Shown here piece after piece: positions 1 to 64,000 of a stretch of DNA of 64,000 bases. Positions within the stretch are counted from its first letter, which is position 1, and the number at the start of each line of letters is the position of its first letter. Both the position numbers and the translations under genes were made by a program. The notes below the pieces were generated by a model, which worked only from the letters and a program-made list of their open reading frames with translations, was not told where the DNA came from and did not search any database. Source of the stretch: an uncultured Alphaproteobacteria bacterium (lineage in GTDB: Bacteria; Pseudomonadota; Alphaproteobacteria; RF32; CAG-239); NCBI GenBank assembly GCA_934248075.1, contig CAKQKH010000003.1, positions 46,710 to 110,709 on the forward strand, given 5' to 3'.

Positions 1-1639
<1,639 letters not shown>

Positions 1640-1681
1640 TTTTTACACTCCAATACATTATAAAATAACTTTCTACCACTT

Positions 1682-1710
1682 ACTTAGGTACTGGCTTTGT
1701 TGATGTCAAG
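1682..1710 (-). promoter_or_regulatory. Possible RpoH (sigma-32)-type heat-shock promoter of groES-groEL
   Basis: The minus-strand sense reads CTTGACATCAACAAAGCCAGTACCTAAGT. This is CTTG followed about 18 nt later by CCTAAGT, resembling the alphaproteobacterial sigma-32 pattern CTTG-N17/18-CYTATNT, about 45 nt upstream of the groES ATG. No CIRCE inverted repeat was seen. Confidence 0.3.
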
Positions 1711-1726
1711 CGTGCTTGCAACTTTT

Positions 1727-1757
1727 TATAAAAAAAGTGCCGGAACACAGCCGGCAC
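1727..1757 (-). terminator. Rho-independent terminator after the ion-channel gene
   Basis: Stem GTGCCGG/CCGGCAC (1737-1743 / 1751-1757) is followed in the minus sense by a T-run (plus-strand A-run 1727-1736), about 20 nt past the stop at 1778. Confidence 0.6.
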
Positions 1758-1777
1758 CTAGTTTGCAAACAATCAGT

Positions 1778-2530
1778 TTATTTTTTAATTTCCATAATTT
1801 GCTTGATGGCGCTGACCACAAAACTTACCATAATCAAGCCGCCAAAAACTATCAAACTCAAGAAGTATAACCACGCATGCGGGAAAACCTCCATAACCGG
1901 ACGAGCGATAGTAGATGCCCAACCGTCAAGCGTAACAACCTGAAATAGCGTAAACATAGACGAGCCAAGCGTTGAAAACGTAACAAAAACATCGCCAAAC
2001 AAGCTTACGGCTATAATTGCAAAGACATAAGAAAAAATAGTTGATACCGCTATAAACGACACAAATGTCGGCAACAGCTCAATAAAGACCTCAACCAGAT
2101 TGTGCATCTTTGAAAAATGATGCACATACTTAAACAGTCTAAACAACCGGAAAGTACGCAGAATGATAAAAGCGCTGGCTGACGGGATTGAAGACAGCAG
2201 TACAATCACTAAATCAAATATATTCCAGCCGGAAGCAAAAAATTTCTTACGCAAGGCATAGATTTTGAGAAACATTTCCACAATAAATATGCCCATAAAC
2301 AATCTATCCAGCAAAAACAATATGTTGCTAAAATAGAAATTCATACTTTCAGAGGTCATCAGACCCAAGACCACCGCGTCAAGCAAAATCACCGTCATGA
2401 TAAACATATCAAAGCTAAACCCAGTCACCAGTTTAGTTAAGCGACGCTGGTCATCATGATAATAGAGCTTATCGACGATTTTCTTTTTTACTACTGATTT
2501 AGATTTTTTAGCAAAAAAATTAAGATTCAT
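1778..2530 (-). CDS. Single-domain voltage-gated cation channel (BacNaV / NaChBac family)
   Basis: 250 aa with a six-TM layout. The S4-like segment is ILRTFRLFRLFKYV, with a basic residue every third position. The pore segment is MFTLFQVVTLDGWASTIARP, compared with the NaChBac pore FQVVTLESWAS. Confidence 0.8.
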   Translation of the reverse strand: MNLNFFAKKSKSVVKKKIVDKLYYHDDQRRLTKLVTGFSFDMFIMTVILLDAVVLGLMTSESMNFYFSNILFLLDRLFMGIFIVEMFLKIYALRKKFFASGWNIFDLVIVLLSSIPSASAFIILRTFRLFRLFKYVHHFSKMHNLVEVFIELLPTFVSFIAVSTIFSYVFAIIAVSLFGDVFVTFSTLGSSMFTLFQVVTLDGWASTIARPVMEVFPHAWLYFLSLIVFGGLIMVSFVVSAIKQIMEIKK

Positions 2531-2568
2531 GGCTTTATTTCCTCTGGACTAAACAAACCTATTGTAAA

Positions 2569-3234
2569 CTAAAAAAACAGTAATGCAACAATTATCGCCG
2601 CAATTGACAAGGCTGGTCCCAATGCAGCCGATTTTTTGCGACAAACAAGCATATAGCCAAACATCAGGATAGAAGCCGCAGCAATAACATAGACCAAAGG
2701 CAACAATCCGATCCAAGCCCCGATTGCCGCCAAAAACTTAATATCTCCTCCGCCAAACGCGTCTTTGCTCTTGCGCAACATCAATACACTGGCCACTACC
2801 GGCAGCACATAACCAGCCGTCGCCCCCAAAGCGCTTTCAGCTCCGATAACCCAACCGGCGCCCAGAGTTGAAAAAGCAAAACCGCCGATTAGCAAGGGAA
2901 TAGTTAAAATATCCGGCAATAAAAAAGTTCGCCAGTCAATTTCGGCAAGCAACAATATTGTCCACAAATAAAAAACGCACCACCCCTGATTAGCGGTTTC
3001 AAAATGCACTACAAAAATATAAGTCAACCCACTGGTCAACAAACCGCTCATCAACGAACGCCAATAATACGATTTTTGCAAATTGCGTTTTTTGGAACCC
3101 TGAACGCTCTTTACCGGCCTAATCAACTGCCACAGCGCATAAGCCGGTGTGGCAGGCATAAACTTGGCAAATCTTCGCGCCATATAAGGAATTAGCAAAC
3201 CAAACGCAAATCCACCAAAAATATAGTACAGCAT
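2569..3234 (-). CDS. Type IV prepilin peptidase (A24 aspartyl peptidase family), short form without a methyltransferase domain
   Basis: 221-aa polytopic membrane ORF with the two Asp motifs typical of A24 peptidases: LLAEIDWRTFLLPD and FGGGDIKFLAAIGAWIG. Confidence 0.8.
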   Translation of the reverse strand: MLYYIFGGFAFGLLIPYMARRFAKFMPATPAYALWQLIRPVKSVQGSKKRNLQKSYYWRSLMSGLLTSGLTYIFVVHFETANQGWCVFYLWTILLLAEIDWRTFLLPDILTIPLLIGGFAFSTLGAGWVIGAESALGATAGYVLPVVASVLMLRKSKDAFGGGDIKFLAAIGAWIGLLPLVYVIAAASILMFGYMLVCRKKSAALGPALSIAAIIVALLFF

Positions 3235-3327
3235 ACTTGTTCTCCATTCGACCTGCCGCCATTATACTGATAAATAGATAAAATTTAATTAACCAAAGCC
3301 AAAGGTTTTTATTGTGGCAACACTTGC

Positions 3328-3496
3328 GCCATCTGCATCTGCACCATAACCATAACCACAGCCACAGCCACAGCCACAACCATAATCACGACCACAACCA
3401 TAATCACGACCACAACTATAATCACAACCATAACCATAATCACGACCATAACCATAATCACGACCATAACCATAATCACGCCGCAGCCACAACCAT
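3328..3496. repeat. Hexanucleotide (CCAYAR/TCACGA) microsatellite with 18-nt higher-order units
   Basis: About 28 consecutive hexamers, for example CCATAACCATAATCACGA x3 and CCACAACCATAATCACGA x2, plus a CCACAG x3 block. The tract has no stop codon in 4 of 6 frames, which produces the four overlapping track ORFs. Confidence 0.85.
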
Positions 3497-3574
3497 TGCT
3501 CGCAACACAAAATATCCACAATCATTATCGTTTATCGATAGGCGATAATGTTGTGCATTAAAGCAAAATTGCCA

Positions 3575-3694
3575 AGTAATAATTGCACATAAAACAACTT
3601 CAATAATCGCACACTAAACAATTTCAATAATCGTACACTAATCAACTTCAATAATCGCACATAAAACAACTTTAACAAATAATAGTTGCGCACA
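3575..3694. repeat. 24-bp tandem repeat array (about 4-5 units)
   Basis: The units are TTCAATAATCGCACACTAAACAAT, TTCAATAATCGTACACTAATCAAC and TTCAATAATCGCACATAAAACAAC, plus degenerate flanking units. The array lies between the htpG terminator and the microsatellite. Confidence 0.8.
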
Positions 3695-3713
3695 TTTTTT
3701 GCCCCCAACCCCA

Positions 3714-3743
3714 TAAAAAAGCCCGCCATTATAGGCGGGCTTT
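3714..3743 (-). terminator. Rho-independent terminator of htpG
   Basis: Stem AAAGCCCGCC/GGCGGGCTTT around 3721-3740 is followed in the minus sense by TTTTTT (plus-strand A-run 3715-3720), 15 nt after the htpG stop. Confidence 0.7.
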
Positions 3744-3757
3744 GAGGTTCCGGCAAA

Positions 3758-5596
3758 TTATATTGCCTTAAGGATATAGCTGCTCATCAGTTCATTAAAA
3801 CGTGAAGCATCGCTGACCGTCTCTCCTTCCGCAATTTTGGCCTGATCCAAAACCAACTGAGCAATTTCTTCAACTTCTGCACGCTTGGCTTCGTCGGCCG
3901 TCATATCCGCAAGCTTGATAATCAGCGGGTGATACGGATTCAATTCCAAAACACGAGTGCTTGCAAAAGCAGTCTGTTGCTGGTGATTACGCATCAACCG
4001 TTCCAAATGCAGGCTCATCTGACCGTTTTCAACTGTCAAACTAGCCGGAGACTTCGTCAATTTTTCAGTAACAGCCACTTTGCCTACCTCAGCCTTAAAC
4101 ATTTCAGCCATCAGATCTGTCAGCTTTTTAAGACTTCCTTCATCAGCCTTTGTTTCATCACGTTTCCACCCCAAATCCGTTTCTGCTTGAGAGATGTGCT
4201 TAATCGCAAAGCCCTTATAGTTTGGCAAAACTTGCGGCCAAAACTCATCAATCGGATCTGTCAGCAACAGAACTTCTATATTTTTTTCCTTAAAGGCCTC
4301 AAGTTGCGGATTATTAGATAATATTTTTTCATCATCACCGGTAATATAATATATCGCCTTTTGTCCCTCGGCAACACGAGTGATATACTCGTCCAAAGTG
4401 GTCAGTTTGTCATCGCCTTTGGTGGAGGCAAAATAAGCCAATCCGGCAATTTCCTCGCGATTACCAAAGTCCTCATATATGCCTTCTTTCAGCGCTATAC
4501 CAAAGCTCTTCCAGAACTTCATATAATCGTCATAATCCTTGGTCCGCTTTTTTAGCTCCTTAAGGATTCGCGAAACCACACCATGTTTAATCTTTTCAAT
4601 TAGCGGCGAATGTTGCAACATTTCACGAGAAATATTAAGTTGCAAATCCGCAGAATCAACGACTCCTTTAACAAAACGCAGATAATTAGGCATCAATTCT
4701 TCAATTTTATCAGAGATAAAGACCTTGTTGACATACAGCTTTAAGCTGTTCTTATGGTCGGGCTGAAACAAATCATATGGAGCTTGCGACGGAATAAACA
4801 ACAAACCGGTATATTCAATGTTTCCCTCGGCCTTAAAATGCAATGTCAGCCATGGATCATCAAAGTTGTGAGAAATATGATGATAAAATTCTTTATACTG
4901 ATCAGCAGTAATTTCCGCTTTAGGCCGAGCCCATAGCGCCGAACCGGTATTTACGGTTTCTTCTCCGGCTTTGCCCAAATTCAACACAATTGAATAACCA
5001 ATATGGTCAGAATAAGTGCGAATGATTTGCCGCAAATATATCGTATCAACATAGTCTTTGGCATCGGCTTTCAAAAATAGCTTGATATCCGTGCCATTGC
5101 AATCTCGTTTGGCCTCTGTAATTTCAAATCCGTCAATACCGTTTGAAATCCATTTCCAAGCCTGATCCTCGCCGGCCTTACGAGTAATAATTTCGACCTT
5201 GTCGGCAACCATAAACGCAGCATAAAAACCAACACCGAACTGACCGATAAGTTCCACTGCCGAACCATTTTCAGAAGCATTTTTTACAAAATCGGCTGTT
5301 CCTGATTTAGCAATAGTTCCCAAATGATTAATCAAATCTTCCTTATTCATGCCTATTCCGTTGTCGGATATAGTCAAAGTATCAGCCTTCTCATCTGGTG
5401 TAATTTTAATCTTCATTTGTCCGGATTCTTTGGCTATTCCAGGGGTTGTCAAAGCCAGATATTTCAGCTTATCACAAGCATCGGAAGCGTTAGAAATCAG
5501 CTCCCGCAAAAAAATTTGTTTTTCCGAATACAACGAATTAACCACAATGTTGAGCATTTTGCTCACATCGGCCTGAAATGACATTTTGTCAGACAT
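3758..5596 (-). CDS. htpG: Molecular chaperone HtpG (Hsp90)
   Basis: 612 aa. The N-terminus has the Hsp90 ATPase motifs FQADVSKMLNIVVNSLYSEKQIFLRELISNASDACDKL and IGQFGVGFYAAFMVADKV. Confidence 0.95.
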   Translation of the reverse strand: MSDKMSFQADVSKMLNIVVNSLYSEKQIFLRELISNASDACDKLKYLALTTPGIAKESGQMKIKITPDEKADTLTISDNGIGMNKEDLINHLGTIAKSGTADFVKNASENGSAVELIGQFGVGFYAAFMVADKVEIITRKAGEDQAWKWISNGIDGFEITEAKRDCNGTDIKLFLKADAKDYVDTIYLRQIIRTYSDHIGYSIVLNLGKAGEETVNTGSALWARPKAEITADQYKEFYHHISHNFDDPWLTLHFKAEGNIEYTGLLFIPSQAPYDLFQPDHKNSLKLYVNKVFISDKIEELMPNYLRFVKGVVDSADLQLNISREMLQHSPLIEKIKHGVVSRILKELKKRTKDYDDYMKFWKSFGIALKEGIYEDFGNREEIAGLAYFASTKGDDKLTTLDEYITRVAEGQKAIYYITGDDEKILSNNPQLEAFKEKNIEVLLLTDPIDEFWPQVLPNYKGFAIKHISQAETDLGWKRDETKADEGSLKKLTDLMAEMFKAEVGKVAVTEKLTKSPASLTVENGQMSLHLERLMRNHQQQTAFASTRVLELNPYHPLIIKLADMTADEAKRAEVEEIAQLVLDQAKIAEGETVSDASRFNELMSSYILKAI

Positions 5597-5732
5597 CGCA
5601 AATCTCCCATTTTACTAATCTAAAGCCTATGTAGGGACTATTTTGAACTTTTGCAAGATTATGCTTGATTTATTTGAAAATTTGGCTAAAGTCGGAAATG
5701 AATTTTAATCTAAACAACTTGGAGTTAAACTT

Positions 5733-5972
5733 ATGGTATCTGTTGTTAATGACTCTTGCGTAAAATGCAAATCTTGCGCTGACGTATGCCCTGTGGACGC
5801 TTTTCATGAAGGCGACACTCAACTGGTAGTTGATCCCGACACCTGCATTGATTGCGGCGTTTGCATTTCCGAATGCCCGCAAGAAGCCATTTGCCCTGAC
5901 AGCGAAGCTGATGAAAAATGGATTCAGTTCAATGCTGAGAACGCTAAAATTTGGCCAAACGCCAACGAATAG
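5733..5972 (+). CDS. 2x[4Fe-4S]-type ferredoxin
   Basis: 79 aa with two CxxCxxCxxxCP motifs: [12 protein letters not shown] and [12 protein letters not shown]. Confidence 0.9.
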
Positions 5973-5998
5973 TTTTCCACTATTTGCAGAATTTAAGA

Positions 5999-6027
5999 GC
6001 CGCGGCATTGTCTGCGGCTTTTTTTTG
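5999..6027 (+). terminator. Rho-independent terminator of the ferredoxin gene
   Basis: Stem GCCGCGG / CTGCGGC (one G-U pair) is followed by T9 at 6019-6027. Confidence 0.65.
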
Positions 6028-6082
6028 ATTGCATAAAGACTATTTATCAGTTAGATTCGGGAAAATATACATAAGCAAGCTG

Positions 6083-6262
6083 GCGCAATGTACAAAAAAT
6101 AACACATAAGGAGGTCGGCTTGCGACATGACGACTATTTAGGTACGGCTGTTTTTCTTTCATAAATAGCCGTGCTGGAAGCAAGACGGCCGACGCAGTGT
6201 ACAAAAAATAGTTCATAAGGAGGTCGGCTTGCGACATGACGACTATTTAGGAAAGAAAAAAA
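6083..6262 (+). repeat. Structured intergenic repeat, family A, copy 1 (forms the complete 5' leader of the PfkB kinase gene)
   Basis: It is nearly identical to 7827-7977. It contains two direct copies of AAGGAGGTCGGCTTGCGACATGACGACTATTTAGG (6108-6142 and 6217-6251) flanking an internal hairpin (ACGGCTGTTT/AAATAGCCGT) and the complementary segment GCAAGACGGCCGAC (6180-6193). The element ends at the start codon. Confidence 0.8.
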
Positions 6263-6265
6263 ACT

Positions 6266-7279
6266 ATGAAAACAGAAACATATTATGATATTGTTGGTAT
6301 TGGCAATGCCATTGTTGATGTTTTGGCAAAGGTCGGAGATGGTTTTCTCAAAGAACGCGAATTGCCTAAGGGCTGTATGACCCTTATGGACGCCCAGACT
6401 GCCGGCAAAATTTATGCAGATATTGTTCCAGAACGCGAGGTTCCGGGGGGGTCTGCGGCTAACACCGTGGCAGGAATAGCATCTTTAGGCGGCACTCCGG
6501 CTTTTATCGGCAAAATTCATGATGATGAGCTGGGGCAAGAATTCACTCGCGACATTGGCGCTGCCGGAGTAGATTTTTTCACGATTCCGTTGGAGGAAGG
6601 CCCGGTTACCGGACGCAGTGTTGTATTGGTAACCCCTGATGCCGAACGCTCGATGTTTACGTATTTGGGCGCTGCCACTCATTTAACTGAAGAAGATATT
6701 GACGAAGAAATAATTAGAGCCGGAAAAATAACGTATATTGAGGGTTATCTGTGGGATACTGAATGCTGCCAGGGCGCACTGACCAAAGCTTGTCAAATTG
6801 CGCATAAACATGGCCGCAAAATAGCCTTTACCCTATCTGACACCACCTGCATTTGCCGTAATCGCGAAGCTATTTTCGACTTTATTAAAGAATATGTTGA
6901 CATTTTATTCGCTAACGAAGAAGAAATCAAAGCGCTTTTTGCTGAAATTGATTTTTATAAAAGTCTTGACTTGATAAAACCATACGTTGAAATTGCCGCT
7001 ATCACTCGCGGACAAAAGGGATCTGTAGTTGTAAAAGGCCGCACAAAAACCTTTGTTGAAGCAGAAATTGTTGAAGACGTGGTAGATACCACCGGCGCTG
7101 GAGACTTATATGCCGCCGGTTTTCTTTATGGCTTAACCCAAGAGCGCAGCCTTGGCACCTGTGCAATGATCGGCTCCATCGCCGCGGCTGAAATCATCAC
7201 TCACTATGGCGCCAGACCGGAAGTCTCGCTCCGCGGATTAGTGCGCAATAAATTGCTTTCTTATGGTATAAAAGCCTAA
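6266..7279 (+). CDS. PfkB-family carbohydrate/nucleoside kinase (adenosine-kinase-like)
   Basis: 337 aa. The N-terminus is YDIVGIGNAIVDVL...GGSAANTVAGIASLGG, and the C-terminus carries the PfkB signature DTTGAGDLYAAGFLYG. Confidence 0.85.
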   Translation: MKTETYYDIVGIGNAIVDVLAKVGDGFLKERELPKGCMTLMDAQTAGKIYADIVPEREVPGGSAANTVAGIASLGGTPAFIGKIHDDELGQEFTRDIGAAGVDFFTIPLEEGPVTGRSVVLVTPDAERSMFTYLGAATHLTEEDIDEEIIRAGKITYIEGYLWDTECCQGALTKACQIAHKHGRKIAFTLSDTTCICRNREAIFDFIKEYVDILFANEEEIKALFAEIDFYKSLDLIKPYVEIAAITRGQKGSVVVKGRTKTFVEAEIVEDVVDTTGAGDLYAAGFLYGLTQERSLGTCAMIGSIAAAEIITHYGARPEVSLRGLVRNKLLSYGIKA

Positions 7280-7292
7280 AAATACAATCCAC

Positions 7293-7324
7293 AAAAAAAG
7301 GCATCTTGAAGATGCCTTTTTTTC
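7293..7324. terminator. Bidirectional hairpin terminator between convergent genes
   Basis: Stem AAAGGCATC / GATGCCTTT with loop TTGAA is flanked by an A-run on the left and a T-run on the right. It sits between the stops at 7279 (+) and 7323 (-). Confidence 0.7.
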
Positions 7325-7610
7325 AAAATCTACGATTCCCGCGGCGGCGAAAGACATCGGCAATAGCGTAAACTATCTTCGCCATAAGCCAGCCGCCAAA
7401 TATGGGGTAGAATGCCCACCACCACGAAAAGTGTGCCCAAAGGATCACTCCGGCAGTAGCTAATAAACTCCACCCGATTGACAGATAGAGTATTTTTCTT
7501 TTTATCTGCCACAATCTTTCTGACCGTTTCCAGTCCAACTTACGATATGTATATATCGTTAATAAAAACAGTCCGAAAATATAGACCGTGACAATTATTA
7601 TTGTTGCCAT
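7323..7610 (-). CDS. Small hypothetical membrane protein (about 3 TM)
   Basis: 95-aa ORF with Trp-rich hydrophobic segments and a basic C-terminus (RRRGNRRF). There is no clear SD and no recognisable family. Confidence 0.45.
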   Translation of the reverse strand: MATIIIVTVYIFGLFLLTIYTYRKLDWKRSERLWQIKRKILYLSIGWSLLATAGVILWAHFSWWWAFYPIFGGWLMAKIVYAIADVFRRRGNRRF

Positions 7611-7826
7611 AATTTTATATTTAATAATTTCTAACTTGTTGTTTTGCCGCTAGAGTATGCTATTTTTATTCAAAAGTAAATCTTTTTTTGTCCAAAGCAT
7701 AAAAAACTTCATTAAATTATTGAAATTTAATTTCAAAAGTGTATTGTAAGGCCAACTTTGAAATAATGAAAATTATTTTGCCGGCAAGCTATAAACTGTT
7801 TGCCGGAGCAGGTTTGCCTTCCGCGC

Positions 7827-7977
7827 GGAGTCGGCTTGCGACATGGTGACTATTTAGGTGCGGCTGTTTTTCTTTCATAAATAGCCGTGCTGGAAGCAAG
7901 ACGGCCGACGCAGTGTACAAATAGAGGTACATAAGGAGGTCGGCTTGCGACATGACGACTATTTAGGAAAGAAAAAA
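7827..7977 (+). repeat. Structured intergenic repeat, family A, copy 2 (forms the 5' leader of typA)
   Basis: It has the same architecture as 6083-6262 and only a few substitutions. It ends at the typA ATG with the shared TATTTAGGAAAGAAAAAA. Confidence 0.8.
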
Positions 7978-9798
7978 ATGATGAATATGAGAAATATTGC
8001 CATAATAGCTCACGTTGACCACGGCAAAACCACATTGGTTGACGGATTGTTAAAGCAGAGCGGCACTTTTAGAGACAACCAGAAGGTTGATACTTGCGTT
8101 ATGGATAGCAATGACTTGGAGAGGGAGAGAGGAATTACGATTCTTTCCAAGTGTACGTCGGTTAATTGGCACGGAACCCACATTAACATTGTTGATACTC
8201 CGGGGCACGCTGATTTTGGCGGCGAAGTGGAACGTATATTGTCTATGGTTGACGGCGTGGTTTTGTTAGTCGATTCATCTGAAGGCCCGATGCCGCAAAC
8301 CAAATTTGTATTGGGCAAAGCCCTCAAACTCGGTTTATGCCCAATTGTCGTTATCAACAAAGCTGACAAGGCTGATGCACGCTGCGATGAGGTTTTGAAT
8401 GAAGTTTTTGATTTGTTTGTAAGTCTTGATGCCAACGACAAGCAGCTGGATTTTCCGGTGCTATATGCTTCTGGCCGCAATGGTTGGGCAGTTAAAGAGC
8501 TGGAAGACGAGAAAAAAGATTTGAGTCCGTTGTTTGAACTGATTCTCTCTTACGTTCCGGAACCAGCTTGCGAACCAAACAAACCTTTTTCCATGCTGGC
8601 AACCACATTGGAAGCCGATAAGTTCATCGGCCGTTTGATAACCGGCAAAATCCAGTCCGGCACTTTGCATGTTAATGACACTGTCAAAGTGCTAGATGGC
8701 ACCAATAAAGAAATTGAACGTGTCCGCATCAGTAAGATTTTGGCATATCGCGGCCTCAATCGCGAATCATTGGAAGAGGCTCATGCCGGAGACATTATTG
8801 CGGTAGCCGGCGTTGTTAAAGGCACTGTGGCTGACACTCTTTGCGCGTTTGAAGTTTCTGAGGCCATTCATGCTCAGCCGATTGACCCTCCGACTTTGGC
8901 CATGACTTTTTCGATTAACGATTCGCCGTTGGCCGGTCGTGAAGGCGACAAAGTAACCTCGCGCATGATTTGGGATCGTCTCTGCAAAGAAGCCGAGGGT
9001 AACATTGCGCTCAAAATTTCCCGCACCGACACCACCGATTCGTTTGAGGTTGCCGGACGTGGAGAATTACAGTTAGGCGTCTTGATTGAAACCATGCGCC
9101 GCGAAGGATTTGAGCTTTCTATCTCTCGTCCGCGCGTGCTGATGAAAAAAGATGAAAACGGCAAACTTCTTGAACCGATTGAAGAAGTTGTGGTTGACGT
9201 TGATGAAGAATTTTCTGGTGCCGTAGTTGAAAAACTCGGCCAGCGCCGCGCCGAAATGATAGATATGATTCCGTCTCAAGTCGGCAACAAAGTTCGCTTG
9301 ATTTTCAATGCGCCATCACGCGGACTGATTGGTTATCACTCTGAATTTTTGACAGACACCCGCGGCACTGGTGTCATGAACCGCCTGTTCAAGTGTTATG
9401 AACCCTACAAAGGTGAAATTGACAGCCGCCGCAATGGTGTTTTGATTTCATCAGAAACCGGCACTGCCATTGCTTATTCATTGTGGAAATTGCAAGATCG
9501 CGGCCCAATGTTTATTGATCCGGGTGTTCCGGTATATACCGGCATGATTATCGGCGAACATACCAAGCCCAATGATATTGAAGTTAACCCTTGCAAAGCC
9601 AAACAGCTTACCAACATCCGTGCCGCCGGCAAAGATGAAGCCATTGACTTGGTTCCGCCACGTAAAATGAGTCTGGAACAAGGCTTGTCTTATATTCAAG
9701 AAGACGAATTATTAGAGGTTACCCCCAAAACTTTGCGCCTGCGCAAACGGATTCTTGATCCGATCGCTCGCAAACGCCAAAAGCCTGGTGATTTCTAA
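7978..9798 (+). CDS. typA: Translational GTPase TypA/BipA
   Basis: MMNMRNIAIIAHVDHGKTTLVDGLL...DTPGHADFGGEVER...NKADK. I place the start at ATG 7978. The track start at 7945 is a TTG inside the repeat element. Confidence 0.93.
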   Translation: MMNMRNIAIIAHVDHGKTTLVDGLLKQSGTFRDNQKVDTCVMDSNDLERERGITILSKCTSVNWHGTHINIVDTPGHADFGGEVERILSMVDGVVLLVDSSEGPMPQTKFVLGKALKLGLCPIVVINKADKADARCDEVLNEVFDLFVSLDANDKQLDFPVLYASGRNGWAVKELEDEKKDLSPLFELILSYVPEPACEPNKPFSMLATTLEADKFIGRLITGKIQSGTLHVNDTVKVLDGTNKEIERVRISKILAYRGLNRESLEEAHAGDIIAVAGVVKGTVADTLCAFEVSEAIHAQPIDPPTLAMTFSINDSPLAGREGDKVTSRMIWDRLCKEAEGNIALKISRTDTTDSFEVAGRGELQLGVLIETMRREGFELSISRPRVLMKKDENGKLLEPIEEVVVDVDEEFSGAVVEKLGQRRAEMIDMIPSQVGNKVRLIFNAPSRGLIGYHSEFLTDTRGTGVMNRLFKCYEPYKGEIDSRRNGVLISSETGTAIAYSLWKLQDRGPMFIDPGVPVYTGMIIGEHTKPNDIEVNPCKAKQLTNIRAAGKDEAIDLVPPRKMSLEQGLSYIQEDELLEVTPKTLRLRKRILDPIARKRQKPGDF

Positions 9799-9805
9799 AA
9801 CCAAC

Positions 9806-9840
9806 AAAGCCCCAAGCACACTGTTTGGGGCTTTAATTTT
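9806..9840 (+). terminator. Rho-independent terminator of typA
   Basis: Stem AAAGCCCCAA / TTGGGGCTTT is followed by AATTTT. Confidence 0.65.
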
Positions 9841-9844
9841 AATA

Positions 9845-9875
9845 ACAAAAAAGCTCCGAAAATATCCGGAGCTTT
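9845..9875 (-). terminator. Rho-independent terminator of the 9909-10280 gene
   Basis: Stem AGCTCCG / CGGAGCT is followed in the minus sense by a T-run (plus-strand A-run 9847-9851). Confidence 0.6.
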
Positions 9876-9908
9876 CAAATTTGCCTATGGAGAAAACGGA
9901 AAAACCGA

Positions 9909-10280
9909 TTAACGACCGCCGGAACTCCTATAACCACCGACCGTTGCAACCGACGGAACTTTTTTCTTAAATGGATTTAGTCGTCCGCACAGAGTTGAGA
10001 TTCTTCCCTTCAAATCTTTAGACAAGCCGCCAACAACTTTGGCAAGAGCCACCGCGGCCTTACCCGAAACTGTCCGAGTATTTCCGCTCGCCAAATGCTT
10101 ATTATAATCAGCATACATTTGTCTGGCAGACTTAATACCCTTATAAGTCTCCGGCATATGTTGCTGAATCATTCTGGAACCTTCGGCCAACTCCAAACCT
10201 TTGTCCGTAATTTTGCTGACAAAGGAATCAAGACCGTGAAACACGCCGCCCAGCCCCCTTGTTTTTTTAACCTCGCTCAT
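9909..10280 (-). CDS. Hypothetical protein (123 aa)
   Basis: The ORF reads MSEVKKTRGLGGVFHGLDSF...GGYRSSGGR. I prefer ATG 10280, which is preceded by GGAG 8 nt upstream, over the track GTG at 10349. No family was recognised. Confidence 0.5.
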   Translation of the reverse strand: MSEVKKTRGLGGVFHGLDSFVSKITDKGLELAEGSRMIQQHMPETYKGIKSARQMYADYNKHLASGNTRTVSGKAAVALAKVVGGLSKDLKGRISTLCGRLNPFKKKVPSVATVGGYRSSGGR

Positions 10281-10470
10281 CGTTTTTCTCCATAAATAAA
10301 TAGCGTCATTTTGTCTATTATCGCAAGTTAATTGTGTTTTGTCAACCACAAAAGAGGTTCAAACCCGCAAAAATATAGGCAAAACTGCACATTTGCTGTT
10401 TTATTATTGCAAATAATAACCTATAATCTCTTAAAATCAACTTAATAAACCGACTAGGCCACAAAATATA

Positions 10471-12051
10471 ATGAGTTTATTCAAATCAATCGCCACTTTT
10501 GGCAGCTTTACTTTACTTTCGCGCATCACCGGATTCTTCCGTGATATGGTATTGGCAAACTTTCTCGGTGCCGGTTTGATATCTGACGCATTTTTCGTTG
10601 CATTCAAGCTGCCCAATTTATTTCGTTCATTATTTGCCGAAGGCGCTTTTACCTCAGCTTTTGTTCCAATGCTTTCACAAAAGCTAGTAACCGATTCCAA
10701 GCAAGACGCGCTTGATTTTGCCGCAAAAGCAATTTCTGTTTTGGCATTTTTTCTTGCGCTGTTTGTTTTGATCATGGAGATTTTTATGCCTCTGGTTGTG
10801 CGCATTTTGGCCCCCGGTTTTATTGCCGACAGCGGCAAAATTGAGCTTGCCGTGCAACTATCGCGCATCACCTTTCCGTTTTTGCTATTTATTTCGATTG
10901 TATCTTTTCAATCAGGGATATTAAATTCTCTAGGCAAATTTGCCGCGCCTGCGGCCGCGCCGGTAATCCTCAATCTGATGATGATTGCTTCCGTGTTTAT
11001 TTTTGTGCCGTTTGGCGCCACTCCGGCTCACGGCATTGCTGTCGGCGTAACTTTTGCCGGATTCGTTGAGATTCTGTGGTTGATGTTTTTTCTTCATCGC
11101 CAACAAGCGTATCTCAAACCAGACTACCACATTTGGCCTTTATTGCAAGACAACAGCATCCGCACACTATTCAAACGCATTGCCCCCGGAGTGCTCGGGG
11201 CCGGAGTTTACCAAATCAACATGGTTGTTGACACCATTTTAGTTTCACTGGTTGGCACCGGAGCAATCTCCTGGCTCTATTATGCCAATCGTTTGCAACA
11301 ATTGCCTCTGGGCGTAGTTGGCGCCGCCATTGGCGTTGCGGTTTTGCCGATTCTCTCTCATCACCTTAAGTGCGGCGACAACGCCGAAGCTTGCAAAGTG
11401 CAGACCAAGGCCATTGAATATGGCGCTCTTTTGTCCATACCAGCCGCCGTTGCTCTGATAGTTTTGGCCGAACCGATAATCAACATTTTATTTCAGCACG
11501 GCAAATTCGGAACCTTGCAAACAACCATGACTGCCCGCGCCGTAATTGCCTATGCCATTGGTTTGCCAGCCTATGTGTTGGTTAAAGCCCTCGCGCCCAA
11601 TTTTTTTGCCCGCGGCGACACCAAAACTCCGGTCAAATACAGTATCATTGTTTTACTCACCAACCTAAGTTTTTCAATTATACTAATGAAACCTTTCGGA
11701 CATGTTGGTATTGCTTCTGCCACCACCATTGCGGCCTTTGTGTCATTATGGCAGTATTTGCGCGGACTAAAAAAACGCGATTTCTGGCATTTTTCCCGCA
11801 ATTTAGCCATTGAGACCGCCAAAATTGCCGCCTGTTCATTAGTTATGGGCGCGGTCATCGGCTGCGGAAAATTTTTGCTTAATTGCCATTATGAAAATTG
11901 GCTTCACCTTTCCATTCTGCCCAAGCTTGGCTGGTTTGGCGCTTTGTGCATATTGGGGCTTGCAACTTTTATAATAACCGCTAAACTCAGTGGTGTGTTG
12001 GATATTAAAGAAATACTAAATATGTTCAGACGGAGATCGGCAAAATGTTAA
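10471..12051 (+). CDS. murJ: Lipid II flippase MurJ (MviN)
   Basis: 526-aa polytopic protein. The N-terminus FGSFTLLSRITGFFRDMVLANFLGAGLISDAFFVAFKLPNLFRSLFAEGAF is typical of MurJ. Confidence 0.9.
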   Translation: MSLFKSIATFGSFTLLSRITGFFRDMVLANFLGAGLISDAFFVAFKLPNLFRSLFAEGAFTSAFVPMLSQKLVTDSKQDALDFAAKAISVLAFFLALFVLIMEIFMPLVVRILAPGFIADSGKIELAVQLSRITFPFLLFISIVSFQSGILNSLGKFAAPAAAPVILNLMMIASVFIFVPFGATPAHGIAVGVTFAGFVEILWLMFFLHRQQAYLKPDYHIWPLLQDNSIRTLFKRIAPGVLGAGVYQINMVVDTILVSLVGTGAISWLYYANRLQQLPLGVVGAAIGVAVLPILSHHLKCGDNAEACKVQTKAIEYGALLSIPAAVALIVLAEPIINILFQHGKFGTLQTTMTARAVIAYAIGLPAYVLVKALAPNFFARGDTKTPVKYSIIVLLTNLSFSIILMKPFGHVGIASATTIAAFVSLWQYLRGLKKRDFWHFSRNLAIETAKIAACSLVMGAVIGCGKFLLNCHYENWLHLSILPKLGWFGALCILGLATFIITAKLSGVLDIKEILNMFRRRSAKC

Positions 12052-13052
12052 AAGAGCAACTTTTGGAGCTATGGAAAAAACTTAGATTTCCTCGCAGACT
12101 AAAAGTTTTGTTGCGCCCATGGCCACGCATACGCCGCCTCATCAACACCTGGCCGCGATTAATTTTGCTTTTTGTACTGGCATTTGTCTTTTTATATTAC
12201 CCTCTCGGCGCCCTGATCAGTGAAGACATTGACATCAACACCGACTATGAGATAGCCAAAGACGGCCACCGCTCAGCCACCATAGACACCATGACATTTC
12301 TGATTAAGCGCGAAGTTTACAACAAAAGCTGGACTCCGGCATTGCCGTTTATCTTTCCCGCATACATGCTTGACAATATGCCTGCGTTTCAGCTTGGCAT
12401 AATGGAGCCGATAGGACACACCGCCAAGGTCTTGGCCGCCAAAATGGATAAAAGCATTGCCGAAGAGGGTAAATCGCCCCTACACTCTGCCGCTGAATTA
12501 CTGCAATATCCCGGAACAATTTGGATGTTCTCCCCCGGCAACAAACTGATTCCGGCGCCGTCATCTAACAGCCAATACCGCCGCGCTCGCAAACAGCTGC
12601 AAAATTACAATCACATGTTGGCCGACGGGCAAGCAATATTTGAAGCCACGCCCCAAAATTTGCTCCATATTTTAAAAGCCGTCAAAGCAGATTTGCAAAA
12701 GACCAGCAATCGCTTAGAAAGTCATATTCGCGAAAACAGCTCATCTTGGCTTGATACCAAAGCAGACGATGTGTTTTATTATCAACAAGGTAAAATTTAC
12801 GCCTACTTTTTATTGCTCAAAGCCTTAAGCTTTGACTTTAAGGACGCCATTTTGCAGAGCAACATATACCAACCCTGGACATCTCTGCTCAAATCTCTGG
12901 AAAACGCCGCGCACCTGTCGCCAACCATTGTTCGCAACGGCGAACTAGATAGCTTATTGGCGCCCAATCATTTGGCATCTCTTGGTTTTTACAGCCGCAA
13001 GGCCATAATTACTTTGCAAAAAATGCTTACCACTTTAGATGGAGTCAAATAA
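12045..13052 (+). CDS. Hypothetical membrane-anchored protein (possibly DUF2333-like)
   Basis: 335 aa. It overlaps the murJ stop by 7 nt. It has an Arg/Trp-rich N-terminus followed by one TM helix. The motif MLDNMPAFQLGI resembles what I recall for the DUF2333 family; this is unverified. Confidence 0.6.
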   Translation: MLKEQLLELWKKLRFPRRLKVLLRPWPRIRRLINTWPRLILLFVLAFVFLYYPLGALISEDIDINTDYEIAKDGHRSATIDTMTFLIKREVYNKSWTPALPFIFPAYMLDNMPAFQLGIMEPIGHTAKVLAAKMDKSIAEEGKSPLHSAAELLQYPGTIWMFSPGNKLIPAPSSNSQYRRARKQLQNYNHMLADGQAIFEATPQNLLHILKAVKADLQKTSNRLESHIRENSSSWLDTKADDVFYYQQGKIYAYFLLLKALSFDFKDAILQSNIYQPWTSLLKSLENAAHLSPTIVRNGELDSLLAPNHLASLGFYSRKAIITLQKMLTTLDGVK

Positions 13053-13594
13053 TGCTCATAGAAACTCAGTCCACTCCCGATGCCAACGTCATCAATTTTT
13101 TTCCACCACAACCGATTCTAAAATCCGGTCAGGCCGAATTTGTTGACACCAAATCGCTACGTCGTTCTCCTCTAGCCGAGCATATTTTTGACATCGGCGG
13201 AATTGTCTCTTTATTTATCACCGCCGACATGATTTCCGTAACCAAAACACCTGATGCCTCATGGGATATTCTCAAGCCGCAAATTCTGGCAGAAATCATG
13301 GATCATTTAGCCACCGGAGAAGAAACCATATCTGCCCCAACAACCGATTCGGAAGACATTGTCGGCCAAATCAAAGGGTTGCTCAACGCCCGAATTCGCC
13401 CCGCGGTTAAGCAAGATGGCGGCGATATTGTTTTCTGCGATTATCGTGACGGAATTGTCTATGTTGAGATGCAGGGTTCATGCAAAGGCTGCCCCTACGC
13501 CATGCGCACTCTTAAAGACGGAGTGGAAAAGATTCTCAAAACTTATATCCCCGAAGTTCGAGAAGTCAGAAACATTGGCGCCGACGGAGAATAG
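13052..13594 (+). CDS. NifU/Nfu-type Fe-S cluster assembly protein (Nfu N-terminal domain plus NifU C-terminal domain)
   Basis: 180 aa. The C-terminal part is IRPAVKQDGGDIVF...VYVEMQGSCKGCPYAMRTLKDGVE, which carries the CxxC of NifU-like domains. The start overlaps the upstream stop (TAATG). Confidence 0.85.
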   Translation: MLIETQSTPDANVINFFPPQPILKSGQAEFVDTKSLRRSPLAEHIFDIGGIVSLFITADMISVTKTPDASWDILKPQILAEIMDHLATGEETISAPTTDSEDIVGQIKGLLNARIRPAVKQDGGDIVFCDYRDGIVYVEMQGSCKGCPYAMRTLKDGVEKILKTYIPEVREVRNIGADGE

Positions 13595-13595
13595 C

Positions 13596-14519
13596 ATGCG
13601 CTGGGCATTAGGCATAGTCTGTTGTTTTTTGTTTTTTGCCAAGTCGCTTTGCGCCGCTGAATTTATAGAGATTGACCATATCAAGGTTCAAGATCTTCAA
13701 GATATCTACGCTTTTTACAATTACAACGGTGAGAAAGGTTATCTTATGATTCCGTCTTACCACTATCCGCCGATTTTTCTTCGTCATTTTCCCGATGATT
13801 TTTCCTCAATCACCAATGAGGCGGAGCGCCACGCTCTATTTATTAAAATTCTTGCGCCTTTGGCTCTTAGGCTAAACAACGAAATTATCGCCGAGCGCCG
13901 AGAAATCATTGCTCTTGATCAAGCTTTCAAACAAAATCAGGAGCTTTCGCCTCAACAAGAACAGTGGCTTGAAGACAAAGCCGCTGAATATGATGTTTTC
14001 AGCCGCCTTAAGGGGCATCGCCGCTATACTTATTTGTTGGGAGAATTATTGCAAAAGGTTCACGTTATTCCGCCATCTGTATTAATCACCGCTGCGGCAC
14101 TGGAAACAAATTGGGGAACATCGCGGATTATAAAAGAAGCCGATTCCTTGTATAAAACCTTAGAATGGCACACCGACAAGGGCCTAAAACCGATTGGCGA
14201 AACACAAGATGACAGTTACCGTATCAAAATTTATCCCAACATATACAACTCCATGCAAGAGTTCGCTCACAAACTCAACACTGCCTTGCCATACCAAGAT
14301 TTCCGCGGTTTTCGCAATCAGATCTTGGAGCGCAAAACGCCGCTGTTAGGCTCCTCATTAGCTCCTTATTTGGTCTGGAATTCGCCGCTCAAGAACTACG
14401 CCGGACTTTTTGACTACACGCTTGCGTATTACGAACTCAATATAATTGACAAATCTGTCTTAGATAGTAAGATGATAAGCGTAGAGCTGCCTAAAAAACT
14501 AAAAGATAAGACATTGTAA
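13596..14519 (+). CDS. Secreted glucosaminidase-domain protein (Bax/FlgJ-like)
   Basis: ATG 13596 lies 2 nt after the nfu stop. The N-terminus MRWALGIVCCFLFFAKSLCAAE is signal-like. The motif ITAAALETNWGTSR is typical of the glucosaminidase domain. The track start at 13359 is an in-frame extension that overlaps nfu. Confidence 0.7.
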   Translation: MRWALGIVCCFLFFAKSLCAAEFIEIDHIKVQDLQDIYAFYNYNGEKGYLMIPSYHYPPIFLRHFPDDFSSITNEAERHALFIKILAPLALRLNNEIIAERREIIALDQAFKQNQELSPQQEQWLEDKAAEYDVFSRLKGHRRYTYLLGELLQKVHVIPPSVLITAAALETNWGTSRIIKEADSLYKTLEWHTDKGLKPIGETQDDSYRIKIYPNIYNSMQEFAHKLNTALPYQDFRGFRNQILERKTPLLGSSLAPYLVWNSPLKNYAGLFDYTLAYYELNIIDKSVLDSKMISVELPKKLKDKTL

Positions 14520-14597
14520 CAAAACTGTAATTAGCCCTGGATTGTTTTTTGTACTATCATAGAATTAGGACACAACCATTTATTTAAAGACACCGCC

Positions 14598-15704
14598 ATG
14601 AACCGAGCGCCGTTAAATCGTCAAGATATTGAAAGACTATCCGCCACCCCTGGGGTAGAAGCCAAATCTATCGTTGCGCAAAAAGTCAGCGCCTATTATA
14701 ACGGCAGCGTTGTAACCCCCAAGGGCATGAAACTGGCCGAAGACATTTTCCGGATTATGGTGCGTGATGTTGAGCTTAAAGTTCGTCAGGTTTTGGCCGA
14801 AAGCCTTAAACACTGTCACAATCTTCCTCACGACATTGTATCATCGGTAATTCAAGATTCTGACAGCGTCGCCGTGCCGTTTATCAAATATTATTCCAAC
14901 CTCAGCAATGATGACCTTCTCAAGATTTTGAGCATCACCGGCATCAACAAGCAAAAAGCCGTTGCCGAGCGGCTGAATTTGCCGCATGAAATATCGCAAT
15001 ATATTGTTGACAAATGCCCCGAAGAAGTTGTCGGCGTGCTTATCTCTAATGACACCGCCAGCATTCACGAAAGCACTTTCAATACCATTGTTGAAAAATA
15101 TCAGCAAAATGAAGATATCCAAAAACGTTTGGTCTATCGCTCTGAGCTTCCGACCTCGGTGATTGAAAAGATTGCCAACTCACTTTCTGAGGAGCTTAAA
15201 AAGCATCTGATACTGGCGCACAATCTGCCTGCCGATTTGGCCACCGACATCATTGAGGAGGTCAAAGAAAAAACCACCTTGCGCATTTCCGAAGATTACA
15301 GCTCAGACAAACAGATTGAAGAATTGGTTCATCAGTTATACACCTCCAACCGCCTGACTTCAGGTTTGGTAGTACGTTCCATTTGCATGGGTGACCTCAA
15401 ATTTTTTGAATACGCCATTGTTTATTTGTCAGACACTCCCATTCTTGAGGTTCGCAAAATTTTGTTTAACACCTCGGCTGACTTTATGGTTCGCAATCTT
15501 TTGCGCAAGGCCTATATTCCCAAGTCTATGTTTCCGGCGGTGTTTTCGGCGCTCAAGGTAATCAAAGAAATTCGCTTTGACTGTCGCCAAAGCAACCGCA
15601 AAAATTTCGCCCACAAGGTCATCGAGCGTATTCTTTCTCTCACGCCCAACAATGAGGAATTGAGCGAGGAAGACATCAACTATCTTGTTTCCAAAATCAG
15701 CTAG
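14598..15704 (+). CDS. Hypothetical helical-repeat protein (DUF2336-like)
   Basis: 368-aa soluble ORF. Its N-terminal pattern (AQKVSAYY...LAEDIFRIMVRDVELKVRQVLAESLKH..LPHDIV) resembles the alphaproteobacterial DUF2336 family. This assignment is from memory. Confidence 0.6.
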   Translation: MNRAPLNRQDIERLSATPGVEAKSIVAQKVSAYYNGSVVTPKGMKLAEDIFRIMVRDVELKVRQVLAESLKHCHNLPHDIVSSVIQDSDSVAVPFIKYYSNLSNDDLLKILSITGINKQKAVAERLNLPHEISQYIVDKCPEEVVGVLISNDTASIHESTFNTIVEKYQQNEDIQKRLVYRSELPTSVIEKIANSLSEELKKHLILAHNLPADLATDIIEEVKEKTTLRISEDYSSDKQIEELVHQLYTSNRLTSGLVVRSICMGDLKFFEYAIVYLSDTPILEVRKILFNTSADFMVRNLLRKAYIPKSMFPAVFSALKVIKEIRFDCRQSNRKNFAHKVIERILSLTPNNEELSEEDINYLVSKIS

Positions 15705-15721
15705 TTTCAGAGGTTTGTGTT

Positions 15722-17404
15722 TTGCCCAGTGAAAATGACATTATTCTAGCCGACGTATTGGCCCTAAACACCGCTGTTACCGAACATCTCAATCGTCAAA
15801 CTCTAGTCGAAAAAATTTTGCTTGTGGCCGCCAAGGCCGCTTCGGCAGACGGCTGTTTTTTCTTTGAGGTCTCTCCGGACAAATTTATGTCTCTTACATA
15901 CAGCAACATCAAGAGCCTGCGCGAAAAATCTGTCGGTCTGGATAATTTTACTTATTTTGAGCCGATATCGCTTGCGGATATCCGCGCCAAAGCCTCCAAG
16001 CGCCCGTCTGAAATCTGCGCTCTAAACCAAGAAATTGTCATGGCTGAAAATATTTATGCCGTTGATCACATAGACACCAAACGTCTGGCCATGTTTGATG
16101 AGCAATACGATTACTCCACTGTTTCGGTTGTGGCCTTGCCCTTGGTTGACAGTAAAGCCAACCTTATCGGCGTGGTTCAATTCACCAACGCCACTGACAG
16201 CAACGGCAAGGTCATCAGTTTTACCTCAGAGGTTGTCAACCGCTTGATTTCCATCTGCAGTTTGCTCACCATCTCTTTAGAGAACAAATCCCTGCGCGAG
16301 GCATATTCTCAGCTGTTGGAGTCTTTTATTGAAGTTTTGGCTCGCGCCATAGATGCCAAATCCCCCTACACCGGCAGCCACTGCCAAAAGGTTCCGATTA
16401 TCACTCGTTTGCTGGCCACCGCCGCGGTTGAAGAAACCGACGGCCCGCTCAAAGATTTTGAGATGAGTTCCGATGACTGGTATGCCTTGCACATCGCTTC
16501 TTGGTTGCATGACTGCGGCAAAGTTACCACTCCCGAATACATTGTTGACAAAGCCACCAAGCTCGAGACAATCAATAACCGGATTCATGAGATTCGCAAC
16601 CGCTTTGAGATCTTGCGCCGTGACGCCCACATTACCTACCTGCAAAAAAGGTTGGCCAATTTGGACAGCAAAGAAAACCTACAAGCTGAGTTTGTTTCCA
16701 CAGTCAAACAACTTGAAGATGACTATGCTTTCATTGCCTGGTGCAACACCGGCGACAACCCGCTCAGCGATTCGGACATCAAACGTTTGGAGCAAATCAG
16801 CCGCCAAACATTCACGCGCTATTTTAACCGTATGCTTGGCTTATCCTGGGCAGAACGCAACGCCATCACCACCCCTGAGATTTACAGCCACCCTTCGCAA
16901 GAACCTTTGTTGCAAGATTTGCCCGATCATCTCTCCGGCGGCCTCAATCGCGGTGAGTTGCACAACTTAAAAGTCGCCCAAGGAACCATCAACAAAGAAG
17001 AACGCGGCAAAATCAATGATCACATCGTCGTTACCATAGATATGCTCAAAGCGCTTCCGTTTCCCAAAGAGCTTTCCAATGTTGTCGAATACGCCGGCTG
17101 TCATCATGAATGGGTCAACGGTCAAGGCTATCCCAATCACCTTACCGGCGCCCAAATGTCTGTTCCGGCCAAGATTATGGCCATTGCTGATGTTTTTGAG
17201 GCGCTGACCGCTCGTGATCGCCCCTACAAGGAGCCAAAAAAATTATCTGAAGTCCTGCGGATTATGCAAGAGATGAAGAACATCGGCCATTTGGATCCGG
17301 ATTTGTATCGTGTTTTCATCACACACAAAGTTTATCTCGATTACGCCGAGCAATATATTGAAAAAGAGCAAATTGATGACATCAACCCGGAGGAATACCT
17401 ATAA
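15722..17404 (+). CDS. GAF-domain / HD-GYP-domain protein (putative c-di-GMP phosphodiesterase)
   Basis: 560 aa. The HD motif is ASWLHDCGK and the GYP motif is GCHHEWVNGQGYP. The N-terminal region is GAF-like. The start is TTG 15722, preceded by AGAGG 8 nt upstream. Confidence 0.85.
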   Translation: MPSENDIILADVLALNTAVTEHLNRQTLVEKILLVAAKAASADGCFFFEVSPDKFMSLTYSNIKSLREKSVGLDNFTYFEPISLADIRAKASKRPSEICALNQEIVMAENIYAVDHIDTKRLAMFDEQYDYSTVSVVALPLVDSKANLIGVVQFTNATDSNGKVISFTSEVVNRLISICSLLTISLENKSLREAYSQLLESFIEVLARAIDAKSPYTGSHCQKVPIITRLLATAAVEETDGPLKDFEMSSDDWYALHIASWLHDCGKVTTPEYIVDKATKLETINNRIHEIRNRFEILRRDAHITYLQKRLANLDSKENLQAEFVSTVKQLEDDYAFIAWCNTGDNPLSDSDIKRLEQISRQTFTRYFNRMLGLSWAERNAITTPEIYSHPSQEPLLQDLPDHLSGGLNRGELHNLKVAQGTINKEERGKINDHIVVTIDMLKALPFPKELSNVVEYAGCHHEWVNGQGYPNHLTGAQMSVPAKIMAIADVFEALTARDRPYKEPKKLSEVLRIMQEMKNIGHLDPDLYRVFITHKVYLDYAEQYIEKEQIDDINPEEYL

Positions 17405-18117
17405 TGTTGCAGATTCACCCTGTTTTGTGCCGCGCCGGCACCATGAACAATTACAGTTACATTTTGCATGATGATCAATCCGCTATCACCGCGGTTATTG
17501 ATCCCTCTGAATCTGAGCCGATTATTACCAAACTGCAAGCCTTAAATCTGCGCCCGCACTATATTCTCAACACTCATCACCATTTTGATCACACTGATTC
17601 CAACCTTGAACTCAAAGAACTATACAATGCCAAGGTTGTCGGCAACATTGAGGATTCCGCGCGGATTCCCGGATTTGATATCGGCGTCACCTCTGGTGAT
17701 ACCTTTATGCTTGGTTCTTGCGCGGCGCAGATTATTGACGTTTCCGCCCACACTATCGGCCATATTTTATACTACTTTCCACAAGCTAAGGCTTTGTTTA
17801 CTGGCGACACATTGTTTAACCTCTGCATCGGCGGCATTTTTGAAGGCACGCCCTCCCAAATGTTTGCCGCGCTGGAGCGCATCAGAAATTTGCCGGATGA
17901 CACCTTGTTTTATCCGGGGCATGAATACACCATGGGAGCCGCGGCAGCGGCCAAACGCTATTTTAACAACAACGCAGATATTTCAGCCTATCTGCAACAA
18001 GCGCAAACTCGCCTGCATCAAGGGCTTCCGGCCGGACCTTTCACGCTTGGTGAGGAAAAAAAGTGCAATCCTTACCTTGCCGCCGCCACTTTAGATCAAT
18101 TTAACGATTTATTTTAA
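17404..18117 (+). CDS. gloB: Hydroxyacylglutathione hydrolase (glyoxalase II), MBL fold
   Basis: 237 aa. Motifs are DNY-like NNYSYIL, the metal motif THHHFDHTDSN, and HTIGHI...TGDTLF...PGHEYT. The start overlaps the upstream stop (TAATG). Confidence 0.85.
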   Translation: MLQIHPVLCRAGTMNNYSYILHDDQSAITAVIDPSESEPIITKLQALNLRPHYILNTHHHFDHTDSNLELKELYNAKVVGNIEDSARIPGFDIGVTSGDTFMLGSCAAQIIDVSAHTIGHILYYFPQAKALFTGDTLFNLCIGGIFEGTPSQMFAALERIRNLPDDTLFYPGHEYTMGAAAAAKRYFNNNADISAYLQQAQTRLHQGLPAGPFTLGEEKKCNPYLAAATLDQFNDLF

Positions 18118-18235
18118 GAAATTCTCAAGAAAATCTAGTGAATAATACAAATAGCGCAATTCGCCAGACAAAATATTAGACAAAATAGTTTTTCTATGCT
18201 AATATAATGTCATAGACAGATTTTGGAGAACGAGC

Positions 18236-21094
18236 ATGGCAAGATTATTACTTACTTCGACAGACCCGAGTCCTGATGCCACTAAAAAAGCGATTTTAGA
18301 AGAAATTGATGCACTGAAGAAGTTTATAAATTGTCCAGACAACAGCTATACTACTGGGATGAATAGTATAAATGGATCACTCGTGATGCGAGAAACGGCC
18401 AAATACAATTTTTGTGATTTTGCAGATATAAGACACCCAGACCTTGTCGCTGAAGCTCTTAAAGAACAGCGCGATTCTGGACACAATACTTTAATATGTC
18501 CTCTATACGCAATAGCTGAAACAGATGACCCTAGATACACATCTGCATCGCTAAAAGCTTCTCTAAAAGCCATACGAGAACATGACCACCACAATCAATA
18601 TAAAAAGATACTGCTCCCCATTGGCGATGTAGAAGGATCTCATGCTATGGCTTTAGCTATTGAAGGTGATCAGGCCTACATTTTCGAGCAATTTGGCGAT
18701 GACAGATATAAAGATTTTAAAAATAAGCTAACCGAAGTTTTGACCAGCGTCGGTATTAAAGAAGTCCATATCAACCGCAAACCTTTAACCGACGGAAATC
18801 GTTTAGACTGTGCCACAGTCAGCACCGCCATAATTTCTCAAGCCATTAAAGCCAAATCCATTAAAGATCTTTTTGACCAGGTTGAACACAAATCTCCGTT
18901 TTTCACCTCTGAGGAAATTAATGCTCAACATAAATTGGATAAAAACCGTGCCAAAATAGCTCTGAATGATATTAAAAACGGTCACCGCAATGACCGCAAC
19001 AACAGCGCTGATGTTATCTTGTTCCAAAAATTATTGTCAAAGACTGCTCTAAAAACAGGAACATTGCCGCCGCAAGACATAGAAGCTTTCTGGAACGCCA
19101 AAGATAAAAACGATTTTGTTAACAACTACGAGCATATCATGACACAAAACCAACAACTTGAAGACATCTTTAACGCAATGCACACCCCTAAGGAAGTCCA
19201 AGAAAAAATCTTGGCCAGCCTTAACGACTCTGCCGCCAAAGATGCACTAATCAGAGAATGTGAAAATTACAACAATGATTATCACGAGATTTCCGTCAAC
19301 TATCAAAATCTCCATGACTCGATAGATCGATACTATAATCTCAAAGAAAACGACTACGGAACCGGAACTTATACCGTCGTAAGCTCGCTGGTTGCGTGGA
19401 AAATAGCGCAAAAGCATGATGTTTGTTTTGTTGATAGTATTTTTACCAGAACCTCCGGCAAAAACAAAGACACGGAGCTAAAGACCAGAATAGAAGCTTC
19501 CAAAAACAAAGCGAAAAACCCTCAGACCATTGTGCTTGGCCCGATTGAAACCTCTCGCACAGAAAACGGCAAAACAGTTTTTGATCCGAACACCTTATCA
19601 ATCATTTTAAATTCAGCTGAAATCAAGAATTCTGAAACCGCGATTATGCCCTTGACTCTGACAGACGCCACAAACGGCAAGCGGCACATGGTCAGCCTGA
19701 TTTTGCGCCCCAATGCCAAAAGCGGCAAACCCGAGGCTTCTCTAATTGATCAGTGCGGACGTGATGCCTACAAAGAATCCAAAGATCAAATCAAAGATCT
19801 GTTGCAAAAAAGCGGTTACAATCTCACCTATGAGCCGGACAGAATTATGGACAATCGTAATGATTGCGCCATTTTTACCGCCATGATTAATGATGCTGCC
19901 ATCGGCAAATCCGCCGATGAACTAAAAACCTATATTGAGGATGTGCAAAAGAAATCGCAAGACGAAAAAGCGGCTGAAGTTGATAAATATAACGGCCAAT
20001 GCAAACAGATTACGCTGGACGCCTATTGGGAAGTCTGTGCCGCTGATCCGTTGTTCAAACAGTATCTCAAGGCTTCTGGCGTTGACATCAGCACTCTTGA
20101 TAACGCTAAAAAGATGCAATACCTCAAAGAATTCAATAGTGGCGGTGTTCTTACTGTTGAAGACAATCAAAACGATGATGATCGCGTTTCTGATCCGATT
20201 TGGAAACAAGAGATTCGTGAGGCGGTTGAAAAAGCCAATCAAGAACTATCTCAAAAATTTGAAGAATACACAGACTCCGAACACCCTGATCGTCTGTTCT
20301 TCAGAGACCAAAACAATGCCGGCAACATCATTGCTTTTGCCAGCAAAGAACAAGCCTATGTTGAAGGTGAACAAGCTGCTTTTGATCAACTGGTTGTCAC
20401 CGCCAAAAAAATGGGCAAAGACACTATTGCTTTTGGCTCTTTTGAAAAACACCCCGAATATCGCGCCAAACTTTATTTGGCTTGCCTCAAACACGGCCTC
20501 AAAATGACAAACGCTCCCGAGCTGGATAGCCTTCAGCAATATCCAGAATACGCGGCTATTCAAAACATCATTTCCGGAGAGGAAAAGAAAAAATCCGAGG
20601 AAGAAAAACCTAAAAAAATAAAAGAGTTAAGAGAGAAATTTCGCGCAATAGACCAAGAGCTTGATACCGCGCGGCGTGAATTTATGGAAAATGACGAATG
20701 CAAAAAACTCTTGAAAGAATACAGCAAGACCAAGGGCGACCGTAACATGGATAAAGATGAGAAAAAAACCAAATTGGCCGAGCTTCAAGACCAAATAAAA
20801 GAAACAGCCGCTGGCAAAAAATTAGCCGAGTTGGCTGACAAAAAAGCTCAGCTGTTCCAAAAAGGTTTTGCTGATGGTATTATTGACGAAAAACGAGCTA
20901 ATGATGCTGCTAATCGCCGCCGCACTCCCATAGATCTCAAACAAAAAACCGGTGAAACCGATGAAGATTTTGCCGCTCGTAAAGAAAAACTAGAAAAAGC
21001 GCAAAAAAGACTTAAACCCACCGAAGAAATTTTAGCTGCAGATGTACAACGGCGGATTCTTCGTCAGGCCATAACATCTAAAAAAACACGTTAA
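18236..21094 (+). CDS. Large hypothetical protein with two Ulp1/SENP-like (clan CE) cysteine-peptidase modules and a Lys/Glu-rich C-terminal region; candidate secreted effector
   Basis: The 952-aa ORF is clear. Module 1 reads KILLPIGDVEGSHAMALAI..YIFEQFGDD..TDGNRLDCATV, with H136/E151/C192. Module 2 reads AIMPLTLTDATNGKRHMVSLIL..SLIDQCG..MDNRNDCAIFTAMI, with H484/D505/C544. The functional call is motif-based only. Confidence 0.8.
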   Translation: MARLLLTSTDPSPDATKKAILEEIDALKKFINCPDNSYTTGMNSINGSLVMRETAKYNFCDFADIRHPDLVAEALKEQRDSGHNTLICPLYAIAETDDPRYTSASLKASLKAIREHDHHNQYKKILLPIGDVEGSHAMALAIEGDQAYIFEQFGDDRYKDFKNKLTEVLTSVGIKEVHINRKPLTDGNRLDCATVSTAIISQAIKAKSIKDLFDQVEHKSPFFTSEEINAQHKLDKNRAKIALNDIKNGHRNDRNNSADVILFQKLLSKTALKTGTLPPQDIEAFWNAKDKNDFVNNYEHIMTQNQQLEDIFNAMHTPKEVQEKILASLNDSAAKDALIRECENYNNDYHEISVNYQNLHDSIDRYYNLKENDYGTGTYTVVSSLVAWKIAQKHDVCFVDSIFTRTSGKNKDTELKTRIEASKNKAKNPQTIVLGPIETSRTENGKTVFDPNTLSIILNSAEIKNSETAIMPLTLTDATNGKRHMVSLILRPNAKSGKPEASLIDQCGRDAYKESKDQIKDLLQKSGYNLTYEPDRIMDNRNDCAIFTAMINDAAIGKSADELKTYIEDVQKKSQDEKAAEVDKYNGQCKQITLDAYWEVCAADPLFKQYLKASGVDISTLDNAKKMQYLKEFNSGGVLTVEDNQNDDDRVSDPIWKQEIREAVEKANQELSQKFEEYTDSEHPDRLFFRDQNNAGNIIAFASKEQAYVEGEQAAFDQLVVTAKKMGKDTIAFGSFEKHPEYRAKLYLACLKHGLKMTNAPELDSLQQYPEYAAIQNIISGEEKKKSEEEKPKKIKELREKFRAIDQELDTARREFMENDECKKLLKEYSKTKGDRNMDKDEKKTKLAELQDQIKETAAGKKLAELADKKAQLFQKGFADGIIDEKRANDAANRRRTPIDLKQKTGETDEDFAARKEKLEKAQKRLKPTEEILAADVQRRILRQAITSKKTR

Positions 21095-21100
21095 CCCAGC

Positions 21101-21129
21101 AAAGGCAGCTTAACCGCTGCCTTTTTTTA
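21101..21129 (+). terminator. Rho-independent terminator of the 952-aa gene
   Basis: Stem AAAGGCAGC / GCTGCCTTT with loop TTAACC is followed by a T-run. Confidence 0.7.
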
Positions 21130-21134
21130 TTGCC

Positions 21135-21791
21135 TTACAATTCAAAAATTTGTCCGGCCTGCAACACTCCGCCCAGACCGGCTTTTTTGGCTCTTTCCAC
21201 CACTTCTGCATAATCCTGCGGCCGATAATGAGATACAAAAGTCTTGGCCTTGATTTCCGGTTTTGCCGCTGCCAATTCATCAATTTTAACAATCGCTCCG
21301 CCGTTCAAACTCACATCATGAATAATCATCTTGGCTTGCTGCGCTTGCTTGGTATCAAGAACCGATATTGCCGAATCTCCGCTATACAGCACCATATCCG
21401 CCACATACAGCGCCAAACATTCCAACCCTTTGGCATGCGGCACCAAAAATGTTTCTAATTTTACTTCTGACGGCATCACCATCTGAGCCGCATTCACTCC
21501 GTCGGCATTTTGCAAAAGCCTGTCCCACGCGCCGCCAATCGCGGTCTTTTGTCCCAAGATATTATAGCGATATTCCACCAGCGTCACCGCCGAACCGGCA
21601 TGATCCTGATGCTGATGAGAAATCAGCGCCGTTTTAATTTTATTCGCATATCCTCGCCGCAGCAGCTCCTGAAACACACTGTACCCGCAATCAAGCAAAA
21701 CTCCGCTGTTCTCATCTTGCCACAGCACAAAAGAATTATTAATCCCGTCTTTCACAAAAGCCGAGTTAGTACCCAAAACCTCTAGTTTCAT
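21135..21791 (-). CDS. MBL-fold metallo-hydrolase
   Basis: 218 aa. It has the motif ISHQHQDHAGS (HxHxDH). Its start lies 2 nt after the histidine-kinase stop. Confidence 0.8.
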   Translation of the reverse strand: MKLEVLGTNSAFVKDGINNSFVLWQDENSGVLLDCGYSVFQELLRRGYANKIKTALISHQHQDHAGSAVTLVEYRYNILGQKTAIGGAWDRLLQNADGVNAAQMVMPSEVKLETFLVPHAKGLECLALYVADMVLYSGDSAISVLDTKQAQQAKMIIHDVSLNGGAIVKIDELAAAKPEIKAKTFVSHYRPQDYAEVVERAKKAGLGGVLQAGQIFEL

Positions 21792-21793
21792 TA

Positions 21794-23221
21794 CTACTCC
21801 TGTTCCTCAATCGGCAGATAAATCGTAAATGTTGTTCCGTTATAGCCATTGGAATTAACCGTCAAATTACCGCGATGCCGCAAAATGATATGTTTAGCGA
21901 TTGCCAAACCTAATCCTGTTCCTTTAATATTCAAGTCCTTATGCTCTTGACAACGATAAAATCTCTCGGTCAGTCTGGCCAATTTATCCCGCTCAATTTT
22001 CGGCCCTTTATTATTAACCGAGATTGCCACCGCCGCGCCGCCAGCCACCTTAAAACTCTTGGAAACCGGTATTTGCTCTGCATTTTTCAGCCGAATAGTC
22101 ACATCTGTGCCGGATATTCCGTACTTAACCGCGTTGTCTGTCAAATTCTGCACCACTTGTTTAATTTGCGCCCTATCCCCGATAACCGGCGGCAGTTTTT
22201 CATCTCGCACCAACCGGATTTTCATCTCGCGCTCCGCCGCTTTCATGCTCAATGCCTGCATAACCTCCTCGGCCACATCGGCAACCTCAACCCTGCCTTC
22301 CGGCCGCTGATCCTGATTCAGTTCAATCTTTGAAAGCGACAACAGATTCTCAATCAAAGATGACATATATTCCGCCTGTTCAGCCATAATCTTCAAAAAT
22401 TTTTCTTGCGCCTCGGGATCGCTCTTTGCCGAGGTCTGCAAGGTCTCAATAAAGCCCGAGATAATTGATAACGGCGTCCGCAGCTCATGGCTGGCATTAG
22501 CCACAAAATCCGATTGCATTTTCTCAATTTTCATTGACTTAGTCATATCATAAATTGAGATAACCGCCACCGCTTTGCCCTTAGACAGCCACGGCAGTTG
22601 TTTGATATGAGCGTATAATTTTTGACTGTCGGTATTGTCGGTATAAAATATCAGGTTTTCTGACTTGCTTTCCTTATTCAAAACTCTGGCAACGGAATTT
22701 ATAAAATTGTTAGATTTAAACAACTTATCAATGTTTTTATTAGTAATGTTTTTGCCAAATTCCGAACGGGCTGACAAATTCGCTCCCAAAATATTTCCGG
22801 CGCGATCAATCACCATAATCGGATCCGGCAGACTATCCAACACCGCGGTGTCAGATATGGTTTGAGCCTCCAATTGGTCGGTCTTCTGCGCCCAAAACCT
22901 ATGCATGGCGTTCACCGCCTCAACAATTGCCTTGGCATCGTCTTCCGACAAGCTCATTGCCATCTCGTCAAAATTCTCGCCCTTTGACATTGAAGACACA
23001 TAACGCCGGATTTGTTGCAGTTCAAACATCCACGGAAATAAAATCACAATATTAAACAGCACCACTGCCGCCAAAGAAATTACCGCCAACACCGGATCAA
23101 CCAGCTGAAAAGCCGCCAACACAATAAATATTGTCGCTGTCGGAAAGGTCAAAAACAACACTTGTTTGGCAAAGTTGGAATTTTTTTCAATTCCCAAAGA
23201 TTTTCTGGCGCGTTCAAACAT
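21794..23221 (-). CDS. Sensor histidine kinase (2 TM, PAS-like, HisKA, HATPase_c; PhoR-like layout)
   Basis: 475 aa. The H-box is FVANASHELRTPL, the N-box is VVQNLTDNAVKY, and the G-boxes are GTGLGLAIAKHI. No response regulator is adjacent. Confidence 0.85.
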   Translation of the reverse strand: MFERARKSLGIEKNSNFAKQVLFLTFPTATIFIVLAAFQLVDPVLAVISLAAVVLFNIVILFPWMFELQQIRRYVSSMSKGENFDEMAMSLSEDDAKAIVEAVNAMHRFWAQKTDQLEAQTISDTAVLDSLPDPIMVIDRAGNILGANLSARSEFGKNITNKNIDKLFKSNNFINSVARVLNKESKSENLIFYTDNTDSQKLYAHIKQLPWLSKGKAVAVISIYDMTKSMKIEKMQSDFVANASHELRTPLSIISGFIETLQTSAKSDPEAQEKFLKIMAEQAEYMSSLIENLLSLSKIELNQDQRPEGRVEVADVAEEVMQALSMKAAEREMKIRLVRDEKLPPVIGDRAQIKQVVQNLTDNAVKYGISGTDVTIRLKNAEQIPVSKSFKVAGGAAVAISVNNKGPKIERDKLARLTERFYRCQEHKDLNIKGTGLGLAIAKHIILRHRGNLTVNSNGYNGTTFTIYLPIEEQE

Positions 23222-23315
23222 ATTTGCTGTCCTATATCTTGCAAAAAAAACTAGACGGAATTTTTAATTATATTATTATGAAACAAGTTTAAAAATACTA
23301 AATAATCTGAAAGAA

Positions 23316-25985
23316 ATGACTGACACTTCCGCCAACATCACGCCTCTAATGGCTCAATACTTGCAAATCAAAAACGAACATAAGGATTATCTCCTTTTCT
23401 ATCGTATGGGAGATTTTTACGAATTGTTTTTTGATGACGCTGTTGTTGCCTCCAAAGCTCTTGACATTGCCCTAACCAAGCGCGGCAAATGTGATGATCA
23501 AGATATTCCCATGTGCGGAGTTCCGTTTCATGCTTATGAGAGCTATTTGGCCAAACTAATTCGTCAGGGTTTCAAAGTTGCCATTTGTGAGCAGGTAGAA
23601 GATCCCAAAGAAGCCAAAAAACGCGGCTACAAAGCCATTGTTAAACGCGAGGTTATCCGCTTGGTTACCGCCGGCACTCTTACTGAAGAACCGCTGCTTG
23701 ATGCCAAAAAGAACAATTTTTTGCTCACCATAGCCAAGCTTAATGATTCTCTCGGTTTGGCCTGGCTTGACATTTCCACCGGTGATTTCCTTTTGCAGGA
23801 AATCGGCCTCAAATCTCGTGATGAAGCCGTAGTCTTAGCCGGCGTTTTATCTCGCCTAAGTCCGGTGGAAATTGTCGTTTCTGACGCCTATTTGCAAAAT
23901 CCTCACATTTTTAACATTCTCAACTCCTGTCGCGATCAGCTCTCGGTTTTACCGGCCGCTCGTTTCAACAGTGAAAACGCCGCCAAACGTCTCAAAGACG
24001 TTTACAAGGTGGATACCTTAGATGCTTTTGGTAATTTCAGTCGCGCCGAGATTGCCGCCGCCGGTGTTTTGCTTGATTATGTCGAAAGCACCCAAAAAGG
24101 CAAATTTCCGCTAATTCAGCGCCCGCAAAAAGTTACTGAAGGCCAGATTATGGAAATTGACGGCGCCACCCGCCGCTCGCTAGAGCTGATAGATTCTCTC
24201 AGCGGTGATAAATCCTCTTCCCTGCTCGGAGTTATTGACTGCACGGTTACCGGCGCCGGCGGCAGGCTTTTGGCCTCGCGCATAGCCAACCCGCTCAAAG
24301 ATATTGTTGCCGTAAATGCCCGTCTTGACGCCGTGGAATTTTTTGCTACTTTTCACAATATGCGTCAGGATTTGCGCCAGATTCTCAAATCCTGCCCAGA
24401 CATTGAGCGCGCGGTTTCCCGCCTTTGCCTTGGCCGCGGCGGCCCTCGAGATCTCGCCAATATCAAAACCGCTTTAGCCGTGGTTCCAGCTCTGCGCAAC
24501 CTTTTGCGCGGCGAAGGCATGGCTATATCCGGCCAACCTGAATCCGTCAAAAAAATAGCGGCCGACCTTGGCGAACATTCGCACTTGGTCGCCAACCTGC
24601 AATCAGCCCTTCAAGATGATTTGCCTTTGCTGGCGCGTGACGGCGGTTTTGTTCGTGAAGGATATTCCGCCGCTTTAGATGAAATCAAACGCCTTAAAAA
24701 TGATAGCCATAAACTAATTATCGAATTACAGGCCAAATACGCCGAAGCCACCGGCATTTCCAACCTCAAAATCAAATTTAACAACGTCATCGGCTACTTT
24801 ATTGAGGTACAAAGCAAATTTGCCACTCAAATGTTGGAGGATAAACAATTTATTCATCGCCAATCTGTGCTTAATGCTTCTCGCTTCACCACCGTTGAAT
24901 TGAGTGAGCTTGAGGATAAGATTCGCGGCGCGTCAGATAAAGCTTTGGCTATGGAATTGGAAATTTTTGACCAACTGGTAAATGACATCAAAATTTATTG
25001 CGATGATATTCTAAAAACCGCCAAAGCCCTTGCTCGCCTTGATGTTGCCGCTGCTTTGGCTGATCTGGCGGTTGAAAAAAATTATTGCCGTCCGATAATT
25101 GACAACTCTTTAGCCTTTGAAATCAAAAGCGGCCGTCATCCGGTGGTGGAAGCTTCCATCAACAAAGCCGGCAGCGGCACTTTTGTTGGCAATGACTGCA
25201 ACCTGAATGAGCAAAACGGCCGTTTGTGGCTTTTAACCGGCCCCAACATGGCTGGTAAATCCACTTTTCTGCGGCAGAACGCCATTATCGCGGTTATGGC
25301 GCAAATGGGTTCGTTTGTTCCCTGTGAATCCGCGCATATCGGCGTAATTGACAAGATATTTTCTCGTGTCGGAGCCAGTGATGATCTGGCCAGAGGTCGT
25401 TCAACCTTCATGGTTGAGATGGTCGAAACCGCCGCTATTTTGAATCAAGCCGACGAGCGTTCTTTTGTCATTCTTGATGAAATTGGCCGTGGCACCGCCA
25501 CTTTTGACGGTTTGTCCATTGCCTGGGCGGTGATTGAGCATTTGCACGATATCAATAAATGCCGCACCATTTTTGCCACTCACTATCATGAGCTGACCGC
25601 TCTGACTTCCAAACTGCCGCAAATGACCCTGCACTGCATGAAAATTAAAGAATTCAATGATGAAGTTGTATTTTTGCATGAGGTGATTGACGGCGCCGCC
25701 GACCGCAGCTATGGTATCCATGTCGCCAAATTAGCCGGCCTTCCCAAAGCCGTTCTCAAAAGATCCGAACAAGTTTTGCAACATCTGGAAAAAAATGGCA
25801 AAACTGCCTCCATGCAGGAATTAGCCGATGATTTGCCGCTTTTTGCCGCCGTTCGTGAAAAAGCTGAAGCTCAGCCCGCCACATCTCCGGCATTAGAGGC
25901 TTTGACACAGATCAACCCTGATGAGCTAAGCCCCAAAGAGGCTCTGGAAAAACTGTATGAACTGAAAAGTTTACAATCTAAATAA
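23316..25985 (+). CDS. mutS: DNA mismatch repair protein MutS
   Basis: 889 aa. The N-terminus is [34 protein letters not shown], the Walker A motif is [13 protein letters not shown], and STFMVEM follows. Confidence 0.95.
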
Positions 25986-26088
25986 AAACATTTTGCGCAC
26001 AACGCCATAATTGTGTAAAATCAATACTTTATCAAACGGTAGAATTTTACCGTACAATATCACATTGAAAATCAACAACATTTTATTG

Positions 26089-26116
26089 TTGACATGATAT
26101 TTTTTTCATGTATATT
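26089..26116 (+). promoter_or_regulatory. Putative sigma-70 promoter of rplM-rpsI
   Basis: TTGACA (26089-26094), a 16-nt spacer, then TATATT (26111-26116), about 45 nt upstream of the rplM ATG. Confidence 0.45.
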
Positions 26117-26159
26117 GGCCAACGAGAATTTTAACCTATCTTTTATAGAGAGAAAAACT

Positions 26160-26624
26160 ATGAACACATATGCAACCAAACCCTCGGACGTCGAGAGAAA
26201 ATGGTATGTAGTTGATGCTCAAGGTGTTGTTTTGGGTCGTTTGTCTGCTCAGATCGCCAAGATTCTGCAAGGCAAAAACAAACCCAACTACATCAGCAAC
26301 ATTGACTGCGGAGACTATGTCGTTGTTATCAACGCTGACAAAGTTAAACTTACCGGCCGCAAAATGACCGATAAACTCTACCATAAACACACCGGTTGGA
26401 TTGGTGGTATCAAAGAAACCACCCCTGCCAAAATTTTGGCTGGCCAGTTTCCGGAAAGAGTTATCATCAAAGCTGTTGAGCGCATGCTCTCCCGCAACCC
26501 GATGGGTCGCCAGCAGATGACCAAACTCAAGGTTTATGCCGGTGAGAATCATCCCCACACCGCCCAGAACCCGATTGTTTTGGACATGGAAGCAATGAAC
26601 GCTAAAAATAAGAGGAGCAAATAA
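26160..26624 (+). CDS. rplM: 50S ribosomal protein L13
   Basis: The sequence begins [42 protein letters not shown]. The start is ATG 26160; the track start at 26094 is an upstream extension. Confidence 0.95.
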
Positions 26625-26626
26625 TC

Positions 26627-27115
26627 ATGGCTGAGAAATTAGAATCTTTGAAAGACCTCAAAAAGGCCTCGGTCAAAGCCGAATCCGCCGCTGTTGAAGC
26701 TGCTCCGCGCAAAGCCAAAAAAGACAAACAGGGTCGTTCTTATGCTACCGGTAAACGCAAAGATGCCGTTGCTCGCGTATGGATTAAACCCGGCAAAGGC
26801 GTAATCACCATCAACGAGAAATCTATCGATCAGTACTTTGCTCGTCCGGTTTTGAAAATGATCATCAACCAGCCTTTTGAAGTTGCTAACCGCGTTAATG
26901 AATTTGACGTTGTTTGCACCGTAAAAGGTGGTGGTTTGTCCGGACAGGCCGGTGCTATCAAACACGGCATTTCTAAGGCTCTGAACGAATATGAGCCGGA
27001 ATTGCGCAATTGCTTGAAGAAAGCCGGTTTCCTGACTCGTGATGACAGAACCGTTGAACGTAAGAAATATGGCCGCGCCAAAGCTCGCCGTTCTTACCAG
27101 TTCAGCAAGCGTTAA
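26627..27115 (+). CDS. rpsI: 30S ribosomal protein S9
   Basis: 162 aa containing [13 protein letters not shown]...[19 protein letters not shown]...[25 protein letters not shown]. Confidence 0.95.
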
Positions 27116-27143
27116 TCGCGTTACGAAGACACCCGAGATTACG

Positions 27144-27169
27144 AAAGGCCGCATTTCGCGGCCTTTTTC
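27144..27169 (+). terminator. Rho-independent terminator of rplM-rpsI
   Basis: Stem GAAAGGCCGC / GCGGCCTTT is followed by TTTC. Confidence 0.7.
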
Positions 27170-27189
27170 ATTAGTTTATGATGTCAAAA

Positions 27190-28059
27190 TTATCGGCTTA
27201 TACTCTGCCTTTTTAACAACGGAGCAGACATAGCATGCGGCGCCTTAAAATCAGGAGCAATCGCCGCTGACAAGTCCATTTCCTTTCCCTCTACCACAAA
27301 AGTCAAAAACTTCTTAAAAATCTGCTGATACATCTCCGCTGATTTACTGGTATCCTTGCCGGCGTTTTCATTTTGATAAACGCCAAACTGATGCTGAAAA
27401 TCACCATGCGGTCCATAATAACTTTGCCTTTCAGGATTAGACATCCAGCTATCAAATTGCTCTCTGACATATTGCAGGCCATCTTCTTTATTGTGCGCTT
27501 TTTCAGATATATCTTCGCTAATGGTGGCGGAAATCTCGTCAATAAACCGTGTGCGCATAAAAAACTCTCTGTTCAGCGCGGCGTTTTCCGCAATAGCATC
27601 TGCAAAAACAAGCGAATTTTGATAATGTTTCAATTCATGTCGAACTGATTTTTGCGGATCTGCATTTCGCAATTTCTTAAAATGCTCAATGATTCCCTGC
27701 ACTTTTATCTTATCTTTTTCCGAAAGATTTTTTTGCACTTGCACATTAATAAAAAGCCCAAACCCATTAATCATAATCTTCGGCACCGTTTTATCCGGCC
27801 TAAACACCGCCAAATCATGCGGAAGCTCAGTCTCGTGTCCGGACACATCTTTCAGCACCAATTCGCCGTCTTGACTGCGCCGATCAATAACATAGCTATA
27901 TGGATAGAAATAGAGTTTAACCCCTCTATCTTTCACAATCTGCGGAATCTGTTCATCAGGCAAGGCGCACTCGCGCGAAAACAACAACGGAATCCCATCT
28001 CGCGGAACAATGTACTCACTTGAACGGCCTGCGCCATTTTTCAAACGATTAACATACAT
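27190..28059 (-). CDS. Hypothetical protein with an HExxH motif
   Basis: 289-aa soluble ORF with no signal peptide. It contains a single HELKH motif (VRHELKHYQN). No family was recognised. Confidence 0.6.
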   Translation of the reverse strand: MYVNRLKNGAGRSSEYIVPRDGIPLLFSRECALPDEQIPQIVKDRGVKLYFYPYSYVIDRRSQDGELVLKDVSGHETELPHDLAVFRPDKTVPKIMINGFGLFINVQVQKNLSEKDKIKVQGIIEHFKKLRNADPQKSVRHELKHYQNSLVFADAIAENAALNREFFMRTRFIDEISATISEDISEKAHNKEDGLQYVREQFDSWMSNPERQSYYGPHGDFQHQFGVYQNENAGKDTSKSAEMYQQIFKKFLTFVVEGKEMDLSAAIAPDFKAPHAMSAPLLKRQSISR

Positions 28060-28252
28060 ATCTACCCCCTAAAGACAGTATATTATATTTTAGACAAACA
28101 AGAAACCCCAAAAAACATTTTGCCGGTAAATTTTTGCTTCTTTTCAGACTAAAAGAATTCTCTATTACAATATAATCTGGACAAAATCAGTCAATTATGT
28201 TACTTTTTTACCATATTTCTTATTATGAATAAATAATTTAAAAAAACATACA

Positions 28253-28744
28253 ATGAAAAAGATTTTAATGATTATGGCTTCCGCCGTGATAGTTTGCGGC
28301 TGCAGCGCTCAAATCATCAACAAGGTAAACCGCTATAATTACGGCAAACCGGCTGATTACGGACACCCCAAAGCCCGACAAATTTTGGCCAGTGAACAAA
28401 TCCGCAACTACAAGGACGTTCACACCGGCGCAATAGTTTATGATTCTGCCAACCAAGACTACACGTTTAGTGTCTCTTTCGGCACAATCAAACTACAAAA
28501 CACCTCAAATGGATACATTGAGGTTTATGAATACGACTCCAAGCGTAGTTCAGACTGGTTATTTAAGGAACGGATTTATCGCGAAGGTCCGTTTCATGAA
28601 ATTATAACCTGGACCAACAAACAGCCGCAGTTGATAACCTTTTCAACTTCAGACTACTTGCGGCTGCGCGTAACCGTATATACGGCCGCGTACCGAGATG
28701 GCCAATGGCACAAGAAGTACCTGTTGAGGTCATTCACATTTTAA
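28253..28744 (+). CDS. Hypothetical lipoprotein
   Basis: 163 aa. The N-terminus MKKILMIMASAVIVCGCSAQ is a signal peptide with a lipobox-like VCGC. Confidence 0.6.
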   Translation: MKKILMIMASAVIVCGCSAQIINKVNRYNYGKPADYGHPKARQILASEQIRNYKDVHTGAIVYDSANQDYTFSVSFGTIKLQNTSNGYIEVYEYDSKRSSDWLFKERIYREGPFHEIITWTNKQPQLITFSTSDYLRLRVTVYTAAYRDGQWHKKYLLRSFTF

Positions 28745-28748
28745 ATCA

Positions 28749-28779
28749 AAGAGGAAGATTTTTCTTCCTCTTTTTTTTA
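28749..28779 (+). terminator. Rho-independent terminator
   Basis: Stem AGAGGAAGA / CTTCCTCT is followed by T8. Confidence 0.7.
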
Positions 28780-28820
28780 TTTTTGTTAGAATTAATTTAT
28801 ATATAATTGAGTGCAAAACC

Positions 28821-30479
28821 ATGAAAACCGCAGAATTTGATATCAATGCCGCTGAAGGCATCCGTCTATACGCTGACTATCATTTAGATGATAAATTTTA
28901 CCCGCAGGGCCATACCCTTACCAATGAAGATATCATCATTTTTAAAATGTTTGGCATTCGACGAGTGTTTGGCGCGATAATGGAAGACACCGACCTTGAC
29001 GCGCGCACAGCCTTAGGAGTCGTTGCCGCCAAACTCTGCGGTACCAACACGGCATATAGCGTTGATGAAAATAATATTTGCAACATCATTGCCAATGCTG
29101 ACGGAATTTTTATCAGCACAGAAGAGCGATTAGCCAAATTTAATCATCTTCACCCTGAATTGGTGCTTAATTCAGTTGCGCCGTATCATCCGGCAGCCAA
29201 AGGCGAAATTATTGCCAAACTAGAGATGACCATGCCGATAATTTCTCAAACCGAACTTGATGAAATTATCTTCCGTTTATCCGGCAACACCGCTTTGCTA
29301 CAAGTGGCTCCTATCAAACCTTTTAAAACTGCCTTTATTTATACCAAACTGCTTGATGACCCAGATGAAAACGCTCACTTCACCTCGGTTGTAAAAACTT
29401 TGGTTGAAAAATTTGCATCTTATCACTTAAATTTCTCCGGCGAATATAATGCTATATATCACCAAAATGCCGTTGCCGATGCCATACAAGACGCAGTCAA
29501 AGATGGATACGAGGCTATTTTTATTCTTGGCGCCACCAGATCAGCCTGCCGTGATGATGTTCTCCCAGGCGCTCTGCGCAAAATTGTTGACACCGTTGCC
29601 GGCGCCAACCTACCGCAAATAAACGCGTCTGATCTCCTTTTGGCTGAAAAACGCGGCGCCAAAATAATCGTGCTTCCTTACAATTATGACAAAGTGGAAA
29701 CCACCACCATCAATCGCTATATCAAACAAGCCCTGTTTTGTGAAAAATTGGTGGCCGCAGATTTTGCCAAAATGATTCCCGTCACCTTACCTGATGGACA
29801 GATGCTCCAAACCGATTCCGGCCTCGTAGCCGCCAAAGATTCGTCAGCAAGCGGTGCCAAAGCAAGCATTGCCGCGATAATTTTGGCCGCCGGCCTTGGC
29901 AGTCGCGCCGGCAAAAACAAATTGATGGTCGAACTAAAAGACGGGCAACCCTTGTTTATGAATGCCGTAAATGCCGCAATCGGCTCAAATGCCAGTCCAG
30001 TCTTTGTCATAACCGGTTATCATGATGAAGATATGTCCGAATATCTTGACAAAGTTGATGTGAACGTTATTTACAATCCGGCTTATCGCTCGGGAATCAA
30101 AACTTCTATTGACCTCGGCCTCAAATCTGTACCCGGTTTTTGCGATGGAGCCATGCTGATTCCCGCAGACATGCCCAATCTGACTGCCGCCGACCTCAAT
30201 AAGCTTATCGCTTCGTTTAATCAGAATTCGGAAAAACAGGTCGTGCTGTTTACTAACAAAGGCATAAAATCCAATCCTGTCATTTGGAGCAAATCTCTCT
30301 ACACCAAAGCAGACATTGTGCCGGAAAATGCCGCCATTCGTCCGGTATTTTTGGAGCATGCTGATTATACCAGCACTGTTGATATACGCAACGCTGACAA
30401 GCTTTTAGATGTCAACTATCCTAGTGATATTGAAAAAATCACCAATCAGCGCCGCCAACAACCAAACCGCGCGGACTAA
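28821..30479 (+). CDS. Fusion protein: molybdopterin-binding-like N-terminal region plus MobA/MocA-like nucleotidyltransferase domain
   Basis: 552 aa. The C-terminal roughly 200 aa reads AAIILAAGLGSRAGKNKL...VITGYH...IPADMPNL, typical of MobA-like NTP transferases. The N-terminal assignment rests on recalled domain architecture only. Confidence 0.6.
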   Translation: MKTAEFDINAAEGIRLYADYHLDDKFYPQGHTLTNEDIIIFKMFGIRRVFGAIMEDTDLDARTALGVVAAKLCGTNTAYSVDENNICNIIANADGIFISTEERLAKFNHLHPELVLNSVAPYHPAAKGEIIAKLEMTMPIISQTELDEIIFRLSGNTALLQVAPIKPFKTAFIYTKLLDDPDENAHFTSVVKTLVEKFASYHLNFSGEYNAIYHQNAVADAIQDAVKDGYEAIFILGATRSACRDDVLPGALRKIVDTVAGANLPQINASDLLLAEKRGAKIIVLPYNYDKVETTTINRYIKQALFCEKLVAADFAKMIPVTLPDGQMLQTDSGLVAAKDSSASGAKASIAAIILAAGLGSRAGKNKLMVELKDGQPLFMNAVNAAIGSNASPVFVITGYHDEDMSEYLDKVDVNVIYNPAYRSGIKTSIDLGLKSVPGFCDGAMLIPADMPNLTAADLNKLIASFNQNSEKQVVLFTNKGIKSNPVIWSKSLYTKADIVPENAAIRPVFLEHADYTSTVDIRNADKLLDVNYPSDIEKITNQRRQQPNRAD

Positions 30480-30940
30480 ACTTTCCAACGTGTTTGCCGC
30501 AAGGCCTCACCAATCACCATACTTGCCGACACCGCCACATTTATAGATCGTGCGTGTTCATTCATAGGAATCAGCAGCCGCGCATCCGCCATTTTATGTA
30601 CCTCTTCCGGCACTCCGGCCGATTCGCGCCCCATCAAAATTATATCATTGGCCTGAAATTGAAAATCAACATATGGCACGCTGGCATGAGTAGTCAAAAG
30701 AACAATTCTTCCATACTCCTGCTGATGTTCTGCCCTATATTGCAAAAAATCAGCCCAAGAATCATGGCGCCGATAATCAACAAAATCCAGATAATCCATT
30801 CCGGCGCGACGCATTGCCTTGTCATTAAAAATAAAGCCGCATGGTTCAATAATATCTATTGGCAAATCCAAACAAGCACAAAGCCGCATCATCGTGCCGG
30901 TGTTTTGCGGAATATCGGGCTGAAACAAAGCCAAACGCAT
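30476..30940 (-). CDS. trmL: tRNA (cytidine/uridine-2'-O)-methyltransferase TrmL (SpoU/TrmH family)
   Basis: 154 aa containing LFQPDIPQNTGTMMRLCACL...ILMGRESAGVPEEV...IPMNEHARSINVAVSASMV. Confidence 0.85.
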   Translation of the reverse strand: MRLALFQPDIPQNTGTMMRLCACLDLPIDIIEPCGFIFNDKAMRRAGMDYLDFVDYRRHDSWADFLQYRAEHQQEYGRIVLLTTHASVPYVDFQFQANDIILMGRESAGVPEEVHKMADARLLIPMNEHARSINVAVSASMVIGEALRQTRWKV

Positions 30941-30952
30941 TTATAAAACTCC

Positions 30953-32062
30953 CTAGACATTGAACAAAAAGTTCAAAAGATCACCGTCTTTTACCACATA
31001 ATCTTTGCCTTCGGAGCGCATTTTGCCAGCTTCTTTGCAACCCTGCTCCCCGCCGAATTTGATGTAATCATCATAAGAGATTGTCTCAGCGCGAATAAAA
31101 CCCCGTTCAAAATCAGAGTGAATTATACCCGCGCATTGCGGTGCTTTTGAGCCTTTTACAAAAGTCCACGCTCTAACTTCTTTTGGTCCGGCAGTAAAAT
31201 AAGTCTGCAGCCCCAGCAGATCATAGCCAGCGCGAATAATTTTAGTCAAGCCTGTTTCCTGCAAACCCAGAGTTTCCAAAAATTCTTTTTTCTCTTCTTC
31301 GGTTTCCAACTGAGCCACTTCAGATTCAATTTCGGCTGAAATAATCACGGCCTGCGCGTTTTCAGCCTTAGCTTTTGCAAACACACGTTCAGAAAACTCG
31401 TTGCCATTGGCCGCTGATTCCTCATCAACATTGCACACATACAAAACCGGTTTAGATGTCAATAGCTGCAAACACTTATACGCCTTCACCGCGTCTTTAT
31501 TAGAAGCATCTGGAGCCGCGATGCGCGCCGGCTTGCCAGCTTTTAACGCCTCAATAATCGGCCCCATAACACTGACATTAACAATCGCTTCTTTATCGCC
31601 ACCTTTGGCTTTTTTGTTCGCTTGATCATAGCGCTTTTCCAAAGACTCCAAATCGGCAATCATCAGCTCAGTTTCAACAATCTCAGCATCTCGGATCGGA
31701 TCCACGCTTCCCTCAACATGGGTAATATTTTCATTTTCAAAACAACGCAACACATGGATAATCGCATCTACTTCTCTGATATTAGCCAAAAATTGATTAC
31801 CTAAGCCCTCACCCTTAGACGCCCCTTTAACCAAACCGGCAATATCAACAAACTCCAATTGGGTCGGCACCACGTTCTTAGGCTGCACCATTTCTACCAA
31901 TTTATCCAAACGCTTATCCGGAACTGCAACTCGGCCGGTGTTCGGCTCAATTGTGCAAAAAGGAAAATTCGCCGCCTGCGCCGCAATAGTTTGAGTCAAG
32001 GCATTAAACAACGTTGATTTTCCCACATTTGGCAATCCGACAATTCCGCAATTAAATCCCAT
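30953..32062 (-). CDS. ychF: Ribosome-binding ATPase YchF
   Basis: 369 aa. The N-terminus is [23 protein letters not shown] and the C-terminal TGS-like region ends [12 protein letters not shown]. Confidence 0.95.
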
Positions 32063-32126
32063 TATTCAAAACTCCCTATCAATAAAAATTGCCTTTGTTA
32101 TAGCCGATAAAATTTTGCTTTTCAAC

Positions 32127-32164
32127 ACAAAAAACCGCTGTTTTCTGCACCAAAACAGCGGTTT
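32127..32164 (-). terminator. Rho-independent terminator after pth
   Basis: A 13-bp stem AAACCGCTGTTTT / AAAACAGCGGTTT is followed in the minus sense by a T-run. Confidence 0.65.
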
Positions 32165-32233
32165 GCATTTCTTTTGCAACAAAATGGGATTTTTACGATA
32201 AAACCCATACACAAAAACTGGGATTAAAACTAA

Positions 32234-32812
32234 TTATTTAGCGCGCATAACATCGCCTAATTTATTACTAAACGCTGCGATTCCGTCTTGTAGCAAAATA
32301 TCCAAGCAATCGGAAATTTTTTCTATTTCATCATATATCACTTTTTCATCAGTTTTAGAAAAACGAGATAACACATGCCCAACCACCGCTTCGCCAGTGC
32401 CTTGCGGGTGTCCGACCCCGATTCTGACTCGATTATAATTCGGGCTGATTGCCGCATCAATTGACTTTATTCCGTTGTGTCCGCCGGAGCCTCCTCCAAT
32501 TTTTGCTCTCACCTTACCGACCGGCAAATCCATATCATCATGCAACACCACTATTTTTTCCGGTAAAATTTTATAAAAATTTGCGGCTTTTACCACCGAA
32601 TTACCGGACAAATTCATATAAGTATGAGGCTTGAGCAGATAAACCTTTTCTGTGCCTATTTTACCCTCGGCAATTTCGCCGTCAAATTTGTCTCGAAAAG
32701 GAGCAAATCCAAATTTTTGATGCAAAAAATCCGCCGCCATAAATCCGGCGTTGTGCCTTGTTCCCGCATATTCCGCGCCAATATTTCCCAATCCGACAAT
32801 CAAAAACATCAA
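32234..32812 (-). CDS. pth: Peptidyl-tRNA hydrolase
   Basis: 192 aa containing LIVGLGNIGAEYAGTRHNAGF...GGSGGHNGIKSI. Confidence 0.93.
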   Translation of the reverse strand: MMFLIVGLGNIGAEYAGTRHNAGFMAADFLHQKFGFAPFRDKFDGEIAEGKIGTEKVYLLKPHTYMNLSGNSVVKAANFYKILPEKIVVLHDDMDLPVGKVRAKIGGGSGGHNGIKSIDAAISPNYNRVRIGVGHPQGTGEAVVGHVLSRFSKTDEKVIYDEIEKISDCLDILLQDGIAAFSNKLGDVMRAK

Positions 32813-32948
32813 ACTGCCCTACCCAACAAACGTTGCAAATATTCTCATCAACAAGAACAAAGGCCGGTGGCACCGAAATGTACAAACAAGCACATAAAGA
32901 TGACACCAGCCCTCTAACTTGCATTAATAAGCTAAAATGCGACTCAGC

Positions 32949-33239
32949 TTAATTTCTCAAAAAATCGACATGAATAGGCTTATCGCTAACCGGATGGAAC
33001 TGAACATCCTGACATTTTACCTTGTGTTTTTTGCCATCTAAAACGATTTCAATATCGGCATCATAAAAACCAACCGTATCCAAAGCCTTTTCAAGCTCAA
33101 CCGGATGCAAAGAGATCATAACAGACTCTTGTTTTCCACCATAAATAACGGCAGGGATGCGTCCCTCACGACGACATGCACGAGCTGCCCCCTTACCTGC
33201 TTTCTCACGCTTTTCAGCATTAAATGTAATATCTACCAT
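32949..33239 (-). CDS. rplY: 50S ribosomal protein L25, short (N-terminal-domain-only) form
   Basis: 96 aa containing REKAGKGAARACRREGRIPAVIYGGKQ...FHPVSDKPIHVDF. It sits in the conserved L25-pth-ychF arrangement. Confidence 0.8.
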   Translation of the reverse strand: MVDITFNAEKREKAGKGAARACRREGRIPAVIYGGKQESVMISLHPVELEKALDTVGFYDADIEIVLDGKKHKVKCQDVQFHPVSDKPIHVDFLRN

Positions 33240-33337
33240 TTTATTTATCCTTATAAAGTTGAATCCTGCAAAACCTCCAGGGGTGTTTCACAGTTATCCA
33301 ACTAATACATCTATTTTTCATAGATTTCAAGGACTTT

Positions 33338-33373
33338 TTAAAAAAGAAAAAAGCTACTTCTAAGAGTAGCTTT
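33338..33373 (-). terminator. Rho-independent terminator after the 33377-33910 gene
   Basis: Stem AAGCTACT / AGTAGCTT is followed in the minus sense by a T-rich run. Confidence 0.6.
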
Positions 33374-33376
33374 AAT

Positions 33377-33910
33377 CTAATCATCTTTTCGCTGCCGCAT
33401 GGCGATGATTTCGTCATGTTGCTTATTTCTAAGATCATAGACAAAAACCCGACGCGGTTGTTGCCAATCATCAAGCTCAACATACAGCCCCACCACCAAC
33501 ATCAAATTTGGCGGCAAGACTTTATCATCAATCAATGTGGCCTCAAGCGTCAAACTTCCTACATACAGCGTGCCAAGCTGTCTATCATCTTCATCTTTCG
33601 CATCACTCGTCCGAAAAGTGCCAATCTGAAAACTTTGAAGCATATTAATAAATGCCTCATAAAGTTCTCGGCAAGCAATTTTCTGCAAAACACTGGCAAT
33701 GATAAGAACCGAAAACATCAATATCATCATATTTATATCTCGGTCTTGCCAAGCCATAATGATTATTAACACCGAAATTGCGGTATTAATCCATGATAGA
33801 AAAGCTTCAATGTTTCTGATTTTATTCAGAGTATAAATTGAAGGTGCATATATAGTCACAATACTCCAACCAGACACCAATCCTATCAGAATCAAAATCA
33901 AGATTAGCAT
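33377..33910 (-). CDS. Hypothetical membrane protein (about 3 TM plus a soluble C-terminal domain)
   Basis: 177-aa ORF with a hydrophobic N-terminal half and an acidic C-terminal half. No family was recognised. Confidence 0.5.
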   Translation of the reverse strand: MLILILILIGLVSGWSIVTIYAPSIYTLNKIRNIEAFLSWINTAISVLIIIMAWQDRDINMMILMFSVLIIASVLQKIACRELYEAFINMLQSFQIGTFRTSDAKDEDDRQLGTLYVGSLTLEATLIDDKVLPPNLMLVVGLYVELDDWQQPRRVFVYDLRNKQHDEIIAMRQRKDD

Positions 33911-33938
33911 ACTTTATTTTTTTAATTGATTCGTAAAT

Positions 33939-34205
33939 TTAATCATTCATCAGTTCCAACTGAATCATTTGTGAGGTGCAATCATAGCCTATGACTTTAA
34001 GAACCGGAACCTCAGGTAATTTGCCACCTTCAAAAATAAAATACCCGTCCTGCTCATACCCATTAAATTTGAACTTACAAAAATAATAGTCTTGGTCTTC
34101 GTCATCTTGTACGATATCATACCCCACCACAATTCGTGATGCCCGACGATAAATGCTGTTCCCCACAAATAGCAGAAAACAAACAACTAAAATAATCCAT
34201 TTCAT
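33939..34205 (-). CDS. Small hypothetical secreted or membrane-anchored protein
   Basis: 88 aa. The N-terminus MKWIILVVCFLLFVGNSIY is followed by an acidic Tyr/Phe-rich domain. No family was recognised. Confidence 0.45.
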   Translation of the reverse strand: MKWIILVVCFLLFVGNSIYRRASRIVVGYDIVQDDEDQDYYFCKFKFNGYEQDGYFIFEGGKLPEVPVLKVIGYDCTSQMIQLELMND

Positions 34206-34298
34206 ATCTATTTTTATTTAATATTTAACTCACTTGTCAGATTAGACAAAACGCCTGACAAAGTCAACAAAAAACCATCGACCAAATTTCGATTACAA

Positions 34299-34642
34299 AA
34301 AACTCCGGAGAACAGTACAGATAGATGCATCTAAAAGCAAGCAAAATCAGAGTGAGTAAACAGAAGTAAAAAGAGAAAAGCATAATAAAAAAATAGCCGG
34401 ATAACGGAATTTATAGTGTGATTTGCAGGGCGGAAGTACCGGAGCGTACAAAGTAGTACGTGAGGACACTTCCGACCCGAACAAATCGCTCTAAAAAATC
34501 ATTAGGGAACCTCAACCGCAAAAACTCCGAAGAATGGTACAGATAGAGGCACTTGGAAGACGAGGAAAATTTTAGTGTACAAAGAAGTACATGAATTTTC
34601 CGAGCTCGCACCAAATGCCTCTAGATGTGCCGTTATACGGAG
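34299..34642 (-). repeat. Structured intergenic repeat, family B (degenerate copy, GTAC hairpin, and an intact roughly 118-nt long hairpin that acts as the pnp terminator)
   Basis: The intact unit 34525-34642 matches the units at 52021-52133 and 51841-51922. It begins 3 nt after the pnp stop and, in the minus sense, is followed by TTTTT (plus-strand A-run 34520-34524). Confidence 0.8.
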
Positions 34643-34645
34643 TTT

Positions 34646-36766
34646 TTATTTTTCGAGGTCTTCACCTGTCTCCTGATTAACCCTCTTTGCAGAAAGCTTA
34701 ATTTTACCACGGTTATCGCAGCCAAGACATTTAACCCAAATTTGGTCGCCTTCTTTATAGAAGTCAGAAACCGAAGCTATACGCTCGTTCTTAACTTCTG
34801 AAATATGAACCAAACCCTCGGTTGTTCCCAAGAAGCGGACAAATGCACCAAAGTCCATAATTTTGGTAATGGTACCATGATAAATTTTTCCTTCTTCAGG
34901 TTCGGCCACAATGCCCATAACCCATTCCAGAGCGGCATCGCCTTCTTCTTTTTTCATAGAAGCGATTTTTACAATTCCGTCATCTGAAATATCAATTTTG
35001 GTATGAGTCTTTTCAACGATTTCTCGAATAACCTTACCGCCGGTGCCGATAACTTCACGAATTTTATCAACCGGAATCTTAATGGCAACAATCCGCGGAG
35101 CACGGTCTGAAACATGCGGACGAGGCTCAGCAATAGCCTTGGCCATTTCGCCCAAGATATGGATACGACCTTCATGAGCCTGAGCCAAAGCTGTTTTCAT
35201 AATCTCTTTGGTAATGGAAGTAATTTTAATATCCATTTGCAAAGCGGTAACGCCGTCTTTTGTTCCGGCTACCTTAAAGTCCATATCGCCAAGGTGATCT
35301 TCATCGCCCAAGATATCGGTCAAAACCGCAACTCGGCCGTCATCCTCCTTAATCAAACCCATTGCAATACCTGCAACCGGCTTAACCATCGGCACACCAG
35401 CAGCCATCAACGACATGGTGGAGCCGCAAACTGTAGCCATAGAAGAAGAACCGTTAGACTCCATAATTTCCGAAACCACACGAACCGTGTAAGGGAAAGA
35501 GTCTTTGTCTTTTGGCATCATCGGGTGGATAGCGCGCCAAGCCAATTTGCCGTGACCGATTTCACGACGTCCTGGGCTGCCCAAACGGCCGCATTCGCCA
35601 ACTGAAAATGGCGGGAAGTTATAGTTCAGCATAAAGTCTTCTTTATACTCGTCCATCAAACCGTCAACAATTTGAGCATCATCGCCGGTTCCCAAAGTAG
35701 TAACGACCAGAGCCTGAGTCTCGCCACGAGTAAACAACGCCGAACCATGAGCCGTCGGCAACACATCAACTTGACAAGAAATCGGACGAACAGTTTTGGT
35801 GTCGCGTCCATCGATTCGGTGACCGGTAGTCAAAACCGCTTCACGCATAACCTTATGCATCAATTTCTCAATAGCATCTTGAGCATAACGCTGTTCAAAC
35901 TCATTTTCCGGATCCAATGTTTCCTTAAACTTTTCTGATGCCGCAGCAATCAACTCACCGCGTTTCAACTTATCGGTCTCTTTGAAAGCGACCTCAAAAT
36001 CGGCGGTAAAGCCTTGAGCCAATTTGGCATAAAGTTCATCAAACTCAGGCGGAAATGCCGGAGCCTCCCATTTTTCTTTACCGGCTTCAGCCTCAAGTTC
36101 CTCAATCAGTTTAATAACCGGCTGAAAACTCTCAAATCCGAACATAACCGCGTTCAGCATGGTTTCTTCCGAAAGTTCCTGAGCCTCAGACTCAACCATC
36201 AAAACGCCTTCTTTAGTACCGGCAACAACCAACTCCAAATCTGTATCTTTGAGCTGCTCGATAGTCGGGTTCAAAATAAATTCGCCATTTTTATAGCCAA
36301 CCTTTGCGCCGCCAATCGGCCCCATAAATGGAATCCCCGAAACCGCCAAAGCCGCAGAAGCCGCAATCATAGCCGGAATATCGGAGTCAGTGTTTTGGTC
36401 ATGAGCCAAAACCGTGCAGACAATTTGCACTTCATTCTTAAACGCGTCAGGAAACAGCGGACGTATCGGACGATCAATCAGACGAGAAAGCAAAACTTCT
36501 CGCTCAGATGGCTTGCCTTCACGTTTCATAAAACCGCCCGGAACTTTACCGGTAGCATAGTATTTTTCCTGATAGTTAACAGTCAAAGGAAAGAAATCCT
36601 GATCTGCCTTTACCTCTTTTGCTGCGCAAACCGTTGCAATAACCTGTGTCTCACCATAAGTAACAACCACAGCTCCTTGCGCTTGTCTGGCCATTTTGCC
36701 TGTTTCCAACACCAACTTGCGGCCGCCCCATTCCATTTCTTTGCGGCACACTTTAAAATCGATCAT
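34646..36766 (-). CDS. pnp: Polyribonucleotide nucleotidyltransferase (PNPase)
   Basis: 706 aa with two RNase PH domains plus KH and S1 domains, including [21 protein letters not shown] and a C-terminal S1 region containing [18 protein letters not shown]. Confidence 0.97.
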
Positions 36767-36819
36767 ATTTCTTTACCTTTCCTTCTCATACAATCATCTA
36801 CCTGCCCCATGCAGGATTT

Positions 36820-36854
36820 TATAAAAAGAACCGCGGAGGCTCATTCCCCCGCAG
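36820..36854 (-). terminator. Hairpin plus U-run in the rpsO-pnp intergenic leader (terminator/attenuator candidate)
   Basis: The minus sense reads CUGCGGGGG-AAUGAG-CCUCCGCGG, a 9-bp stem with two G-U pairs, followed by UUCUUUUUAUAAAA. Confidence 0.4.
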
Positions 36855-37007
36855 TTCAAAAAAGATTATCCTCGCGGACAAGACCGCAAAGAAAACAAAT
36901 TTTCATCGGCGCCGGAGGCAAAAAAACGAGCTGCAAAAATTCCACCATAGACAAATCCATCTGAAATTTCATTACCTCGCATTTTTTGCTCCAGATACCG
37001 CATAAAC

Positions 37008-37289
37008 TTATTTTCTGAGGTCAAGTTTCTTAATCAAAGCCTGATAACGCTCTTCGCTTTTACCTCTCAGATAGTCCAAAAGGTGACGGCGGCGGCTGAC
37101 TTTCTTCATCAAGCCCAAGCGAGAGTGAGTATCTTTAGCGTGGGTTTTGAAGTGTTCAATCAGCTTATTAATTTCAGCTGTCCAGATAGCAATCTGAACT
37201 TCCGGCGAACCGGTATCATTAGCGTTAATAGCATAAGCTTTAACTAATTTTTGTTTCTCTTCATTAGAAATCGACATCATATTCTCCAT
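37008..37289 (-). CDS. rpsO: 30S ribosomal protein S15
   Basis: The sequence contains ...[47 protein letters not shown]. The true start may be the internal ATG at 37277 (MSISNEEK...). Confidence 0.93.
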
Positions 37290-38201
37290 TTATTCAATAT
37301 TAAAAACTCGAACCGGCGAGAGCTTACGCTCCTCGATTCGCACCATTGCAACCAACTGATTATCATAGACCATCGCAACTTCCTGCCCATCTAGCCCGAA
37401 TACATCATAAGCTTTTGGCGAAAGGCTTTGCCCATGCCTAAGTTTGGCTGCGTCTGCTTCGGTTACGGCGATGACCGCGATGTCGCGCAGACACGTTATT
37501 ACCGGAAGCAAAACTTTTTGACGTTCAGTAACATACTCCATATTTTTTAAATTTTCCAGCAAAATCTTTTGTCTAAGGTCAAAATTGCCGCATTTAGTGC
37601 GTCGTAATTTCTGCAAATACCCTATCGTCCCGAGTCGTTTTGCAATATCGGCGCCCAAAGTGCGCACATAAGTCCCCTTAGAACAGCTGACCCGACAATT
37701 AATCGTATCAATAGTCGGCATATTCAACAGCTCCAGCTCATAGATTCTGACTTTTCGCTCGGGGATATTTACTCTTTCTCCCCGCCGCGCCAAATCATAC
37801 GCACGCTGCCCTTCAATCTTAATTGCCGAATATGCCGGCGGAATCTGGCTGATTTCCCCAATAAATTGCGGCAGCTCTGCCGATATTTCTGCTTTGGTTG
37901 GCAATACTCCGCCACTTTGAACAACTACTCCGTCACAATCCAACGTATCTGTCGTCGCGCCGAATTTAAGCGTAAATTCATATTCCTTATCACCGTCAGT
38001 AACATACGGCACAAGTTTGGTCGCTTCCCCGATTGCTATTGGCAACACGCCGGTTGCAAACGGATCCAAAGTTCCGCAATGCCCGATTTTGGCCGCATTT
38101 AACAAATGCCGAATCTGGCCAACCGCCTTAGTTGAGCCAACTCCGGCAGGCTTATCCAGCACCAGCCAACCACTGATTTTATCGCCGCGATTATGTTTCA
38201 T
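37290..38201 (-). CDS. truB: tRNA pseudouridine(55) synthase TruB
   Basis: 303 aa containing GWLVLDKPAGVGSTKAV...GHCGTLDPFATGVLPIAIGEATK. Confidence 0.93.
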   Translation of the reverse strand: MKHNRGDKISGWLVLDKPAGVGSTKAVGQIRHLLNAAKIGHCGTLDPFATGVLPIAIGEATKLVPYVTDGDKEYEFTLKFGATTDTLDCDGVVVQSGGVLPTKAEISAELPQFIGEISQIPPAYSAIKIEGQRAYDLARRGERVNIPERKVRIYELELLNMPTIDTINCRVSCSKGTYVRTLGADIAKRLGTIGYLQKLRRTKCGNFDLRQKILLENLKNMEYVTERQKVLLPVITCLRDIAVIAVTEADAAKLRHGQSLSPKAYDVFGLDGQEVAMVYDNQLVAMVRIEERKLSPVRVFNIE

Positions 38202-38202
38202 C

Positions 38203-38580
38203 TTATTTTAAATCTTGCGCCACTTTCGGATCTCGCAACAAGCGTTCAATCTGATCAACCGCCTCAAACGTCTTGTCCACACGAAAATTAATCTCCGGCA
38301 CATAGCGCAATGAAGTTTTTGCGGCAACCTGTTTACGAAAAAAGTTAGATGCTAATTGCAATCCGCCCAAAACTTCTTGCAAAAAGTTGCCGTTTGTAGT
38401 CATAAACCACACTGTGCAATACTTCAAATCCGGCGACACCGTAACCTTGGTAACCGTGACCATCGTATCAATATTTTCCAGATTATGAACTTCTCCGCGA
38501 TCTATAAAATTAACAATAATTTTGCGGATTTCCTGCGCCACGCGCAACTGACGCTGCGACGGCTCTTTTTTCTCTGCCAT
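38203..38580 (-). CDS. rbfA: Ribosome-binding factor A
   Basis: 125 aa containing RQLRVAQEIRKIIVNFI...VTVTKVTVSPDLKYCTVWF, just upstream of truB. Confidence 0.9.
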   Translation of the reverse strand: MAEKKEPSQRQLRVAQEIRKIIVNFIDRGEVHNLENIDTMVTVTKVTVSPDLKYCTVWFMTTNGNFLQEVLGGLQLASNFFRKQVAAKTSLRYVPEINFRVDKTFEAVDQIERLLRDPKVAQDLK

Positions 38581-38657
38581 TTTAATTCTCCCTTATAAAA
38601 TCATAAATTCATATTAACAGGAGATTCTCCGTCGTCAAGCAAGAACATTGCTCAATA

Positions 38658-39581
38658 TTAGACGAGAGCGGATAAATAGTTATTGATTGAATCCGGCAAA
38701 ATCACAACAATGTTTTTGCCGATAAATTCATCTCTAGCCGCCAGTCTGGTAGCCGCAGCAATTGCCGCTCCGCCGGAAATGCCAACCGGCAATCCCTCTG
38801 TTACCGCAACTTCGGCAGCCGTTTGCCAGGCCTCGTCATCAGCTACATCAGCCACTTCATCAACCAGACTCCGCTCATACAACGGCGGAACAAAACCGGC
38901 GCCAATCCCTGGTATCCGGTGTATCCCAGGCTCTCCTCCTGACAGCACCGAACTAGATTTAGGCTCCACCGCCACCACATACAAATCAGGATTATTGGTC
39001 TTAAGAGTCGCCGCTGTTCCCGTCAAAGTGCCAGATGTTCCGACTGCCGCTACCAAAACATCAACATTGCCATGGGTTGCGTCCATAATTTCCATGCTGG
39101 TTCCAAATCTATGAGCGTCAGTATTGGCGTGATTACAAAATTGCTCAAACATCACCACATTTGGATTTTTCGCTTTAAGCATATCTGCCTTAGCCAGCGC
39201 TCCGCGCATACCGTCTTCTTTTGGGGTCAAAATAACCTCCGCGCCAAAATGACGCATCAGCATAATCCGTTCTTTGGTCATATTTTCCGGCATCGTAATA
39301 ACCAATTTATATCCTTTAGCCGCACACATGGCCGCCAACGCGATTCCGGTGTTTCCGCTGGTTGCCTCCAAAAAGATTGTGTCTTTGGTAACTTTTCCAT
39401 CTGCTTCGGCTTTTTCTATCATTTTCAGTGCCGCTCTGTCCTTAACCGAAAACAACGGATTATAAAACTCACACTTAACCAGAATTTGCGCTTTTAACAA
39501 ATGTTTTTTTTCCCATCGATGCAAACGCAGCAGCGGGGTGTTTCCAACCATTTCCGTTACTGATTCATAAATTTTTTTCAT
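38658..39581 (-). CDS. cysK: Cysteine synthase (O-acetylserine sulfhydrylase, PLP-dependent)
   Basis: The sequence contains GNTPLLRL...EFYNPLFSVKDRAALKMI...ATSGNTGIALAAMCAAKGYKLVITMPE. I prefer ATG 39581 (with AAGGA upstream) over the track TTG at 39635. Confidence 0.88.
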   Translation of the reverse strand: MKKIYESVTEMVGNTPLLRLHRWEKKHLLKAQILVKCEFYNPLFSVKDRAALKMIEKAEADGKVTKDTIFLEATSGNTGIALAAMCAAKGYKLVITMPENMTKERIMLMRHFGAEVILTPKEDGMRGALAKADMLKAKNPNVVMFEQFCNHANTDAHRFGTSMEIMDATHGNVDVLVAAVGTSGTLTGTAATLKTNNPDLYVVAVEPKSSSVLSGGEPGIHRIPGIGAGFVPPLYERSLVDEVADVADDEAWQTAAEVAVTEGLPVGISGGAAIAAATRLAARDEFIGKNIVVILPDSINNYLSALV

Positions 39582-39679
39582 CTTAACATTCCTTATCTGT
39601 TCATAAGCGACAAAATCTGCTGGCGTACTAAGCAAGCTGTTGGTATTATTACACTGTTTAAAAAAGTTGCAATAAAGAA

Positions 39680-40243
39680 ATGAAACACACCGCGCAAATC
39701 ATTATATGTCTGCTTATCGGACTTTCATACTCAGGGTTGGCTCAATCTTCCAGCCTCGATGATTTGTACCGCGATGTCATTCGTTCCGACAATGACGGCT
39801 ATTTGCCGCTGTTTGTTAAAAATCGCTCTATGCCGAATGTATTGATTGAAGAAGAAATCCTCAAAAAAGCGACTGAACAGCCGCAGGCAGAAATCAAAAA
39901 AAGCGGCAACCCCGTCAACCTGATTAATAACGCTCAGGCCAAAGAGGCCGCCAAACGTGCCAAACAACTCAAATGGGAGCAAACTCTACAAGCTGTAAAA
40001 GAAAATCGCGTTACCCCGCTCGATCTTGATGAAATAACCTATCGCGTCAGTTTGGGCGATGCCAAAGCAATTGAGATTTTGGCCTGGATGTACACCAAAG
40101 GCGTTGGCGTCAGCCCTGACTTTGTAGCCGCATTCAGATTATATCAACAAGCAGATAAATTAAATGTTCAGGGCGCCAAAGAAAACGCCGCCAAAGTCTA
40201 TAAAGCTATGACCGCCGAACAAAAATCTCAAATTAAGAAATAG
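39680..40243 (+). CDS. Secreted Sel1-like-repeat protein
   Basis: 187 aa. It has the signal peptide MKHTAQIIICLLIGLSYSGLAQS and one clear SLR-type unit, GDAKAIEILAWMYTKGVGVSPDFVAAFRLYQQA. Confidence 0.6.
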   Translation: MKHTAQIIICLLIGLSYSGLAQSSSLDDLYRDVIRSDNDGYLPLFVKNRSMPNVLIEEEILKKATEQPQAEIKKSGNPVNLINNAQAKEAAKRAKQLKWEQTLQAVKENRVTPLDLDEITYRVSLGDAKAIEILAWMYTKGVGVSPDFVAAFRLYQQADKLNVQGAKENAAKVYKAMTAEQKSQIKK

Positions 40244-40263
40244 ATTTTTTTACAGACACAAAG

Positions 40264-40311
40264 AAGGCTGGTCAGCCTAGTATAAAAATTGGTACATGAC
40301 TGACCGGCCTT
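40264..40311. terminator. Hairpin between convergent genes (possible bidirectional terminator, GTAC/A-loop type)
   Basis: A 12-bp outer stem AAGGCTGGTCAG / CTGACCGGCCTT (one G-U pair) encloses TAGTATAAAAATTGGTACAT. Confidence 0.4.
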
Positions 40312-40349
40312 TTCGCTGTTTCTGTACTAGTTGCCAGCTAGACGAGCTT

Positions 40350-41009
40350 TTACTCTTTGGCTTCTTTAATTAGCTCTTTAACAAAACCTTTCAGCCCCAC
40401 CTGACGCACGCGTTTCATTCGCTCGCCGGATATAATTTTTTGAATTTTGGTTACGGTTTCTTGCAAATCGGCATTAACTATCACATAATCAAACTCGTCC
40501 CAGTGACTCATCTTGTCCAAAATTATGCCCATTCTCTGTTCTATCACCTCTTTAGAATCTGTTTTCCGATTCTCCAGACGACTGCGTAATTCTTTAATCG
40601 ATGGCGGCAACAAATAAATTGTTACCACATCGTTAGCGGCTTTTTTGCGCATTTGTCGAGCGCCAGCCCAATCCATATCAAACATAACATCTTGTCCGAC
40701 ATTGATAAAACTATCAACTTCCGAGCGCAAAGTGCCATATCTGGAACCATATTGCGAATCAACATATTCATAGAATGCGTCCTGAGCCAAAAATTCATCA
40801 TATTGCTCATCACTGACAAAGTAATAATCAACTCCATCTACTTCACCGGGACGCGGTTTGCGAGTTGTAACTGAAACCGAAAATTTGATATTTGCATCTT
40901 TTTTCAGCAACTCTTTAATCACGGTGCCTTTTCCCGTTCCGGACGGCGCTTCAATAATAAACATGGCTCCTTTGCGGACTTTTTTCAAACGATCAATAAT
41001 TTCATTCAT
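40350..41009 (-). CDS. gmk: Guanylate kinase
   Basis: 219 aa containing IIEAPSGTGKGTVIKEL...SVSVTTRKPRPGEVDGVDYYFV. Confidence 0.93.
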   Translation of the reverse strand: MNEIIDRLKKVRKGAMFIIEAPSGTGKGTVIKELLKKDANIKFSVSVTTRKPRPGEVDGVDYYFVSDEQYDEFLAQDAFYEYVDSQYGSRYGTLRSEVDSFINVGQDVMFDMDWAGARQMRKKAANDVVTIYLLPPSIKELRSRLENRKTDSKEVIEQRMGIILDKMSHWDEFDYVIVNADLQETVTKIQKIISGERMKRVRQVGLKGFVKELIKEAKE

Positions 41010-41019
41010 GGCAATATCC

Positions 41020-41916
41020 TTATTCTATATTTTGTACTTGTTCGCGGAACTGCTCAATCAGAGCCTTAAGTTCCATACCCAAATTAGTCAGCTCGGCATC
41101 TGTGGACTTAGAACAAGTCGTATTGGCCTCGCGGTTTAGTTCCTGACACAAAAAATCCAACCGGCGTCCAACAACCTCAGAGCTGCTCAATAATTGCTCC
41201 GCTGTTTTTATATGCGCCACAAGCCGATCAACTTCTTCCCTAATATCTGCTCTTGTAACATAAAAAACCACCTCTTGCGCCAGTCGTTCTTCACTAACAT
41301 CTGCCAAATCGACCCATTGTTTAATCTGAGTCTCCAGTTTTTCCTTAACCATGTGCGGAAGCTCATCTGCTATTTTAACAATTTGCGTAACCGTATTTCT
41401 GATTTTATCCAAAATATTGTTCAAAGCAAATTTTATTTTTGCTCCTTCCGACTGCCTGTCTAATTGCAACCGCTTACATAATTCTGTAAAATCTTCAAGC
41501 AATTTTTCGCGCAACAATTCCTCGTCTGCACTTGAAACCGCCGCAGTCTCAACCACCCCAGGAAAGCGTAGCAACTCCCCCGCTGACGGCCTGGCAATCA
41601 GATCCGGATTACGTTGATATACGGCCATAGCTTGAGCTGCCAGAGCCTGCAACAAAGTTTCATTAATTTGTACGTCAGCATTTTTATTGGCGCGGTTCAC
41701 TTCCAGATTTATGCTCACGCTTCCCCTTTGCAAATATTGAGCCGCTTTTTTTTTCAGTTCTAATGATAAGTCTTCATAAGCCGGCGGTATTTTGGTTTTT
41801 ATATCCAACGCCTTGCCATTGACACTCTTAATCTCAAAAATCCAGCTAATCGCACTGTTTTCTGTCTGTAATTCTCCGGAAATTCTTGCAAATCCGGTCA
41901 TGCTTGTTATAGTCAA
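41020..41916 (-). CDS. yicC: YicC-family stress-induced protein
   Basis: 298 aa. The N-terminus is SMTGFARISGE...EIKSVNGKALDIK and the C-terminus is LCQELNREANTTCSKS. It shows the conserved yicC-gmk adjacency. Confidence 0.85.
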   Translation of the reverse strand: MTITSMTGFARISGELQTENSAISWIFEIKSVNGKALDIKTKIPPAYEDLSLELKKKAAQYLQRGSVSINLEVNRANKNADVQINETLLQALAAQAMAVYQRNPDLIARPSAGELLRFPGVVETAAVSSADEELLREKLLEDFTELCKRLQLDRQSEGAKIKFALNNILDKIRNTVTQIVKIADELPHMVKEKLETQIKQWVDLADVSEERLAQEVVFYVTRADIREEVDRLVAHIKTAEQLLSSSEVVGRRLDFLCQELNREANTTCSKSTDAELTNLGMELKALIEQFREQVQNIE

Positions 41917-41993
41917 GATTATACTCCTTCTCCAGATTTTAACTTATTGTAATCGCAAATACTTAAAAAGTTTTTACCATAAAGGAATTTAAT

Positions 41994-42755
41994 ATGTCTT
42001 CATTCAAAAACATTCTGATTACCGGCGCGTCCAGCGGCATTGGCGAGGCTTTGGCTTTGTATTATGCCTCGCGCGGAGCCGAAAATATCTTCATTTGCGG
42101 TCGCAACTCCCAAAGACTAAAAGACGTAGCCTCTACCTGCCGCAAATATCAGACCAAAGTTCATACCAAAATCCTTGATGTAACGAACCGCACTGCCCTT
42201 TGCGAATGGATAAAATCATGTGAAACTCAAGCCCCTCTGAATCTGGTGTTTGCCAATGCCGGAGTATCAACCGGCGCCGAAACCGCTGAAAACATATACA
42301 ACACCTTTGAAACCAATGTTATGGGTGTGGTTAATACCGTTTTGCCGACTATCGAAATTTTCCAACAAAACAAAGAACGTTACCGCCGCACCATTGCTAT
42401 CACCAGCTCCATTGCCGGCTATCACGGGCTTATGCCGTGTCCGTCATACAGTGCCAGCAAAGCATGTGTCAAAGCTTGGGGCGAGGCCTTGCGGTTGGCG
42501 CTAAAAAATGATGGCATCAATGTCAGCGTTATTTGCCCCGGATTCGTTCGCTCGCGCATCACCGCTCAAAACACTTGTCCAATGCCTTATTTTATGGAGG
42601 CAGCCAAAGCCGCTGAAATTATTGCCCGCGGACTAGAAAACAATGTTGGACTGATTGCTTTTCCATGGCAAATGCGCTTTGCCTCATGGCTTGGTTCCAT
42701 ATTGCCAAATTGCATAAGTGAATACATATACGGCCGTCTGCCATACAAAGTCTAG
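41994..42755 (+). CDS. Short-chain dehydrogenase/reductase (SDR)
   Basis: 253 aa. The cofactor motif is ITGASSGIGEALA and the catalytic motif is YSASKACVKAW (YxxxK). Confidence 0.8.
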   Translation: MSSFKNILITGASSGIGEALALYYASRGAENIFICGRNSQRLKDVASTCRKYQTKVHTKILDVTNRTALCEWIKSCETQAPLNLVFANAGVSTGAETAENIYNTFETNVMGVVNTVLPTIEIFQQNKERYRRTIAITSSIAGYHGLMPCPSYSASKACVKAWGEALRLALKNDGINVSVICPGFVRSRITAQNTCPMPYFMEAAKAAEIIARGLENNVGLIAFPWQMRFASWLGSILPNCISEYIYGRLPYKV

Positions 42756-44041
42756 TTTGCGCGAAAAGACTGCTTATGCGCTAAATACAACAATATCAAC
42801 AAAGCCGGCACCGCCATAAACGTGGTTAAAACAAAAAACGCCGACCATGACATAATTGCCGCCACAAAACCGGAAGTCGCGGCAAAGACATCTCGAGCCA
42901 AACTCATAAATGAACTAAGCAAAGCATATTGTGTCGCCGTATAAGCCACATTGCACAATGATGACAAATAAGCCACAAAAGCCGCCGTTCCTAAACCTCC
43001 GGAAATATTATCAATGGATATTGTCGCCATCAGCACATAAATATCATGTCCGGCATAGGCCAGCCACACATAAGCCAGATTAGACGCTCCTTGCAAAATT
43101 CCGCACCACAAAAGAGATTTTACAATTCCGTATCGACTAACCATAATTCCGCCCAATAGCGTGCCGATAATGGTTGCTATTACTCCATAAACTTTGATAA
43201 CCGAAGCAATTTCAATTTTACTGAATCCCATATCATCATAGAATGGATAAGCCATCGGCGCCATATAGGCATCGCTCATTCGATACAAAAACACAAAAGC
43301 TAATATCCACACCCAATGCCGCCGTTTTGCAAAATCTGCCAACGGATCATACACGGCATTTTTCATAAATATCGCAACCTTGCGCCCCAAACTTTGGCTT
43401 CTGACTTCTTTCGGCAAGCTCTGCGTTTCTTTATGCTCGCGAGAACACAAAATCGTAATCATACCGACCAATGCTCCCAGCGCCATTACCTTATAGACAT
43501 TGTTCCAGCTCATTACCGCCGCCATAAACAAAGCTCCGGCGCCGGAAAATATTGTGCCGAACCGATACCCCAACACAAACACGGCCACTCCGGCTCCCTG
43601 CTCGCGATTGCTAAAGCTTTCAATACGATACGCGTCAAGAACAATATCCTGAGTTGCGGACGCCACAACCGTCAAAAAAGCAAACACCGCCATATGCCAT
43701 GGGTGCGAGGCCGGCTCAGTCATAGACATTCCCAGCAAAGCCAAAAACAACCATATTTGCGCAAACAACGCCCAACCGCGCCGACGACCAAGCCGCCAAA
43801 ACAACGGCAACTTCACCCGATCCACAATCGGCGACCACAACCATTTCAAACTATATGGGGTTTTGGCCAAAGAAAACAGCCCTATCGCCGCCAAAGACAC
43901 TCCGGCGTCTTTCAACCACAGACTAAATGTTCCAAACACCAACAAATAAGGGAAACCGCTTGAAAAACCCAGCAACAACATCGCCAGCATTCGGCGGTCA
44001 AAATATACTTTGGTCGATTCTATCCATTTAGAAAAAAACAT
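42752..44041 (-). CDS. ampG: AmpG-family muropeptide/MFS permease
   Basis: The sequence contains LLLGFSSGFPYLLVFGTFSLWLKDAGVSLAAIGLFSLAKTPYSLKWLWSPIVDR. I prefer ATG 44041 (with GAGGA 8 nt upstream) over the track TTG at 44056. Confidence 0.8.
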   Translation of the reverse strand: MFFSKWIESTKVYFDRRMLAMLLLGFSSGFPYLLVFGTFSLWLKDAGVSLAAIGLFSLAKTPYSLKWLWSPIVDRVKLPLFWRLGRRRGWALFAQIWLFLALLGMSMTEPASHPWHMAVFAFLTVVASATQDIVLDAYRIESFSNREQGAGVAVFVLGYRFGTIFSGAGALFMAAVMSWNNVYKVMALGALVGMITILCSREHKETQSLPKEVRSQSLGRKVAIFMKNAVYDPLADFAKRRHWVWILAFVFLYRMSDAYMAPMAYPFYDDMGFSKIEIASVIKVYGVIATIIGTLLGGIMVSRYGIVKSLLWCGILQGASNLAYVWLAYAGHDIYVLMATISIDNISGGLGTAAFVAYLSSLCNVAYTATQYALLSSFMSLARDVFAATSGFVAAIMSWSAFFVLTTFMAVPALLILLYLAHKQSFRAN

Positions 44042-44167
44042 AGCTTTTATCCTCAATGCTCCAGCAATAACACAAGAGTTTTAACAAATGACTAAACCGG
44101 CTGATAAATCACCAAATTTTAACTTTTATCACTTATAATTCCCACAGCATTTCAAGGAGATTTCATT

Positions 44168-47100
44168 ATGCGCGCTTTGGCAATTATAGCTAAAAACGAG
44201 TTTTACCGCTATTTCACCTCGCCTTTGGCATATGTTTACTTAATCTGTTTTTTGCTTCTAAACGGGTCTTTTGCCTTTTATTTCGGCCATTTTTTTGAGC
44301 GCGGCCAAGCTGATTTGCAATCCATGTTCATTTTTCAGCCATGGGTTTACCTGTTATTTATTCCCGGCATTGCCATGCGGCTTTGGTCAGAGGAATTTCG
44401 CCTAAAAACCATTTTGCAAATTACAACTTTGCCGGTTTCCGTCGCCACACTGGTGTGGGGCAAATTTATCGCCTCATGGTTATTCTGCTCGCTTGCCTTA
44501 TTTCTCACTTTTCCTTTCTGGATTATCGTTAATTTGCTGGGTTCTCCGGACAATTTGGTGATTTTCGCCGGATATCTGGGTTCATGGCTGATTGCCGGCT
44601 GCATGCTGGCAATATCGCAAACCATGTCCGCGCTCACCAAAAATCAAGTTATCGCTTTGGTTTTATCTGTTTTTGCCAACTTATTTTTCTTTTTAAGCGG
44701 GTTGGAATACGTCCTTGAACTGTTTCGCAAAATAACCTCGCCGATTATTGTCGATATGATTGCGTCTTTCAGTTTTCTAAGTCATTTTGCCACCATCAGC
44801 AGAGGTTTGTTAGAGTTGCGAGACATTGTTTTCTTTGCCTCAGTAATCATCTTATTTAACTACGCCAGCACTCTTATCGTCGGCTTTCGCACCGCCGGAA
44901 CCACTCGTTGGCTAAAATCATCGCGCCCGATCAGCTATTTATTGGCGCTGGTGTTTATATTAATCTCTTTTTGCGGAATCAATCTGCTGTCTAATAGCCA
45001 ACTGCGCAGATTCAATCTCGATTTCACTGCTGAGCGTATGTTTTCGCTCACCTCTTCAACCCAAGAAATCATTGCCTCTTTGCCAACTCCGGTAACTGTT
45101 CGCCTATATTACACGCCGATTTTAGGACAGAGAGATCCCGCCGCCAGACAGATGTTTGATAGTGTCAGACTTTTATTACAGCAATATGCATCTCTTTCAA
45201 ACGGCAAAATTAAACTTCATATTTACAATCCACAGCCGCTCAGCACCGAAGAAGACCGCGCCATAGCCGCTGGCCTCCAACCGCTACCGATTATTAACAG
45301 CAACATAAATGCCTATTTCGGCCTTACTTTGAGTGATGAGCAAAACCATCGGGAAATAATACCCCTTTTCCCATTGGCTCGACAAAACTTTATTGAGCAA
45401 GACCTAACCGAAGCTTTTTATCGTCTTAACCACATCAAACCAAACTTAGGCATTATCACCTCGCTTCCCTTGTCAGACAATATCATTGGCAATGTGGTAA
45501 CTCCCAAATGGGAAATTCTTAATCAGCTTGAGCAATTTTATAATGTTTATTTCTTATCAGAAGACAGCGATTTTTCAAATTTTGCCGCTTTGATTATCGC
45601 CCACCCGCAAACTTTGTCAGCGCCGCTACGCCAAAAAATCCAAACTTATAGCTTTAATGGCGGCAAAATATTGGCTTTTTTTGATATTGCCGCAGAATCT
45701 CTACAACTTGCCGGACCGCTAACCAAACCTCTGCAAGCCTCTGATTACGCGAATTTGCCCGAACAATGGGGCTTTCGCTTTTTAGACAATGCCGTTATTG
45801 CTGATTTGGACAATTCATCTTTTATTGATGCCACCACCGATTATCAAAATAACCCTGAATATACGCAAGATCTAATCCAATTTTATTTACGCGGCCACAA
45901 CTTTTCTACATCTTCTCCTGTTACTGCCAACCTGCATCAAATGTTGCTAACCTCGGCCTCGGCTTTTGCCCCCCTAAAAGATGCGTCCATAATTTTTGAA
46001 CCGCTTATAATTGCCAGTCCCAATTCCGAACTTTTGTCTGCCTCCGCCGTATATAACCATATTCATCCGGCTGATATTTTGCGACAATTCAAAGCCGACA
46101 ACCGCATAAAACCCATTGCGGCGCACATAACCGGCACTGACCCGACCAAACCTTTTGAGCTTATAGTTGTCGGCGATAGTGACTTACTATATGACAACTT
46201 TTGGACCACGCATCAAACTATTTCCGAAAAAAACTATGCCATTCCGGTTTTAGACAACGCCAATTTCGTGTTAAATGCTCTAGATTTTCTTCGTCATGAT
46301 TACACGCTGATTGGCCTGCGCGGCAAAAATTATTTATCACGTCCGTTTGAACGAGTAGAAAAACTTCGCATTGCCGCCGCTAGAGAGTTCAAAATCCGCG
46401 AAAAAGAAATTTTTGACAACCTGACCAAAGCCAAAGCCGGAATGCAAGAGGTTATTGGCAAAAAGACCTTTGAAAATCGCCAGACTTTCACACCTGACGA
46501 ACTGGCAGCCATTGCCGGAATTCGCAAACAAATAGACCATGAACGGCAAGAACTATTCAATATTCGCGCCAACCTCAATCGCCAAATTGATTATCTTAAC
46601 CTCAAGCTTAAATTTTTTGCCGTTTACGGCATACCGCTATCGCTTTTAATCATCATGCTAATACCGTTGATGCGGCGCCGCAATCCCAAACCGATAGTCT
46701 GGCGCCTCAATCTCCGCATATTGTATATTGGCGCGTTTTCATTGCTTATTTTGGCGTTTGGACTTATTGCCGTGCATTTTCAAAACCAAACTTATGGTTC
46801 CGAGTACGAAGATAAACCAGTTTTTCCGGAATTGCCCAGACAAATAAACAACATTGACAGCCTAACTCTGCAAAATCGCGAGCAAACCTTAAACTTCATC
46901 AAAAACACTGACGGCCTTTGGACGCTTGAAGGCTATCCTCATTATTTGGTTTACCAAAATCGGATTCGCAGTTTTCTCAGCGCTCTGCTCGAAGCCACCT
47001 ATTATGAAAAAAAATCTTCCGGAATAGAACATTTGGCCGCTTTTGGACTGCTTCCGCCGGAAAACCAAGATTCATCTGCGATTAGCGTAACTTTAGCTAA

Positions 47101-47662
47101 TGCTGACCATTCTTTATTAAAATTTGATATCGGACAATATGATTTAGATCTCGGACGCGGCAGCCGCGGCGCTTATATTCGTATGCCGGATAGTTTTCAG
47201 GTTTGGCAAATTGCCGCTGATTTTATTGATTTATCTCTGCACAAAGACAGCTGGACATACAGCAGTCTATGGAATCTTCAATTTGGACGAATTGCAAACA
47301 TTAACCACAATACCGACCCTGACACTATCGCAAACATAGCCAAAGACCTGCTAAACATTCACTTTCAAAAGGCATTATTATTTTCTCCTGCCGCTTCTTC
47401 ACCGCTTCTCAGTTTAGACATCACCGCGCAAGATGATTTGCACATAATCATCAAATTTTATCTATCTGACAACAAATACCTTGCGGTTTATGATTTTGTG
47501 AATATATCTTCATCATCTCTCTTGCAAAATTTCGCTGCCTATGCCAAAGGTATTGCATACGAAATTTCAGACGCCGATATGGAGAAATTAATAAATGCAA
47601 TCAAGCCTCAGCGAACAACAGGGCAATCGCCTCAAAAAACAAGCGACCATAGCCAGCATTAG
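44168..47662 (+). CDS. Fusion: ABC-2-type permease (GldF-like), GldG-like auxiliary domain, and a DUF4340-like C-terminal domain
   Basis: 1164 aa. The N-terminal roughly 240 aa is a polytopic ABC-2-like region. A large extracytoplasmic region follows (PVTVRLYYTP...IVVGDSDLLYDNFW), then a TM helix near residue 820 and a further soluble domain. The domain names come from recalled architecture. Confidence 0.65.
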   Translation: MRALAIIAKNEFYRYFTSPLAYVYLICFLLLNGSFAFYFGHFFERGQADLQSMFIFQPWVYLLFIPGIAMRLWSEEFRLKTILQITTLPVSVATLVWGKFIASWLFCSLALFLTFPFWIIVNLLGSPDNLVIFAGYLGSWLIAGCMLAISQTMSALTKNQVIALVLSVFANLFFFLSGLEYVLELFRKITSPIIVDMIASFSFLSHFATISRGLLELRDIVFFASVIILFNYASTLIVGFRTAGTTRWLKSSRPISYLLALVFILISFCGINLLSNSQLRRFNLDFTAERMFSLTSSTQEIIASLPTPVTVRLYYTPILGQRDPAARQMFDSVRLLLQQYASLSNGKIKLHIYNPQPLSTEEDRAIAAGLQPLPIINSNINAYFGLTLSDEQNHREIIPLFPLARQNFIEQDLTEAFYRLNHIKPNLGIITSLPLSDNIIGNVVTPKWEILNQLEQFYNVYFLSEDSDFSNFAALIIAHPQTLSAPLRQKIQTYSFNGGKILAFFDIAAESLQLAGPLTKPLQASDYANLPEQWGFRFLDNAVIADLDNSSFIDATTDYQNNPEYTQDLIQFYLRGHNFSTSSPVTANLHQMLLTSASAFAPLKDASIIFEPLIIASPNSELLSASAVYNHIHPADILRQFKADNRIKPIAAHITGTDPTKPFELIVVGDSDLLYDNFWTTHQTISEKNYAIPVLDNANFVLNALDFLRHDYTLIGLRGKNYLSRPFERVEKLRIAAAREFKIREKEIFDNLTKAKAGMQEVIGKKTFENRQTFTPDELAAIAGIRKQIDHERQELFNIRANLNRQIDYLNLKLKFFAVYGIPLSLLIIMLIPLMRRRNPKPIVWRLNLRILYIGAFSLLILAFGLIAVHFQNQTYGSEYEDKPVFPELPRQINNIDSLTLQNREQTLNFIKNTDGLWTLEGYPHYLVYQNRIRSFLSALLEATYYEKKSSGIEHLAAFGLLPPENQDSSAISVTLANADHSLLKFDIGQYDLDLGRGSRGAYIRMPDSFQVWQIAADFIDLSLHKDSWTYSSLWNLQFGRIANINHNTDPDTIANIAKDLLNIHFQKALLFSPAASSPLLSLDITAQDDLHIIIKFYLSDNKYLAVYDFVNISSSSLLQNFAAYAKGIAYEISDADMEKLINAIKPQRTTGQSPQKTSDHSQH

Positions 47663-48521
47663 TCTTGCCGTTACCCTCATTATCATCAAGACTGTCGGAG
47701 TAATCCTGAGCGGATCGCTGTCCGTATTTTCTTCCATGATTGACAGCATGGCTGACTTGTTTGCCTCCTCTATCACGTTTATTGCCGTCCGCATATCTTC
47801 TCAGCCTGCGGATCTTCGGCATCGCTATGGACATGGCAAAGCCGAAGCTCTGAGCGCGTTGGTTCAAGCGGCTTTCATTACCGGATCCGGATGTTTTATT
47901 TTATACGATGGCATCTATCGTTTGTTTGTTCCGCAACCCTTGCCCAAAGCCGATTTCGGGCTTTTGGTCATGGTTATCAGCCTGATTTTAACCATAATTT
48001 TAATCTCATTTCAGAAATATGTAGCCGTCCGCACGGCTTCCAAAGCTATCAACGCCGATGCCGCTCATTACAGCGTTGACGTCATAACCAATTTATCAAT
48101 CATCATCACCTTGTTGGTTGTAAAATTTTTCGGTTTAGAGTGGTTTGACACTATTACTGCCATTGCCATATCATCTTATCTTTTGTACAGCTCCTACAAA
48201 TTAGCCTATGATGCCGTTGCTTTGCTCATGGACAAAGAGCTTGACGATTCTATCCGCGACAACATCGCCAAAATCGCCCTATCCTGTGATCATATCTGCG
48301 GCTTACACGATATGCGCACTCATGACCTTGGTAGTCATTATATGATAGAATTACATCTGGAACTTGACGGCAATTTAAGCCTTAGCGCCGCTCACCAATA
48401 TACAGACAATGTCGAAACCGAATTACAAAAGGCTTACCCGGGAGCTCAGATTATTATCCATCAAGACCCTTCCGGCCTTTTTGAAAATCGTTTAGATGAC
48501 AATCTGACCCAACCGCGCTAA
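47595..48521 (+). CDS. Cation diffusion facilitator (CDF) family metal efflux transporter
   Basis: 308 aa containing SLAVTLIIIKTVGVILSGSLSVFSSMIDSMADLFAS...HRYGHGKAEAL...AAHYSVDVITN. It overlaps the upstream gene by 68 nt. Confidence 0.85.
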   Translation: MQSSLSEQQGNRLKKQATIASISLAVTLIIIKTVGVILSGSLSVFSSMIDSMADLFASSITFIAVRISSQPADLRHRYGHGKAEALSALVQAAFITGSGCFILYDGIYRLFVPQPLPKADFGLLVMVISLILTIILISFQKYVAVRTASKAINADAAHYSVDVITNLSIIITLLVVKFFGLEWFDTITAIAISSYLLYSSYKLAYDAVALLMDKELDDSIRDNIAKIALSCDHICGLHDMRTHDLGSHYMIELHLELDGNLSLSAAHQYTDNVETELQKAYPGAQIIIHQDPSGLFENRLDDNLTQPR

Positions 48522-50794
48522 CGCTTTTTACCTTTGTTTATTCGTTTGGTTCGCGCCCTGCGTGATCCCCGATTCGAATGTCCAGACTTTTTGCGTTTTC
48601 CGGCGGTTTTAACTTGTTTCAGCAATGATGCCTCTTTTCCGCCTGCCAACTTTTCCGCAGAATCGTTTTCGGTGTTCTGAGCATTTTGTGTCCGCGCGAT
48701 ACTTCCCTCATTGAGACTTTTGCTAACCGGAGTGTTTTTTGCTGCAGCCCCTTCATTTAGTTGGCGCGATTGGGGCGCGGGATTTTGTCGTACCGCTACC
48801 GGACGCACACCGCCGCTATCACTGTTTTCGCTGACATTCATGCTGTTATCCTCAGACTCGTTATCAGGCGAATTGTCTGCATCACTCCCCAAGCCACTGC
48901 TCAATGGTTGTCCGCCGGACGCCTTAGCGCCATCAGCTTCCTCGCCGCCTCCGCCGGCAAAAGCACCGCGAATTTTTCCCCACAGTTTTTTAGGAGCGCC
49001 TTTAAGGTGTCGCCCTATTGCTTCACGAGTAGATTGTGTAGTTTTCAGTGCAAAACTCTTAGCCGCAGAAGCTCCAATCGTCGCAATACTTGGAGCAATC
49101 GGTTTGAGCGCGCCAGATGCAAAAGCTCCAGCCATCTCTTTAGTTTGTCCTATAAACTTAAAGCCAAAAATACAGCAAAACAGCAAAATCAAAAAGCCCA
49201 CGCCGGAAATATCGGTCAAATTAACCAACTCTTTCTCATTTTGAGTGTTAATCGCTTTTGCAATAGCATACAAACTACCCATTTTAACTTCACAATGTTC
49301 GGCATCTTGACAAGTTTCTTCATTAACCGTGTCGGTCTGCTCGTTTACCGTAAAGTTAACCGCCGCGCTCACCAAATTCAAATCAACCGTAATCACCATG
49401 CCGGCAAACATAAATATAAACGCGCTGTTTAAAATCATATTCCACCCGACTTTAGAATATTTGGAGGTTATCTTAAACGGCCAAGAGGCAATCAAAAAGG
49501 GCATCAAAGCTCCGGCCAACCCCAGTTGCACCACCGCGTCCAAAAGATAAAATGCAAAAGCTATTGCCATCAAAAATGCAAACGCCGCTAACAATATACC
49601 TTGAATCATCATCATAAAGCCGGCGCCAAAAGTTATGATTGACCCCGGAGTAATCATTCCGTGGCCTCCAATACAAATCAGTGATGAACCAATCCCCTGC
49701 ATAAAAGATATGTTACGCTGAACATTAACCACAAAATTATCAAGATTCAGATACAAATCTCCGTCAAAATACGTTGTGTTGGTCAGCATTGCCCGCCGCT
49801 TGGTAATACCTGGATTCTGTTCCTCCATTTTTTGATCATCAGTCAAATTATCACTAGTTTTAATTACCGAATACCGCTCATCTAGCATTGCGTTGCCAAA
49901 AGCCAATCCGGCTTTTAGCACCGGCGTAATTCCAAGCTCAAATATCTGAGTTGAATATTGCAACAACAAAAAGGCAATCAAAACCTTGTAGCTTTGTTTA
50001 ATCAGATTGGTCAAAAATTTTGGAGCGTCTTGTTTGGTCAGAGAACTAACTTGTGTCAGTGTTTGTACTGCCACCCAGAGAGCCAAACCTAACATCAAAA
50101 TCGTTGCAAAAGCCGTCGCCAAATTTTTAAAAGATATTGCGGTAATTTCTCCCGATACTTTATACATTGTTGAAAACAGCGGACAGAAAAAGCATTTGCG
50201 GGCATTATACAACTTAACCGGCAAAACTTCACACCCGCGAATAGAGGCGCTATTCTTCCCCTCATTGGCGTATTTAAGAGTTATTTTGTCTCCAATATCT
50301 ACAGAATATTTATTTCCATCTGAACCATCAAAAACCTTCTTATAGCGAACTGGAATCCCAAACACAGTTTTCTTAAAATCACAACCAGTAAAACATTGTG
50401 TCGCGTTATTGGAAGGAGGCTCTTCTCCTTTAAGAAGACAACTGTACTCATATGTATCGCAGACACCCAAAGACTTACCTGTCTCAGGATCAATTTTGTC
50501 AGTGCGACAATATTGCCAACAAATATTTGTTTCTAGATCGCAAGGATAACTTCCACATTGAATATAAGTGGTCTTTTGCTCTTCATTATTATCAATACTA
50601 AGTTCTTTATCGTGTTGTTTTTTTAAGGTGTTTAATATATTAGTCGCTTTTATATTGGCGACATCAGTGGCATAATCATAGGCATCTCGTGCTATTAATT
50701 CATCTTTTAATGTTTCCGAAAATGCGCAAACAGGCATCGCTAATAATATTAGCGAAAAGCCAAGCAATCTGAGAATGTTCTTGCCCATAGCCAT
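48518..50794 (-). CDS. Large polytopic membrane protein, TrbL/VirB6-like (type IV secretion inner-membrane component candidate)
   Basis: 758 aa. It has a signal peptide, a Cys-rich N-terminal domain and at least 6 TM helices. The segment LGLAGALMPFLIASWPFKITSKYSKVGWNMIL resembles the TrbL/VirB6 core. The Gly/Ser/Ala/Asn-rich tail ends in KRKKSGHSNRGSRRARTKRINKGKKR. The family call is motif-level only. Confidence 0.5.
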   Translation of the reverse strand: MAMGKNILRLLGFSLILLAMPVCAFSETLKDELIARDAYDYATDVANIKATNILNTLKKQHDKELSIDNNEEQKTTYIQCGSYPCDLETNICWQYCRTDKIDPETGKSLGVCDTYEYSCLLKGEEPPSNNATQCFTGCDFKKTVFGIPVRYKKVFDGSDGNKYSVDIGDKITLKYANEGKNSASIRGCEVLPVKLYNARKCFFCPLFSTMYKVSGEITAISFKNLATAFATILMLGLALWVAVQTLTQVSSLTKQDAPKFLTNLIKQSYKVLIAFLLLQYSTQIFELGITPVLKAGLAFGNAMLDERYSVIKTSDNLTDDQKMEEQNPGITKRRAMLTNTTYFDGDLYLNLDNFVVNVQRNISFMQGIGSSLICIGGHGMITPGSIITFGAGFMMMIQGILLAAFAFLMAIAFAFYLLDAVVQLGLAGALMPFLIASWPFKITSKYSKVGWNMILNSAFIFMFAGMVITVDLNLVSAAVNFTVNEQTDTVNEETCQDAEHCEVKMGSLYAIAKAINTQNEKELVNLTDISGVGFLILLFCCIFGFKFIGQTKEMAGAFASGALKPIAPSIATIGASAAKSFALKTTQSTREAIGRHLKGAPKKLWGKIRGAFAGGGGEEADGAKASGGQPLSSGLGSDADNSPDNESEDNSMNVSENSDSGGVRPVAVRQNPAPQSRQLNEGAAAKNTPVSKSLNEGSIARTQNAQNTENDSAEKLAGGKEASLLKQVKTAGKRKKSGHSNRGSRRARTKRINKGKKR

Positions 50795-50968
50795 GTTGCA
50801 CCTGTAACCAATAATCTACTAACTGATTCTATCATAGCACATAAATTACTTATAAATTGTTACAGTTTTTTGATTTTTTTATCATTTTAACATAAAAACC
50901 TTGCCTTTTTGTCCAAATATTTATAAATTAACAGACAAAGAATAGTATTAATTTAAATTATTATAGTT

Positions 50969-51754
50969 ATGAAAAAGTTTTTCTTTTTTCTGCTGACGGC
51001 AATAGTTGCTCTCAGCCTTGGTAGCTGCACCAAATTTCAAAGTGCTGGTCCCAACAGCGAGCGCTTTTATGTTATCAAAAAGATTGATGGCAAAACTCAG
51101 TATGGCGTCGCCATTAGCAACGATGTTCAACTGTTTATTTCTGTTGGCAAGTACTGCTACGGAAAGCTAAAAGTGCCGGAGTCATATATATGCGTACCGT
51201 GCAAATATGACGACATTACATTCACCAAAGTCGGCGAAGCAATGATGTTTGTCTGTCACAAAAACAAACAAATGTTTCTCTATGGCGCCAACGGAACGTC
51301 TTATGCCAACGGCAATCCGATAACTGATGTTAAATTCCTTGGCAACGGCAGAGGGCTATGTTTTAACACTAAATGGGAATATAAATTTTATTCTCCTGTT
51401 GGTGTTTATACCACCTTAATTGGCCCGTATGAGGATGTAAACGTTGGTTTCTTTGGATACAGCATTAAGGAAAAAGGCAAATGGGGTTATGTGTATGGTC
51501 GCAAAGGTATCACGACCTCCCCATGCTTCCAACAGACTGTTCCTTGCCAGTATGATGAGATTATTGAAGCTATTTCTGATAATTTCAACTACAATCTGGC
51601 TTTAGTGCGTCAAGGCAACAGTTGGTATGCTTATACCAATCAAGGACACATCAAAAAAGTAAATCCGGCGTTTATACGCTATGCCAAAAGCATAAAAGAC
51701 AAAAACACGTCGGAACCATTTTTTACCATGCATTATGACCGTAAGGCATGGTAA
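50969..51754 (+). CDS. Lipoprotein with WG-containing (KWG-type) repeats
   Basis: 261 aa. The lipobox is ALSLGSC. It shows repeated aromatic/Gly patterns including GKWGYVYGRKG. Confidence 0.6.
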   Translation: MKKFFFFLLTAIVALSLGSCTKFQSAGPNSERFYVIKKIDGKTQYGVAISNDVQLFISVGKYCYGKLKVPESYICVPCKYDDITFTKVGEAMMFVCHKNKQMFLYGANGTSYANGNPITDVKFLGNGRGLCFNTKWEYKFYSPVGVYTTLIGPYEDVNVGFFGYSIKEKGKWGYVYGRKGITTSPCFQQTVPCQYDEIIEAISDNFNYNLALVRQGNSWYAYTNQGHIKKVNPAFIRYAKSIKDKNTSEPFFTMHYDRKAW

Positions 51755-51840
51755 CCAAAAAGCTCTGCAATCTTGCAGGGCTTTTTATTTGCATTAATAC
51801 TCAGATTTTCAGAGAGGTTAAATAGCATGCGCGAATAAAA

Positions 51841-52236
51841 GGCGAGGAAAATTTTAGTGTACAAAGAAGTACATGAATTTTCCGAGACCGTGCTAAATGC
51901 CTCTAGATGTGCCGTTATACGGTATCAAAACTGATAAAGGCTTGCGCTACGCTGATTAAGGTAAGCGACGTGTACAAAAATAGGTACACGAGCGAACCGC
52001 AATCGCAAATGAATCAAAAAGTCCGGAGAACGATACAGATAGAGGCATTTAGAAGGCGAGGAAAATTTTAGTGTACAAAGAAGTACATGAATTTTCCGAA
52101 ACCATGCTAAATGCCTCTAGATGTGCCGTTATACGGTATCAAAACTGATAAAGGCTTGCGCTACGCTGATTAAGGTGAGCGACGTGTACAAAAACAGGTA
52201 CACGAGCGAACCGCAATCAAGTATGGCAAGCCTTTT
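51841..52236 (-). repeat. Structured intergenic repeat, family B: two tandem 214-bp composite units downstream of hppA
   Basis: Units starting at 51841 and 52055 differ at about 4 positions. Each holds a long hairpin (GGAAAATT..GTGTACAAAGAAGTACAT..AATTTTCC inside AGAGGCATTTAG/CTAAATGCCTCT) and a second GTAC hairpin (CGTGTACAAAAAYAGGTACACG). Confidence 0.85.
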
Positions 52237-52250
52237 GCAGCTTTGACTTT

Positions 52251-54665
52251 TTAGAGTTTCTCGATACGCATCCGATAGAACGATCTCCATACAAAGATCA
52301 AACCAAGGATGAAGAAACCGATTCCCAAACTTAGGGATACACAACGTGGAGCTGATACGGCCATTTCAACGGCCAACAGACCAAACAGAGTGGTAAATTT
52401 GATAATCGGGTTCAGCGCTACCGAAGAAGTATCTTTGTAGGGGTCGCCTACGGTGTCACCGACTACGGCGGCGGCATGCAGAGGAGTACCCTTTTCATTT
52501 AAATCCACTTCTACGACTTTCTTGGCATTATCCCAGGCTCCGCCGGCATTGGCCATATAGAGCGCTTGGAACAACCCAAAGACTGCGATTGAGATCAGGT
52601 AGCTGGCAAACAGATTCGCATCAAAACAAGCAAACGCCATCGTAAACGAGAAGATTACGATAAAGATATTGAACATACCTTTCTGCGCATAAAGAGTGCA
52701 AATCTGTACAACCTTTTTAGAGTCCTCAATCGAAGCAGCTTTAGCAGTATCAAGTTTAATGTGTTTCTTGATATAGTTAACCGCACGATACGCACCGGTA
52801 GAAACCGCCTGCATAGATGCTCCCGAGAACCAGAAGATAACCGCGCCGCCCAAAATAATTCCGAACAGGACTTCCGGAGCCAGCAGGTTTAGTTGCAAGT
52901 TCAAGAGCAAGATGATTGAGAAAATCATGGTGGTTGCGCCAATAACCGCTGTGCCAATCAGCACCGGTTTGGCCGTGGCCTTAAAGGTATTGCCGGCACT
53001 GTCATTTTCTTCCAGATAATGCTTGCCGTTCTCAAAATCAGGCTTAAAGCCATAGTCTTTTTCAATTTCTTTAGCAATGCCTTTTTGGCTCTCAATCTGT
53101 GAAAGTTCAAACACAGACTGAGCATTATCGGTAACCGGACCATAGGAGTCAACAGCGATAGTAACCGGCCCCATGCCCAGCATACCAAAGGCCACCAAAC
53201 CAAAAGCGAATACGGTCGGATAAACCATATAAGCATCTAGTCCGGTGCGCGCCGTAAAGAACGCAATCGCCATCAGACCGACCATTACCAATCCCTGCCA
53301 AAAGGCTGAGAAGTTACCGGCAATAATACCAGAGATAATGTTCAGAGAAGCGCCCGCTTCACGACTGGCATTAACCACTTCTTCAACGTGCTTAGATTTT
53401 GAAGAAGTAAAGATTTTGGTAAATTCCGGAATCAAGGCCGCCGCCAAAGTGCCGCAGGAAATGATAACCGAAAGTTTCCACCACAAAGCTCCGAAACCGG
53501 CCAACATCACATAAGAAACGCCAAATGTTACCAAAATAGAAATGATTGAAGTCAACCAAATCAATGTGGTTAACGGGGTTTCAAAGTTAAATGATTTCTT
53601 GTTGCCAAATATGGCGGCAGAAGCCTTTGAATTCAACCAATAAGACACGATTGAGGTCAAAATCATCAGCACGCGCATAACAAAAATCCAGACAATCAAG
53701 CGAGCCTGAAAATCAACGCCGTTTTCCATCAACATCAAATTGCCGTTGGGGGCATACATCATACCAGCGCCCAAAACAATAAAGCTGATAAGAGCAACAC
53801 CGGTTACGCCGTAGGTTTCAAAACCATCTGCAGTCGGACCAACCGAGTCGCCGGCATTATCACCGGTACAGTCGGCAATCACGCCGGGGTTGCGGGCATC
53901 ATCTTCATCAATCTTAAAAATGATTTTCATCAAATCTGCGCCAATGTCGGCAATCTTGGTAAAGATACCGCCACAAATACGCAATGCGGCAGCGCCCAGC
54001 GATTCGCCGATAGCAAAGCCCACAAAGCAGGCGCCGGCGTTTTCTTTGGCCACAAACAGCAAAATGGTAATCATCATAATCAGCTCAACGCAAATCAGCA
54101 AAACGCCAATAGACATTCCTGAGCGCAATGGCAGGCTCATCACCGGATACGGCTGTCCCTTAAGCGACAAAAAAGCCGTGCGGGAATTGGCATAAGTATT
54201 GATTCTCATGCCGAACCACGCCACCAAAAACGATCCCAAAATACCAAAGATTGACCACATCAAAATAGTCAACACCTTAGACATTGGGGTAGCATTAAGA
54301 TAATAAAAATAATAAAAAATGCAGGCGGCAATAAACAACTCTAAAACCACCAACAATTTTGCCTGCTGTTTCATATAAGTTTTGCAGGTTTCATAAATAG
54401 TATTAGAAACATTGAGCATCAGCTTGTGAGCCGGCATTTTTTTGATCAAGCAAAATTCGCTCAAACCAAAAACCATACCCAAAACACAGATACCCATACC
54501 ATACAAAAGCAACTGTGCGCCTGTTACAGACCAGCCGAAGATATTGTAAGCAACATCTAACGACGGCACTTTTAGGTCAATCTCAGATGCCATGGCACTT
54601 GTAGCAAACGCCACAGTTAGCAGCATTGCCAAAGCAAAACTGCTAATTTTTTTTAAGTTTATCAT
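52251..54665 (-). CDS. hppA: Membrane-bound proton-translocating pyrophosphatase (V-PPase)
   Basis: 804-aa polytopic protein with motifs GGIFTKIADIGADL, DNAGDSVGP, GDTVGDPYKDTSSVALNPIIKF and GGAWDNAKK. Confidence 0.95.
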   Translation of the reverse strand: MINLKKISSFALAMLLTVAFATSAMASEIDLKVPSLDVAYNIFGWSVTGAQLLLYGMGICVLGMVFGLSEFCLIKKMPAHKLMLNVSNTIYETCKTYMKQQAKLLVVLELFIAACIFYYFYYLNATPMSKVLTILMWSIFGILGSFLVAWFGMRINTYANSRTAFLSLKGQPYPVMSLPLRSGMSIGVLLICVELIMMITILLFVAKENAGACFVGFAIGESLGAAALRICGGIFTKIADIGADLMKIIFKIDEDDARNPGVIADCTGDNAGDSVGPTADGFETYGVTGVALISFIVLGAGMMYAPNGNLMLMENGVDFQARLIVWIFVMRVLMILTSIVSYWLNSKASAAIFGNKKSFNFETPLTTLIWLTSIISILVTFGVSYVMLAGFGALWWKLSVIISCGTLAAALIPEFTKIFTSSKSKHVEEVVNASREAGASLNIISGIIAGNFSAFWQGLVMVGLMAIAFFTARTGLDAYMVYPTVFAFGLVAFGMLGMGPVTIAVDSYGPVTDNAQSVFELSQIESQKGIAKEIEKDYGFKPDFENGKHYLEENDSAGNTFKATAKPVLIGTAVIGATTMIFSIILLLNLQLNLLAPEVLFGIILGGAVIFWFSGASMQAVSTGAYRAVNYIKKHIKLDTAKAASIEDSKKVVQICTLYAQKGMFNIFIVIFSFTMAFACFDANLFASYLISIAVFGLFQALYMANAGGAWDNAKKVVEVDLNEKGTPLHAAAVVGDTVGDPYKDTSSVALNPIIKFTTLFGLLAVEMAVSAPRCVSLSLGIGFFILGLIFVWRSFYRMRIEKL

Positions 54666-54837
54666 TTTCGATCCCTTAAAAGATTAATCCAATAAAAATA
54701 TAACATCTCCGCCGAACAAAGCATCGGCAACAGATTCTTGTTATGCTGACAAGCCTACTCCTAAGATTCTAAAAAATCTCTTAAATAATGCAAAATATTA
54801 ACACACTCTAAATTTCAGATTATTTCTGAGCGCGTCT

Positions 54838-55389
54838 TTACAACATCAAAAACAGCGATAATGCCACAAAACCATATAACAATATCCCGCTCACATACAT
54901 ACGCGCGACCCGAAAATCCGCCCCCGACGGCATGGCATTTTCAATAATAATCGTTTGCAACAACACATATAACACATAGTTTACAAAAGTCGGACGCATG
55001 GCCGGCAAAAAATATCGATTCAGATAAAACCCTATCGGCAACAACAGCAACGGCGCCATTGAAGCCGGAACCGCATTATAAAAAGTTACATTTCTAAAAC
55101 CAACACTCCCCATAACATAATTACCATCTTCCCCTCGCCGTGGAAAAATCGTAAAATTACAAGGTCTTGCATTCAAAATCATTCCCACGAAGAAATGCAT
55201 AAACTCATGCAAAACCGTTCCGGGAATATTCACAACCGCTGACAACCACATTGAACGATATGTTGTATATTTAATCCGCAGTAAAACAATCACCAGCAAT
55301 ATTAGATAAAAACGGTTGTCAAAAAAACCGCGCAAGAACACCGGACTATTAAGCAAACTCAAAAGCTTATAATAAACATCGTACAGCAT
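54838..55389 (-). CDS. Hypothetical polytopic membrane protein with an HExxH motif (putative membrane metallopeptidase-like)
   Basis: 183 aa with about 5 TM helices. HEFMH lies at the start of a TM helix (VLHEFMHFFVGMIL). The gene begins 5 nt downstream of the tetR-family gene. Confidence 0.5.
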   Translation of the reverse strand: MLYDVYYKLLSLLNSPVFLRGFFDNRFYLILLVIVLLRIKYTTYRSMWLSAVVNIPGTVLHEFMHFFVGMILNARPCNFTIFPRRGEDGNYVMGSVGFRNVTFYNAVPASMAPLLLLPIGFYLNRYFLPAMRPTFVNYVLYVLLQTIIIENAMPSGADFRVARMYVSGILLYGFVALSLFLML

Positions 55390-55393
55390 TGCC

Positions 55394-56023
55394 TTACCTC
55401 TTCAAGCTGGCCAAACCGGCCAAATATGTGTTCAACAGCAATTTACAAATATTATCTTTATTAACTCCCCGTATTCGTTTCGTCGATTCGCCGGTCAAAA
55501 ATCCACTGATTGCAAACAATGCCATTTCCAAAACTCTTAACGCCGCGCGCCGTTCAGCTTTGTTAAGCCGCTCAAACATTACTTGCGCTTGCTTGTCTAT
55601 CAGCGTTTCCATGCGACAAATTTGCTGTTTATAGGCCTGAACCTTACCGCCGATTGGAGCCACCAATTGCTCCCGATACAACAACATCCACAAATTGCGA
55701 TTATTGCATACAAACGAGCTAAAGACATCGGCGTAGCGATTAAGATTAACATATGGATTCTCTTCAGGAATAATTACCCTAAGCGCCGCGGTCAATTCTT
55801 TCAAGGTTATCACATTTTCCGCGCAAATAAAGTCTTCCATAGTTGCAAAAGTGTTATAAATAGTGCCTACCGAAGTATTGGACGCTTCTGAAAGTTTGCG
55901 TGCGGTCAAAAACTCCGGCCCTTTGTCAATCACCAGTTTCCTGCCGGTCTTAAGCAACGCATCACGCACCTGCTCCCGTACAAATTTTTTTAATCGTAAA
56001 TTTTTAGCTTTGTCTTCAGTCAT
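55394..56023 (-). CDS. TetR-family transcriptional regulator
   Basis: The sequence from ATG 56023 begins MTEDKAKNLRLKKFVREQVRDALLKTGRKLV..GPEFLTARKLSEASNTSVGTIYNTFATMEDF, which is a TetR-type HTH. The track start at 56101 is an extension. Confidence 0.8.
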   Translation of the reverse strand: MTEDKAKNLRLKKFVREQVRDALLKTGRKLVIDKGPEFLTARKLSEASNTSVGTIYNTFATMEDFICAENVITLKELTAALRVIIPEENPYVNLNRYADVFSSFVCNNRNLWMLLYREQLVAPIGGKVQAYKQQICRMETLIDKQAQVMFERLNKAERRAALRVLEMALFAISGFLTGESTKRIRGVNKDNICKLLLNTYLAGLASLKR

Positions 56024-56138
56024 TGTTTCCAACCTGAAAAATCTTATATATTTAACAAAATATTTGTAATTATAGATATACAATAAACAAAACTTGAACA
56101 CTGTTCAATTCAAATTTTCAGCCAAAAGGATAAATTTG

Positions 56139-56960
56139 ATGAAAAAGATACTCTTGCCGCTGTTTGTTTTGCCGTTGTTTATAGCCGGTGGCGCCGTCGC
56201 TCAAATATCACAAGATATGCTATTGGATTCTGACGCTATTGCCTCTATTGGCCCCGATAAAGATGCCGTTATTGCCGCAGAAGAAAGCGCTCGCAACCTT
56301 TTGCAACAAAAACCGCAAAATCTACGCAAACAGACCTTTCCTAAGCTTCGCAATCGCCCCCTGTCCGAGCCTGTCAAAGCCGTTTCCCGTTCGCAATCTG
56401 CGCCTTTTGGCTTAGTATGGGGAGCAAGCATCGCCGCAACCCGCAATCAGGGCGTCAACCTCACCTACATAGACGAGAGCAATTATGAAAATAATTTTAG
56501 CGCCACTCATTTGCCCAAACCGCTTCAAGACATCACTCAAGTTGACCTAACCTTTGGCGCAGAAGACGAGCTTTGGCGGATTCTCGCCTATGGCAAACGC
56601 CTTGATGACGACAATGCCGCCTCAAAAGTAATCAATATGTATCAGACATACGCCAAATTTTTAGAGCAAAAATACGGCCACAAGCAAGAATTCTTTACTC
56701 CAGCAACAATTTCTGTCACCAAACAAAATGCCCAAGGCAAGGATTACACCGTGCAAGAATCAGCCCCGCTTGGCAACCCCGATTTTTTGCAACAACTGCA
56801 AAGCGGCGCCGCCACGCTATATTCCACGTACTACAATCAAGAAGTTGGCGCGGCTTTGGCCGTAAATGTTGACGGTAACGGAAAAAGTTATATAGTAATC
56901 GACTATAAAAATTTACCGATTTTACAGGCGCGAGAAAAAGAAACCATTGATGCGCTCTAA
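56139..56960 (+). CDS. Hypothetical secreted protein
   Basis: The sequence from ATG 56139 begins with the signal peptide MKKILLPLFVLPLFIAGGAVAQ. No family was recognised. Confidence 0.55.
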   Translation: MKKILLPLFVLPLFIAGGAVAQISQDMLLDSDAIASIGPDKDAVIAAEESARNLLQQKPQNLRKQTFPKLRNRPLSEPVKAVSRSQSAPFGLVWGASIAATRNQGVNLTYIDESNYENNFSATHLPKPLQDITQVDLTFGAEDELWRILAYGKRLDDDNAASKVINMYQTYAKFLEQKYGHKQEFFTPATISVTKQNAQGKDYTVQESAPLGNPDFLQQLQSGAATLYSTYYNQEVGAALAVNVDGNGKSYIVIDYKNLPILQAREKETIDAL

Positions 56961-56985
56961 TAATTAAACTTAAGGATATCTAATT

Positions 56986-58347
56986 ATGACTAAAATTGCC
57001 TTTTGTGGCGCCGCCGGCAACGGCATCAGCCCTCTGGAACAAATAATGCTAAAAAAAGGATACACCGTGTACGGATCAGACCGCGGTTTTGATGAAGGAA
57101 AAGACGCTGACCGCCGTCAAGCTTTGGAATCCGTGGGGCTTAAAATCATTCCTCAAGACGGTTCCGGCATCACTCCTGATATCAGTTGCGTATATGCTTC
57201 TGCGGCGTTAGATGAAAACAATCCCGATATCAAAGCCGCTCGCCACTTTGGCATTCCCGTCAAAAGCCGTTCTGACTTATTGGAGGAAATCTTTAGCACC
57301 TACGCCAAAGGCATTGCCGTCGGCGGAACTGCCGGAAAAACCACAACCACCGCTATGATTGGCTATATCTTAGATGTCCTCGGGCAAAAACCAACCATGA
57401 TCAACGGCGGAATGCTCTGCAATTATTCCAACAATTCCGGTTTGCCCAACTACCTGTACAACAATGGCAACATCTGCGTAATTGAAGCCGATGAAAGCGA
57501 TGGTTCAATTCGCAAGTATCACCCCTATATCGGTCTGGTAAATAACATTTCGCATGATCACACCAGCATTGAAAAGCTGGTAGAATATTTTTCCAGCTTT
57601 GCTTCCCATATTACTCATGCCCTGATTGTCAATTACGATTGTCCCCGCGCTCGTCAGCTGCAAAGCCCCGCGCAAAAATTTACCTATTCAATTAACAACC
57701 CCGCCGCTGATCTGGTTGCCACCAATGTCACAGCCATACGCGACGGAATTGAATATTCCATAGACGGCCGCAAATTTCACCTTAATTTAATTGGTAAATT
57801 TAATGTTTCCAACGCATTGGCTGCCATTTCTGCTTGCCTTATGCTGGGAATTGACAAATTTCAAGCCGCTGAAGCTCTGCAAGGTTTCACCGGCGTTAAA
57901 GTCCGTCTGGAAAAGATTGGAAGCAAAAATGGCATAACCATTTACAATGATTTTGCTCACAACCCCAGCAAGATTGAGGCCTCTTTGGCGGCTCTCAAAG
58001 ATCACCCCGGCCGTATTATCGCCATGTATCAACCTCACACGCCGTTTTCTGCCGTCAATACCGGAGCCGAAGTCGCCGAGGCTGTGGCAAGAGTCCTGGC
58101 TCCAGAGGATATTATGTTGATGCAAGAGATTTACGAACTGACTCCGCAAGATGTCGGCATATCTTCAGCCAATATCATTAATGATATCAAAGAAAAAGGA
58201 CACCTTAACGCTTTGTTTTTACCTTGCAAAGATGATACTCGCGAGTTCATACGCAAAAACGCCAAATCCGGAGACCGTATTGTCATTATGGGGGCACACG
58301 ATAATTCTTTAGCCGATTTTAGCCGCGAGCTTCTCAATGAGATTTAG
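56986..58347 (+). CDS. Mur ligase family protein (MurC/Mpl-like)
   Basis: 453 aa. The N-terminal Rossmann-like region is GISPLEQIMLKKGYTVYGSD, the P-loop is GIAVGGTAGKTTTTAMIG, and DFAHNP follows. The gene is not in a dcw cluster context. Confidence 0.8.
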   Translation: MTKIAFCGAAGNGISPLEQIMLKKGYTVYGSDRGFDEGKDADRRQALESVGLKIIPQDGSGITPDISCVYASAALDENNPDIKAARHFGIPVKSRSDLLEEIFSTYAKGIAVGGTAGKTTTTAMIGYILDVLGQKPTMINGGMLCNYSNNSGLPNYLYNNGNICVIEADESDGSIRKYHPYIGLVNNISHDHTSIEKLVEYFSSFASHITHALIVNYDCPRARQLQSPAQKFTYSINNPAADLVATNVTAIRDGIEYSIDGRKFHLNLIGKFNVSNALAAISACLMLGIDKFQAAEALQGFTGVKVRLEKIGSKNGITIYNDFAHNPSKIEASLAALKDHPGRIIAMYQPHTPFSAVNTGAEVAEAVARVLAPEDIMLMQEIYELTPQDVGISSANIINDIKEKGHLNALFLPCKDDTREFIRKNAKSGDRIVIMGAHDNSLADFSRELLNEI

Positions 58348-58387
58348 CTCTCATAAAAAAACAGGGCGCCAACTCCGCCCTGTTTTT

Positions 58388-59050
58388 TTAAAAGTAGCTT
58401 AAAACCATATCCAGATTTTTTCCATTAAGATAGGCTATCAGCTTCCAATACATCAAAATTCCCTCCCAACTGCGAGTATTAAAAGCCAACATTGATCCCA
58501 CTGCCAACAAATTAGCCGAGGGCAAAAACATCGCGCAAAACTTATAAGAAACTTTTGGTAGGTCTGTCTGCTTTTCATGAATTTGCGAACCAACCGTATC
58601 CAAATGATAACCGATAAAATACCCAAGAAATCCGTTAATAAACAAATTACTAGGCGCAAATGACGTATAAATGGAAACTGCAATCATATACACCATACCC
58701 AGTAAAGGGAAAAAATACGGAGCAATAATAATCAGCCAATTTCCCTCTCCGGCAAAAGACATTTCTCCACCCGAATCATCAGGATTCACACGGATTCCCT
58801 TCACTTTATGAAACGTAATCACCGCGAAAAAAGCGTGTGTCAGTTCATGAGCCACCACTTCCATATTGGCCTTAACCGAAGAATCCATCATCGTGCGAGC
58901 AATAAAAAACATAAAGAAACCGGCAAACAAAGCCAAATATGGCAAACTTGAAAACCTAAAATAAGACAAAGATTGAACATATGCAGGCAATGACAACAGC
59001 ATATACACTGCCACCGGCCATTTCAACATATTTATAAGTTTGTCAATCAA
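58388..59050 (-). CDS. Peptidase M50B-like membrane protein (HExxH)
   Basis: 220-aa polytopic protein. The segment VAHELTHAFFAVITFHKVKGIRVNPDDSGGEMSF resembles the M50B-like family signature as I recall it. Confidence 0.6.
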   Translation of the reverse strand: MIDKLINMLKWPVAVYMLLSLPAYVQSLSYFRFSSLPYLALFAGFFMFFIARTMMDSSVKANMEVVAHELTHAFFAVITFHKVKGIRVNPDDSGGEMSFAGEGNWLIIIAPYFFPLLGMVYMIAVSIYTSFAPSNLFINGFLGYFIGYHLDTVGSQIHEKQTDLPKVSYKFCAMFLPSANLLAVGSMLAFNTRSWEGILMYWKLIAYLNGKNLDMVLSYF

Positions 59051-59304
59051 CGCACTGCTCCTCTCAATATCTTGTTTGACTATAAACCATAAAAAACTTT
59101 TTTGCAGTCTCTATTTGTATATATTAACACTTCTTCAATTATTATTATCTATCATAGCAACATAAACCTAAAAAGTTTATCGGTCATTCTTGTTGCTTCC
59201 CCAAAAAACACTTGAGTGACCGTTTGCCAATTTCGCATTATGTTGTTGTAAAAAGATAACCGCTGTTGTATTATGGCTCCAAATTATGCTAAAGGATAAA
59301 AATC

Positions 59305-59604
59305 ATGACCGGCGAAGAATTTGACACTTACGACTTTTTAATTAACGATGAAGATGAAACGATGCTGCTTTTGTATGTTCGGGAAGGTGAGCCGCAAGAC
59401 GCCGTTATTAATGTCGATTATGACAACAAATCTGCCGTCTTATACCGAAACTCCGCTGATGTTGTTAATCTGGAAGGCATATCCGATGAAGTTCTTGACA
59501 GCCTCAGAGATGCGGACAAACTGCTCATTTGCGAGCTTAGCATTGAAGATGATGAAAAAGACACCAGCATTGTTTATGCATATGAGGCTGAAATTAACGA
59601 TTAA
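59305..59604 (+). CDS. Small acidic hypothetical protein
   Basis: 99-aa Asp/Glu-rich ORF. It has a possible promoter, TTGTAA-N17-TATTAT at 59246-59274, and a downstream terminator. No family was recognised. Confidence 0.45.
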   Translation: MTGEEFDTYDFLINDEDETMLLLYVREGEPQDAVINVDYDNKSAVLYRNSADVVNLEGISDEVLDSLRDADKLLICELSIEDDEKDTSIVYAYEAEIND

Positions 59605-59625
59605 AATCACCCTTTTAAAACACCA

Positions 59626-59660
59626 ATACCTCGGTTTTATTTTGCCGAGGTATTTCTTTA
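59626..59660 (+). terminator. Rho-independent terminator
   Basis: Stem ATACCTCGG / CCGAGGTAT is followed by TTCTTT. Confidence 0.6.
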
Positions 59661-59860
59661 TCTAGTCCTTTGCCACAAGAGATCATTGTACTCTCACAAA
59701 AGACGACTGCCGACTGCAAAGCAACAACAGCGAAATTATTCACCCTTGTCTCATTATTTGCAGCCAATTTTTTCATTGGTCAAATAATAGGCATTTAACA
59801 TAATTATTTCAAACAAGCGGCAATATAACAACTTTTAGCAAAATATCAATAGTTTTTAAT

Positions 59861-59896
59861 CAAAAAAAATCCCCACGGTCAAACCAATGGGGATTT
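59861..59896 (-). terminator. Rho-independent terminator of rplQ
   Basis: Stem AATCCCCA / TGGGGATT is followed in the minus sense by T8 (plus-strand A-run 59862-59869). Confidence 0.65.
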
Positions 59897-59915
59897 TTAC
59901 AACTAGGTCGTAAGC

Positions 59916-60374
59916 TTATTTGGCTTCACTGCTGGCAGCATCAGCCTTAGCAGCTTCGGCAGCGGCAGCTTTCTCAGCGGCTACACGAGCCAAATCTTTA
60001 GCTCCTTTGGCATTAACATCGCGGTCAACCAACTCAATGATTGCCATATCAGCGGCGTCACCATAACGGAAACCGGCTTTCAGAACGCGGGTATAACCAC
60101 CGTTACGGTCTTTATAACGCTCAGCCAAAGTAGAGAAAAGCTTAGAAACAACTTCATTATCACGCAGGAATGACAATGCCTGACGACGATTCGCCAAACC
60201 ACCTTTTTTACCCAAGGTAATCATATTATCAACAAAAGTTCTCAAAACTTTGGCTCTCTGAACCGTAACTTTAATCTGCTCATGTGTCAAAACAGCAGCG
60301 GTCAAATTAGAGAACAAAGCCTTACGAGCATTAGTGTCCATATTAAATTTACTCTGTTTCATTCCATGTCTCAT
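59916..60374 (-). CDS. rplQ: 50S ribosomal protein L17
   Basis: 152 aa containing MRHGMKQSKFNMDTNARKALFSNL...GGYTRVLKAGFRYGDAADMAIIELVD, with an Ala-rich tail. Confidence 0.93.
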   Translation of the reverse strand: MRHGMKQSKFNMDTNARKALFSNLTAAVLTHEQIKVTVQRAKVLRTFVDNMITLGKKGGLANRRQALSFLRDNEVVSKLFSTLAERYKDRNGGYTRVLKAGFRYGDAADMAIIELVDRDVNAKGAKDLARVAAEKAAAAEAAKADAASSEAK

Positions 60375-60539
60375 GACATTTTCCTTTCAATTTCTCTGTG
60401 GCCTGCACGGGCAGACCGGATCAAAACTCAAGTCTTTACTACGGACTCGGAACAACCGCACATACATAAAGACTCCACATTCGTTGGCGTTTCTAACACA
60501 CAACTTTAGTAATTGCAAGCAAAATCATTGTCTTTTAGC

Positions 60540-60577
60540 AAAAACAAAGGCCGAAAACACAAATGTTTTCAGCCTTT
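60540..60577 (-). terminator. Rho-independent terminator after the inserted 216-aa ORF
   Basis: Stem AAAGGCCGAAAACA / TGTTTTCAGCCTTT is followed in the minus sense by GTTTTT. It starts 5 nt past the stop at 60582. Confidence 0.6.
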
Positions 60578-60581
60578 ATTA

Positions 60582-61232
60582 TCACAATTTGGCTATCAGC
60601 CAAGCGCAGTCGTCCCAATCTATTTGCGAAACGCGCTGTCTGTCATGAGACCAAGCCGGATAGCTTACACGCCCTTCATCAAATGGCGTTGCCATCAAAA
60701 ACATGTCCGCAATTTCCAAATCCGGAACCTTAGCCTCAGCCATCATAGCAGAAAGATCAACCCAACACTTTTCAACGACTCTGAAGTCATCGTGTGAGAG
60801 CAACTGCAGATTCGCTTCCAAAGCACGAATTTCAATCTCAAATGCTTCTTCCACTTCTCCGGCGACTCCGGCAATAATCAAACTGTCAGAAACAGCAAAA
60901 CCCCGTAATTTGCCGTTGTTTTCCAACACAAATTTTGGCGCATCACCATCTTTCATCTGCTCGGCAACGATTCTCTTAACTTCTTCATTTGCCGCTTTGT
61001 TCGCAACTCGGATAACTCTGCTCTCATCATTAGGCTTGAACTTTGGCTGTTCAATCCGACACATACGCCTATACAGCAACTCGGACACTTCCTTATCATG
61101 TTCATCAGAGACATAATCCTCGCGCGGACTAAAGGCCAGATAGATTCTCTTTGCCCTCGGCCATGACATTTCATCAATAATTTTGCTTAACTCCGCTATC
61201 GGCAGATCAAGCTTTTGCAAAAATCTTTTCAT
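60582..61232 (-). CDS. Hypothetical acidic protein inserted between rpoA and rplQ
   Basis: 216-aa ORF starting at an ATG, with no signal peptide or TM helix. I recognise no motif. Confidence 0.6.
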   Translation of the reverse strand: MKRFLQKLDLPIAELSKIIDEMSWPRAKRIYLAFSPREDYVSDEHDKEVSELLYRRMCRIEQPKFKPNDESRVIRVANKAANEEVKRIVAEQMKDGDAPKFVLENNGKLRGFAVSDSLIIAGVAGEVEEAFEIEIRALEANLQLLSHDDFRVVEKCWVDLSAMMAEAKVPDLEIADMFLMATPFDEGRVSYPAWSHDRQRVSQIDWDDCAWLIAKL

Positions 61233-61320
61233 AATTTGTTTTTAATTAATAGTGTAAAAAGCAATACCACTTTTTTGTCAATTTGCAACAAAAAACTTAC
61301 CGACAGATCACAAAAAAAAC

Positions 61321-61355
61321 GGACAGCCTTTCGACTATCCGTTTTCCAAATCCGA
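61321..61355 (-). terminator. Rho-independent terminator after rpoA
   Basis: Stem AAAACGGACA / TATCCGTTTT (one mismatch) is followed in the minus sense by T8 (plus-strand A-run 61322-61329). Confidence 0.6.
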
Positions 61356-61384
61356 CTGCACCTCTTGGTGCTTCATCAATTTTT

Positions 61385-62395
61385 CTAGAAATGCTCGTCG
61401 CAGCGACGAATCAATTCTTCAATGTTCTCTGGCGGCCAGCCCGGAGTATCCATACCTAAATGGATGCCCATCTTAGCCAAAACTTCTTTGATTTCATTCA
61501 AAGACTTACGGCCAAAGTTCGGAGTGCGCAGCATTTCAGCCTCTGTTTTCTGAACCAGATCGCCAATATAAACGATGTTATCGTTCTTCAAGCAGTTAGC
61601 TGAACGAACAGAAAGTTCAAGCTCTTCAACCTTTTTAAGCAAGTTACGGTTGAACGGCAGTTCTTCCTTCTCAACTTCGACTTCAGCTTCCGGCTCATCA
61701 AAGTTGATAAACGGTTTGAGCTGTTCCTGCAAAATACGAGCCGCAAAAGCCACCGCATCTTCCGGAATAACCACACCGTTAGTTTCAACAATCATGGTCA
61801 GCTTGTCGTAGTCGGTAGCCTGTCCAACACGGGTATTTTCAACCTTGTAAGATACTTTGCGAACCGGAGAATAGATTGCGTCAACGGCAATCAATCCTAT
61901 CGGAGCATCGGCCGGTTTGTTCATTGCTGCCGGAACATAGCCTTTACCGGTTCCAACAGTCATTTCCATATTAATTTTGGCTCCTGCATCTAAGGTGCAA
62001 ATAACCAAATCCGGGTTCATAATTTCAACATCATGACCATGTTCAATCATCGCCGCGGTAACCTCGCACGGTCCCTCAGCTTTCAAGGTCATAATTTTCT
62101 GACCGTCGCTATGAAGAGCGACTGCCAAACATTTAACATTCAGAACGATGTCGGTAACATCTTCTCTAACACCGGGGACAACTGAAAATTCGTGCAAAAC
62201 ACCATCAATTTTAATGCTGGTGACAGCACCGCCTTGCAAAGAGGAGAGCAAAACTCTTCTCAAAGCATTACCCAAGGTTAAGCCAAAGCCTCTTTCCAAA
62301 GGCTCTACGACGATTTTGGCCTTGTTTTGCCCCTCGAGGGGAGTAACTTCCAAATTAGTCGGTTTAATAAGTTCTTGCCAATTCTTTTGAATCAC
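61385..62395 (-). CDS. rpoA: DNA-directed RNA polymerase subunit alpha
   Basis: 336 aa containing [42 protein letters not shown], with a C-terminal domain containing [23 protein letters not shown]. Confidence 0.97.
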
Positions 62396-62490
62396 TGGGG
62401 TGTCCTCTTTATTACTGCATATGCAAAGTTCAGAAAAAATCAGACAGCGATGAGGCCTTTAACAGCCTCATCACTCTGAAAACCAAAAAA

Positions 62491-62883
62491 TTAGACGCGA
62501 CGTCTTTTTCTCAAACGACAGCCATTATGAGGAATAGGAGTAACATCACGAATAGTTGTGATAGTAAATCCTAAAACTTGCAAAGCTCTGATCGCAGACT
62601 CTCTGCCAGAACCCGGACCCTTAACTTCAACCTCTAAAGTTTTCATACCATGCTCCTGAGCCTTTTTGCCAGCATCTTCAGCGGCAACCTGAGCGGCATA
62701 AGGAGTAGATTTACGAGAACCCTTAAAACCCTGTGCGCCAGAAGTTGACCAAGCAACGGTGTTGCCCTGGGCATCAGTAATGGTTACTCTTGTATTGTTA
62801 AAAGTAGAATCAATATGTGCGACACCTGCCGTAATATTTTTCTTTTCTTTCTTTTTAACACGTTGTGTTACTGCTTTTGCCAT
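62491..62883 (-). CDS. rpsK: 30S ribosomal protein S11
   Basis: 130 aa containing [22 protein letters not shown]...[14 protein letters not shown]...[13 protein letters not shown]. Confidence 0.95.
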
Positions 62884-62896
62884 TTAACAACCTACC

Positions 62897-63265
62897 TTAT
62901 TTCTTCTTATTAGCCACAGTCTTGCGCTTACCTTTGCGGGTACGAGCATTTTGTTTTGTACTCTGACCACGAACCGGCAAACCTTTACGATGACGCAGGC
63001 CGCGGTAGCAACCCAAGTCCATCAATCTTTTAATATTAACACCGATTTCACGACGCAGTTCACCCTCAACCACAACATCATGGTCAATGACATCACGGAT
63101 TTTGGCAACTTCCTCATCGCTCAGTTCATGAACGCGGCGGTCGGCAGAAACACCGGATTTTGCGCAAATGTCTTGAGCAGTTTTTCTTCCGATACCATAA
63201 ATATAAGTCAGAGCGACTTCAATCTTTTTGGCAGTCGGGATATTTACACCAGCTATACGAGCCAA
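62897..63265 (-). CDS. rpsM: 30S ribosomal protein S13
   Basis: 122 aa containing [30 protein letters not shown]...[26 protein letters not shown]. Confidence 0.95.
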
Positions 63266-63424
63266 ATTAACTCTCCATTATCTAGATATTGTTATTACAT
63301 TTAAAAAGTTGATCACCACTTTTCAAAATTAAGCCGGATTATAGGCTAAATTTTGTATGTGTCAACAAAGATTTACCAATTTTTTGAAAAAACTTCATTT
63401 TTCGCAAAATTGCATCAGTCTAAT

Positions 63425-64000
63425 TTATTTGAGTCCCAAAACATCATCAATTTTTGCCGCAACCGCCGCTATTGATCCGGTTCCGTCAACCGTGCGCAAC
63501 AAACCTTCCTTCTCAAAATACGGAATAGTCGGATAAGTAAGCGCCCGATAATTAACGAGTCGATTCTGCACTGTGGCTCGGTTATCGTCGATTCGCCGAT
63601 AAAACTCCGTTCCGCCGCAGACATCGCAAACACCATAAACTTTGGGCTTCTGAAATTTATCATGATACCCTTGGCCACACTTCATGCAAGCATAGCGTCC
63701 CAAAATACGCTCCATAATAATCTCGTCAGGAACCTGAATCTCAATCACGGCATTAAGTTTTATTCCTTTTTCATCAAGCATTTTTTCCAACGCTTCGGCT
63801 TGCGGCAACGTGCGCGGAAAACCGTCTAGAATAAAACCGTTTTTGCAATCGTCCTCATCGATTCGTTTTGACACCATATTGATAATCATTTCATCGGTGG
63901 CAAATCCGCCCTTATCCAGTACTTCTTTCAGAGCCAGCCCTTCCGGAGTTTTTTTAGCAGCTTCTGCTCGCAACATTTCTCCGGTTGACAAATGGCAAAT
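63425..64000 (-). CDS. adk: Adenylate kinase, N-terminus outside the window
   Basis: The reading frame runs to the window edge (..LSTGEMLRAEA...GFILDGFPRTLPQAEAL). The lid has a 4-Cys zinc knuckle (CMKCGQGYH...CDVCGG). It sits upstream of rpsM as in the spc/alpha operon junction. Confidence 0.93.
   Translation of the reverse strand: MCHLSTGEMLRAEAAKKTPEGLALKEVLDKGGFATDEMIINMVSKRIDEDDCKNGFILDGFPRTLPQAEALEKMLDEKGIKLNAVIEIQVPDEIIMERILGRYACMKCGQGYHDKFQKPKVYGVCDVCGGTEFYRRIDDNRATVQNRLVNYRALTYPTIPYFEKEGLLRTVDGTGSIAAVAAKIDDVLGLK

What the first reader, a model, noticed from the sequence alone, without database searches (positions are those of the whole stretch)
6083..6262. Repeat family A: a portable structured 5' leader with duplicated SD-plus-4-codon mini-ORFs and mutually exclusive pairing options
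Seen in sequence: the whole region between the ferredoxin terminator and the PfkB-kinase ATG is a repeat that recurs upstream of typA at 7827-7977. It ends at the start codon in both places, with the shared sequence TATTTAGGAAAGAAAAAA. It contains two direct copies of AAGGAGGTCGGCTTGCGAC-ATGACGACTATTTAG. Each is a consensus Shine-Dalgarno followed 12 nt later by a mini-ORF Met-Thr-Thr-Ile-stop (6127-6141 and 6236-6250). Between them lie an inner hairpin (ACGGCTGTTT / AAATAGCCGT) and the segment GCAAGACGGCCGAC (6180-6193). That segment is complementary to GTCGGC..TTGC in both the upstream unit (6114-6123) and the downstream unit (6223-6232).

Inference: the middle segment can pair with only one unit at a time, which is the logic of an attenuator or translational switch. 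The second mini-ORF stops 15 nt before the main ATG, so translational coupling or re-initiation is possible. I do not recognise this as a known riboswitch or leader family.
Basis: partly seen in the sequence, partly recalled or inferred. Interest (0 to 1): 0.6.

Follow-up and report, generated by a model that had tools for sequence, protein, structure and literature searches.

The report
Amplifying RBS-masking leader hairpin with mini-ORF
In uncultured gut Alphaproteobacteria, the untranslated leaders of two neighbouring genes (a sugar/nucleoside kinase and the ribosome GTPase TypA) carry a previously undescribed, evolutionarily conserved RNA hairpin that buries the gene's ribosome-binding site, contains a four-codon mini-gene, and changes copy number between strains.

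Summary
Window 6072-6265 and 7827-7977 share a 149-nt, 95% identical repeat that ends at the pfkB-kinase and typA start codons.

The repeat is a head-to-tail array with a 109-nt period, and each unit is one large imperfect palindrome. On the + strand, a 110-nt hairpin (6151-6260; 7868-7975; -42 and -45 kcal/mol) pairs UUUUUCUUUC with the gene's own SD region.

Nine leader copies from five lineages keep this hairpin:
- 18 of 40 pairs show compensatory changes.
- G.U occurs in 7 pairs and A.C in 1.
- The leader is 6-13 times more conserved than neighbouring synonymous sites.

Relatives without the element have short (37-67 nt by my estimate), open leaders. Copy number differs between strains with identical proteins.

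The gene-proximal SD-like motif and 4-codon ORF are kept wherever the hairpin is present. The ORF alone also survives in three hairpin-less leaders.

Best reading: a translational operator that masks the RBS and is opened by ribosomes translating the mini-ORF. This mechanism is inferred.

The attenuator/switch reading is only partly supported. There is no terminator, and alternate pairing follows automatically from tandem duplication.

The element is not in Rfam. A covariance model also finds related hairpins that are not in leaders.

The parts
6029..6057 (+). Promoter-like TTGCAT-N17-TAGATT for the pfkB-family kinase, downstream of the ferredoxin terminator (5995-6022).
   Evidence: Read. The same TTGCAN-N17-TAnATT arrangement is kept in L007, L008, L013, L016, L019 and L024. 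It is too weak for the consensus scan. Promoter activity is inferred from conservation.
6072..6086 (+). Truncated first L arm (AAGCAAGCTGGCGCA), where the pfkB array begins. It pairs with 6114-6123 in the MFE fold.
   Evidence: (weak nhmmer match 6076-6111).
6108..6142 (+). Upstream unit: SD-like AAGGAGG (6108-6114) and the R1 arm carrying mini-ORF 1 (6127-6141, MTTI stop).
6144..6172 (+). Inner hairpin ACGGCTGTTT/AAATAGCCGT, the junction between R1 and L1. It forms only in the upstream (R1:L1) conformer.
   Evidence: R1-L fold, -32.3 kcal/mol.
6151..6260 (+). Main leader hairpin upstream of pfkB: L1 arm (6151-6193), apical region with a weak GUGUAC/GUUCAU stem, and R2 arm (6222-6260).
   Evidence: Fold of -41.6 kcal/mol. 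The full leader folds with z = -4.3. CM R1 scores 144 bits.
6217..6250 (+). Gene-proximal SD-like AAGGAGG (6217-6223) and mini-ORF 2 (6236-6250). The AUG sits in a conserved internal loop.
   Evidence: GACATGAC invariant; P unpaired: SD 0.57, AUG 0.67.
6249..6268 (+). SD of the kinase gene (AGGAAAG, 6249-6255), A-rich spacer and start codon (6266-6268). The SD is buried in the basal helix.
   Evidence: P(unpaired) of the SD is 0.17. The ORF is 6266-7279 and carries the PfkB domain.
7720..7747 (+). typA promoter-like TTGAAA-N16-TATTGT, inside a 112-nt block that is 100% identical to L002.
   Evidence: It is kept in every relative, including those without the element.
7827..7858 (+). Upstream partial unit R'1 of the typA array, with mini-ORF ATGGTGACTATTTAG (7843-7857, MVTI stop).
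7868..7975 (+). Main leader hairpin upstream of typA: L arm, apical hairpin GUGUAC(7913-7918)/GUACAU(7927-7932), and R arm.
   Evidence: Fold of -44.7 kcal/mol. The full leader folds with z = -5.1. CM R1 scores 142 bits on + and 43 on -.
7933..7983 (+). Gene-proximal SD-like AAGGAGG (7933-7939), mini-ORF (7952-7966), typA SD AGGAAAG (7965-7971) and start codons (7978 / 7981).
   Evidence: main SD P unpaired 0.17. TypA is confirmed by TIGR01394 at 925 bits against a cut-off of 757.
51836..52255 (+). Related 'family B' array: two tandem 214-nt units of nested hairpins. The 52126-52255 hairpin shares the apical module CGACGUGUAC-AAAAACAG-GUACACGAG with family A. It lies between convergent genes and is not a leader.
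   Evidence: D2; 50 bits; z = -11. L047 has one unit.
34290..34655 (+). Further GUAC-capped long hairpins (34390-34511 and 34520-34655, the second ending in a U-run). They lie between two - strand genes.
   Evidence: 26 bits; z = -9.7.

Best explanation
The element is a cis-acting RNA hairpin in the 5' leader. I call its two arms L (5', pyrimidine-rich base) and R (3'). R is essentially the old short leader, running from near the transcription start to the start codon. L is an inverted copy of R. The two are joined by a small conserved apical hairpin (GUGUAC...GUACAC) followed by an SD-like AAGGAGG.

When L pairs with R, the real gene's SD (AGGAAAG) is locked in a basal helix of 17-23 bp, so free 30S subunits cannot use it. 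The R arm also carries an AUG in a conserved internal loop, three more codons, and a stop 11-17 nt before the main AUG.

Proposed mechanism (inferred, not shown):
1. A ribosome loads at the exposed apical SD.
2. It translates the 4-codon ORF and thereby melts the middle and basal helices.
3. It either re-initiates at the main AUG or leaves the RBS open for another ribosome.

This would tie TypA and kinase synthesis to ribosome availability, or to whatever controls the mini-ORF.

At the DNA level, the R'-L-R layout looks like an inverted plus tandem duplication of the ancestral leader. Unequal recombination between the direct repeats then adds or removes 109-nt units, so copy number differs between strains. 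Gene conversion keeps the two loci, 1.7 kb apart, alike.

How sure I am of each layer:
- Structure and evolution: about 0.85.
- RBS masking as the function: about 0.55.
- Mini-ORF as the opener: about 0.35.

The overall confidence given for this explanation (0.5) refers to the RBS-masking operator reading as a whole.
For: Shown here:
1. Repeat and period.
2. Stable fold: z = -4.3 and -5.1. The downstream hairpin is -41.6 / -44.7 kcal/mol and the upstream conformer -32.3 / -28.6.
3. Covariation in 9 gene-proximal units from 5 lineages. 96.9% of cells are paired, against 87.9 +/- 0.9 in shuffles (0 of 500 reach it). 18 of 40 pairs change on both sides, against 8.3 +/- 1.8 shuffled and 1-3 in slid controls. 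The upper stem is fully replaced, for example GCAAGACGGCCGAC/GUCGGCUUGC against GCGAAUUUAAU/AUUAAAUUCGC.
4. G.U occurs in 7 pairs and A.C in 1. This points to the + strand RNA.
5. Constraint: the last 125 nt of the leader differ at 3-7 positions between the window and L001/L002. The first 150 nt of the typA CDS differ at 10-16 of 50 third positions, and the whole CDS at 33-37%.
6. The element sits downstream of promoters conserved in all relatives.
7. RBS masking: P(unpaired) of positions -17..-7 is 0.00-0.22 in nine element-bearing leaders. It is 0.48-0.88 in five orthologous leaders without the element, which are 37-67 nt long from a transcription start I assumed to lie 6 nt after the -10 box.
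8. The gene-proximal 4-codon ORF is intact in every hairpin-bearing leader copy examined and in three hairpin-less leaders. An SD-like motif sits upstream in all hairpin-bearing lineages. Diverged upstream copies are often broken.
9. Copy-number variation with identical flanking proteins.

From the literature: RNA unfolding and re-initiation after short ORFs are established routes to open a masked RBS (PMC12548453; R1 tap/repA and IncI2 repR/repA in PMC8053102; mgtQ/mgtB in PMC8092293).
Against: - There is no transcript, ribosome or reporter data.
- The SD-to-AUG spacing of the mini-ORF is 12-14 nt, which is long. The 10-bp upper stem lies between them, so initiation there is not obviously efficient.
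- The mini-ORF stop overlaps the main SD, and its codons are paired with L. Its conservation therefore cannot be separated from structural and SD constraints.
- L008 and L009 keep the mini-ORF without any SD.
- Peptide identity drifts (MTTI, MTVI, MMTI, MVTI).
- Many close relatives do without the element (L008, L009, L013, L016, L049), so it is dispensable.
- Related hairpins occur outside leaders. The scaffold as such is therefore not a leader device.
- Template switching between inverted-repeat arms can mimic compensatory change at the DNA level (PMC13100816, PMC7202029).
- Copy numbers come from short-read assemblies and may be collapsed.
Confidence: 0.5

Rival explanations
1. The element is a by-product of DNA-level processes with no regulatory role. 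An inverted-repeat expansion or small tandem inversion duplication of the leader, seeded at a short quasi-palindrome, is further amplified and deleted by unequal recombination. In that respect it resembles MIRU-type minisatellites. It persists only because expression of the downstream genes is still adequate.
For: - The R'-L-R anatomy, with R equal to the whole ancestral leader.
- Copy-number variation between strains with identical proteins, in family A and in family B.
- Contigs break inside the arrays.
- Patchy presence among relatives.
- Related hairpins lie in non-leader positions.
- Template switching can homogenise and extend inverted-repeat arms (PMC13100816, PMC7202029, PMC4689423).
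Against: - The leader is 6-13 times more conserved than adjacent synonymous sites across lineages that cannot homogenise with each other.
- Mismatches are almost only G.U on the + strand (7 pairs against 1). A DNA process would not favour this.
- The hairpin is kept through complete turnover of the upper stem in five lineages.
- The gene-proximal SD-like motif, AUG and stop are kept in every hairpin-bearing leader, whereas diverged upstream copies decay.
Confidence: 0.22
2. It proposes a regulated switch or attenuator in which the middle segment pairs either with the upstream or with the downstream unit. Mini-ORF translation, or a ligand, would decide between the two.
For: - Both conformers exist on paper. 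R1:L is -32.3 / -28.6 kcal/mol and L:R2 is -41.6 / -44.7.
- The upstream conformer would form first during transcription and would leave the gene-proximal RBS free.
- The typA array has one more R than L.
Against: - No terminator-like hairpin plus U-run lies in either leader.
- L019 and L024 pfkB carry a single unit. Upstream R' remnants in L007 pfkB and L002 have lost most complementarity, by my reading of the sequences; I did not fold them.
- In the pfkB array, R1 has its own partner, the truncated L0.
- Any tandemly duplicated palindrome shows this alternative pairing.
- There is no Rfam riboswitch match, and no multi-stem junction or conserved ligand-pocket-like core.
Confidence: 0.1
3. 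The hairpin is a recognition platform for a trans-acting factor. Candidates are an RNA-binding protein that reads the conserved GUAC-capped apical hairpin or the GCUGGAA/GACAUGAC internal loop, a trans sRNA, or RNase III cutting the long helix. Processing or binding, not the mini-ORF, would set stability or RBS access.
For: - The apical module (CGACGUGUAC-A-rich loop-GUACAC) is shared by families A and B although their arms are unrelated.
- It occurs 7 times in the window against 0.13 expected.
- The internal loop is invariant across lineages.
- Near-perfect helices of 17-23 bp are plausible RNase III substrates. This rests on general knowledge and was not tested.
Against: - No candidate protein or sRNA was identified.
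- The A-specific SD-like motif and mini-ORF are not explained.
- The motif count rests on four loci only.
Confidence: 0.13
4. The hairpin is an RNA thermometer of the fourU or ROSE type. The U-rich strand pairs with the SD and melts with temperature.
For: UUUUUCUUUC pairs with GGAAAGAAAAA over the SD. TypA/BipA is linked to growth at low temperature in E. coli; this rests on general knowledge.
Against: The hairpin is far too stable for thermal melting near 37 C: -42 to -45 kcal/mol, 40 pairs, and P(unpaired) of the SD region 0.00-0.22. The host is a gut organism at constant temperature, judged from the Hadza and other gut metagenome samples.
Confidence: 0.03

Closest known systems
Leader-peptide / uORF translational coupling by RNA unfolding (plasmid R1 tap-repA, IncI2 repR-repA, IncB/IncI1 repY-repZ, Salmonella mgtQ-mgtB)
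   Same: The main RBS is buried in a stem-loop. A short upstream ORF with its own initiation site runs through the inhibitory structure and stops next to the main start. Translation of the short ORF is what allows main-ORF translation (PMC8053102, PMC8092293, PMC12548453).
   Different: - Here the ORF has only 4 codons.
- The stop lies 11-17 nt upstream of the main AUG rather than overlapping it.
- No antisense RNA or pseudoknot is evident.
- The whole module is tandemly amplified and shared by two chromosomal housekeeping-type genes.
- Dependence on the ORF is untested.
MIRU (mycobacterial interspersed repetitive units)
   Same: Both are intergenic repeats of about 100 bp or less, arranged in tandem with strain-variable copy number. 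They are placed at start codons and contain a small ORF oriented like the downstream gene (PMC12548453 for the start-codon placement and coupling; the unit size and variable copy number are my own knowledge).
   Different: - MIRU ORFs overlap the downstream start (-4 spacing) and MIRUs are dispersed at many loci.
- Here the spacing is +11 to +17 and only two adjacent loci are seen in 64 kb.
- The unit here is a long RNA hairpin with covariation.
- The element sits at orthologous positions in several species.
SD-sequestering hairpins / RNA thermometers (fourU, ROSE) and ribosome-standby sites
   Same: A U-rich strand pairs with the SD. Unpaired flanking RNA could serve as a standby site (PMC5934652).
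   Different: The helix is several-fold longer and more stable than thermometers. It carries its own SD-like motif and a mini-ORF.
Inverted-repeat expansion / quasi-palindrome template switching; inverted triplications (tandem inversion duplication, ODIRA)
   Same: The copy-inverted copy-copy layout, with short hairpins at both junctions. The arms are made of local sequence and are homogenised (PMC13100816, PMC7202029, PMC4689423).
   Different: Those are mutational mechanisms, described mostly at other scales or in other organisms. Here the product is retained over speciation, with RNA-type (G.U) tolerance.
MITE / REP / ERIC / Correia-type palindromic repeats
   Same: An imperfect palindrome of about 110 nt in intergenic DNA that is co-transcribed with genes. 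Related copies occur elsewhere in the genome (family B).
   Different: - No terminal inverted repeats plus target duplication were recognised.
- There are no dispersed identical copies (2 loci in 64 kb, both in the same orientation and at start codons).
- The arms are locus-specific.

Membership tests
Any Rfam 15 family (riboswitches, leaders, sRNAs) | A match to a curated covariance model at or near its gathering score. | tested here: not met
   There are 0 matches at gathering score in the whole window. The E-value search of 5950-8050 gives only noise inside the element, for example PreQ1 at 16 bits against a gathering score of 39.
Leader-peptide transcription attenuator (trp/thr type) | A terminator hairpin followed by a U-run at the 3' end of the leader. 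| tested here: not met
   No terminator-like site lies within 6030-6265 or 7750-7977. The hairpin is followed by an A-run.
Leader-peptide transcription attenuator (trp/thr type) | A leader peptide rich in regulatory codons matching the pathway of the operon. | tested here: not met
   The ORF has 4 codons (MTTI, MTVI or MMTI). The downstream genes are a PfkB-family kinase and TypA, not amino-acid biosynthesis genes.
Riboswitch | A conserved ligand-binding core (multi-helix junction or pseudoknot with invariant unpaired nucleotides) coupled to an expression platform. | tested here: inconclusive
   The consensus is one unbranched hairpin. One internal loop (GCUGGAA / GACAUGAC) is invariant. No known aptamer matches. 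Ligand binding cannot be tested here.
uORF-dependent translational coupling by RNA unfolding (tap-repA type) | The main RBS is sequestered in a stable structure. | tested here: met
   P(unpaired) of the SD region is 0.00-0.22 in nine leaders, against 0.48-0.88 in leaders without the element. The helix is supported by covariation. This is a prediction only.
uORF-dependent translational coupling by RNA unfolding (tap-repA type) | An upstream ORF with its own SD and start overlaps the inhibitory structure and ends close to the main start. | tested here: met
   An SD-like motif lies 12-14 nt before an invariant AUG. The 4-codon ORF lies inside the 3' arm. The stop is 11-17 nt before the main AUG in every gene-proximal copy.
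uORF-dependent translational coupling by RNA unfolding (tap-repA type) | Main-ORF translation depends on uORF translation. | not testable with these tools
   This needs reporter fusions, toeprinting or Ribo-seq. RNA-seq runs could not be queried for this window.
MIRU-like minisatellite | A tandem intergenic repeat with strain-variable copy number. | tested here: met
   Units at pfkB: 1.7 (window, L004) against 2.7 (L005). Units at typA: 1.4 against 2.4 (L002) and at least 3.4 (L005). L003 has N-gaps. L024 has 1 unit and L026 at least 2. Caveat: these are short-read assemblies.
MIRU-like minisatellite | The internal ORF overlaps the downstream start (-4 spacing), and there are many dispersed loci. 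| tested here: not met
   The spacing is +11 to +17 nt. There are two loci in 64 kb. One matching contig was found in the related MAG and one in the metagenome collection.
MITE / REP-type mobile palindromic repeat | Many near-identical copies dispersed in both orientations, unrelated to gene starts. | tested here: not met
   Family A copies occur only at the two start codons, always in the same orientation and at orthologous positions in five lineages. Only 64 kb of this genome plus flanks of relatives were available, so a whole-genome count is missing.
RNA thermometer (fourU/ROSE) | A short, marginally stable SD-masking helix that melts in the physiological range. | tested here: not met
   The hairpin has 40 pairs and folds at -42 to -45 kcal/mol.

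The most novel reading that the evidence does not exclude
A self-amplifying leader module. An inverted plus tandem duplication of a gene's own 5' leader creates an RBS-masking hairpin with a built-in SD and 4-codon opener ORF. Recombination-driven gain and loss of 109-nt units (0, 1, 2, 3 and more) would then act as a heritable, reversible rheostat, or contingency locus, for translation of the ribosome GTPase TypA and a nucleoside/sugar kinase in gut Alphaproteobacteria. The shared GUAC-capped apical hairpin would mark a wider, undescribed class of such expanding hairpin repeats (families A and B), possibly read by one RNA-binding protein.
Probability: 0.2. Interest if true: 0.75.

Novelty: new variant of a known kind. 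Interest (0 to 1): 0.55.

Why it matters
- It adds a well-supported structured RNA to the cis-regulatory repertoire. Support comes from covariation, strand-specific G.U tolerance, and conservation 6-13 times above synonymous sites. The host is an abundant but uncultured group of human-gut Alphaproteobacteria, and the element is absent from Rfam.
- It shows a concrete evolutionary path. The ancestral state is a short, open leader (37-67 nt by my estimate). The leader is then duplicated in inverted and direct orientation, which masks the RBS. The module is then copied to a neighbouring gene and amplified.
- If the mini-ORF opener or the copy-number effect is real, it would be a compact natural design for ribosome-dependent or recombination-tunable translation control of TypA/BipA. 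As far as I know, and from two literature searches, little is known about how this factor's own expression is regulated.
- It is also a practical warning. These arrays break and collapse short-read assemblies, so copy number in MAGs is unreliable.

Tried and rejected
- Rfam at gathering score and by E-value: nothing relevant.
- Tandem Repeats Finder: missed the array, which has fewer than 2 full copies.
- Attenuator or terminator: no U-run terminators in the leaders.
- Protein-coding reading of the repeat: all six frames carry stops in every unit. A 167-aa composite of all open segments found no predicted protein among 5.8 billion clusters. This says nothing about dispersal.
- Plasmid or phage origin: blastn in 'distant' mode found no match.
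- Viral contigs: 19 matches to the 17-base apical pattern. None is recognised by the covariance model, so they are probably chance matches.
- Public genome and metagenome scans for the mini-ORF core returned only one contig each, both orthologous typA leaders. This spent both caps.
- In-frame N-terminal extension of TypA into the repeat (gene callers aa from TTG 7945): rejected. The extension is out of frame at pfkB, and element-free relatives start at the same MNMRN/MKMRN.
- Resemblance of GUAC-NNN-AGGA to the 23S sarcin-ricin loop (a TypA contact), and of GTACAGATAG to Neisseria Correia repeats: both were recalled from memory only and were neither testable here nor compelling. Both were dropped.
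- Recent horizontal transfer as the cause of leader conservation: unlikely. The adjacent CDS and a 20-nt patch inside the leader are diverged.
Full report
1. OBSERVATION

The sequence is as described. AAGGAGGTCGGCTTGCGACATGACGACTATTTAG lies at 6108-6141 and 6217-6250. The mini-ORFs lie at 6127-6141 and 6236-6250. The small hairpin is at 6144-6172 and GCAAGACGGCCGAC at 6180-6193. The kinase ATG is at 6266.

The same module stands at 7827-7977 in front of typA. The 30-mer core occurs four times, all on the + strand, with none expected by chance. The repeat finder gives a 149-nt pair at 95% identity and an internal spacing of 109 nt. The 'two direct copies' are therefore successive units of a head-to-tail array: about 1.75 units at pfkB and 1.4 at typA.

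No other copy exists in the 64 kb, even for nhmmer at E<=10. Rfam has nothing.

2. ANATOMY

Folding the leaders gives z-scores of -4.3 and -5.1. The dominant feature is not the small inner hairpin. It is a 110-nt hairpin at 6151-6260 and 7868-7975, of -41.6 and -44.7 kcal/mol.

I call its arms L and R:
- The 5' arm L is UUUUUCUUUCAUAAAUAGCCGUGCUGGAAGCAAGACGGCCGAC.
- The 3' arm R is GUCGGCUUGCGACAUGACGACUAUUUAGGAAAGAAAAA.
- The top is a small GUGUAC/GUACAU hairpin followed by the unpaired AAGGAGG.

The mini-ORF AUG sits in an internal loop and its codons lie in the middle helix. The basal helix pairs UUUUUCUUUC with the real gene's SD region. P(unpaired) is 0.17 for AGGAAAG, 0.57 for the apical SD-like motif and 0.67 for the mini-ORF AUG.

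It is also an automatic property of such an array.

3. CONTEXT

The genes are a ferredoxin (followed by a terminator at 5995-6022), a PfkB-family kinase, a small - strand ORF, and TypA (TIGR01394, 925 bits against a cut-off of 757). NCBI names related kinases 'adenosine kinase'.

Both arrays lie between a promoter-like site and the start codon:
- typA: TTGAAA-N16-TATTGT at 7720-7747.
- pfkB: TTGCAT-N17-TAGATT at 6029-6057.

Both sites are conserved in every relative examined, including those without the element. Transcription through the element is therefore strongly implied but not shown.

4. RELATIVES

Exact-protein look-ups and a PfkB homologue ladder gave orthologous loci from gut and other metagenomes. 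The gene order htpG-fdx-pfkB-(small ORF)-typA is broadly kept: L019 and L049 lack the small ORF, and typA is not adjacent in L023.

(a) Strains with an identical PfkB protein differ in unit number.
- pfkB: 1.7 units (window, L004), 2.7 (L005), N-gap (L003).
- typA: 1.4 units (window, L004), at least 3.4 (L005), N-gap (L003). L002, a separate species-level lineage, has 2.4.
- Contigs often end inside the array (L001, L005, L006).
- L024 (1 unit) and L026 (at least 2) repeat the pattern in another lineage.

(b) The element is present:
- before typA in the window group, L007, L019 (a single unit), L022 and L024;
- before pfkB in the window group, L007 and L024.

(c) The element is absent in L009, L013, L016 and L049 (both leaders) and in L019/L022/L023 (pfkB). 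There the leaders are short and open, 37-67 nt where I estimated them. L008 keeps only the R part.

(d) R corresponds to the whole ancestral leader. The typA transcript start, GGCGAAUUUA, reappears as the upper part of R in L019 and L024. The R'-L-R layout thus looks like an inverted plus direct duplication of the leader itself. This is inference; compare PMC13100816, PMC7202029 and PMC4689423.

(e) Within the window genome and within L024, the pfkB and typA copies are almost identical. In L007 they have diverged. This indicates copying or gene conversion between the two loci.

5. IS THE STRUCTURE SELECTED?

I aligned nine gene-proximal units from five lineages (A2). They give one unbranched consensus hairpin of 40 pairs, 18 of which show compensatory changes. 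The control counts are:
- 96.9% of cells paired, against 87.9 +/- 0.9 in shuffles (0 of 500 reach it);
- 18 pairs changed on both sides, against 8.3 +/- 1.8 shuffled and 1-3 in slid registers;
- covariation score 0.355 against 0.181.

The upper stem is completely replaced between lineages:
- GCAAGACGGCCGAC / GUCGGCUUGC
- AUCAGC / GCUGA
- GUAAGUUGGC / GCCAAUUUAC
- GCGAAUUUAAU / AUUAAAUUCGC

Non-Watson-Crick cells are G.U in 7 pairs and A.C in 1. This argues for the + strand RNA and against a purely DNA-level palindrome.

Conservation points the same way. Between the window and L001/L002, the last 125 nt of the leader differ at 3-7 positions. The first 150 nt of typA differ at 10-16 of 50 third positions, and the whole CDS at 33-37%. 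A 20-nt patch inside the leader is diverged, with its own compensatory changes. A recent transfer of the whole block is therefore unlikely.

6. CONSEQUENCE FOR THE RBS

In nine element-bearing leaders, the mean P(unpaired) of positions -17..-7 is 0.00-0.22. In five orthologous leaders without the element it is 0.48-0.88. The element converts an open RBS into a masked one. This is a prediction.

7. THE MINI-ORF

The gene-proximal copy is a 4-codon ORF in every leader copy examined: the hairpin-bearing ones from five lineages and three hairpin-less ones. The peptides are MTTI, MTVI, MMTI and MMTF. The stop is UAG or UAA and lies 11-17 nt before the main AUG. GACAUGAC is invariant. An SD-like purine run (AAGGAGG, AAGGGAG, AAAGGAG, AAGGAA, GGAAGGG) precedes it in all hairpin-bearing lineages.

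Diverged upstream copies are often broken: the L002 middle unit, L007 typA unit 1, the L024 R' remnant and the L026 internal unit.

Caveats:
- The stop overlaps the main SD.
- Codons 2-4 are paired with L.
- The SD-to-AUG spacing is long (12-14 nt) and spans the upper stem.
- L008 and L009 keep the ORF without an SD.

The ORF is therefore consistent with a function but not shown to have one.

8. MECHANISM

Best supported: a cis-acting translational operator that masks the RBS.

The most likely way it opens is translation of the mini-ORF. A ribosome would be captured at the exposed apical SD and would melt the middle and basal helices. Re-initiation, or fresh initiation, at the main AUG would follow. 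This is the RNA-unfolding / re-initiation logic reviewed in PMC12548453. It is known from R1 tap-repA and IncI2 repR-repA (PMC8053102) and from mgtQ-mgtB (PMC8092293).

Rivals:
- A functionless DNA-level palindromic minisatellite.
- A protein, sRNA or RNase III platform.
- An RNA thermometer, for which the hairpin is too stable.

There is no terminator, so transcription attenuation is not supported.

9. A WIDER FAMILY

The covariance model built from family A also hits window 52126-52255 (50 bits), 34390-34511 (26 bits) and 51960-51998. These belong to a second repeat family. Its arms are different, but it has the same apical module, CGACGUGUAC-AAAAAnAG-GUACAC(G)AG, and the same 5' UACGG.

These hairpins are extremely stable (z = -11 and -9.7). 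They are tandem (214-nt period) and variable in copy number: two units in the window and L046, one in L047. They are not in 5' leaders.

GTACAA-N3-7-GTAC occurs 7 times, all on the + strand, against 0.13 expected. The hairpin scaffold as such is therefore not a leader device. What is specific to family A is that its arms are the leader and RBS of the gene, and that it carries the SD-like motif and the mini-ORF.

10. COMPARISON AND NOVELTY

- By logic, the closest systems are leader-peptide coupling systems.
- By genomic behaviour, the closest are MIRUs: tandem, copy-variable, at start codons and carrying an ORF (PMC12548453). Spacing, dispersal and structure differ.
- By origin, the closest are inverted-repeat expansions through template switching.

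The element matches no Rfam family, plasmid or phage. I rate it a new variant of known kinds.

11. LIMITS

- Only 64 kb of the source genome was available.
- Copy numbers rest on short-read assemblies.
- All functional statements are inferred from sequence, folding and comparison.

Noticed in passing
window 51836-52255 and 34290-34655: A second repeat family ('B') of nested, very stable hairpins (z = -11 and -9.7). Each hairpin is capped by a GUAC...GUAC stem-loop with an A-rich loop. At 51836-52255 it is tandem with a 214-nt period: two units here, one unit in NCBI assembly GCA_977943005.1 (L047). It lies between convergent or co-oriented genes and not in a leader. The 34520-34655 hairpin ends in a U-run and could be an sRNA or a terminator.
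   Followed up: partly
window, all GTACAA-N3-7-GTAC sites (7915, 34446, 34577, 51859, 51972, 52073, 52186): All seven motif instances are on the + strand, against 0.13 expected by chance. GC skew is negative in all but two of the 2-kb windows (6001-10000, which hold the family A arrays). The strand bias rests on four loci only and may be coincidence.
   Followed up: no
window 7700-7830: The typA leader of the window group has an extra stretch upstream of the repeat. 112 nt (about 7700-7810, promoter plus two small hairpins) are 100% identical to L002, although synonymous divergence is 33%. A 20-nt patch follows that differs by compensatory changes (CUUCCGCGCGGAG against CUUCUGCACAGAAG).
   Followed up: partly
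window 3289-3525 (- strand) and 3331-3492, 3578-3697: Tandem repeats of 18-nt and 24-nt period lie downstream of htpG. The 18-nt array lies in a 78-aa ORF made of RDYGYG/RDYGCG hexapeptide repeats. Gene callers-aa and 68-aa genes here in L003 (61-aa and 60-aa in L004), all with no Pfam hit.
   Followed up: no
window 7945-9798: Gene callers extend TypA to 617 aa from TTG 7945, inside the repeat. Comparison with relatives puts the real start at ATG 7978/7981 (605-606 aa). The extension is an annotation artefact caused by the leader element.
   Followed up: yes
L003 9786-9885 and 11656-11755; ends of L001, L005, L006, L022, L026, L048: Scaffold N-gaps and contig ends fall exactly in the family A and B arrays. 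These repeats fragment or collapse short-read assemblies of this organism, so the copy number in the window itself may be underestimated.
   Followed up: partly

Follow-up and report, generated by a model that had tools for sequence, protein, structure and literature searches.

A tandem protein with two predicted clan-CE modules and a conserved C-terminal scaffold at a syntenic locus of uncultured gut Alphaproteobacteria

Clan-CE enzymes are a main bacterial means of tampering with eukaryotic ubiquitin-like signalling, and almost all those characterised so far are from pathogens or from bacteria with an obligate intracellular life. The oxyanion-hole Gln of Ulp1 is Q574, located in the sequence QxxNxxDC a few residues ahead of the catalytic Cys. 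YopJ, AvrA and HopZ1a use a His/Glu/Cys triad, and the YopJ effectors carry N-terminal signals for the T3SS. The acetyltransferases of this family transfer acyl groups from acetyl-CoA, are activated by IP6 and have regulatory helices that bind IP6 and CoA. Legionella LotA combines two OTU-type DUB domains of different specificities in one effector, and self-processing peptidases occur in polyvalent proteins. The known bacterial CE DUBs are effectors (PMC4961225). Ub/Ubl-specific CE proteases carry an aromatic "gatekeeper", usually Trp, directly after the catalytic His, which selects Gly at P2 (PMC7391069, PMC4961225). RavZ is a CE-related protease whose lack of the aromatic gatekeeper is put down to the large P2 side chain of its substrate (PMC7391069), and the YopJ acetyltransferases form a CE clade without conserved Trp residues (PMC4961225). 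The triad alone does not predict the activity of a CE enzyme (PMC7391069).

The window, a 64-kb stretch of DNA from an uncultured alphaproteobacterium, contains a gene for a protein of 952 amino acids (Table 1). A preliminary description had named two repeated segments in this protein and the candidate triads H136/E151/C192 and H484/D505/C544, and these were found at the positions given when checked by coordinate. BLASTP of residues 1-330 against residues 331-640 aligned residues 25-217 with residues about 361-568 (about 210 residues, 22% identity, E=4e-5); the internal repeat is above chance level. In tblastn, two unrelated family members matched both modules independently, P0020 with E values of 1.8e-20 and 4e-8 and P0023 with 4.6e-12 and 3.8e-30.

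Table 1. Coordinates of the features of the 952-aa gene and its surroundings (positions in the window)
Feature	Position	Strand	Basis or remark
Candidate promoter, sigma-70-like, TAGACA-17-TAATAT with TG extension	18177..18205	+	Consensus scan; site count no higher than in shuffles
Ribosome-binding site GGAG	18225..18228	+	Sequence read; ATG 7 nt downstream
8-nt direct repeat ACGAGCAT, left copy	18230..18237	+	Bounds strain-variable module-1 segment
ORF, 952 aa, ATG start	18236..21094	+	CE module 1, linker, CE module 2, C-terminal domain, tail, basic C-terminus
CE module 1, residues 1-301, type A	18236..19138	+	AF2 model pLDDT 89.6, pTM 0.90; Foldseek
Hypervariable allelic cassette, codons 2 to about 181	18240..18780	+	Comparison with conspecific contig
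H136 codon, catalytic His of module 1, next residue Ala (non-aromatic)	18641..18643	+	Family alignment; start of strand E137-143 in model
E151-Q152 codons, acidic triad residue and family-invariant Gln	18686..18691	+	Family alignment
N188-R-L-D191-C192 codons, NRxDC motif, catalytic Cys at N-terminus of helix 192-205	18797..18811	+	Model, alignment
8-nt direct repeat ACGAGCAT, right copy	19128..19135	+	Bounds strain-variable module-1 segment
CE module 2, residues 335-640, type B, with H484, D505-Q506, C544	19238..20155	+	AF2 core pLDDT 72-92; PDB matches
H484 codon, next residue Met	19685..19687	+	Family alignment
D505-Q506 codons	19748..19753	+	Family alignment
C544 codon	19865..19867	+	Family alignment
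Conserved C-terminal domain, residues about 645-780, predicted alpha/beta fold	20168..20575	+	Family comparison, model
K/E-rich helical tail	20576..21031	+	Includes GETDEDFAAR motif (20951-20980), common to distant members
C-terminal 20 residues LAADVQRRILRQAITSKKTR, amphipathic helix and basic end	21032..21091	+	Pattern kept family-wide, including stand-alone 300-aa modules
Intrinsic-terminator-like hairpin (9-bp stem, 5 GC pairs; 21101-21124) and T-run	21101..21134	+	Between convergent genes

The structure models show a predicted clan-CE (Ulp1/SENP/adenain/YopJ) fold for both modules, as had been proposed. Module 1 is composed of N-terminal helices, a beta-sheet with H136 and E151-Q152, the Cys192 helix and a helical extension with a GHRxDRNN motif. 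Its best 50 matches in a Foldseek search against the PDB all belong to clan CE and include OtDUB (1.1e-4), Ulp1 (1.3e-4), SENP5, I7L of poxvirus, PopP2, SseL and NEDP1. The best 50 PDB matches of module 2 are likewise only CE-clan structures: RavZ at the top (2.3e-4), SseL (2.8e-4; TM 0.62 on target, rmsd 4.2 A over 173 columns), Ulp2, OtDUB, CidB, NEDP1, AvrA and RickCE. The viral matches, giant-virus Ulp1-like proteases and ASFV S273R, agree with this. This Foldseek support is modest, with E values of about 1e-4 and low TM-scores of 0.3-0.63. The similarity to CE peptidases stated in the preliminary description was therefore upheld for structure but not for profiles: the whole protein and each half gave no match in a Pfam scan at E<=10, Peptidase_C48 included, no CE-clan or YopJ-type family was found by NCBIfam (E<=0.01), and phmmer and profile searches of the PDB with the modules were empty. 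An hhalign comparison with Ulp1 and SENP1 reached E=0.039 and a probability of only 1.3%; the catalytic columns were nonetheless in register, pairing P128, E151, N188 and D191-C192 with P, D531, N577 and D579-C580 of Ulp1.

The placement of the catalytic residues fits the CE/papain pattern. In the model of module 1, H136 precedes strand 137-143, E151 ends strand 146-150 and C192 starts helix 192-205, and H484, D505 and C544 occupy the same secondary-structure positions in module 2, so both predicted modules follow the clan-CE order, in which His opens a strand, Asp/Glu closes the one after it and Cys begins a helix. The proposed catalytic residues are also conserved among homologues: in 30 modules from diverse relatives, the His and the Asp-Cys pair are invariant (30/30), and the acidic residue and its Gln are present in 29-30. 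The oxyanion-hole Gln is not conserved in these modules, where the position 6 or 7 before the Cys varies (T/D/N/E/S/K), whereas Asn at Cys-4 (27/30) and Gln directly after the acid (29/30) are conserved. An aromatic residue (F/Y/W) after the His was found in none of the 30 modules, which have A, M, N, T, S, E or V there. The modules thus probably act on something other than the Gly-Gly tail of ubiquitin or SUMO, and the missing gatekeeper makes activity on ubiquitin-like substrates less likely.

These results bear on the function first given to the protein, that of an effector with deubiquitinase/deSUMOylase activity aimed at eukaryotes, whose two CE modules would be specific for Ub/Ubl and whose basic tail would direct it to a T4SS. 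True DUB/ULP enzymes (OtDUB, Ulp1, SENP5 and SseL) are among the best structural matches, the predicted triads are intact, the C-terminus is basic, and effector function is the rule for the bacterial CE DUBs described (PMC4961225). The specificity part of the claim is weakened by the absence of the gatekeeper from 30/30 modules, under the rule of PMC7391069, and by the absence of a Peptidase_C48 signal.

One or both modules may instead be YopJ-like acyltransferases that move an acetyl or acyl group from CoA to Ser/Thr/Lys of a target, which we consider unlikely. PopP2, AvrA, HopZ1a and Lem17 occur among the Foldseek matches (1.5e-3 to 2e-2), module 1 has the His/Glu/Cys triad of the YopJ family, and the extra helices after the Cys helix in both modules could form a regulatory domain. 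Two general points also favour this activity, namely that the YopJ clade is the CE branch without conserved Trp residues (PMC4961225) and that CE activity is not predictable from the triad alone (PMC7391069). Proteases, however, outscore acetyltransferases structurally for both modules, and the Pfam (E<=10) and NCBIfam (E<=0.01) scans gave no CE-clan or YopJ family. The tested acetyltransferase lpg1949 has an aromatic residue after its His (PMC7391069), and the missing aromatic here therefore gives no support to an acyltransferase.

The two CE modules are joined to a C-terminal domain with the consensus WKxEVRxAV...FxEYxDxEHP...FGxFExHPEYxAKLYLACLKxGxxMxNAP. No other part of the family is as conserved as this domain (residues about 645-780), for which no known relative was found and which occurs even where an orthologue has no CE module at all. 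The last 190 amino acids contain 17% K and 13% E, and the net charge over the last 10 is +4, in agreement with the Lys/Glu-rich region and positively charged end reported earlier. All 56 of 56 family proteins have a net charge of +1 to +4 at this position, and a hydrophobic-x-R/Q-x-hydrophobic pattern is conserved at the family C-termini. The protein thus has the positively charged amphipathic C-terminus of T4SS substrates, a permissive feature, and no hydrophobic signal-peptide-like stretch was seen when the N-terminus (MARLLLTSTDPSPD...) was read by eye. Since the basic C-terminus was confirmed and is shared across the family, export of the 952-aa protein is a plausible prediction.

The T4SS argument itself found no support. 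The gene at 48518-50794 that had been called TrbL/VirB6-like has no Pfam match at E<=1 and no NCBIfam match, and no T4SS or other secretion-system gene was found within the 64-kb window (about 40 of the 46 ORFs of at least 150 aa were scanned). The other scanned ORFs are housekeeping and ordinary cell-wall genes, and the family is carried by uncultured gut Alphaproteobacteria that are not known to live inside cells. These points also count against the deubiquitinase effector, which we regard as quite unlikely. A polymorphic toxin or a polyvalent protein of a mobile element was not supported: tblastn against 72,556 plasmids and 50,697 phage records gave no match, nor did PHROGs and PADLOC, the chromosomal site is syntenic, and no immunity-like or small ORF was seen downstream, where the neighbouring gene is convergent.

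The spacer of 118 nt between gloB and the 952-aa gene houses the promoter candidate, and the terminator described earlier was confirmed as a terminator-like hairpin (21101-21124) with a T-run. The gene has a GC content of 0.413 against 0.442 +/- 0.027 and a GC3 of 0.397 against 0.458 +/- 0.045 for the 46 window genes, so it is mildly more A+T-rich than its neighbours, as had been supposed, but not an outlier (about 1.1-1.4 SD). The picture of a foreign, A+T-rich effector gene does not agree with a composition within ~1.4 SD of the neighbours or with a single syntenic site in 15 species.

The family comprises 31 representatives among 1.84 billion proteins, none of them annotated and all from uncultured Alphaproteobacteria of the gut of humans, deer and rabbits. 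The gene occupies a single syntenic chromosomal site after gloB in 15 species of the clade and encodes 0, 1 or 2 CE modules. The tandem form is rare, being restricted to some strains of the source species (3 of 46 family proteins, namely this protein and two allelic variants), and a non-exhaustive literature search found no described tandem CE-CE protein. Orthologues without a CE module retain the C-terminal domain and tail. The invariant core of the gene is the C-terminal domain, the helical tail and the basic amphipathic C-terminus, and the CE modules are accessory. Overall, the interpretation in the preliminary description is partly supported.

An internal function would suit a gene kept at a housekeeping locus across 15 species just as well. 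The C-terminal domain and tail would then anchor the protein to the membrane, nucleoid or ribosome, and the CE modules would process the cell's own proteins or the polypeptide itself. Strict synteny at this locus, the lack of secretion genes found nearby and the CE-less orthologues argue for such a role, since the existence of orthologues without a CE module means that the scaffold functions on its own. P0020, which has an HEFGH zincin-like region, a scaffold-like domain and a CE module, also resembles a multi-domain polyprotein. On the other side are the lack of similarity to plasmid or phage polyvalent proteins, the presence of the same basic C-terminal motif on stand-alone modules without the scaffold, and the hypervariability and strain-to-strain presence or absence of module 1, which are atypical of housekeeping enzymes. 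We hold an internal function to be distinctly improbable.

The variation of module 1 was seen by comparison with a conspecific contig. The DNA identity is 33-77% per 30 nt within the cassette, which is about 45% identical between the conspecific alleles while their flanks are about 99% identical. The CE substrate-recognition regions VR-1 to VR-3 (as defined in PMC4961225) fall in the helical subdomain and the strands with the His and Glu, both of which the cassette spans, and this half of module 1 differs as much between strains as between genera. In the conspecific strain L021, about 18234-19132 is missing cleanly between the 8-nt repeats, and the gene starts at M302 (19139-19141). The hypervariability and the gain or loss between short repeats likely mark a conflict gene; the cassette could also stem from recombination with other species, not selection.

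We propose, with an even chance of being right, that the protein is an exported two-headed CE-clan hydrolase or transferase with a non-Gly-Gly substrate, in which a scaffold carries N-terminal CE cargo. The scaffold (alpha/beta C-terminal domain, K/E-rich tail and basic C-terminus) would carry two different, putatively competent CE modules. In each, the Cys-His-acid triad would form a thioester (acyl-enzyme) intermediate and hydrolyse or transfer an acyl group on a protein substrate. The substrate may have a bulkier P2 residue, as in RavZ-like deconjugation, or be acyl-CoA, as in YopJ-like transfer. The conserved basic C-terminus would serve as an export or targeting signal; as an export signal, it would mean that the enzyme finds its target beyond the producing cell, in a host, a protist or a competitor. 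The turnover of alleles in the half of module 1 that covers substrate recognition may be a sign of molecular conflict. A possible but doubtful extension is that the post-gloB site is a cassette-swapping effector locus, in which a fixed delivery scaffold carries 0, 1 or 2 interchangeable CE enzymes of an unrecognised family, with a specificity unlike that of characterised CE enzymes and with arms-race alleles. The altered signature (no gatekeeper; D/E-Q, NRxDC) might then suit Atg8-type deconjugation or a new acyl transfer, for example, and the deep divergence within one species between alleles of the recognition half of module 1 would be maintained by an arms race, the opponent being a target in a host, protist or competitor.

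This is a sequence-orphan CE family whose altered active-site signature predicts a non-Gly-Gly substrate. Export of the protein would point to manipulation of a host or protist by commensal Alphaproteobacteria, with the C-terminal domain and tail as candidates for a new kind of delivery module. Activity within the producing cell would make it a rare case of a bacterium directing the CE fold at itself.

Compared with known systems, the protein shares with the bacterial CE effectors (Salmonella SseL, Orientia OtDUB, Rickettsia RickCE, Chlamydia ChlaDUB1/2 and the Wolbachia CidB DUB domain) the fold predicted by Foldseek, the His-acid-Cys order with spacings of 15-21 and about 40 residues, and the lack of an evident signal peptide. 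The differences are that sequence similarity to them could not be detected, that a non-aromatic residue follows the His and an invariant Gln the acid, that no Gln is conserved six residues before the Cys, that two modules per chain are joined to a conserved C-terminal domain, and that the hosts are uncultured gut bacteria and not known intracellular pathogens. With eukaryotic Ulp1/SENP/NEDP1 (MEROPS C48, Pfam Peptidase_C48), it shares the predicted fold and the elements P-I-x(n)-H, [DE] at a strand end and N-x-x-D-C at a helix start, whereas the Peptidase_C48 match, the Trp clamp (HW) and a conserved oxyanion Gln are lacking. Legionella RavZ, an Atg8/LC3 deconjugating cysteine protease with LIR motifs and a PI3P-binding domain, is the top PDB match of module 2 (E=2.3e-4) and likewise has no aromatic gatekeeper, but the TM-score is low (0.29 on target) and there is no sequence similarity. 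The YopJ family (YopJ, AvrA, PopP2, HopZ1a, LegCE and Lem17; MEROPS C55) has the CE fold, the triad of module 1 and no conserved Trp, whereas the structural scores are weaker than for proteases and there is no Pfam match. A precedent for the architecture is LotA, a secreted protein that likewise contains a pair of cysteine-protease modules belonging to one superfamily, although these are of the OTU type (clan CA) and not of clan CE.

The preliminary description had noticed one pattern repeated in two internal segments of the 952-codon product, and BLASTP recovered this repeat: residues 1-330 aligned with the next 310 over ~210 positions at 22% identity (E=4e-5), pairing KILLPIGD..SHAMALAIEG..IFEQFG..GNRLDCATVS with TAIMPLTL..RHMVSLILR..LIDQCG..DNRNDCAIFT. 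The positions of the candidate triad residues, H136/E151/C192 in module 1 and H484/D505/C544 in module 2, were confirmed by coordinate. Because distant family members match each segment independently in tblastn, namely P0020 (1.8e-20 and 4e-8) and P0023 (4.6e-12 and 3.8e-30), the duplication is a true homology and not a chance pattern. From the 18% identity and unlike C-terminal helical extensions of the two modules, we infer separate subfamilies. The window contained no paralogue of the gene by tblastn. The terminator noted after the gene is present as a hairpin-like structure with a T-run, and the K/E-rich last 190 residues and the basic C-terminus were both seen. The suspected A+T-richness relative to the neighbours had the right direction and was mild, with a GC of 0.413 against 0.442 +/- 0.027 and a GC3 of 0.397 against 0.458 +/- 0.045 for 46 window genes.

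Features of the gene, its surroundings and other window genes discussed in the text
Feature	Position (strand)	Remarks
Promoter-like site	18177-18205	
GGAG	18225	
8-nt direct repeat ACGAGCAT	18230-18237 and 19128-19135	bounds the ~899 nt absent in L021
Segment missing in L021	~18234-19132	
Gene under study	18236-21094 (+)	952 codons, ATG start
Segment divergent from L020	18240 to ~18780	codons 2 to ~181; L020 10005-10545
Conserved C-terminal domain	20168-20575	residues ~645-780
GETDEDFAAR	20951-20980	tail motif
Terminator-like hairpin and T-run	21101-21124	
Metallo-beta-lactamase (MBL)-fold gene	21135-21791 (-)	218 aa, convergent
Sel1-repeat match, sub-threshold	39680-40243 (+)	187 aa; 23.5 bits (cut-off 30.7)
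Orphan membrane protein	48518-50794 (-)	757 aa

Pfam was searched at E<=10 with the whole protein and with three pieces of it and gave no match, and the Peptidase_C48-type match that the preliminary description named as possible support did not appear there. The protein also had no match in NCBIfam or PADLOC, PHROGs returned only noise at E ~0.03, and neither phmmer against PDB sequences nor a PDB search with the module family profile gave a match. Structure prediction followed by structure search returned clan-CE matches for the models of both modules. The AlphaFold2 model of residues 1-300, built from a 12-row alignment, reached a pLDDT of 89.6 and a pTM of 0.90, and its best 50 PDB structure matches were all clan CE (50/50), including OtDUB (1.1e-4), Ulp1 (1.3e-4), SENP5, SENP1/2 and NEDP1 as well as poxvirus I7L, SseL, PopP2, AvrA and Lem17. 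For residues 335-952, the overall pLDDT was 72.9, with values of 72-92 across the core of module 2. This second model matched RavZ (2.3e-4), SseL (2.8e-4; TM 0.62 on the target, rmsd 4.2 A), Ulp2, OtDUB, CidB, NEDP1, AvrA, HopZ1a and RickCE in the PDB, and giant-virus Ulp1-like proteases and ASFV S273R among viral models; CE matches filled the best 50 of the PDB and BFVD lists alike. The E-values and TM-scores of the structure matches were modest, and the match lists were homogeneous. The clan-CE fold predicted for both modules is thus visible by structure alone and by no sequence method used.

In the predicted secondary structure, the His starts a strand, the acidic residue ends the following strand and the Cys lies at a helix N-terminus. 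An hhalign comparison of 30 family modules with Ulp1 and SENP1, whose sequences were checked against PDB, gave E=0.039 and a probability of 1.3%, which is not significant by itself, the two-sequence profile being too shallow to decide; its register placed P128, E151, N188 and D191-C192 opposite P, D531, N577 and D579-C580 of Ulp1. The two triads are intact, and on the models it is very likely that the modules have the CE fold and that their triads are functional.

Fifteen relatives came from a word-indexed search, with a Pfam domain in 0/15 and a name in 0/15. HMMER with a profile combining the modules, run on 1.84 billion cluster representatives, yielded 31 proteins at E<=1e-3, and a Pfam scan of 10 of these 31 found no domain. 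This exhaustive search stands in for word-indexed searches with the module alignment or residues 641-800, whose empty results are taken as insensitivity and not absence. The sole source name on record is 'hypothetical protein [Alphaproteobacteria bacterium]'. Fifteen MAGs among the GTDB species representatives carry the family. They belong to uncultured Alphaproteobacteria sampled from the human gut (Hadza and infant), the rectum and caecum of roe deer, rabbit and comparable sources. As the preliminary description had anticipated, the proposed His and Cys are conserved among homologues: H136, D191 and C192 are kept in 30/30 diverse modules, Q152 in 29/30 (always preceded by D or E), N188 in 27/30, and G41, Y38 and D64 in 29-30/30. 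This invariance argues for active enzymes rather than pseudo-enzymes. The distant member P0020 (732 aa, MBR2923072.1, from another alphaproteobacterial MAG) combines an N-terminal HEFGH zincin-like region (weak Reprolysin matches, E ~0.03) with a scaffold-like segment and a C-terminal CE module.

In 15/15 species representatives, as on the metagenomic contigs compared, gloB is immediately followed by the family gene, in the syntenic block BipA-MurJ-DUF2333-NifU-glucosaminidase-DUF2336-HD_5-GloB. What the family gene encodes there is modular, a scaffold with variable cargo. On the relatives' contigs L005-8, L012, L016 and L017 the C-terminal part is joined to a 'type A' module, corresponding to module 1, and in L002-4 and P0004/5 to a 'type B' module, corresponding to module 2. 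On L009-11 and L013-15 a CE module is absent, and a short or unrelated N-terminus precedes the conserved C-terminal domain, helical tail and basic end (335-470 aa, at ~9570-10980 each). Since module content varies at the site, the invariant core consists of the C-terminal domain, the helical tail and the C-terminus, and the orthologues lacking a CE module imply that this scaffold functions independently of the CE enzymes.

The C-terminal domain, predicted to be alpha/beta (pLDDT 80-90), carries the motif FGxFExHPEYxAKLYLACLKxGxxMxNAP and had no relatives in Pfam, PDB sequences, plasmids or phages; a match to HPF in a PDB profile search (E=0.51) was judged to be chance. An amphipathic pattern with a basic end is common to the last 15-20 residues across the family (..QRIAREIMGIKRSR, ..RRILRQAITSKKTR, ..ERLVIQEVLNRRNSR, ..QVVKQLARNGRSPF), and the last 10 residues have a net charge of +1 to +4 in 56/56 proteins, stand-alone 300-aa modules without the C-terminal domain included. 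This conserved basic C-terminus is the best argument, an indirect one, for a putative C-terminal export or targeting signal. A further motif, G/N-E-T/S-x2-3-D-F/Y-x2-R, which reads GETDEDFAAR in the window protein, lies 46-78 residues before the C-terminus and appears once or twice per tail in the distant members P0023, P0029-P0032 and P0041.

Among the family proteins, two modules were found only in the window protein and its allelic variants P0001 and P0002, so that the tandem form is a strain-level trait. On the conspecific contig L021, the flanks are 98-99.8% identical to the window and the module 1 segment is missing; the gene there starts at an ATG equal to window codon M302, behind the same spacer and GGAG (L021 4772-4900). 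Module 1 is therefore a presence/absence polymorphism, gained or lost between strains. It is also replaced: the conspecific contig L020 is ~99% identical to the window over 22.8 kb of DNA except in one segment, where identity falls to 33-77% per 30 nt, with sharp edges immediately behind the ATG and shortly ahead of the NRxDC motif. Over residues 2-181 the three conspecific alleles (window, P0001 and P0002) share ~45% protein identity with each other, which matches the divergence of other-species orthologues (38-50%) and means saturation for dN/dS, while residues 182-300 are 87-93% identical. By the scheme of Pruneda et al. (PMC4961225), the variable segment would be where the CE fold carries its substrate-recognition regions VR-1 to VR-3.

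The allelic diversity of this recognition half could result from conflict with a target or inhibitor, and export or localisation may be directed by the amphipathic, basic C-terminus, perhaps with help from the conserved domain. We tentatively consider that the protein is exported and acts on a non-self target; an internal, self-directed role seems improbable. The link to type IV secretion drawn in the preliminary description found no support in the window. In the supposed TrbL/VirB6-like product, a signal peptide and a Cys-rich N-terminal region are accompanied by several transmembrane segments and a low-complexity tail that is long, very basic and ends in KRKKSGHSNRGSRRARTKRINKGKKR. It gave no Pfam match at E<=1, no NCBIfam match and no record in an exact-sequence look-up, leaving the TrbL/VirB6 identity unsupported at every threshold tried and the product an orphan membrane protein. 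Among the remaining window ORFs, those scanned (~40 of the 46 of >=150 aa) have housekeeping functions (BipA, MurJ, NifU, GloB, a PhoR-like kinase, MutS, ribosomal proteins, PNPase, H+-PPase, a MurC-like ligase, RpoA and Adk), and a prepilin peptidase was the sole match to envelope machinery. One further window protein showed a single sub-threshold match to Sel1 repeats (table).

No relatives of the protein were found in 72,556 plasmids or in 50,697 phage records, and on these results, with the strictly syntenic chromosomal position, we reject a mobile-element origin; the idea of a foreign gene is likewise unsupported. For want of an immunity-like gene, an interbacterial toxin of the kind paired with one is unlikely: no small co-oriented ORF follows the gene, and the neighbour is the convergent MBL-fold gene. 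The latter occurs downstream in this species group only, SpoU taking its place in other species, and its product scored below threshold against the anti-Pycsar Apyc1 family (26.7 bits, cut-off 50).

The preliminary description had read the modules as deubiquitinase/deSUMOylase-type enzymes. In almost all classes of DUB and Gly-Gly-cleaving Ubl proteases, the catalytic His is followed immediately by a conserved aromatic residue, the gatekeeper for Gly at P2; RavZ, which acts on a substrate with a large side chain at P2, is the exception noted in the alignment of the CE clan (Hermanns et al., PMC7391069). This defining feature of the Ub/Ubl-specific CE subgroup is absent from the family modules, in which A, M, N, T, S, E or V follows the His (30/30). 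The predicted CE fold and intact triads stand, and the ubiquitin/SUMO reading is weakened: the modules are probably not classical Gly-Gly Ub/Ubl proteases, and a classical DUB or deSUMOylase delivered by a T4SS has become a rather remote prospect. The predicted CE modules may instead carry out RavZ-like hydrolysis of a non-Gly-Gly substrate. A YopJ-like acyltransferase is also to be weighed, as motif content within the clan cannot tell DUB from acetyltransferase activity (PMC7391069) and the YopJ acetyltransferase clade is without conserved Trp residues (PMC4961225); we regard it as unlikely, though somewhat less so than the delivered DUB.

The modules are predicted to work like other CE enzymes, His and an acidic residue activating the thiol nucleophile. 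An acyl-enzyme would form on the Cys of each module, and the acyl group would be hydrolysed or transferred on a protein target not limited to Gly at P2. The two modules would probably have different substrates.

A limited literature search found no description of the family, its active-site signature, the scaffold domain, the intra-species cassette polymorphism or a CE-CE tandem, in agreement with the preliminary description, whose author knew of no described tandem architecture. The fold and chemistry are of a known kind. Ulp1 carries a Gln six residues before the Cys; this Gln is not conserved in the family modules, which instead have an invariant Gln after the acidic residue. With RavZ they share a His that is not followed by an aromatic residue.
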